A stretch of 63,869 nucleotides of DNA, filler included, from Octopus bimaculoides (Eukaryota), in the NCBI RefSeq assembly GCF_001194135.2. It is 7 parts of 5 records of this genome, joined end to end, with 100 filler letters (N's around TTAATTAATTAA, not from the genome) between each part and the next. Parts side by side here need not be neighbours in the genome. Positions count along the whole stretch, not along the records: positions 20,793 to 41,598 come from NC_068981.1; 6 more parts are not named here. One strand, 5' to 3'. Below are positions 1-63,869 of the stretch, piece after piece. The stretch's first letter is position 1; every line of letters begins with the position of its first letter. The notes beneath the pieces are model-generated. The model had not been told where the DNA came from, did no database searches, and saw only the letters and a program-made list of their open reading frames with translations. Made by a program: the position numbers and the translations under genes.

Positions 1-370
1 ACAGTTCCTATCAGTGCAGGGGGTTCTACTGAAAGGGTATGTTCTACTGATAAGGGATTTGATAGGGTTGCCTGGCCTTTCAACAACCTTAATTCTTAGC
101 TTAAGTTTGTCTAAAGCGGTACGCCAGTTCGCTTCTAGGGGTGGTGTCGACGAACATGACGCTCTGGTATTTGTGGCTATCATACCATGAGCTGGCCTTC
201 CCTATTTTCTTCTTAATCCTTTCTATGGTGTTCCATGATTTGCTCCTATAGAGTGGGCAAATCCCATTCCTATCGTTACGTTTGATTGTTTCAAACTTCT
301 TCATAGCTCCTTTGTATACCCTGATCCTTTCTTTATGGCTGTAACCTGTTACATACGTTAACAAAATTTA
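1..370 (-). mobile_element. Penelope-like element fragment (RT C-terminal/linker region, Neptune-like)
   Basis: ORF 101-364 (GYSHKERIRVYKGA...PLYRSKSW...SWY...SVMFVDTTPRSEL) resembles the PLE thumb/linker as I recall it; downstream, after a frameshift, RTPCTDRNC resembles the Cys motif that precedes GIY-YIG. Confidence 0.65.
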
Positions 371-1126
371 ATTAAATACAAAAAAAGTAGATAAAAAAAA
401 CACACATGAACAAATAAATAAATAAAAACAAAAACAAACGAACATGTATTAACAGAGGATATAGATAATACAGGCACTCCCCATACACACACATGCACTT
501 ACAAAAACATAGACACATTGAAGGATACGCATGCGTAGACACATACAATAGGAATACAAAATACAAAATGGCTGATAGTTAGCAAGGTGAGACACACATA
601 AGAAAGAAGAAAGCAAAGGACCACTGATGAGATCACAGAAATACAGCAAGAATAAAATAAATAAATAAATAAATGAGAAATGAAAATATAAAATATAAAA
701 ATATAAAAATATAAACAAATAAAAATATAAGGCACATAAAAAGCCTACAAACAGTACATGAGATCATACAAATAGTTATAGACACTCCAATAAATATGTC
801 CGTGACTGCGTGCATAACCATACTTAGATGTCCAATGATTCAAGAGCATATATATATGTGAGTACACATGTGTGTATGTATCCATCTATCCCCTCGCACA
901 TACGTATACATATACAAATACGTATACACCGGCATTCTCCTACGTACATGGTCCCTGGTACCAACGCTGTCTGCTGTGTTTTGAAGGCTGTTTATGTTTT
1001 TTGTCTATGTGGAAGTTCATTTCATAGGAGTTATTAATACTCTAATAGTAGCAATAATAGTGATATGTGTATATACACATATATGTGTGTGTGTATGTGT
1101 GTATGTATATATATGTATACACACGC

Positions 1127-1289
<163 letters not shown>

Positions 1290-1297
1290 GATAATTG

Positions 1298-1798
1298 ATT
1301 AAGTAACCAGATGATAGATTTGGTATTAATTTTTATTTTGTACAACAATCGTTTTGGTCCATCCTGCTACTGTCCCTTATGGGTGGGATTCTGTTCAACA
1401 CGCGTTCCATCCATCTTGCAGTCTGGGTCACATCAGGTACATCCATGCATAAAGTGGTGCCTTGCTAATGATCTTGAGTTTAGGCTGTCAAGTTAGAGAA
1501 TGAAGCATTGATACAATTTCCATTGCTATTAACTTCTCATAACAAAAATGGTAAACATTTGTAAATATAAACAAATAACTGTTGATAGGAAAGAAAGAAA
1601 AAGTTTTTTGCAGGGGAAGTAAATAGGAGATGGACAAAAGAGAGATTAAGTTACATTAGGTTTAAGACAAAGGAATGCAAAATGGATGCAATACATGTCG
1701 AACTGAGTCCCACCCATAAAGGACATTAGCAGGATGGGTTGAAACGATTGTTGTACAAAATAAAGATTAATACTAAATCCAACTTCTGATTACTTAAT
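1298..1798. mobile_element. Foldback/MITE-like non-autonomous DNA transposon with about 125-bp imperfect TIRs
   Basis: 1298-1423 (attaagtaaccagatgatagatttggtattaatttttattttgtacaacaatcgttttggtccatcctgc...) is the imperfect reverse complement of 1673-1798; no coding capacity between. Confidence 0.8.
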
Positions 1799-2491
1799 TA
1801 TTTTTATCTCAACTAGCATTGCAGAGTTCCTGAAGTAGATCCAACAGAAATATACCCCAACTGCAGATGACACCAGGTAGCCCAAACTGTGCCAGTGCTC
1901 TACTCAACACTTCAACACACTAATTGACATATACCTATTAGTCCCAAGTATTACATATATATGTGTATGTGTCAATGGCGTGCACTCTCGGGCATGCAAC
2001 GTATGCGCTGCATGCTCTTTGATTTTTATCCATATCATCGGAAAATTAGATAAAATAGTTACTTTATTTCAAAGAAAATCTGTCCAGTTGTTTTCGAAAT
2101 ATTCTGTCTCCCCTTCCCCTCACTCAGTGACTAGTACTTTTGCTTTGAGAAGGCATGCTTTGAGGAGACAGCATGTAGACACTCCCTGTCTATCTCTGTT
2201 AGTTTGTCCTTCCTTCCTCTCTCTCTCTCTCTCTTAGTGACCTGTCAAAAGATATGCTAAGACCGATAGTGCATTTGAAATATTGTGTACCCCCTTCTTC
2301 TCTCTGTCAGTGACTCGACAAATTTATCGTAGCAAGTCATGCTGTGAGAAAATTGTTAGTGTAGATTTGTTGCTAAGCTGGTTCCACTTTTTTGACCGGA
2401 ACTAGAGCAGTTCTTTAGAACTGCTATAATTAGCTATAATTCTTGGACAAGCCTGGTGTGTAAATTCGAATTTTTTTATCCAAAACATCTT

Positions 2492-2637
2492 TCTTTACTT
2501 GTTTCAGTCATTTGACTGCGGCCATGCTGGAGCACCGTCTTTAGTCGAGCAAATCGACCCCAGGACTTATTCTTTGGACGCCTAGTACTTATTCTATCGG
2601 TTTTTTTGCCGAACCGCTAAGTTACGGGGACGTAAAC
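2492..2637 (-). mobile_element. SINE family A, 3' half (rest in gap)
   Basis: Reverse complement of the family A tail (...ccagcatggccgcagtcaaatgactgaaacaagtaaa) seen in full copies at 34535 and 29020. Confidence 0.85.
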
Positions 2638-2681
2638 NNNNNNNNNNNNNNNNNNNNNNNNNNNNNNNNNNNNNNNNNNNN

Positions 2682-2693
2682 TTAATTAATTAA
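2682..2693. other. Artificial scaffolding spacer TTAATTAATTAA inside N-run (also 20737, 41643, 56693, 59335, 62108)
   Basis: Identical 12-mer embedded in N-runs six times; palindromic, with stop codons in all six frames. Confidence 0.9.
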
Positions 2694-3803
2694 NNNNNNN
2701 NNNNNNNNNNNNNNNNNNNNNNNNNNNNNNNNNNNNNATATATATATATATAGATATATATATACCTATGTATATGTATATGCATTGGATGCATGGTAAC
2801 GAAGTGCGATTCACATTCAGATCACCTGTTGTTAGATGCCATTGTGTGATGCTTTGGAGAAACATCTATAGACTTGTGTAGACTTACGCCTGTTGAGTGA
2901 AATTGTTGCACAGAATATTTGCAGAATCTCGTCGTATATAAACACAAGCACACACACACACATGTATACATCTATATTTATTTCTAACTGTGTATCTATT
3001 TATCTATCTATCTCTTTCTCTCTCGTGCGTGCTTTCACTAGCTTTATAAATAATATGTAATAACTGTCCTGCATCACACTTCGAAAATTATTGAAATTCA
3101 TTCAACCTGTTATACACGTATATGAGTCACATTTTGCCCAAAGCAAAACTTGCATTTAAAATCTTTATTAATACATGTTTTTATGAATTTTATCTAGTAT
3201 TTTCAAATATTTAAAGCAATAAATAATTAAATAGTCTGCAACTGTTGTGTAGAAGGTGAGAATTTTTTTAACAGACTTAAACTAATGTTTGCCCATACAT
3301 CAAAATCATTGATAAAATCACTTTCTTAAGCAGACGCAATAACATGTTTAGTAAGGATCTCTTAATCCTAAAATGCAGAATAACCACGGATTAAATTCTT
3401 TAGATTATAAGCCTGGGTTGACTTAGAGTTAAACAATGACGAATTGCATGCATCTTTAAGATGTCGGATGAAATGCCGCGCGATACTTATACCGAGTCTC
3501 TGTGATTTGAATACATACACTGCCAGGATCACCTTTTCATTTTATTCTTTAAGGATTGAAAAAAATTACCAACCCAAGACAGTGGATTAGCTTCACTGGA
3601 AAAATTTCGGATCGAATCCATTGTGACAGTTGTACATGTTCTTTATATTGAAATCCCCATGCCCTACTGCCTGGCACTTTTAGCGCCATTAACAGAGTTC
3701 ATTTTGTCGAAAGCATTTATACCAGGTCTCTGGTTTCTAGATACTTTCCTATCCAACCCGGAAAGCTTTGTAAAGGGTCCTGGGAACTGTCTTTTCTCCT
3801 CAC

Positions 3804-3867
3804 TCAAAGATATAAAAACAATAACAGCATTGGTGTATTTATCGTTGCATCAGGAGACCTCATCATT
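3804..3867 (-). CDS. Candidate terminal exon of unidentified minus-strand gene (T/MMRSPDATINTPMLLLFLYL*)
   Basis: Strong acceptor tttcatttttaattttttcttcaaattcctAG; phase-2 start matches the phase-2 end of candidate exon 6074-6255; short and unverified. Confidence 0.25.
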
Positions 3868-4499
3868 CTAGGAATTTGAAGAAAAAATTAAAAATGAAAT
3901 TGTGTACGAGCATCTATTTGTGTAGCATCAATTGTAAAATAATACAGGCAAACTATAAAGAAAATATGTGAATATTTAAAAAAGAAAACAAAGCTATTTC
4001 TTGTAAACTTTGTTAGAACTTGATGTGAAAAGTAATTCACGCGAAGATTACGAATTCCCAAGAGCGATTATCCTACGTCGACGTTATCATAAAGGAAGAT
4101 ATAATTATCAAAAGTGAACTCATATACATAGAAGAATATTATCAGGAAATATTCAGTCTTCCTTGTTTGATTAGCATTTCTATGACATACATACACACAC
4201 AAACGTATGAATGTAAATTTGTATGAAGTGTATATATATGTTTGTATGTACGTAGGTAGGCATGCATGTATGCATGTATATATGTATATATGTATCTATG
4301 TGTTGTATCGCACGTTCGACGTACGATATAACGGGATAATAATGTTCTTGCAAATCGTTTTACTCAAGATACTGGTAATAACCCTCGGAAATACCCAACT
4401 CTCAGCTTTACATTGCTCAAGGCTCTTTGCGTATGTTCATTTATATTGTGGCACAGTCCATTAGGAGCTAGCCAAGAGGGGTGTTCTACTTCCACACAA

Positions 4500-5190
4500 T
4501 ACTATGTATGTAGGTGAGTGTGTAGATTCTCTTATTTGTGTATTCGTAGCTGCCTTCGACGTTTGAGTTATGCATATCTACCCAGTCTCTATTCGTTCTA
4601 TCGATCATTAATTGTGGAAGTACAAAGCTATGGAACAATAAGGGTTAGCCCAGATTTTATTCAGACTGACCTAAACAGACGCACACTTAAATGCAAAAAT
4701 ATATAAGCCGTGTGGTGAAAAAATTTGGAGTCCTACGACTTGGGCATGTCTTTTACTATATTCTAGGGTTGACCTTAATGAAGAATGGGTGCACCGAATT
4801 ATGATGAATCCAATTCTTCGCGATGATAATGTATCCTGTCACTGAGCTCTCCTCATTCTTGAGTTTATCGCCACAACTACATCGTATCGCTTCCACATCC
4901 GCCCTATTTTCCAGATCTAATACCCGCGGACTTACATTTGTTCCTCACGATGAAAAGGTCACCGTTTCAACATTGCTGTCGAGATCAAGAGCGCATTGCA
5001 GAAGGTTCTAGACTTTCTTACGGAAAACGACTTTCAGGCCGCATTCCAAAAGTAGCAGGAATGTTCGGACCAGTGTATTATTGCTCAAGGTGAGTAATTC
5101 GAAGGGGATTATGTTAAAACTTAGGTTAATAAGTTATTTTTTTTTTATTAAACATAACTAGTCCGAGTACTCTTTAATACCACCTGGCTA
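4500..5190 (+). mobile_element. Degraded, internally deleted mariner element
   Basis: 4815-5112 encodes, with stops/frameshift, DDNVSCH...PHPPYFPDLIPADLHLF...QCIIAQGE*FEGD, the mariner HDNA..H / HPPYSPDL C-terminal motifs; TIR-like end near 5161-5190. Confidence 0.75.
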
Positions 5191-5468
5191 CATATAAATA
5201 AATTTCAAAATACAGAATCCTGGCGCACAGTTATGTTCCTGGTGTCGAGAGGGCATTCAATTGGACCTGCAGAAACTTTATTATTAGTGGCAGTCTGCGA
5301 AGCTTTAACAGACATAGTTGTACTCACTACTGACACATGATCACCATGAGTATAAATATAACACAGGCTTGTATATTTGAAATGTTCGTTTCTCAATATT
5401 TCGATATGTATAAGCTATTTTACTTTCATAAATACTTTTAGATATATCTTCTAATATACATACAGACA

Positions 5469-5551
<83 letters not shown>

Positions 5552-5809
5552 ACATATATATTATATATAAATATATAACATATGATATACATATATATAC
5601 AGGTATATAGGTATATATGAAAGTATGTATGCATATCTATAAATCTATATAGGTATATTTATATACATGCATATATACACACAAGTACGCATTTGTATGT
5701 GTGTGTGTGTGTGTCCATGAAGATGCATAAATTATATACTTATATATGTATATATTTTACGTATATCATATATGTATGTATAATATATATGTGTATGTAT
5801 ACATGTATG

Positions 5810-5855
<46 letters not shown>

Positions 5856-5930
5856 CGCGTGTGTGTATATATATATATATTATTAGTATTTCTAATTCTC
5901 TCTAAAGGAGACTATATATAAATTTACACA

Positions 5931-6000
<70 letters not shown>

Positions 6001-6073
6001 CACACACACACAAACTTCGTGTGTGTTGTGCGTATAATTTCTTTCTCCAAGTGTTCCCCTCCTGAATATTTAC

Positions 6074-6255
6074 GTATTAAGATAAAATCTAAAGAAAACT
6101 ATTGACAGATATGAGCAAGAGATATTTTCTGAATGCTTTGTATCATGGGACCATTTCATGTCTTGACTAATATTAAGATAAGAAGGCCAACTATAATGTC
6201 TTTCAATGTTTAGCATGATGTTCCTCTTAATTTTACGACATAAAATTTGCTTCAC
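6074..6255 (-). CDS. Candidate internal exon of unidentified gene (VKQILCRKIKRNIMLNIERHYSWPSYLNISQDMKWSHDTKHSENISCSYLSIVFFRFYLN)
   Basis: Acceptor ggtcttattttAG directly before GTG; only the phase-0 frame is open (60 codons); donor AC|GTAAAT; 182 nt. Confidence 0.35.
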
Positions 6256-6592
6256 CTAAAATAAGACCATATGCTGTAAGCTAAATGGACAAAAAAATAT
6301 AAAATAAAATAAAACAGACAGAAAAATGCGAGAATTGTGATCATTCAACAAAAAGTGAAATTAAAGATATCATTTTCATCTATATAAACTTAAAAGGATG
6401 TGAATGGATAAAACAAAAGAAATCATTCTCTTTTTTTGTTTTAACTGTAGACACTTTGGAAACAGCAACAAACATACTTACATTATGTACTTAGATGCGC
6501 ACACGCTTATGTATGTATTTATGTGTGTGTGCATAAAAACACATAACTATGCGCGGACGAGCGCATGCGTTTGCGTGTGTGCGTGTATATGA

Positions 6593-6628
<36 letters not shown>

Positions 6629-6638
6629 NNNNNNNNNN

Positions 6639-6695
<57 letters not shown>

Positions 6696-7035
6696 AATAT
6701 TAAGCTATACAAAAAGTTTACTCATAATTTGAAAAATGTTTCATCTGCAGATGATGAAAGAATAGTCACAAGATTTTCAGATGTAACACACACACACATA
6801 CTCACACACACATGCACACGCACACACGCACCTTTACATTCATCCATATCGAAACACACACCTACACAGTCACGCGCACACGCATACATATATATGTATA
6901 TATGTATATATACATACATATATATGGATATATATATGTATGTGTTTTTATACATGTATATATTTATTTACATATGTATGTATTTATATATATNNNNNNN
7001 NNNGTTGAAAGTATAGAGAGGGAAGTGTGCGGAGG

Positions 7036-7730
7036 TAGACATGCAGGAAGTAAATAGACACCTTTAATTTTCAAAGTCTTTTATTTAATACGCAAAGCGA
7101 ATAATTGAAATGTAATCGATAGGTAGGACTACATAATTTAGTATTTAGTTGACATTCCCTGTGCAGTTTTTAATTCAGAAACTCTTTTTGGCATTGAACT
7201 GATGAGCTTTGTGATTGTCTCTTGTGGAATTTCTGCCAACTTTTCACGCAACAATCGAAACATTTCATCTTTAGATTTAGGTTTCTGCCGAGTTTTTTGT
7301 ATAGCTCTATTTAGTATTCTCCAAAGATTTTCAATTGGGTTCATGTCAGGAGATTGGTTCGACCAGGGAAGCTTTTTGATCCCATTTTCAGTCAGCCATT
7401 GTTGATTCCTTTTCGCTGTGTGGCATGGAGCTCCATCTTCCATGAATAAAAACTCATTTTTCGTTATGTTATCGTGTGAATACATCGGAAGTAGTCCTTG
7501 CTTATGTATTTCGATGTATTTTTCAGAGTTTATGGTTCTAACACATTCGATCAGCTCAGAACGACCATTGCTGGTGACAGCTCCCCATACCAGTACAGAA
7601 CTAGCGCCATGTTTCACAATTGGTTGGAGTCGTTTCAAATCAAATTCTTGATTGGGCAACCTCCACACCAAAACACGTCCACTGTCTGAAAATAAGGCAA
7701 ATCTGGATTTACTCTATCACTCTATCCCAA
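7036..7730 (-). mobile_element. Tc1-family (DD34E) transposon, 3' half with terminal inverted repeat
   Basis: ORF 7138-7671 has VLVWGAV, EDGAPCH, WSNQSPDMNPIENLW with 34 residues between D and E and ends STKY*; agacatgcaggaagtaaatagacacc at 7037 matches the 5' TIR of the copy at 46784. Confidence 0.92.
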
Positions 7731-8632
7731 AATGAACTGGATCTTTCTGATATCTCGTTAGCCCATTTCTTTTTTTCATGATATTAATTGGTTGAAGGAG
7801 AGGTTTCCTTCTAAACTGCATATCCATAATACCGAAGCTTATGCAGATATGTAACACACGTTCTTGGAGTTCGGAATGCTGGGCCTCAAACCAGTTCTTT
7901 CGTGGTATCTTTAAAGCCAGGAACGTTTCAGAACCCCCCATACATATAACAATATAACACACACACACACACACGATCAAATATATATATNNNNNNNNNN
8001 NNNNNNNNNNNNNNNNNNNNNNNNNNNNNNNNNNNNNNNNNNNNNNNNNNNNNNNNNNNNNNNNNNNNNNNNNNNNNNNNNNNNNNNNNNNNNNNNNNNN
8101 NNNNNNNNNNNNNNNNNNNNNNNNNNNNNNNNNNNNNNNNNNNNNNNNNNNNNNNNNNNNNNNNNNNNNNNNNNNNNNNNNNNNNNNNNNNNNNNNNNNN
8201 NNNNNNNNNNNNNNNNNNNNNNNNNNNNNNNNNNNNNNNNNNNNNNNNNNNNNNNNNNNNNNNNNNNNNNNNNNNNNNNNNNNNNNNNNNNNNNNNNNNN
8301 NNNNNNNNNNNNNNNNNNNNNNNNNNNNNNNNNNNNNNNNNNNNNNNNNNNNNNNNNNNNNNNNNNNNNNNNNNNNNNNNNNNNNNNNNNNNNNNNNNNN
8401 NNNNNNNNNNNNNNNNNNNNNNNNNNNNNNNNNNNNNNNNNNNNNNNNNNNNNNNNNNNNNNNNNNNNNNNNNNNNNNNNNNNNNNNNNNNNNNNNNNNN
8501 NNNNNNNNNNNNNNNNNNNNNNNNNNNNNNNNNNNNNNNNNNNNNNNNNNNNNNNNNNNNNNNNNNNNNNNNNNNNNNNNNNNNNNNNNNNNNNNNNNNN
8601 NNNNNNNNNNNNNNNNNNNNNNNNNNNNNNNN

Positions 8633-8718
<86 letters not shown>

Positions 8719-9229
8719 TATCTGTATGTATGTATGTATGTATGTATGTATGTATATATTCGCACACACAAATATATTATGTATGTGCGTTTATGTAGAC
8801 ATATTCCTAATTCTGGTTTGTTGATAGATTTAAATAATTGCATAGTTATTACATGCCGAGTATTTACTGGTCTGATTATATTACATGAAAAATGTCAGCT
8901 AATTTATCCTTAAAGATACAAAACCTACTTCCTTAAAAAATATATCCTTCAACTGACGAAAGAATTATGTCCCCTTCGAATGCATCCCAGGAGAACTATT
9001 TCCAGCAGGTTTTGTGTTAAAAGGTTGTTTGATATGTTTAATTTCTTTTCAGAATCTCCTTTTAGCATTTATAAAGTTTCTAACGCAGTGGATGTTTCTA
9101 ATACACATGTATTTTTTTCTTTTAATGCTATCTTCATGGTTTTATTAGAGAAAGAAAGGGCCGGTTTTATTACTTGTCTTTTTAACAACTAGGAAGAGTA
9201 ATGGACGACCTTCCTCAGATCGAAGATCT

Positions 9230-10122
9230 ATCCTGGATACTTACGATAGAAAGGATTTCGCCAAAGGTAACCAAGGATCAATACTAGTATAAAACCGAGT
9301 TTTCTACATTCAAATCTATGCTGACGTTCTTTCCAGTTCTAGCTGTATTGCAGTTGTTATTTAGAATGCTTTTAAGGTGTGCATGTTTGTATGTCTTATA
9401 TTTTGCAATGTGTTTTTCTGCTTAAATCATTTTCCAAGCAAAGGATAATTTCTATTTTCGGTCGTCATTTTCTGGTTATATCTATTTTCAGATCTTTGTG
9501 GTTATCTTATTTTGTCACCATTCTCTGTTAGCCCTAATAGACATTATCAATTGTTTCTCCTGATACTTCGAAAAGGGTACAGTTATTTTGTAAGGTTTTT
9601 CGAAGCAATATCCAGGACTTTAGTCATGATCTCGTTATTTTGCGTTATTGGTAAATCCTTGCGTATTGCCAGATCATAATACTCTTCGACAGTTCATGTT
9701 TCTCTACTCGTATTTCATAACTGTGGCACAATTTCAAGTTGTTTTAAAGTACCCAAAATGTGTGATGTCTGTAAATGTATTCTTTCCTGGCCAAGACTTG
9801 AAAGGCAAAACAATGTGGTTACTTGTTTCTTTTTGATCTCTACATTATGGAGTATGACAGCTTCCGGGTAGTTTCTGCCTGGAAGGTTTTTATACGTCTG
9901 TTTCAATTTAACATCTTGCACAACCCAGCACATGTTGCAATATTCCTTTTTCTGTTTCACTATGATGAGCTTTTTTCCTTTATTGGCCATATTGGAATTA
10001 CATTTCGGAGTTTCCTTTATAGCATTTATTTTAGGTGTGTCAGTTTCTTTTGTTAATTCTTTAGCTCTCACGAATCTGTCAATCCAACTCCAGCTTCGTA
10101 TCATTGTCTTCCTTGAAAACAC
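9230..10122 (-). mobile_element. Highly degraded Penelope-like RT fragment
   Basis: MANKGKKLIIVKQKKEY resembles the PLE ADKG..VI..K.Y motif; a degenerate (V)EN..LYTSID near 9290 resembles SFDVxSLYTNI; many stops and frameshifts. Confidence 0.45.
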
Positions 10123-11198
10123 AAATCAGTTTATTGCTTTGTTCATGTTTGTATCTAATTAACTTTTCATTACTTTTTAATAAGGATTTCTTTATTCCTA
10201 CAACGGATAATATATAAATGTGCTCAAGTAGAACAAAGCCTCCACTTTCCCATATTTGGGATAAATATAATCTTTCTAAAACATATCATTTGTACAAACT
10301 TGGCATTCATTGAGCAGAATGTTTAAATCTACGTGACCAAGGCTTATCTTAAAACCAACGTCACCTTTTGAATGATGTCACATCAATAGATATAGATGTA
10401 GTGGCTACATCTATATCATTCAACAACAGAATTTCCGGGACATACCTATTTGTACTGATATTTATGGTTGTGAATAATACGCATCTTATTCTTGGCCAGT
10501 ATCAGGTAGCAGGTGAAGTAAAATGTTGTTTCGGAGTGGTTTGAATCTCACTGTTACAGACTACTTTCGTAGATTTGGGTGGTCGAGCAGAGTAGATCGG
10601 CTGAATTTCTTCAGACACATAGAAACTTTCATGAGAACGTTCCACTCTTTAGTACTTATGGGAGAATGGTTCCAAGGACTAATCTTGTAGTATTTTGGAG
10701 TTAGGCAATAAAAGAAGGTAAAATCTATGTAGACAATTCCAAAACACTGACAGATATTCACTGGGTTATCCTGAATGTACCAATGTAGACATTGAGCAAC
10801 CGCATCTGCCCATCCATTTTTATTTAGCCCAGTAGACAAAAAAAGGTTGTATTATCGAGTTTTCAGATAGACAACTACACAGAAGACAAAATGTTTGATT
10901 TGCACGATCAACTTTGAGAAGGAACTCAGTTTCTAGAGTTTCAACGTATATTTTTCGGCGCAAAATGTTTACAGTTTTCCTGATTTCCGAACTAGTTAAG
11001 CTACAATTAATGGGTCGATCCTTAGCAACAGGCTGTGAAGCGATCTGGAAAGGGCAATGAAAGAAGAATCCATAGTATTTATCAAATAAATAGCAATAAA
11101 TAGAAAAAATAGATCTGAGAGGGTACTAGCGTGTAAAATAAAAGATGTAATGTAGGAAAAGCATCTCAGTCGACGTACTGAGTGTGATATTAACTCAC

Positions 11199-11365
11199 AA
11201 GTATTTCTTCAATGCAAGACACGTTGTGTTGTCGGCTAAATCTAATCATGGTAGAAATGAGAGAACGATCGTTTGGCAGAGCCAAGTAAAAGAGCCGCGA
11301 CATAATGTTCGTGGGCCGGAACGATCGCATGACATCAATTCCAAGAGTAATTTCTTCAACCGCTT
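11199..11365 (-). CDS. Candidate internal exon of unidentified protein (AVEEITLGIDVMRSFRPTNIMSRLFYLALPNDRSLISTMIRFSRQHNVSCIEEIL)
   Basis: 167 nt, AG acceptor after a T-rich tract, consensus donor GTGAGT, open phase 1 to phase 0, non-repetitive, GC/CpG-richer than flanks; the in-register antisense frame is also open (ORF 11184-11369). Confidence 0.55.
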
Positions 11366-13023
11366 CTAGACATTTCTTTTCAAGAAAAAAAATGGAATGA
11401 AATACATACTAATCGTTGAGTAAGTAGTCAAAAATTGTGAAGACCACCTTAGCTTGAACGAGAGATTAAAGATGTGGCATTTAATTACGTCATTCCAGGT
11501 TCAAATACTGCTGAGATGTAATAAATGTAAACAAGGATGGGAACGTGGAGACGTTGATCTCGGAAATCGACTCCACCAATCCCACACAAAATTTTTGGTT
11601 TCTGCTTATGCTAGAAATCTCTATTATTTCAAACTTGATAAGAAAGATTCTTTGCATTAATTTGAAATATCTTTATGCATTTTATCTTCAACATTTTTTC
11701 TCCTTATCTTTCATATGACTCACATTATAAAAATATTCCCTCTTTGATAATTTTCTAATAAATAATAGCAGATACTGTAGATATCTTAAATAAAATTTTT
11801 AGTATGAAACAACGTGTCATAAATAACAATGTGAACAACTACAACAACTACAACAACAACAACAACAAATGTCTAAAGGTTTATATCAAAACATTTTCTG
11901 GTAAACTATTTTTAGTTTGTAGTCGTATCTTTGCAAGGGAAGCAACAAGAGAGGTCTATGTTGTACATATCTATAAGTGCATATCTCTTGCGTGACTCTT
12001 ATGTCGACCTCCGCAAAATAGGAAGAAAAACACGGAAGGCCAAAACAAAACACAAATATAAATCAAATGCCCCATACAGGGTGGCATTCATGCACACACA
12101 CACACACACACATAGATTCACACAAATGCACACACATGCACAAAGCAAACACACACGCGTATACACACACACACATACAGAAAGAGACAGACAGGCACCT
12201 TTACATATATAGACACATGTGAAGGGTAGTTAAGTTAAAAATAAAAAGCTAACGAGGAAAGGGAATTTGATAAGCAATATTAGATAAAGCTTGTTAAGAA
12301 ATATCAATAATAATAAAAATAATAAGTACACAAATAAAAGAGGGCAAATATAAGCAGTGGCATCTTACATAATATGATACATAAATAGATTAGATTACAA
12401 GTGTGTTTCAATGTAGCGCTAAACTTTATGTATATATTTGTACGTAGAAAGATTTACATAAAGAGACATACACATTAGAACACACACATACACATATGTA
12501 CGCATGTATATATATTTCTTGCGCACACACGTGCACATGTATGTGTGTGTCTGTGTGCGCGCGTGCGTGTATATATACATGTATATATATATATATATAT
12601 ATATNNNNNNNNNNNNNNNNNNNNNNNNNNNNNNNNNNNNNNNNNNNNNNNNNNNNNNNNNNNNNNNNNNNNNNNNNNNNNNNNNNNNNNNNNNNNNNNN
12701 NNNNNNNNNNNNNNNNNNNNNNNNNNNNNNNNNNNNNNNNNNNNNNNNNNNNNNNNNNNNNNNNNNNNNNNNNNNNNNNNNNNNNNNNNNNNNNNNNNNN
12801 NNNNNNNNNNNNNNNNNNNNNNNNNNNNNNNNNNNNNNNNNNNNNNNNNNNNNNNNNNNNNNNNNNNNNNNNNNNNNNNNNNNNNNNNNNNNNNNNNNNN
12901 NNNNNNNNNNNNNNNNNNNNNNNNNNNNNNNNNNNNNNNNNNNNNNNNNNNNNNNNNNNNNNNNNNNNNNNNNNNNNNNNNNNNNNNNNATTGGCTAAAC
13001 TGGCAATATGACCATCCCCAAGT

Positions 13024-13064
<41 letters not shown>

Positions 13065-14403
13065 GAGAGAGAGAGAGAGATAGAGAGAGAGAGAAAGAGA
13101 GAGAGCGAGACAGACCGACAGACATTTACATATATACACACACACATACATATATTTCGTAAAATGATTACAGGAATTATAAGCGAGCTACTTTATGTTT
13201 CATGCTGTAATCGGACAGGCTTGTATAGCATATGGTTCAGCACCGGCTATCGTGCATGCTTTAAAATGATGCCTATTTTGAGATGAAATACGAGAAAATA
13301 TATACGAGAAATATGCGAGAAATATACGAGAAACATACGAGAAAATTAGAACTGTCTACTGGGATTTTTTTTAGATCTTATTATACAGATCTAATAAGGA
13401 TCTGTTAAGTCAAAAGAACACTAATCTTTATTAGATGTAAGGACGCAACGATCTTCTAAAAAATGTAGGCACAAAATGTAGGCACCCTGGCAAGTTTCTA
13501 TTATCGGACAGGAAGACTACTCAACGCTGTTTAGCCTTTCTTCTATTAAACTATCCCAAGTAGACACAATTCTTTTATATGACAACACCTAGTTATGGCT
13601 TATGAACCTCTTAACTTTTACAATATTAATTATTTAAAAAGACAGAACATAAATTCCCTGAATGGATTAATCGCCCTCAAAAGCGCTTCTTAACATTTCT
13701 ATCGGTGTTCTTTTCCTCTTTCGTCTCATATGCTCTCACTGAAGAGCTATGATATCACATTGCTGTGGCAGTAAACTTTCCTTAGCTACTAATCTCATCT
13801 CTTATGGAGATTTTACAACTAGCTCGAAACCGAGTCGGTCTCGTGATCAACTCATCTGCTGGAGGATGGTAGGGGCTCGCTCCCTTGCTAGCAATATATA
13901 TATATATATATATATATTGGTGGTGATGGTGGTGGTGGTGCTGCTGCTGCTGGTGGACAAACACAAATACAAATACTCATATACAGAAACACACCCACAC
14001 ACATTCACATATATAAACGACGATCTTTCAGTTACCGCCTACCAAATCCCCTCGATAAGGTTTGATCTGCCCAGGGTTATAGCTGAGGACACTTGCCCAA
14101 AGTACCACGCAAGGAGCCTGAACACCGAATCTGGGACATATGGTAGGGAAGCAAATTTCTTACCANNNNNNNNNNNNNNNNNNNNNNNNNNNNNNNNNNN
14201 NNNNNNNNNNNNNNNNNNNNNNNNNNNNNNNNNNNNNNNNNNNNNNNNNNNNNNNNNNNNNNNNNNNNNNNNNNNNNNNNNNNNNNNNNNNNNNNNNNNN
14301 NNNNNNNNNNNNNNNNNNNNNNNNNNNNNNNNNGGGAGGGATAGTTGTACAGACAGACAGGGAAGCAGACAGAAAGATAGACAGACTGACAGACAGCCAT
14401 ATA

Positions 14404-27711: not shown

Positions 27712-28015
27712 NNNNNNNNNNNNNNNNNNNNNNNNNNNNNNNNNNNNNNNNNNNNNNNNNNNNNNNNNNNNNNNNNNNNNNNNNNNNNNNNNNNNNNNNN
27801 NNNNNNNNNNNNNNNNNNNNNNNNNNNNNNNNNNAACATCGCTTGACAACCGATGCTGGTATGTTTACGTCCCCGTAACTTAGCGGTTCGGCAAAAGAGG
27901 CCGATAGAATAAGCACTAGGCTTACAAAGAATAAGTCCTGAGGTAGATTTGCTCGACTAAAGGTGGTGCTCCAGCATGGCCGCAGTCAAATGACTGAAAC
28001 AAGTAAAAGAGTAAA
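27496..28015 (+). mobile_element. SINE family A, full length (internal microsatellite partly in gap)
   Basis: Head, core and tail tgactgaaacaagtaaaagagtaaaa all present. Confidence 0.9.
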
Positions 28016-29019
28016 ACGCCCAACAGTATTTCTTCCGGCTCTTTCTCAATTGTCGCAATTTCTTTGATATCCACGCTACTATCGTATGGCATTGTAGCAC
28101 TGCTGGTACCTTATATATCTAATGAACTTCTTAATAAGTAGAGCCTATCGGTATTAGCTTTACGATGGTGTGTTATGTTTCGTATGCACCTTCCTAATTA
28201 TTCTACCATATTCCTATAGTTCTCTCTCTCCCCCTTCCTCTCCTTCTCTTTCTCTCTCTCTCTCCCTCTTTCCCTTTCTCTCCCTGTCCCTCTTTATCTA
28301 CTTTAGAAAAGGAGCAGAGTTTCTGAACACTGATATGGACCACATATTGATTACTTTGATGACATTCCCTGAATTTTCGTTCGTTTAGAGCACCTAATCC
28401 TTCTCATGTACTATTTGGAGACTTTTTCTCTCATTTCCGCAGCACCACTGGTTACATGTAAGCTTCATTATTATCTAAGCGAACTAATAACATCACACGC
28501 TGTTTCAGAGAATTCTTCGTTTTACTGAACGCAGATAATGTCCTTCCTTCACTGCGTTCTTCATAGTTTTTTGCACTCAATATCGTGTGCCATCAGGTTT
28601 AATCTTTCGACTTCTATTCATACGTAAAGCCGCACACTTACTTACTTCAAACTCTAAGCCAATACCCTTGGTAAATATTTATATCGTTTGAACAGGAGAA
28701 TCCAGGTCCTTTTTTCTTTTTTTTTTCTTTTTTGGTGCATAGTTTCATGTCATTCGTATGATTGATTAATGATTTATTTTCACCTTGGTTTGAGCAAGCA
28801 GGTTTGAATTCTCTCAGTATGTTTCTCAATGAAATTTACGAAACCACGAAAACTAATGGGGAGAGTCAGTCTCCCAAAAATATCTTACTCCATATTATCA
28901 GATTTCCAAATGATTCACGTCCACGCTTTAGTTCTACTCCACGATCCCATATAATTTAAAACATGCAAATCTTCTTACTGACCTTCAGTATCTTCAGGCA
29001 TTCCAAAATCGATAGTGTT

Positions 29020-29430
29020 TCTCTCTTTTACTCTTTTACTTGTTTCAGTCATTTGACTGCAGCCATGCGGGAGCACCGCCTTTTAGTCGAGCAAATCGAC
29101 CCCAGGACTTATTCTTTGGAAGCCTAGTACTTATTCTATCGGCCTCTTTTGCCGAGCCGCTAAGTTACAGGGACGTAAACACACCACTATCGGTTGTCAA
29201 GTGATGCTGGGAGGACAAACACAGTCACACAAACATATACGCACACACACATACATACATATATATACATATAACGGGTTTCTTTCAGTTTCCGTCTACC
29301 AAATCTACTCACAAGGCTTTGGTCGGCCCGAGGCTATAGTAGAAGATACTTGCCCAAGGTGCCACGCTGTGGGACTGAACCCGGAACCATGTTGTTGGTA
29401 AGCAAGCTACTTACCACACAGCCACTCCTG
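29020..29430 (-). mobile_element. SINE family A, full length
   Basis: Reverse complement of the 34535-34930 copy with a shorter internal microsatellite. Confidence 0.92.
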
Positions 29431-29499
29431 TACATTATTATTATAGCCTTCTCAACCAACTGCTAAATTCATTTTTATTTGTACTTCACTTAGTATCAT

Positions 29500-30460
29500 G
29501 CTATCGATATACAATAGATCAGCAGTTCCTCTTGACTTCTTTCAGCATCACTTTTGCTCTTCCAGTAATAGCTTCTCCTTCTCCAGAAAGCTATACAATT
29601 CCTCTGCAATATAACCAGTTAGTAATTTCTAGAGCAATGGTAAGCATGTAATAGGGCTATAACTATTGACTTCCCCTCTCGTTTATTTTTATGCTTCCGT
29701 TTTAACCTTGTCCTCCCTTTGGTGTTCTATTTTCTATACAGTCAGAAACAGACGCTTGTATATAGCTGTTTAAGCTCTTCAGATTTTAAAACCAGAATCC
29801 CATGACACCATCGAGTCCAGAAGCTTTCCAACATACTGTTTTCCAGTATATCTTTCACTTTCTCTTCTCTAATATTTATGTTCTCACTTTGACCTATATC
29901 CGTTTTCTCACTTTTTTTCAAATTTCGGCAACCAGTCCGATTCCATGTTTTGTTGAACTTCTTCACTTTAAGTGTCTAAAAGTTCTTTATTGTTTCAGCA
30001 TTTGGACTTCTTTCTCCTGATGTTCATTCTCATTGTTCAGTCGTTGATAAAATTTCGTTTCACTGTTCCTGAAGAGCCTGTTCTACTGATGCTAGCTTAT
30101 TCTTTGTTGTTATCTACTTTTTCGTTTTTTTTTTTTTTTTTTTTTTTTTTTGTTTTTTTTTTTTTGGTACCTGACAATGCCTCATTCATTTTTTGTTTTT
30201 TTATCATATCTCTTCTTAAGCTATTTGCGATCTCCTGTGTATGATGTTATACTTTCTTTGGAACTCGCTACTGTTTCTCTCCTTCACCGTTTTTTTTTCA
30301 ATCATAATGTTTATCCTTCCAATATCTCTACTAAGCTGTTCAATTTGATTCTCAAGATGACAGATTCTACGCAAGGTATGAGGTCATTAACATCTGTAAT
30401 AGTCTCAACATTGATTTTCGTTAATAGCTCGCTCATTCCGTTTCTTTCTTGCTTTAAATA
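29500..30460 (-). mobile_element. R4/Dong-clade non-LTR fragment (pre-RT region and RT start)
   Basis: ENQIEQLSRDIGRIN..., GLDGVMGFWF (PGPDG.QGFW motif), KLLTGYIAEELYSFLEKEKLLLEEQK*C*KKSRGTADLLYIDSM; stops and frameshifts. Confidence 0.75.
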
Positions 30461-30477
30461 GTTCCCTCACTTCCAAT

Positions 30478-30543
<66 letters not shown>

Positions 30544-30555
30544 CAGTAGTAGTAA
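30478..30555. repeat. (TAG)n microsatellite; (ATT)n tracts at 30757-30893, 31853-31882, 32962-33069, 33640-33717
   Basis: Direct reading. Confidence 0.95.
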
Positions 30556-30754
30556 GGCGGTGAGCTGGCAGAATCGTTAGCACGCCAGGCAAAATACTTA
30601 GCGGTATTTCGTCTATTGCTAAGAGATGCACATATCGTAAGCCACCAAGGGACATGCTCAACTGGTTAAGGTCAAACAAGTGACAAGCAAATTTGTAGTA
30701 TTGAGCATAATATTTGCTGTAGCTCGTCTGTTATACCGAGACAAAACAATGTAG

Positions 30755-30810
<56 letters not shown>

Positions 30811-30816
30811 CATTAA

Positions 30817-30894
<78 letters not shown>

Positions 30895-31848
30895 GGTAAC
30901 CCTTCATTCTTTGGTCGTATCTTACCAGCTTTGCTTTCTTTGCAACGAGGTGCTGTTTCGGTTCCTCCATTACCACTTTCACGCCCTTTCTTTCAATATT
31001 ATACTTCCTGTTCAGTGCCCTGTATTTTTGTTCGCTTTTAAGCTCCTCCTTTTCTTTTCGGTCTAACACAAAAATGCCCTTCGAGCGCATATCTAATCCA
31101 ACCTTATTCGTCTTTTCCACCATGGATTTTCTCTTTTATCACTCCTATTATATTTCTTTTTCTTGACATCAACACCCACATTTTAATCTACAACAATACT
31201 TGCTGCCTTGGTGAAATTATTTGTTTTTGTGATGCTTTTTGTTCTGATGTATTTCAGAATTTCATTCACATTTTTCGTTTCTTGGTTCAATTTCCACCGA
31301 TCAACTTTTTTAAGGTTGCAAATAATGTCACTATCGTCGTTCTCCTGTAGCCTTGCCTATATTCTGTCGTAGATTGCCTTTTGCTCATCTGTCATGTCAC
31401 CTTTAGTTTTATTATCTTCTTCCAAACCATCTATATGTCTCTCATCGAGCAAGCTATCACTGTTCCTTTCCTGTGGTTTATTAGAGATTTCACCTCTGTT
31501 TTCTGTTATGAGATTACTTTTATCAATAGGAACTGTATTTTCATCGTTTCCTTTGCTGTTGTTTTCCAATACCCAACCTTTGATAGCTTCGATCTCTACT
31601 TCTGTAAACCAACGATTTTTTCTTATTGCTCCAGCTCGATCACATAATCTCTGTTACGTGAGTTGAAACAATCCTATTTCTCTTTATTGATCATACAAAT
31701 GTTGTCGGTATCCCCTAAGATGACCATCATTTTCGTCTACGCGGTTGCTCAGGTAGTAACACTCCATAACCACAGTATTGATTTGTTTGTTCCATCTACG
31801 CCGTGTGTGCTGGTCCCTTGCTGGATAACGACAAGCTGGAGTCGAACC

Positions 31849-31850
<2 letters not shown>
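30895..31850 (-). mobile_element. Second R4/Dong-clade fragment (N-terminal ORF region)
   Basis: ECYYLS...GYRQHLYDQ...QRLCDRAGAIRKNRWFTEVEIE, NEILKYIRTKSITKTNN, NPWWKRRI, KYNIERKGVKVVMEEPKQHLVAKKAKLVRYDQR; bounded by (ATT)n on both sides. Confidence 0.75.
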
Positions 31851-31885
<35 letters not shown>

Positions 31886-31886
31886 T

Positions 31887-32959
31887 CTGCAGCTCACCTC
31901 GTTGATGGAATTGCAGTCCTGGGTGACGAAAAGGCCGAAACTGGGCGTCTGGCACCTAGAATGTCGTCAGGCGCTCACAACCCGCTATCAGTCGGGCAAT
32001 GGGATCAGTGGGTGTTCCGCTTTAGAAATTTATAGAGGATTAGTGGCGGGGAAGTGCGACGATTTTCTCGGGGAGACTCTGGGTGCCAACGAGAATGAAC
32101 TGGCTAATTTGTTCCGGAGAACTTTCCAGTCGGGAACTATCATTGATAATTTNNNNNNNNNNNNNNNNNNNNNNNNNNNNNNNNNNNNNNNNNNNNNNNN
32201 NNNNNNNNNNNNNNNNNNNNNGGCACGAATGCCCTGTCAGACGGACTTGTCCTAGGAGCGCGCAGAGTGACGAAACCGTTCTGCACGTCCTCGTTCAGTT
32301 TCCGAACATTGCTGACTTGTGGGGCTATGTTGAACAGCTGCTGTCACGTGTGGGACAGATCCGTCTGTCAGCCGAGTCTGTAGTGATGATTGCACGGCCG
32401 CCCTCCTTCAATCGGGCAGGCAAGGCAGTTTTCCTTTGCCTGGTGGCTGTGGCGAAAGAGATTGTTTGGTGGGCAAAGCTGAAAAGCATGAGGACAGATA
32501 CATTCCTCTTTAGTAGAGCCCTCATTGACTTCTTCAAGTTTCACTTGAAAAGGAAATTGAGAGTGGAGAGGGAAGTGCTGTCCCCGAGTGAGTTTATTGA
32601 AAGGTGGGTGAAAGTTGCGAAAATGTCAAGAGTGGATGGTGCTTCTCTAAGTGTAAACCTGTAAGTCGCAGAGAAGGAAGCGGAGAGGGCACTTGCTCAT
32701 AGGGTTTCAGGGAAATCTCGGACAGTGGGGTTCCTCAATTATCCCTAGAGGCGCTTCTGTATCAGGAGGGCCACATCTCTATCATAACCCGCAACCACTT
32801 TTTTGTACCTTTATTTGCTATGCATATGTCTCTTCTTTTCCAGTGTATACCATGTATACTTTTTTTTTATCATTTCATTATTATATGTAAACCCTCACAC
32901 TATATCTGTCTCTGTATTGTTCCCCTCATCCTTCGCCCTTGTGGCAAATAAATGAAATC
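31887..32959 (+). mobile_element. 5'-truncated Tx1-clade (L1-like) LINE: ORF2 C-terminus plus 3' UTR
   Basis: RTCPRSAQSDETVLHVLVQF (degenerate zf-RVT), FHLKRKLRVERE...ERWVKVAKM, stop 32664, then T-rich UTR ending cccttgtggcaaataaatgaaatc. Confidence 0.85.
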
Positions 32960-32960
32960 A

Positions 32961-33055
<95 letters not shown>

Positions 33056-33378
33056 ATTATTATTATTATCTTGCAGAAGAGCAGAAGCTTATAAACGATT
33101 TGATGGATATGTATGTGAACACGGCTCGACCTGTCAAACACAACCAAGAGACAATGAATATAACCTTTACAATGACACCAGTAACATTTAGTATTGATGA
33201 GACTAACCGAATAATGTCTCTAACATCTTTAGATTCTCTGGTAGGTACCACCTTCAATAACAACAACAACAATAACAAAAGAAAAACTAAAGAATTTTCA
33301 ATTCATTCAGTTAATGTTGTTATGGTTGGTTTTTGTTGTTGTTGCTGCTGCTGCTGTTGTTGTCGTTGTTGTTGCTGC

Positions 33379-33423
<45 letters not shown>

Positions 33424-33424
<1 letters not shown>

Positions 33425-33639
33425 AAGACGGCAAGCTGACAGAATGGTTAACATGCCGGACGAAATGCTTAGTGGCATTTCACCCGTCGCTACGTTCTGA
33501 GTTCAAATTCCGCCGTGGTCGACTTTGCCCTTCACCTTTTGGGGGTCGATAAATTAAGTACCAGTCAAGTACTGGGGTCTATGTAATCAACTTAACCCTT
33601 TCCCCACAATTTCAAACCGTGAGCCTATAGCAGAAAGGA

Positions 33640-33718
<79 letters not shown>

Positions 33719-33910
33719 GGCAGCGAGCTGGCAGAATCGTTAGCACACGTCATTTCGTCCGTCTTCATGTTCTGAGTTCAAATTTCTCCATGTTCGACTT
33801 TGCCTTTTATCTTTCCGGGGTCAATAAAATAAGTACCAGTTGAGCACTGGGGTCGATGTAATCGACTTTACTCCTTCCCAATACTTGCTGGGTTTGTACT
33901 TGTAGAAAGG
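33424..33910 (+). mobile_element. Two SINE family B copies, tail type 2 (…agaaaggat + (ATT)n or (ATC)n)
   Basis: Copies at 33424-33640 and 33717-33910: head ggc(gg/ag)cgagctggcagaatcgttagc; body gtcgactttgcc.ttcat/cac.ttt.ggggtc.ataaa..aagtaccagt. Confidence 0.88.
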
Positions 33911-34074
33911 ATCATCCTCCTCATCATCATCGTCATCGTCATCGTCATCTAATGAATAATTGATTGTTACATGAAAGAAAAGACTGAAGTGTGAGTGATA
34001 TGTTACGTGTTAAAGGTTACACACTAGTGTATCATATGGAGAAATGGATCGATTTGTTTTTTTTTCTATCATAG

Positions 34075-34184
34075 TCATGGAAGGACCAACTCTTGAAGTG
34101 GGATCCAGGTCTTCAAGGAGGTGTTAAAGAGGTTTTCCTCAAACCTAGTGACATATGGACACCAGAACTGGAGCTATTTAATCC
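34075..34184 (+). CDS. Exon of a Cys-loop ligand-gated ion channel (nicotinic acetylcholine receptor-like, atypical), beta2-loop A segment: SWKDQLLKWDPGLQGGVKEVFLKPSDIWTPELELFN(P)
   Basis: Acceptor tttgttttttttttctatcatAG, donor CC|GTAAGT; exactly 110 nt, phase 0 to 2, the conserved size/phase of this exon in nAChR genes; W-x-D-x-x-L-x-W-D-P-x-x-x-G-G and I-W-x-P-[DE]-x-x-L-[YF]-N motifs. Confidence 0.9.
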
Positions 34185-34472
34185 GTAAGTAGCATTTCTG
34201 TTTTGAAGAAACTATTTTGCGTTATGTTACATAAATATTCTATGTTGATGAAGCTTTTAATGTTTTTTTTTAATTTTTAATTTTTTTTTTTTCTAATAAC
34301 TGAAGACCTTGTATATGTTTGTTATTTTAGCATAATTACCATATTTCAACAGAATTTAAAGGAACGTGGCTATCTACAGCAGGAAATTAGTTTGCCTGGT
34401 GCTCTACTGAATCAGCACCTTACAGACTATTCCACTATTATTTATGATGAGTCCTAATATAGGCGCAAGAAA

Positions 34473-34713
34473 AGGCAGCCAACTTGCAGAATCGTTAGTA
34501 TGTCGGGCAAAAATCCTAAGCAACACTCCTACATGCGCAGGAGTGGCTGTGTGGTAAGTAGCTTGCTTACCAACCACATGGTTCGGGGTTCAGTCCCACT
34601 GCGTGGCATGTTGGGTAAGTGTCTTCTATTATAGCCTCGGGCCGACCAAAGCCTTGTGAGTGGATTTGGTAGACGGAAACTGAAAGAAGCCCGTCGTATA
34701 TATGTATATATAC

Positions 34714-34751
<38 letters not shown>

Positions 34752-35075
34752 AGCATTGCTTGACAACTGATGCTGGTGTGTTTATGTCCTCGTCACCTAG
34801 CGGTTCGGCAAAAGAAACCGATAGAATAAGTACTAGGCTTACAAAGAATAAGTTCCGGGGTCGATTTGCTTGACTAAAGGCGGTGCTCCAGCATGGCCGC
34901 AGTCAAATGACTGAAACAAGTAAAAGAGTAACATTTCGTCCGGCTTCACGTTCTGAGTTCAAATTCCGCCGAGGTTGACTTTACCTTTCATCGGGCTCGA
35001 TAAAAAAAAGTAGCAGTTGAATATTGGGGTCGATATAACCGACCTACTCCTCCTTGCGCCTATATTGAAACCAAT
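34473..35075 (+). mobile_element. SINE family B interrupted by a full-length SINE family A (34535-34930)
   Basis: B head (gcagaatcgttagtatgtcgggcaaaaatcctaagc) resumes as acatttcgtccggcttcacgttctgagttc after the A tail. Confidence 0.85.
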
Positions 35076-35768
35076 ATAAGCGCAAGGCTACATATTTGAA
35101 CGGAGGAGTTATGATCGATTTTAATCGAATCCAGTATTTAAATAATATTTTGTCGATCAAGAAATCTTTTATCGATCCGGTATGGATTTAAATCAAACAG
35201 GACCTCAACTGAAATACAGTAGCTGAGACAATCGACAGAACTGAAGGTAGGATTTATATGATTTAAATCTACATCAGTATTTGGCTGGAACTTATTTTAT
35301 CGAACCTGCAATAATGAAAAGTAAATTTTCAGCAGAATTTGAACTTTATAACATAACGAATTATGTAATTAAATAGTGCAAGGCATTTTGTCCACTTCTG
35401 TCACTTTACTACCTTTTAATAATACACGTATAATCTATTCCCATTAGAGTTCAGCAGTTGTACCCGTAAGTACTCTGATGGCATATCATTACTGCTAATG
35501 CAATATAATTGACTTTCACTAAGGTGTTTAATGCTTTAAATGGTGAGTGTTCTTAGTCGGTGTTTCTCACGGCAGAGACAATTGGTACCCATAAGAGAAA
35601 TGTCTAATCCGAAGAGAGGAGTTTAGAAAGTGGAAAGGAATTAGAAACGATTTAGGATTTATACAAAATCTTTAAATTTCTATGTGAGGATAAGTGATTC
35701 GATTTGATTCTCTGTCTTTCTATTTGTCTGTCTGTTTGTCTGTCTGCTCGTCTGTCTGTCTCTCTCTC

Positions 35769-35828
<60 letters not shown>

Positions 35829-35874
35829 NNNNNNNNNNNNNNNNNNNNNNNNNNNNNNNNNNNNNNNNNNNNNN

Positions 35875-35905
<31 letters not shown>

Positions 35906-36300
35906 CATACACACACAACACATATATATATATACATACACACACACAACATATATACATACACACACACATACATACATACATACATACATACATACAT
36001 ACATACATACATACATACATACATACATACAGATAGTGAGTACGTAGTTGCATACAAGAAGAGTAAAACAGTACTCCATAACAAAAGAACGGCGTTATTC
36101 CTGACAGCAACAGCAGGCACCACACATCTGGTTATTTGAATTTCACGTTTCCAATCATCAAATTATATTACGTATCTATTTATTTTTATATACAAAACAT
36201 TTTGATTTCTGATTCTTATTTGCTATTTGTCAATTGTCATCTCTGCATGTATGTGTGCATGTGCATGCGCGCGCGCATGCGTGTGCGTGCGCATGTGTGA

Positions 36301-36590
36301 AGGCGAGTGGCCTAGTGGTTAGGGTGCTGCACTCTCGATCGCGAGATCGTAATTTCAATTCCAAAATCAGTCATCCTTCGTGTTTTTGAGCAAGTCCACT
36401 CAGTTTTTCCAATCCACTCACCTGTAAATAGATAACCCTGCGGTGACGAACTGGCTTTCCCTTCAGAAAGCGGAATGTTGACCGGCCTTCCTGCCCAGTA
36501 GAGTAGCATCATTCAAAAGCCATAACAATGTAAAGAATCGCATTGTGACCAGCAGGGTATAACAACATCTGTTACTCTAGTCGATACAGA
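36301..36590 (+). mobile_element. tRNA-headed SINE family E
   Basis: aggcgagtggcctagtggttagggtg A-box; ttgagcaagtcc..., tccactcacctgtaaat core. Confidence 0.65.
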
Positions 36591-36717
36591 TATGATTGCG
36601 TGTGTGTGTGTATGTGTATGTGTATATATATATATGTATATATATATATATACTCTGTGTGTGTGTGTATACACACATTTGTTTTTGATTTTTGTTTTTT
36701 TTGTTTTTGTTGTTGTT

Positions 36718-36765
<48 letters not shown>

Positions 36766-38678
36766 TTAGATAGATAGATAGATAGATGTGTGTATTTTTC
36801 CCTTGTTTACAATTAATCTTCATTTCACTGAAGGAAAATTACATTGTTTTACACCATTTTATTCCTTTGGAATAATACCAATGATATCTTCGAAACATGT
36901 GTCGGAAGTAAAAGAATTTGAATAACACCTGCGTCTAAAAGATCGGAANNNNNNNNNNNNNNNNNNNNNNNNNNNNNNNNNNNNNNNNNNNNNNNNNNNN
37001 NNNNNNNNNNNNNNNNNNNNNNNNNNNNNNNNNNNNNNNNNNNNNNNNNNNNNNNNNNNNNNNNNNNNNNNNNNNNNNNNNNNNNNNNNNNNNNNNNNNN
37101 NNNNNNNNNNNNNNNNNNNNNNNNNNNNNNNNNNNNNNNNNNNNNNNNNNNTATATATATATATATTAGTAGCGACACTAGAGCATGTGTCAGATTGTTC
37201 TGCGGTGACGGTTCTGATTCTCTGCGTTACGTTACGATGTGCTCTGGTATCATTAACGGTTCAACAAGATTAACTCTTAATTTCTAATCCGGTGCTGACG
37301 TTGATGTTTCAGTAAACTAGGTTTCTGTGCAGCCCTGACAAAAGTTATTGCCGGATTTAATAGCTGTTGTTATCACCTCTGCAACCATCTTCAGTACCTG
37401 ATTCTTTCGCCAGCAGTAGCAGCAATCAGCTAAGACTCTGTGGTAGCTATTGAAGAGATGTTGACGGGATTCTGTTTCAATGTGCCAGTAACAGTGAAAG
37501 TTTGTTGGATTTTGGTAAAATGTCGTAGGCAGCTAGGATCAGAAACCTAATGCACTGGCTGTTGTGCCCGCCAGTGAGCCCACCAAGAGATGTTACTCTG
37601 CTGTACGTTGACCCAACTTGTCCAAGATCCTTGCTGGTTACATCCCACCATACCACTAGTCCGTGCTTCGTCTACACGCGTACCAACTTCTTGGAGAATA
37701 TGTTGATATTCTTATGACGTAGCTTTTTTTTTGTTGTTGTTTAAGTGAGCTAAAAATTTGTTTCCCCTAAGACAGAAAATCGCTCTCAAGACATCAGTTT
37801 CCTCTTCTTCCTGCGACATATGTCGCCACCATGTCACCAGCTTCGTGTTCTACGCTATATAATTTTTTACCGAAGAAGATGGCCATAATTTTCCACGAAT
37901 TCTGTTTATTACACAGATATGCACACACATTTACCCAACCTACAATTCTCGTCACAAATCCACCANNNNNNNNNNNNNNNNNNNNNNNNNNNNNNNNNNN
38001 NNNNNNNNNNNNNNNNNNNNNNNNNNNNNNNNNNNNNNNNNNNNNNNNNNNNNNNNNNNNNNNNNNNNNNNNNNNNNNNNNNNNNNNNNNNNNNNNNNNN
38101 NNNNNNNNNNNNNNNNNNNNNNNNNNNNNNNNNNNNNNNNNNNNNNNNNNNNNNNNNNNNNNNNNNNNNNNNNNNNNNNNNNNNNNNNNNNNNNNNNNNN
38201 NNNNNNNNNNNNNNNNNNNNNNNNNNNNNNNNNNNNNNNNNNNNNNNNNNNNNNNNNNNNNNNNNNNNNNNNNNNNNNNNNNNNNNNNNNNNNNNNNNNN
38301 NNNNNNNNNNNNNNNNNNNNNNNNNNNNNNNNNNNNNNNNNNNNNNNNNNNNNNNNNNNNNNNNNNNNNNNNNNNNNNNNNNNNNNNNNNNNNNNNNNNN
38401 NNNNNATATATATATATATATATATATATAACATACATATATATATCACATACATATATATTGTTGGGTGTATATGATACGTGTGTTACGTACGTACGTA
38501 TGTATATATGCATGCATGCGTATATACGTGTGTGTACGTATGTGTGCATGCGTGTTTGCGTACGTGCGTGTGTGTATGTGTGTGTGTATGCGCGCGCGTG
38601 TATTACGTATACATGTGTATTTGTCTATTTCTTAACTCAATTTTCTCTTTTCTGTCTTCTTCAATCTCAGCGACATAC

Positions 38679-38724
38679 CAACAATCCGTAATAATGATAT
38701 TGGAATCAGAAAAATCTCCATCAT
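38679..38724 (-). CDS. Candidate first coding exon with signal-peptide-like sequence (MMEIFLIPISLLRIV-G)
   Basis: ATG at 38724, 46 nt, phase-1 donor G|GTATGT; hydrophobic run; X-box about 65 bp upstream. The paralogous copy near 40600-40648 has an extra G and donor GTGTGT. Confidence 0.4.
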
Positions 38725-38787
38725 CTCACAATGCAGTTATACTCCCACTCAGACACATTAAGAATCCACCCACGTTTCTGCTATACA

Positions 38788-38801
38788 GTTGCTATGGCGA
38801 C
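38788..38801 (-). promoter_or_regulatory. RFX X-box GTCGCCATAGCAAC (second copy 40716-40729)
   Basis: Exact fit to the 14-bp GTHNYY-AT-RRNAAC consensus on the minus strand; unchanged in both copies of an otherwise diverged duplication. Confidence 0.5.
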
Positions 38802-39029
38802 AGGATATGGCTTAGCAGTAGACCTAGTATTTTAAACCATTATATAACTAATAAGTCGCCAAGCTGTGTAGTGTGGTTGGTATAGTAATCAGCCATTAGC
38901 GGTTCGTAGTCATAGTAAATTTTCTCGTTTTCGTATTCTCATTTTCAACTGGCGTGCTAACTAAATATTCCACAGTCCCACCATATCAGGACAATGTGAC
39001 TAATTTCCTACGCGCGCATAGAGAGAAAG

Positions 39030-39063
<34 letters not shown>

Positions 39064-39972
39064 GAGATGTGTGTACGCGTGGGTGCGTTTATTAACTCTT
39101 TCATTGGTTTCCATCACTGAACAGCGGCCATCTTGGAGTACCGCTTCCAAGGGGTTGTAGTGCTTCCTATCGGTGCCAACACGTATTTACTGTTACAGTC
39201 TCCTTCTTATTTTATCAATTTTTATTTATCGAACTGCTAGGTGATCTTTCCGTGTACGAACGCGACTCTGTGCAAACACACACACATATACACTTATACA
39301 AACGCAGACATTACGTGCGTGCTTGTGCATAGCCGCGTATTCATGTGCGTGTGCAAGTTTCTGTGCATGAGTATACATATATAAACACACCCACACATTG
39401 TAGTTATGCATATGTATGCTTATATATGCTTATATATGCTTATATATAAGTGTGTGCGTGTGTGTGCGTGCGAGTGCGTGTGTGTGCGTGCGAGTGCGCG
39501 TGCGCGCGCGTATGTGTGCATATGTGTGTGTGTGTTTGCATAGAGTCGCGTTCTTACATGAAAAGATAATTTAACCGTTCGATGAATAAAAATCATATAT
39601 ATATTTATATAAATAGATAGATACACACATACATACATACATATATATAAGCATATATAATACATGTGCATGTAGTTATATGTGCGTATTTAGTTATTGA
39701 CGTACATATAATATATATACACATATATGTAATATATATACACATATATGTACGTATATATATACTTTAAGTTCTGAGTTCAAATTCTGCCGAGGTTGAC
39801 ATTGTCGTTCATCCTCTCAGGAACGATCATTTTAAGTACCAGTCAAGTATTGGGGTCAATTTAATTGATATCAGATCTTGTGCCAACTTTAGAAAGGATT
39901 ATTAACGGGGCAAAGATGAGTTCTTAGAAGAACGTCCAGTATTCAATTCTTTTTAAGTCAGGTATATATTCT

Positions 39973-40189
39973 TATTTCTTTATTGCCCACAAGGGGCTAA
40001 ACATAGAGGGGACAAACAAGTACAGACAAACGGATTAAGTCGATTACATCGACCCCAGTGCGTAACTGGTACTTAATTTATCGACCCCGAAAGGATGAAA
40101 AGCAAAGTCGACCTCGGCGGAATTTGAACTCAGAACGTAATGGCAGACGAAATACCGCTAAGCATTTCGCCCGGCGTGCTAACGTTTCT
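39973..40189 (-). mobile_element. SINE family B, tail type 1 (Tx1-like), 5'-truncated, 16-bp TSD
   Basis: gtcaggtatatattct at 39957-39972 and 40190-40205. Confidence 0.93.
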
Positions 40190-40269
40190 GTCAGGTATAT
40201 ATTCTGTCTGACTCGTGCCGAACGAACCGCTAAGTTACAGGGACATATCAGATATAATGCGCGTGCAAC

Positions 40270-40415
40270 ATAGAAGATTGTGGTAGTGTGGACATGTGAT
40301 GTGTATACAGGATAATAGTTCGGTGAAGAAATGTCAAAGAAATTAAGAGAAAGGATTCTGAAGAAGAGGAAAACCGAAAAATACGTGTGGAGATGTGTTA
40401 AAGGCTGATTTCAGA
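40270..40415 (+). mobile_element. RTE-clade LINE C-terminal fragment
   Basis: RLW*CGHVMCIQDNSSVKKC...RRGKPKNTCGDVLKADF resembles LRWFGHV...GRPRKTW...DL. Confidence 0.65.
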
Positions 40416-51619: not shown

Positions 51620-53164
51620 TTTATACATGTGTGTCTGTNNNNNNNNNNNNNNNNNNNNNNNNNNNNNNNNNNNNNNNNNNNNNNNNNNNNNNNNNNNNNN
51701 NNNNNNNNNNNNNNNNNNNNNNNNNNNNNNNNNNNNNNNNNNNNNNNNNNNNNNNNNNNNNNNNNNNNNNNNNNNNNNNNNNNNNNNNNNNNNNNNNNNN
51801 NNNNNNNNNNNNNNNNNNNNNNNNNNNNNNNNNNNNNNNNNNNNNNNNNNNNNNNNNNNNNNNNNNNNNNNNNNNNNNNNNNNNNNNNNNNNNNNNNNNN
51901 NNNNNNNNNNNNNNNNNNNNNNNNNNNNNNNNNNNNNNNNNNNNNNNNNNNNNNNNNNNNNNNNNNNNNNNNNNNNNNNNNNNNNNNNNNNNNNNNNNNN
52001 NNNNNNNNNNNNNNNNNNNNNNNNNNNNNNNNNNNNNNNNNNNNNNNNNNNNNNNNNNNNNNNNNNNNNNNNNNNNNNNNNNNNNNNNNNNNNNNNNNNN
52101 NNNNNNNNNNNNNNNNNNNNNNNNNNNNNNNNNNNNNNNNNNNNNNNNNNNNNNNNNNNNNNNNNNNNNNNNNNNNNNNNNNNNNNNNNNNNNNNNNNNN
52201 NNNNNNNNNNNNNNNNNNNNNNNNNNNNNNNNNNNNNNNNNNNNNNNNNNNNNNNNNNNNNNNNNNNNNNNNNNNNNNNNNNNNNNNNNNNNNNNNNNNN
52301 NNNNNNNNNNNNNNNNNNNNNNNNNNNNNNNNNNNNNNNNNNNNNNNNNNNNNNNNNNNNNNNNNNNNNNNNNNNNNNNNNNNNNNNNNNNNNNNNNNNN
52401 NNNNNNNNNNNNNNNNNNNNNNTATATGACAGCCAGTGTTGGTGTGTTTGTGTGTTTACGCCCTCGTAACTTAGCAGTTCGACCATAGTGTCTGATAGAA
52501 TAAGTACCAGGCTTGAAAAAAAAAGTACTAAAATATTTCAAGGCAGTGCACCAGCATGGTCGCACTTTAATGATTGAAACAAGTAAAAGCTAAAAGATTT
52601 ATACATGTGTGTCTGTATGTCTATGGGTGTGCGCGTGCGCTTGTGTGTCTGCTTGGCTGATGTACGTACGCGTATAGTTTGGGATCCCCCATTTACAGTT
52701 AATTTCTTTATGACTAACTTTATCTATATCTTCTTCTCTCACTCGGTCTCATATATCAATTTTATCATAATGTGTTTATTTCTTTAGTATCCCCTTATCT
52801 CCTTTAATCTACGTCCTTCCATTCTAGTAACTCTCCTATTATCGCTCAACAATGCCGTTTGTCGTCTGCATAGAAGATGGTACTTACATTGGAATGGTTC
52901 AACTTTTAGCTTTCTTGCACTACTAAGGTTCTTTATCATGCCTTCAGCTTAAAGCAATGAGCTGGCAGAATGGTTAGCGGCATTTCGCCTGTTTTTACGT
53001 TCTAAGTTCAAATTCCGGTGAGGTCGATTTTGCCTTTTACCCCCTCCCTCAAAATTGCTGGCCTTGTGTCAAAATTTGAAACCAGTATCTTATCTTCAGT
53101 TTACCTAACTGTACACAGCCACAGCCACAGACATGAGGTGTGTCGATTTTAGTTCAACAACTAA

Positions 53165-53240
53165 ATTCGCTATGTGAATTCTATATTCGCTATGTGAAGC
53201 TATATTCGCTATGTGAAGTCTATATTCGCTATGTGAATAA
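53165..53240 (+). repeat. About 19-20-bp tandem repeat (tat)attcgctatgtgaa, 4 copies
   Basis: Direct reading. Confidence 0.85.
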
Positions 53241-54380
53241 ACTCTTATTCTTTATCCAAAATTTCTCATCTTTCTATTTAGAACTGTGGTTCTCAACCAC
53301 TTTTTTTTTTTTTTTGCTTTTGGACCCGTGTGATTCCTATTTAACTCCACTGGACCTTCATAGCTATTCGATGTATATGAAAAAAGATCCCACAGATCCC
53401 ACTGCATTTTTATAATGAAATATTATTCGCCGAGCGAAATGCTTAGCGGTATTTCGTCTGCCGTTACGTTCTGAGTTCAAATTCCGCCGTGGTCAACTTT
53501 GCCTTTCATCCTTTCGGGGTCGATAAATTAAGTACCAGTTACGCACTGGGGTTGATGTAATCGACTTAATCCCTTTGTCTGTCCTTATTTGTCCCCTCTA
53601 TGTTTATCCCCTTGTGGGCAATAAAGAAATAAATTATTAGGAACTACAGCGGATGGGGTAACAAAATCTTTTAAGTGCTTAGGGCCTCTTAGGTCTTAAT
53701 CCGGCCCTGGAAAAGATGACACATATAACGTAGAGGGAGGTATTGAGTTCTTTTCTTTTTCATCCATTATTAGAACACCAATGTATCGTAACACTAAATT
53801 CGCTTATTGCATGTAATCGTAAATACAATACTGAGCATGTGTTTGTGATGAATACACTGTTTGTGATAACATATAAATATTATGCGTTAGTGTTGTAATC
53901 AAGAATAAAAAACAGTGACCCCAACGACGTCAATAACGTGTCGTCCTTTTTGTTTTTCAGACTTTGACGTTATGGTGCAGTTTGATGAAAATTTGATTGC
54001 TATTTCTAGCAGATCGACAGACCACGTAAAGTTTTCGTTATCGTTGACTTTGCTAATTTCCTATGAGAACAGTCAATTCCGGCCTACGATATGTTAGTAA
54101 TGGACAGTCTTGATTGACTCTAATTTCCCAACCTTAAATACTTGTAACTTTATTTAATTTCTATGGGAAAATAATGACGATTTTCGTCATCAGCAAAACT
54201 ACATCTGAACTTTTTCGAAAATAACCAGGTGAAAATTTGAAAAACTTCAAGTGGTTGAATGAAATTTAACAGGACCCAATTTCAACATAAGACTACATCA
54301 AATTACCCTCTCATTTTTTATATATAACCATATAAATTTAAGGAACCACACACACGCGCGCGCACGCACACGCGTAGTAC

Positions 54381-54600
54381 GGATCTTTCTGATTTGGCGG
54401 GCTCCACTTGTTTTCTTAACGAAACACTTTCAAACTTGGAACACTGGTAGAAGGTGTCATATAAAACATCTTTTACTCTTAGTGTTATTGAAAAGATTTT
54501 ATCTTTATATACAAGTATACGAAGTTTTAAAGTGTTTCGGTAGAAAATACACTAAATAAAACATACATAAAAAGTGGCGCCCGCCAAATCAGAAAGGTCC
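54381..54600. mobile_element. MITE, 220 bp, GG...CC termini, 8-bp TSD (Merlin-like)
   Basis: TIR ggatctttctgatttggcgggctccactt versus reverse complement ggacctttctgatttggcgggcgccactt (27/29); TSD cgtagtac at 54373-54380 and 54601-54608. Confidence 0.9.
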
Positions 54601-55385
54601 CGTAGTACCTCAAGACACAAAAAATTGTCAACAGATGTGAAGACAAGCGGAAAAAGTGAGGGTTTCCTCATGGTAGTCACGTGAGTCTCTTATGTAACTA
54701 ACCTTTATATTTTCGTTCATTAAAAATTTAAATAACTGAATCGGATAATAGTTACTAACAAATATTCCTAAAGTTGAGTAGACCAGACGATAGAACAAAC
54801 AATTCAAAAACATAGCACACCACACACACACACAGCTACAACCGATACAAAACTCAGTGAAAAACTCACAATACACATGTAATTCGTAAAAAGCGGTACT
54901 GAACTTAACAAGTAAAATAATCTCATAAATCATTGAATGGCGTCTACCACACTTCACCATCAATTAGGCACAAAAAAACACACAAACAGTCCTTATAAAA
55001 AGATACTTGAAATAGAAAACAATCTCAAAAGAGTTTCATTCAAGGATGTCATGGTTTGATAAAGACGTCCCGTCGATCGTTCGCCCTTGTTCGTAAATCA
55101 TCGACAGTTAAGTTACTGAAAGCATGTATAATGAGGACACATCACAGTTGGAGTGTGAATTTTTTTAAAAGAATATGCAAGAATAACATTTTTCTTGTCT
55201 CCCTGTCAGCTCTTTATAATGAGTTTTGAAAAATAGCATCCTTCTATCTACTAACGTTTCGAGACACATATGACTTCGTCGTCTGAATAAAATGATACTA
55301 CTCGCATATTGAATACTGAGAAATCTCATTTAATTGACATTGCAGAATTACTTAACAGTTAGTTCCTCGTAACCTTCATAGTTTC

Positions 55386-56066
55386 GGATCTTGTTCAAAA
55401 CGGGGGCACCAGTTTTCATTTATGTTTTATGTAGTGTTTTTGGTACCGAAAGACTTTCAAACTTCGTATACTTATCTATTTTGTGTTATAGAACAGAAAA
55501 AAATTTTTGTATTCGAATTTATTTCATGTAAAAAATTGTCTTATTTCGATAATTTCAACCAATCACTGACAAGTATTCAGTTGTTTACACTTACTCCTTT
55601 GGCAGTTTAAGAGGTGTAAAGCGTATTTAATCTCCATTACTTCTGACATTTTGCAGAGAGGCAACAGACGTGTGTTCGTTTTCCCTAACCCTAACCCTAA
55701 CCCTAATTGACTTGCTCCTTCCCTCAAAAACCAGGCCTTGTGCCTATAATAGAAAGGTTTATTAGCTACTGCCAATATGCTTCAGCCATTTTTTGACAAG
55801 GAAATAATAATTTTATCACCGCCAGAATCGTTTGAGAATCGTTTGTTTACGTAGTCAGCACTTAATGTATTCGGCTGAATGGACGTCAGTCATTGGTTGA
55901 AATTACAGAAATACGACAACTTTAACATGAAATAACTTGCGATGTACGTTTTTTTGTTAAGAAGACTAAGAGAAAAAGATGTTTTATATGACACATTCTA
56001 CCAGTGTCCCAAGTTTCAAAGTGTTTCGTTAAGAAAATACTGGTGCCCCCGTTTTGAACAAGATCC
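55386..56066. mobile_element. MITE, 681 bp, perfect 28-bp TIR, 8-bp TSD (Merlin-like)
   Basis: TIR ggatcttgttcaaaacgggggcaccagt; TSD atagtttc at 55378-55385 and 56067-56074; internal (CCCTAA)4 at 55683-55706. Confidence 0.92.
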
Positions 56067-56214
56067 ATAGTTTCTAACGTATACACTCTGCCATTGCGTT
56101 GATGTTTGCTTTCTTCGTTGCTATTTGATATTCATATTACTTTTTCATATTCATTTAAGTTGTATATATTTATTTGCGAGGCTTTTTCTTACTAGTTTAC
56201 GATCTTCATGGTCT

Positions 56215-56432
56215 TAACAGATGATGGTTGCTTGTCAGTATAATTTTCTCTTTGTGTCAATCAATTTTGAAAATAACGAAATATTTAGTAAAAGGAATTA
56301 GTCATTATTAAGTTGGTGTCTAAAACGAATTAATATTTTGATGGAAAGAATAAACTCAAATCACTTTAAAACAGGAAATTTGTATCAAAGAACGAGAGGC
56401 GGTCTCCGGCAGATTGGTATCAAAAGGGTTAA
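56215..56432. mobile_element. Probable piggyBac-type MITE end
   Basis: Ends ...ggtatcaaaaggg|ttaa; a similar aaaaggg|ttaa end near 51143; opposite end not found. Confidence 0.4.
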
Positions 56433-57129
56433 AGCATATAGTTACAATTTTAAAGTTTAAAGTTTAAATTTTGCGCAGGAGTAGCTGTGTGGTAAGTGGC
56501 TTGCTTACCAACCACATGATACCGGATTCAGTCCCACTGCGTGACAGCTTGAGCAAGTGTCTTCCACTATAGCCTCGGGCCGACTAAAGCCTTGTGAGTG
56601 GATTTGGTAGACGGAAACTGAAAGAAGCCCATCGTATATATGTATGTANNNNNNNNNNNNNNNNNNNNNNNNNNNNNNNNNNNNNNNNNNNNTTAATTAA
56701 TTAANNNNNNNNNNNNNNNNNNNNNNNNNNNNNNNNNNNNNNNNNNNNATATATATATATTTATATATATAAATCCACACATGTGTATACAGATATATAT
56801 ATATATATACTCATGCATAGACACACACACATGCAAACATAGGTACATATTTCTAAATATCCATAGATATATGTGTGTTTAACTCTGTGTGTATGTGGGG
56901 TAGGTGTCGGAGTGTGTGTGCTTAAATCTATAAATAGTAGGATGAGTAGATAAAGAGACAGTTATAGGTAGCGTTTGGTTAAGAACTCCATTTCGGAAGC
57001 ACCGGGTTTTGGGTTCATCCCCATTCCTAGGCATCTTGGCTGAGTGTCTTGCACTATAGCAGCAGGCCGGCTAGTGTATTGTGAATAAACTTAGTAGAGG
57101 AAAACCTGTAGAAGTTCATCATTTCCCGT

Positions 57130-57136
57130 CTGTCTG

Positions 57137-57186
<50 letters not shown>

Positions 57187-57223
57187 AATCTATCTATCTA
57201 TCAATCTATCTATCTATCTATCG

Positions 57224-57296
<73 letters not shown>

Positions 57297-57298
57297 GA
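57130..57298. repeat. (CTAT)n microsatellite
   Basis: Direct reading; other (GATA)n tracts at 15494-15520, 19236-19270, 36717-36787. Confidence 0.95.
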
Positions 57299-57634
57299 TA
57301 TATGAGTATGCTTATGTGTGTATATATTTCTTGCATTTAAAATCCTCTCACTGTAAAAATAAATTACTTTTGAAGAAAAGCCTTCACCCCTACAGTCTCT
57401 TACTTTCCAGATTGCTTTGGTCCTCTTATAAATGAAGAAAAACAAGTAATAATATACCACAAAAGCTGTGTACAATACACACAAACAGACACACTCACAT
57501 ACACACATATACATAGGAATGCATACATATATACGCATGTAATGTATATATGCATAAAATATATATGTGTATAAAAATATATATAAATATATAATATAGC
57601 TATCTATAAATAACGTACATATGCATATATATAT

Positions 57635-57699
<65 letters not shown>

Positions 57700-57713
57700 N
57701 NNNNNNNNNATAC

Positions 57714-57763
<50 letters not shown>

Positions 57764-58516
57764 AAAGGTATACACGCATACATATCACGTATATACCTGT
57801 ATAAACTTGTATATATTAATACGTTCATATATGTATACTCACACACACAAACACACACGCACATACACACACACACGCACACACATATATATTTATATGT
57901 ATGTATGTATATATATTCACACAAATGCACACACATCTCCCAATTTATGTAGGTGTGCGTACCCGTACGCATGCTATACTAATGCATACAAATATACACA
58001 TATATATTATATCTATCCCTATATATATATATATATATATATATNNNNNNNNNNNNNNNNNNNNNNNNNNNNNNNNNNNNNNNNNNNNNNNNNNNNNNNN
58101 NNNNNNNNNNNNNNNNNNNNNNNNNNNNNNNNNNNNNNNNNNNNNNNNNNNNNNNNNNNNNNNNNNNNNNNNNNNNNNNNNNNNNNNNNNNNNNNNNNNN
58201 NNNNNNNNNNNNNNNNNNNNNNNNNNNNNNNNNNNNNNNNNNNNNNNNNNNNNNNNNNNNNNNNNNNNNNNNNNNNNNNNNNNNNNNNNNNNNNNNNNNN
58301 NNNNNNNNNNNNNNNNNNNNNNNNNNNNNNNNNNNNNNNNNNNNNNNNNNNNNNNNNNNNNNNNNNNNNNNNNNNNNNNNNNNNNNNNNNNNNNNNNNNN
58401 NNNNNNNNNNNNNNNNNNNNNNNNNNNNNNNNNNNCATAATATACACATGGTTTTTGGATAATACCATACTATATTCTGGTGCCTAACCATAAGTACCAT
58501 ATTCAATTTTGAATCC

Positions 58517-58587
<71 letters not shown>

Positions 58588-58588
<1 letters not shown>

Positions 58589-58797
58589 AGGGTGTCCACA
58601 AAATCGGGGTATATGGAGTAGATAAAATCATAACATAAACAATTAAATATTGGACTACTTTTTCTGGGGTGTGTTGAAAGAGAAAGTTTATTCAATAAAG
58701 ATTACAGATTCATTTATTAACATTACAGTTAAATAAAATTGTTTTGTTTTAGAAGTATGTGCTAATCCCCATGTACCCAGACATTGTGGACACCCTG
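58588..58797. mobile_element. Tc1/mariner-type MITE, 210 bp, TA-flanked
   Basis: TA|CAGGGTGTCCACAA...TTGTGGACACCCTG|TA; imperfect TIR extends to about 31 bp. Confidence 0.9.
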
Positions 58798-58871
58798 TAT
58801 ATCTCAATACATACATACATACCTGCACGCGTACATGCATACTTAAATCTATTTCTCTATCTCTCTCTCTG

Positions 58872-58902
<31 letters not shown>

Positions 58903-59242
58903 TTGAGAACTTATAGATACATACATACACACACTGAGGCACGTACTCACGTCCACTGGCATACATACACACACACACACACATACACACATACACAGAC
59001 ACACATACACAGACACACACACACAGATACACACACGCGCAGAAACATGTATGTGAAAGGTAAAGAGTTTCAAATTAGATATAAACTTAATTTTGTGTAT
59101 GTATATAGATTAAATAAAATAAAAATTGTTTTGATAAGAATTGATAAAAATTTATCATATATGTTCGCACATCTCTCTCTCCCCTTCCCTCTATCTTACT
59201 GTCTCTCTCTCTATCTATCTTTCTCTCTATATATCCCCCCCC

Positions 59243-59290
<48 letters not shown>

Positions 59291-59649
59291 NNNNNNNNNN
59301 NNNNNNNNNNNNNNNNNNNNNNNNNNNNNNNNNNTTAATTAATTAANNNNNNNNNNNNNNNNNNNNNNNNNNNNNNNNNNNNNNNNNNNNACACACAAAC
59401 ACATACACACGCACTCACAAACGCACTCACGCACACACACGAACAAACACATATACACATGCGCACACACAACACCCTAACAAATATTAATCACACACAT
59501 ACACACTCACACAAACGTGCACACACACACACACGCCATCCTACCATAGATAAAAACACACAATACTCATATACACATGCCACACACGCACGCACGCACA
59601 CAGACATAGACATACACATACATATGAACCATCACACACATACGTTTGC

Positions 59650-59682
<33 letters not shown>

Positions 59683-60428
59683 ACAAGGATATTTAAAACA
59701 ACACACTCACTNNNNNNNNNNNNNNNNNNNNNNNNNNNNNNNNNNNNNNNNNNNNNNNNNNNNNNNNNNNNNNNNNNNNNNNNNNNNNNNNNNNNNNNNN
59801 NNNNNNNNNNNNNNNNNNNNNNNNNNNNNNNNNNNNNNNNNNNNNNNNNNNNNNNNNNNNNNNNNNNNNNNNNNNNNNNNNNNNNNNNNNNNNNNNNNNN
59901 NNNNNNNNNNNNNNNNNNNNNNNNNNNNNNNNNNNNNNNNNNNNNNNNNNNNNNNNNNNNNNNNNNNNNNNNNNNNNNNNNNNNNNNNNNNNNNNNNNNN
60001 NNNNNNNNNNNNNNNNNNNNNNNNNNNNNNNNNNNNNNNNNNNNNNNNNNNNNNNNNNNNNNNNNNNNNNNNNNTATATGTATTTTTCCATATGTGTATT
60101 TTCATACACTGTTTTTAACATTTTCATTTTAATATCAGAGAATGTGTGATAATCAGTATGTAACAATACAAAGTTCATACAAAGCTTTATACTTTAAATA
60201 TATTTTATCATCAAAGAATGTATATATGCATTTTAATTCTCGAACTGTTTTTTTAACATTTTTTATTATTCTCAAAGACTTTTGATAATCTTTTTCTAAA
60301 AAAGTGAAACCGGTTAAGTAAATAAATATTTTTAAAAAATAAGTGCATTTTCAAACCTTCTTTCATATATATTTCCACTCGCACGGTATTCCACAACTTT
60401 ACTTTACTATATATATATATATATACAT

Positions 60429-60835
60429 CAGGGACGCACCGTCTAGTTAGACAGGGTAGGCAATGCCTACCTTGGAGAAAATAGATCAATAGTATCAATT
60501 TTCCTTTCATGGCAAAATATGCACCTAATTCAATAAAATCATGAAGGCTTCTCTGATTACTATATATAAAATGCAAAATATTTTATTTTTTTATACATTA
60601 AGTAGGTATAATTCGCCCCTACCTTTCAATCTCAGCATTTAAGCTACGCATAATACTGGTGCAGTTCGCGCGCCGCGTACATTCCTACAACAACGTTTTC
60701 TTTACGTGCTGTAAAGGCAGAAGTAAATCTGCTCACAACGCATTCGCGTACTAGTGTTTCGCTTACTTTTGTGTGTTTTATTTCATAAAGGTCACCAACT
60801 GCCTACCCTGCGTAAGTACTAAGCTTGTGCCCCTG
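60429..60835. mobile_element. Probable hAT-type MITE
   Basis: Termini CAGGGACGCA / TGTGCCCCTG with subterminal inverted cagggtaggca / tgcctaccctg; TSD not preserved. Confidence 0.5.
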
Positions 60836-61449
60836 CACCGCTTGGCAAGGGGCGTTGGATATTTAACCTCCCCATTATCTAGCGGCTCCGCAATGAGACA
60901 AATAGTATGAGTACCAGTCATTAAAAAGAACAAAATTAGGTGTGCGGTCGATTCATAGAATAGGTAACGAATGTAAAATGGCGTACAGAGATTAATTTCA
61001 TGAATTCAGCCTTTCAAGGTGATGCTGCAGCACGCCAGCTTTCAAGTGAATGAAACAAATAAATCAACATCATATATATATATATATATAGAATTGTTCA
61101 AGGCTGTGCCCCAGCATGGCCGCAGTCAAATGATTGAAACAAGTAGAACACAAAGGATAAAACATACGAGACAAATTATTTCTCATGGTAAGGGTAACAT
61201 TCGGTTTTATTATAAATGTATTTTGAGGAGAGAAGAGCCAAGTGAATGGTTTGGATGATGCAACTTACAATCTCATTTAGTTGCAAACATCGATAGTATC
61301 CGTTGCGTAATTTCAATGATTCTGACCTATTCTTGTATCAAGCGGATTCTAATTACATCTCCTATGGAGCTACTCACTGAAAGGCTGGAGTAAGTTAGGA
61401 ATGCGCGTGTTCAAGTGCTTTCCATTGAAATCCATATACATACATATGT

Positions 61450-61507
<58 letters not shown>

Positions 61508-62030
61508 ATGTGTATGCGTTTGCATATGTGCATACGATCATAGGCAACTAGCACATTCACATATATATATGTGTGTGTGTGAGCGTGTGTGTGTGTGTAC
61601 GTATATATATATACATGTACATACAGATATATAAATATGAATATATACATACATACATACATGCATACATACATACATGCATACATACATACATACATAC
61701 ATACGTACGTACGTACGTACGTACGTACTTGCACGGCTGTGTGTATGAGAATCTGTATATATTTGTGCGCTATAAGAATCCGTATGTTACAAATATAACT
61801 AGAATTGTTCAAAACAATTCCAAACGATTACAATTACAGGGAGTAACTTCACTTTCAAACAACAAAGCGATATAAGTGGAGCTAAACGCAACAGATTTAA
61901 ACAGAATCTGAATAGAAACATTATAACATCGTACTTGGTATCAAAATTCTAATACCCAGGTACACGAAAATACACTTTTAAGCGTTTTCTACTCTTTCGC
62001 CCATATTCTCTCTCTTTCTGTAAGCGTGTG

Positions 62031-62063
<33 letters not shown>

Positions 62064-63869
62064 NNNNNNNNNNNNNNNNNNNNNNNNNNNNNNNNNNNNN
62101 NNNNNNNTTAATTAATTAANNNNNNNNNNNNNNNNNNNNNNNNNNNNNNNNNNNNNNNNNNNNCATTCCCAGCCACACCACTACCACCACCATCAACCTC
62201 TACCACCGTCGCCGCCAATACCATTAACACCATCGCTGTTATCGTCTTTAACATCATCAATACTGCAATCACCTGCGGTTAACATCGTGTCAGTAATGAC
62301 AAACCCATCAGCACAACCGCCACCACCACCACCACCACCGCTACCACCACCATCAACAGCAGCAACAGCAGCAGCACTCGTCTGTTATATATGGCACCAA
62401 TAGGTCTCATCCATCATGACAACAACAACAATAACAGCAACAGTAACTCGATTCTTTACAACTACAGCTATTAGTAGGAACCAAAGTGCAGATAGCTTCA
62501 ATGATGACAGAGTCTGTCTACAAACTGGTAATGGTTTACCACTAACAGCACCACTAACAGCAGTATTCGTTTGACCAGTGCTTGAATTAGTAGTCTTATT
62601 CCCTGACGATGAGCTTTAAACATAGGCTTGATCCATCTAATCAGGGCCGACAAGGAAAGAAAACTAAGAAACAAACAGCGATAGAATTTTTGCTTGCACT
62701 AACGCCCGCTTTCTTTGCCGTCACCAGTTATTCCCCTTTAGCATTAAGGTATAAATCTCTCTTCCATAATTTATTATGACTGAATGTCTAACAGACCGGC
62801 ATCATGATCTCATCCACACCACCTCACCACTAATTTCTGAAGCACCATCACTAAAAGCGCCATCATTAAGGACCTCAGTACCATCATGAAAAATGCTAGC
62901 TATATAGGTCTCTAACTCGTCGCTCGACGTGTTGAAAACAGCAGTTGAATTACAACAGATCACATCCAGCAATTCCGAAAATGAAGGACTATTACGTAAA
63001 GATCCTAGATCTACAAAAGAACTTCAGGATGAAAACTGGAACGATTTTATATAATACATCAGATGACTGGTTGTTCTATCTCTTCATGTATTTTATAGAC
63101 ATAGCACAGCCACAAATATTTGAAGATCATCTTTGGCTAAAAAAAAAAAAATCACAAACACTAAAGGTTCGCTCTGTGAAAAAGATATAGTGAGACAAAC
63201 GGAAAATTTGACGGGTGCGGGAATCAAAACAATAATATATGTTTTCGTAAATGCTTTCTCCACTCTCTATATTTTCCTCGCCTTGTCAAACTTTATCTCT
63301 TCCCATCATGCTCTCAAACAATGTTATTTTTTTTCTCTCGGACGATCCCTTCCAATCTTCCAATTTATTATTGCGGCTTTTGTTGCATATTGTTGTCGCT
63401 ATTTCTATTCAATTTTCTTCCAGTTGAGAATATTTCTGTTTGTGCTATCAGTAAAATTATATCTTCTCATTGGCTTTCATTTCCTTTTCCCACATCCATT
63501 TCACAAACTTCCGGTCGGTCGGTCGGCCATATTTGTTTTCAACGTTTCCAATGTTACAGACATCATTTTCACTAATAACTTTCATAACATTGCCATCACA
63601 ACGTCAACTCAATAAATTCATGTCACAATTTCTGTCAAGCGATGCACTAATTTTTAAATAATCTTCCCCATTTCCTTTTTTACAACTATTTATACGTACA
63701 CATATACATATAAACAAGCATACATTCATATATACACACATATGCATAGGTGCATATGCGCACACGCTTATATAATATATATATGGATATACATATGTCT
63801 GTATGTATGTGTGAGTATGTATATGTATATATATGTATGTATGTATAATATATGTATATATATATATAT

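What the first reader, a model, noticed from the sequence alone, without database searches (positions are those of the whole stretch)
34075..34184. Exon of an atypical nicotinic-receptor-like channel (chemotactile-receptor candidate) hidden among SINEs
Seen: a clean 110-nt AG/GT exon encoding SWKDQLLKWDPGLQGGVKEVFLKPSDIWTPELELFNP, missed by the ORF track. Established: this exon size and the W..D..L.W / IWxPD..LYN motifs are hallmarks of nAChR-type Cys-loop subunits; the loop A Tyr (alpha1 Y93) contributes to the ACh aromatic box; octopus has a tandemly arrayed expansion of ACh-insensitive AChR-like subunits that includes the sucker chemotactile receptors. Here WxPD is WTPE and the loop A Tyr is Phe. 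Inference: a divergent, possibly non-cholinergic sensory receptor subunit, perhaps unannotated because its other exons lie in gaps or are too diverged to see by eye.
Basis: partly seen in the sequence, partly recalled or inferred. Interest (0 to 1): 0.85.

Follow-up and report, generated by a model that had tools for sequence, protein, structure and literature searches.

The report
Annotated octopus nicotinic-receptor-like gene exon
The 110-base exon is real, but it is exon 3 of an already annotated, intron-bearing Octopus bimaculoides nicotinic-receptor-family gene that has lost its acetylcholine-binding residues and does not fit the sucker chemotactile-receptor family.

Summary
Window 34075-34184 (+) is a 110-nt AG/GT exon encoding SWKDQLLKWDPGLQGGVKEVFLKPSDIWTPELELFN(P), and it passes Pfam's Neur_chan_LBD cut-off on its own.

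It is neither hidden nor orphan. Together with a 164-nt exon at 33077-33240 it makes up UniProt A0A0L8GVA7 at 100% identity. Both exons belong to RefSeq XP_014777761.1 ("neuronal acetylcholine receptor subunit alpha-5", Octopus bimaculoides, chromosome record CM046601.1). The other five annotated exons lie 22.5-43 kb downstream, outside the piece.

Argonauta hians has an ortholog (79% identity) with identical exon sizes. dN/dS is 0.09 for the gene and 0.02 for this exon. The exon is amino-acid-identical in O. vulgaris.

The nearest relatives keep all of these residues.

The chemotactile-receptor reading is not supported. CRs are reported as intronless, clustered on chromosome 15 and fast-evolving. 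This gene has eight exons, no LGIC neighbour within 10 kb, and is under strong purifying selection.

It is most likely a non-ACh-binding accessory subunit or an orphan-ligand subunit. The finding is ordinary, with low to moderate interest.

The parts
34075..34184 (+). The finding. Exon 3 of 8 (second exon of the Octopus gene models), 110 nt, phase 0 to 2. It encodes SWKDQLLKWDPGLQGGVKEVFLKPSDIWTPELELFN(P): the end of beta2, the eta1/beta3 region and loop A of the ligand-binding domain.
   Evidence: It is 108/110 nt identical to O. vulgaris, with both changes synonymous, and 93/110 identical to Argonauta. dN/dS is 0.023.
34073..34074 (+). Acceptor AG, preceded by a T-rich tract (tttgtttttttttctatcatag).
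   Evidence: The same junction is present in O. vulgaris and Argonauta.
34185..34186 (+). Donor GT (gtaagt). The 2015 gene model read through it (ccg taa) to end the 83-aa fragment.
33077..33240 (+). Exon 2 of 8, 164 nt (acceptor AG 33075-76, donor GT 33241-42), phase 1 to 0. It encodes (x)EQKLINDLMDMYVNTARPVKHNQETMNITFTMTPVTFSIDETNRIMSLTSLDSL: the N-terminal helix, beta1, beta2 and loop D. By its alignment to human alpha7 it covers the span that vertebrate genes split between the ~146-nt and 45-nt exons.
   Evidence: The Argonauta exon has the identical 164-nt length. Pfam LBD profile positions 1-50, E=5e-5, 23.2 bits, below the 26-bit cut-off on its own. All Octopus models start at the internal ATG at 33103.
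33241..34074 (+). Intron 2 (834 nt). It holds (GTT)n/(ATT)n microsatellites and two SINE-like repeat copies (33476-33611 and 33751-33886, 79% alike).
34185..41598 (+). First 7.4 kb of intron 3, which is 22.5 kb in the assembly including N gaps. It contains a further SINE-like copy (34927-34990) and a ~400-bp interspersed repeat (34535-34931). No further LGIC exon lies in the piece.
   Evidence: The next exon is at L001 33610-33688, which would be window coordinate 56712, beyond the piece.

Best explanation
The exon is a genuine, constitutive coding exon: exon 3 of 8 of a single-copy Octopus bimaculoides gene of the nicotinic-receptor (Cys-loop, pentameric ligand-gated channel) family. The gene is already annotated as XP_014777761.1 'neuronal acetylcholine receptor subunit alpha-5' and spans at least 45 kb on chromosome record CM046601.1. 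The exon encodes the stretch of the extracellular domain that ends in loop A.

The full 436-aa model lacks only the signal-peptide exon. It has a complete ligand-binding domain with a canonical Cys-loop (C-x13-C with FPFD), four transmembrane helices and an acidic -1' residue in M2. It therefore most likely forms part of a cation channel (inferred).

The canonical ACh pocket is dismantled on both faces. On the principal face, Y93 is F, W149 is E (A in Argonauta), Y190 is lost and Cys-Cys has become C-x-G-C. On the complementary face, the loop D Trp is Leu. The protein is nevertheless under strong purifying selection across octopods.

Most likely mechanism (inferred, not shown): it does not bind ACh itself. 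It either co-assembles as a non-binding accessory or structural subunit with ACh-binding subunits, tuning gating and conductance (note the unusual 9' Met and 20' Ser in M2), or it responds to a non-cholinergic ligand. It is a separate, intron-bearing, slowly evolving lineage, not one of the retrogene-derived, clustered sucker chemotactile receptors.
For: Exon anatomy and the Pfam hit.

Annotation: 100% identity to A0A0L8GVA7 and XP_014777761.1.

Locus: the piece is 100% identical to GCA_001194135.2 CM046601.1.

Gene structure: seven annotated exons, all GT-AG, whose joined sequence translates exactly to the protein. The Argonauta hians ortholog (79% identity) has 8 exons with identical sizes 164/110/79/370/84/116.

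Selection: Nei-Gojobori dN/dS is 0.094 for the whole gene (dS 1.23) and 0.023 for this exon. Against O. vulgaris the exon is 108/110 nt identical, compared with 135/150 and 110/150 in the flanking intron.

Domains and fold: both Pfam domains are full length. The AlphaFold model has pLDDT 78.9 with a pLGIC topology, and the top 50 Foldseek PDB matches are all nAChRs.

Binding and pore residues: mapped in the alignment and the HMMER alignment to human alpha1. The five nearest relatives examined (P0004, P0132, P0041, P0099, P0133) keep Y93, W149, Y190 and the Cys-Cys pair; four of them also keep the loop D Trp (Tyr in P0004) and four keep Y198 (Phe in P0133).

Phylogeny: in an NJ tree the octopod clade has 100% support, on a long stem, and is sister to the alpha-type P0004 with 71% bootstrap.

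CR properties from the literature: intronless (PMC11526382, PMC13174522); 26 genes clustered on chromosome 15 (PMC9068888); diversifying selection.
Against: The signal-peptide exon was not found in 12 kb upstream in O. bimaculoides, nor in 10 kb of gap-free O. vulgaris sequence. A complete secreted or membrane protein is therefore shown only for Argonauta.

No chemotactile-receptor sequence could be retrieved for a direct phylogeny. The only sequence test is indirect: CRT1 (PDB 8EIS) is not among the 60 best PDB sequences for this protein. It was also absent for three other nAChR-like queries, so that test is weak.

Assigning CM046601.1 to a chromosome other than 15 rests on accession order and size, not on a lookup.

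The accessory-subunit role is by analogy only.
Confidence: 0.8

Rival explanations
1. One reading: it is a chemotactile receptor (CR) subunit, a member of the octopus sucker sensory-receptor expansion that detects hydrophobic contact cues.
For: It is nAChR-derived and has lost the ACh aromatic box, as CRs have. It comes from an octopus. Apart from its octopod orthologs, the nearest protein in 1.8 billion representatives is only 32% identical, so the lineage is very divergent.
Against: The gene has eight exons with classical nAChR intron positions, whereas CRs are reported as intronless retrogenes (PMC11526382, PMC13174522). No other LGIC sequence lies within 10 kb either side, and the locus is at 171.6 Mb of the 199.9-Mb record CM046601.1, whereas the 26 CRs cluster on chromosome 15. 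dN/dS is 0.09, there is a 1:1 Argonauta ortholog at 79% identity, and the O. vulgaris protein is about 98% identical; CRs are reported to evolve under diversifying selection. CRT1 is not among the best 60 PDB sequence matches.
Confidence: 0.07
2. It is an orphan ligand-gated channel in its own right. An octopod-specific subunit has been repurposed, independently of the CRs, for a non-cholinergic ligand and works as a homomer or as the ligand-binding partner.
For: Both faces of the pocket are remodelled, yet the remodelled residues are themselves conserved between Octopus and Argonauta: L at W55, F at Y93, C-x-G-C in loop C, Y198 kept. Purifying selection on the LBD is strong (omega 0.10). The long stem branch followed by conservation fits a past functional shift. 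The MolluscaGenes preprint reports several molluscan nAChR clades with substituted binding residues.
Against: The W149 position differs between Octopus (E) and Argonauta (A), which argues against a precisely tuned new pocket at that site. There are no functional data and no known ligand. Accessory subunits in vertebrates are also conserved.
Confidence: 0.3
3. It is a pseudo-exon or decaying gene fragment: an orphan LGIC remnant among repeats, with the annotated model being a prediction artefact.
For: All Octopus models lack a signal peptide and start at an internal Met. No exon 1 was found upstream. The assembly is gap-ridden. No transcript evidence was obtainable.
Against: The reading frame is intact across all 7 exons with GT-AG junctions, and the exon sizes match Argonauta exactly. 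dN/dS is 0.09 overall and 0.02 for this exon at dS above 1. The exon is more conserved than its flanking intron between two Octopus species. Argonauta has a complete 471-aa model with a signal peptide.
Confidence: 0.03

Closest known systems
Octopus bimaculoides XP_014777761.1 / XP_014777763.1 'neuronal acetylcholine receptor subunit alpha-5(-like)'. UniProt fragments A0A0L8GVA7 (these two exons) and A0A0L8GV28 (the rest). Orthologs O. vulgaris CAI9716434.1, O. sinensis XP_029645319.2, and the Argonauta hians 471-aa protein.
   Same: It is this gene. Identity is 100% over both window exons. The piece is 100% identical to the chromosome record that carries the gene.
   Different: Nothing differs. 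The name 'alpha-5' is an automated best-hit label. Orthology to vertebrate alpha5 was not tested and is unlikely, because the defining alpha feature (vicinal Cys) is absent.
Octopus chemotactile receptors (CRT1, CR840 and the 26-gene CR family; van Giesen 2020 and Allard 2023, as cited in PMC11526382, PMC9068888 and bioRxiv 10.1101/2025.03.03.641191).
   Same: It is an nAChR-derived pentameric-channel subunit from octopus, with ACh-coordinating aromatic residues replaced.
   Different: CRs are intronless, clustered on chromosome 15 and under diversifying selection. This gene has 8 exons, is isolated within +/-10 kb on CM046601.1, is single-copy with a 79%-identical Argonauta ortholog, and has omega 0.09. 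Expression and ligands were not tested.
Non-binding 'accessory' nAChR subunits of vertebrates (alpha5, beta3, muscle beta1). This comparison rests on established knowledge.
   Same: It is predicted not to contribute a canonical agonist site, while retaining the Cys-loop, four TM helices and a cation-type acidic -1' ring. It is also conserved, so it may work like these subunits (inference).
   Different: Those subunits keep the loop B Trp and most of the scaffold. Here W149, W55 and Y190 are all gone, M2 has 9' Met instead of the near-universal Leu, and 20' is Ser. No orthology is implied.
P0004: an unnamed 465-aa alpha-type nAChR subunit known only from Logan transcript-like contigs (SRR24189504, SRR3436857 and others). 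It is the nearest non-orthologous relative.
   Same: Identity is 32% over the full length. It shares the M2/M3 signature KVTLG..AFFV.LLY..SVLP and also lacks 9' Leu (it has Cys). It is the NJ sister with 71% bootstrap.
   Different: P0004 keeps Y93, W149, Y190, the vicinal Cys-Cys and Y198, so it looks ACh-competent on its principal face. Its organism is unknown.

Membership tests
Cys-loop / nAChR-type pentameric ligand-gated channel subunit (Pfam PF02931 + PF02932) | Neur_chan_LBD domain match above the curated cut-off | tested here: met
   The exon peptide alone scores 27.6 bits against a cut-off of 26, E=2.3e-6. The full protein scores 108.7 bits, E=3.7e-31, profile positions 10-215 of 216.
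Cys-loop / nAChR-type pentameric ligand-gated channel subunit (Pfam PF02931 + PF02932) | Four-helix transmembrane domain (Neur_chan_memb) | tested here: met
   PF02932 scores 68.3 bits, E=1.6e-18, profile positions 2-232 of 233. The AlphaFold model shows helices 199-221, 228-250, 259-285 and 367-435.
Cys-loop / nAChR-type pentameric ligand-gated channel subunit (Pfam PF02931 + PF02932) | Signature Cys-loop, C-x13-C containing FPFD | tested here: met
   The sequence CFPNTTFFPFDIQIC is present in P0002. Both Cys align with alpha1 C128/C142.
Cys-loop / nAChR-type pentameric ligand-gated channel subunit (Pfam PF02931 + PF02932) | nAChR-like fold | tested here: met
   The model has pLDDT 78.9. The top 50 Foldseek PDB matches are all muscle or neuronal nAChR chains, TM 0.71-0.88, E down to 1.7e-29.
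Cys-loop / nAChR-type pentameric ligand-gated channel subunit (Pfam PF02931 + PF02932) | Conserved 110-nt exon ending in loop A (W.PD..LYN), phase 0 to 2 | tested here: met
   The exon is 110 nt in O. bimaculoides, O. vulgaris and Argonauta, with the same junctions. That vertebrate nAChR genes share this exon size comes from established knowledge and was not re-tested.
ACh-binding alpha-type nAChR subunit | Vicinal Cys-Cys in loop C (alpha1 C192-C193) | tested here: not met
   Loop C reads K-C-A-G-C-D in Octopus and K-C-V-G-C-D in Argonauta. This is C-x-G-C, not CC.
ACh-binding alpha-type nAChR subunit | Principal-face aromatic box (Y93, W149, Y190, Y198) | tested here: not met
   The residues are F, E (A in Argonauta), lost (N or C depending on the alignment), and Y. 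All five nearest relatives keep Y93, W149 and Y190, and four keep Y198 (Phe in P0133).
ACh-binding alpha-type nAChR subunit | Complementary-face loop D Trp (alpha7 W55) | tested here: not met
   It is Leu in all octopod orthologs, Trp in P0132, P0041, P0099 and P0133, and Tyr in P0004.
Octopus chemotactile receptors (CRs) | Intronless (retrogene) structure | tested here: not met
   There are 7 annotated exons in Octopus and 8 in Argonauta, all GT-AG. CRs are described as intronless in PMC11526382 and PMC13174522.
Octopus chemotactile receptors (CRs) | Member of the clustered 26-gene array on O. bimaculoides chromosome 15 | tested here: not met
   The locus is at 171.62 Mb of CM046601.1, which is 199.9 Mb long and the first accession of the chromosome series. 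That this is not chromosome 15 is inferred from accession order and size. Only one called gene and no other LGIC-like tblastn hit occur in the 65-kb locus. The cluster statement comes from PMC9068888.
Octopus chemotactile receptors (CRs) | Loss of ACh-coordinating residues / remodelled pocket | tested here: met
   Whether the pocket is hydrophobic as in CRT1 was not assessed.
Octopus chemotactile receptors (CRs) | Rapid, diversifying evolution and lineage-specific expansion | tested here: not met
   Omega is 0.094 for the gene and 0.104 for the LBD against Argonauta. The O. vulgaris protein is about 98% identical. The word-indexed search of 5.8 billion proteins found only the Octopus cluster and one Argonauta ortholog as close relatives.
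Octopus chemotactile receptors (CRs) | Groups with CRT1/CR840 in sequence | tested here: inconclusive
   No CR sequence could be retrieved. CRT1 (PDB 8EIS) is not among the best 60 PDB sequences for this protein (all E<=7e-22; the top hits are vertebrate alpha1, alpha6, alpha4 and alpha7). It was equally absent for three other nAChR-like queries, so the test has little power.
Octopus chemotactile receptors (CRs) | Sucker sensory-cell expression and activation by poorly soluble ligands | not testable with these tools
There are no functional data.

The most novel reading that the evidence does not exclude
Octopods carry a second nAChR-derived lineage that abandoned acetylcholine, independent of the retrogene CR expansion. 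It is a single-copy, intron-bearing subunit under strong constraint, with both pocket faces remodelled, a C-x-G-C loop C and a 9' Met pore. It would act either as a receptor for an unknown non-cholinergic ligand or as a conserved non-binding co-subunit. The second option, by loose analogy to conserved co-receptors of other chemoreceptor families, could even mean partnering the variable CRs.
Probability: 0.3. Interest if true: 0.55.

Novelty: already known. Interest (0 to 1): 0.22.

Why it matters
As a genome-scan finding it is ordinary. The exon and its gene have been in UniProt and RefSeq since the 2015 octopus annotation, and the link to the famous sucker chemotactile receptors does not hold up on gene structure, location or evolutionary rate.

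What remains mildly interesting is the protein itself. It is an uncharacterised nicotinic-family subunit conserved across octopods that has lost the acetylcholine aromatic box on both faces and the near-universal 9' pore leucine. It would be a reasonable candidate for anyone surveying non-cholinergic or accessory Cys-loop subunits in cephalopods.

The work also shows that every Octopus gene model for it is 5'-truncated, with no signal-peptide exon.

Tried and rejected
1. A word-indexed homolog search with the padded 37-aa peptide found nothing. It needed the 91-aa two-exon query.

I replaced them with local tblastn and regex scans. These found exon 2 but no Cys-loop or TM exon in the piece.

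3. Signal-peptide exon. I tried tblastn and blastn-short with Argonauta exon 1, and a de novo scan for ATG, a hydrophobic stretch and a phase-1 donor. There was no convincing candidate in 12 kb upstream in O. bimaculoides or in 10 kb of gap-free O. vulgaris sequence. So it is not simply hidden in the 69-N or 123-N gaps.

4. Retrieving a CR sequence (CRT1, PDB 8EIS) for a direct comparison failed. PDB phmmer with P0002, P0004, P0054 and P0123, and Foldseek with the model, never listed it among the rows shown. Ten divergent CC-less hits were looked up and none was from an octopus. The van Giesen 2020 and Allard 2023 papers are not held. The MolluscaGenes supplements are not held.

6. A literature search for the accession numbers and for the SRA runs carrying P0004 returned nothing.

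7. The GC-rich ORF at 32222-32664 has no Pfam match.

8. The pseudo-exon hypothesis was rejected on dN/dS and exon-structure conservation.

Full report
OBSERVATION

A T-rich tract and AG (34073-74) precede 110 nt that translate in frame 1 to SWKDQLLKWDPGLQGGVKEVFLKPSDIWTPELELFN plus two bases. A GTAAGT donor follows at 34185. In-frame stops lie immediately on both sides, so the open frame is only 37 codons and a 60-aa ORF list cannot show it. The peptide alone passes Pfam's curated threshold for the neurotransmitter-gated channel ligand-binding domain (PF02931: 27.6 bits against 26, E=2.3e-6, profile positions 56-91).

WHAT IT BELONGS TO

A local tblastn with human alpha7 found a second family-like segment about 1 kb upstream. 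Reading the DNA shows a 164-nt exon at 33077-33240, with acceptor AG at 33075-76 and donor GT at 33241-42. It encodes (x)EQKLINDLMDMYVNTARPVKHNQETMNITFTMTPVTFSIDETNRIMSLTSLDSL. It ends in phase 0, exactly matching the phase-0 start of the finding's exon.

The 91-aa joined peptide retrieved one protein at 100% identity: the 83-aa UniProt entry A0A0L8GVA7 of Octopus bimaculoides. That entry starts at the internal Met of the upstream exon and ends by reading through the finding's donor into a stop.

The exhaustive representative search then found a 436-aa protein whose first 83 residues are identical. It is RefSeq XP_014777761.1, 'neuronal acetylcholine receptor subunit alpha-5' of O. bimaculoides. 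Its 90%-identity cluster also holds:
- O. vulgaris CAI9716434.1 and CAI9716433.1
- O. sinensis XP_029645319.2
- isoform XP_014777763.1
- UniProt A0A0L8GV28, which is the rest of the gene in the 2015 annotation

So the exon is annotated.

LOCUS AND GENE STRUCTURE

The gene's locus (L001, GCA_001194135.2, CM046601.1:171,623,119-171,687,974) is 100% identical to the window piece, with window coordinate = L001 coordinate + 23102. The piece ends at a 4-kb N gap.

Joining GT-AG-bounded segments reproduces the RefSeq protein exactly. The exons, in L001 coordinates, are:
- 10001-10138 (the true exon start is 9975)
- 10973-11082 (the finding)
- 33610-33688
- 38451-38820 (Cys-loop through M1)
- 41769-41852
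- 44487-44602
- 54443-54856

The intron after the finding's exon is therefore 22.5 kb, and all downstream exons lie outside the piece. No Cys-loop or TM exon exists inside it.

CONSERVATION

Argonauta hians has a 471-aa ortholog at 79% identity. It sits in a gap-free 18.7-kb locus with eight exons. Seven of them have the same sizes as in Octopus: 164, 110, 79, 370, 84, 116 and 417 versus 414. There is also a 76-nt signal-peptide exon.

Nei-Gojobori estimates between the two species give dN/dS 0.094 for 444 codons (dS 1.23), 0.104 for the ligand-binding domain, and 0.023 for the finding's exon, with 3 non-synonymous and 14 synonymous differences.

Against the gap-free O. vulgaris locus, the exon is 108/110 nt identical and both changes are synonymous. 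The flanking intron is 135/150 and 110/150 identical.

This is a functional exon of a functional gene, not a pseudo-exon.

WHAT KIND OF SUBUNIT

The full protein has both Pfam domains end to end, a canonical Cys-loop (CFPNTTFFPFDIQIC) and four TM helices. An AlphaFold model (pLDDT 78.9) has as its 50 best PDB structural matches only nicotinic receptors. By sequence the best PDB matches are vertebrate muscle alpha1 (E=5e-38), then alpha6, alpha4, alpha7 and beta2.

- Loop B W149 is Glu (Ala in Argonauta).
- Loop C Y190 is gone.
- The vicinal Cys-Cys is replaced by C-x-G-C.
- Only Y198 remains.
- On the complementary face, the loop D Trp (alpha7 W55) is Leu.

The WxPD Asp is Glu in Octopus but Asp in Argonauta. 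The five nearest relatives keep Y93, W149, Y190 and the Cys-Cys pair; four keep the loop D Trp (Tyr in P0004) and four keep Y198 (Phe in P0133). These relatives are the unnamed P0004, O. bimaculoides 'alpha-10' P0132 on the same chromosome record, O. sinensis acr-16-like P0041, an Elysia protein and a chiton protein. The losses are therefore specific to this octopod lineage.

In M2 the -1' residue is Asp, which is compatible with cation selectivity. However, 9' is Met rather than the near-universal Leu, and 20' is Ser.

Outside its orthologs, the closest of 1.8 billion representatives is 32% identical. In an NJ tree the octopod clade sits on a long stem and is sister to P0004 with 71% bootstrap.

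IS IT A CHEMOTACTILE RECEPTOR?

The literature held here describes CRs as:
- nAChR-derived and intronless, a hallmark of retroduplication (PMC11526382; PMC13174522)
- a clustered expansion of 26 genes on O. bimaculoides chromosome 15, expressed in suckers (PMC9068888)
- under diversifying selection at the binding pocket

This gene fails each testable criterion:
- It has eight exons at classical nAChR positions.
- It has no other LGIC gene or LGIC-like sequence in its 65-kb locus.
- It lies at 171.6 Mb of CM046601.1, a 199.9-Mb record that is the first accession of the chromosome series. I infer, but did not look up, that this is not chromosome 15.
- It is single-copy and conserved under strong purifying selection.

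The only shared property is loss of the ACh pocket. I could not obtain any CR sequence for a direct tree. CRT1 (8EIS) was not among the 60 PDB rows shown for this protein, but it was also absent for three other nAChR-like queries, so that test is weak. Expression could not be examined.

I put CR membership at about 7%.

MOST LIKELY FUNCTION

Shown:
- a genuine, conserved exon of an intact nicotinic-family subunit gene
- the agonist pocket lost on both faces

Inferred:
- The subunit does not bind ACh itself.
- The best-supported reading is a non-binding accessory or structural subunit of a heteromeric cation channel that modulates gating through its unusual pore lining. An almost equally plausible alternative is a receptor subunit for an unknown, non-cholinergic ligand that arose independently of the CR retrogene family.
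- The conservation of the substituted residues between Octopus and Argonauta favours function over decay. The E/A difference at the W149 position argues against a finely tuned new site there.

NOVELTY AND VERDICT

The exon and gene are already in public annotation, so the novelty call is 'already known'. No paper in the library mentions the accessions, so the protein is uncharacterised. A 2026 preprint already notes multiple molluscan nAChR clades with substituted binding residues.

Interest is low to moderate (0.22). The most novel reading still open is a second, independent, conserved non-cholinergic nAChR derivative in octopods, possibly a co-subunit. I give it about 0.3 probability and 0.55 interest if true.

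Noticed in passing
window 20793-33076; L002 10001-10076; L008 1-9974: Every Octopus gene model for this gene (O. bimaculoides and O. vulgaris) starts at an internal Met (MDMYV...) and lacks a signal peptide; the O. sinensis model lacks both window exons and also has no signal peptide. Only the Argonauta model has a 76-nt exon 1 (MALKKYYLKLSFILIFLTHGTTSIF), 2.7 kb upstream of exon 2. No homolog or de novo candidate was found in 12 kb upstream in O. bimaculoides or in 10 kb of gap-free O. vulgaris sequence. The Octopus exon 1 is therefore further away or strongly diverged, and the models are 5'-truncated.
   Followed up: partly
window 32222-32664 (+), abutting the N gap 32153-32221: This is a GC-rich stretch (about 46% against about 36% for its surroundings) with an open frame of about 146 aa (HECPVRRTCPRSAQSDETVLHVLVQFPNIADLW...). 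It looks like the C-terminal part of a retroelement ORF. It has no Pfam match, and part of it is conserved in O. vulgaris (window 32222-32507 is 89.5% identical to L008 8794-9079).
   Followed up: partly
window 33476-33611, 33751-33886, 34927-34990: Three SINE-like copies are 75-81% alike and share the motif GTTCTGAGTTCAAATTCCGCCG. The two in intron 2 follow long (ATT)n/(GTT)n microsatellites. ARAGORN calls no tRNA in them.
   Followed up: partly
window 29023-29430 and 34535-34931; also about 23233-23533 and 27455-27711: A ~400-bp interspersed repeat is present in at least 5 copies per 65 kb in O. bimaculoides and in more than 10 copies in the 116-kb O. vulgaris locus (85-91% identity, both orientations). 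It carries a recurring pseudo-ORF (...PRSGNEPGTMWLVSKLLTTQPLL) next to TG/TA microsatellites.
   Followed up: no
L001 41769-41852 (M2 exon, outside the window); P0002 residues 226-250: The pore-lining M2 helix has Met at 9' instead of the almost universally conserved gating Leu, Gly at 4' and 6', and Ser at 20'. The closest relative P0004 has Cys at 9'. This small clade may therefore gate unusually.
   Followed up: no
P0132, P0041, P0099 (relatives; not in the window): The next-nearest relatives, including O. bimaculoides 'alpha-10' isoforms on the same chromosome record, carry an E-S-P-A-K motif before M2. This resembles the P-A-R/K signature of anion-selective molluscan nAChRs. The gene studied here has F-A-D-K.
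   Followed up: no
L008 (O. vulgaris OX597814.1:180154511-180270818): The O. vulgaris model CAI9716433.1 (510 aa) spans 96 kb and replaces M4 with an unrelated 90-aa tail. This looks like a mis-joined 3' end. The 435-aa sister model matches the O. bimaculoides protein.
   Followed up: no
L001 54443 region; XP_014777763.1 (P0179): Isoform X2 lacks 13 residues (IVFDFFAPILCLK) at the start of the last exon. This implies an alternative acceptor just after M3 and is not verified with reads.
   Followed up: no
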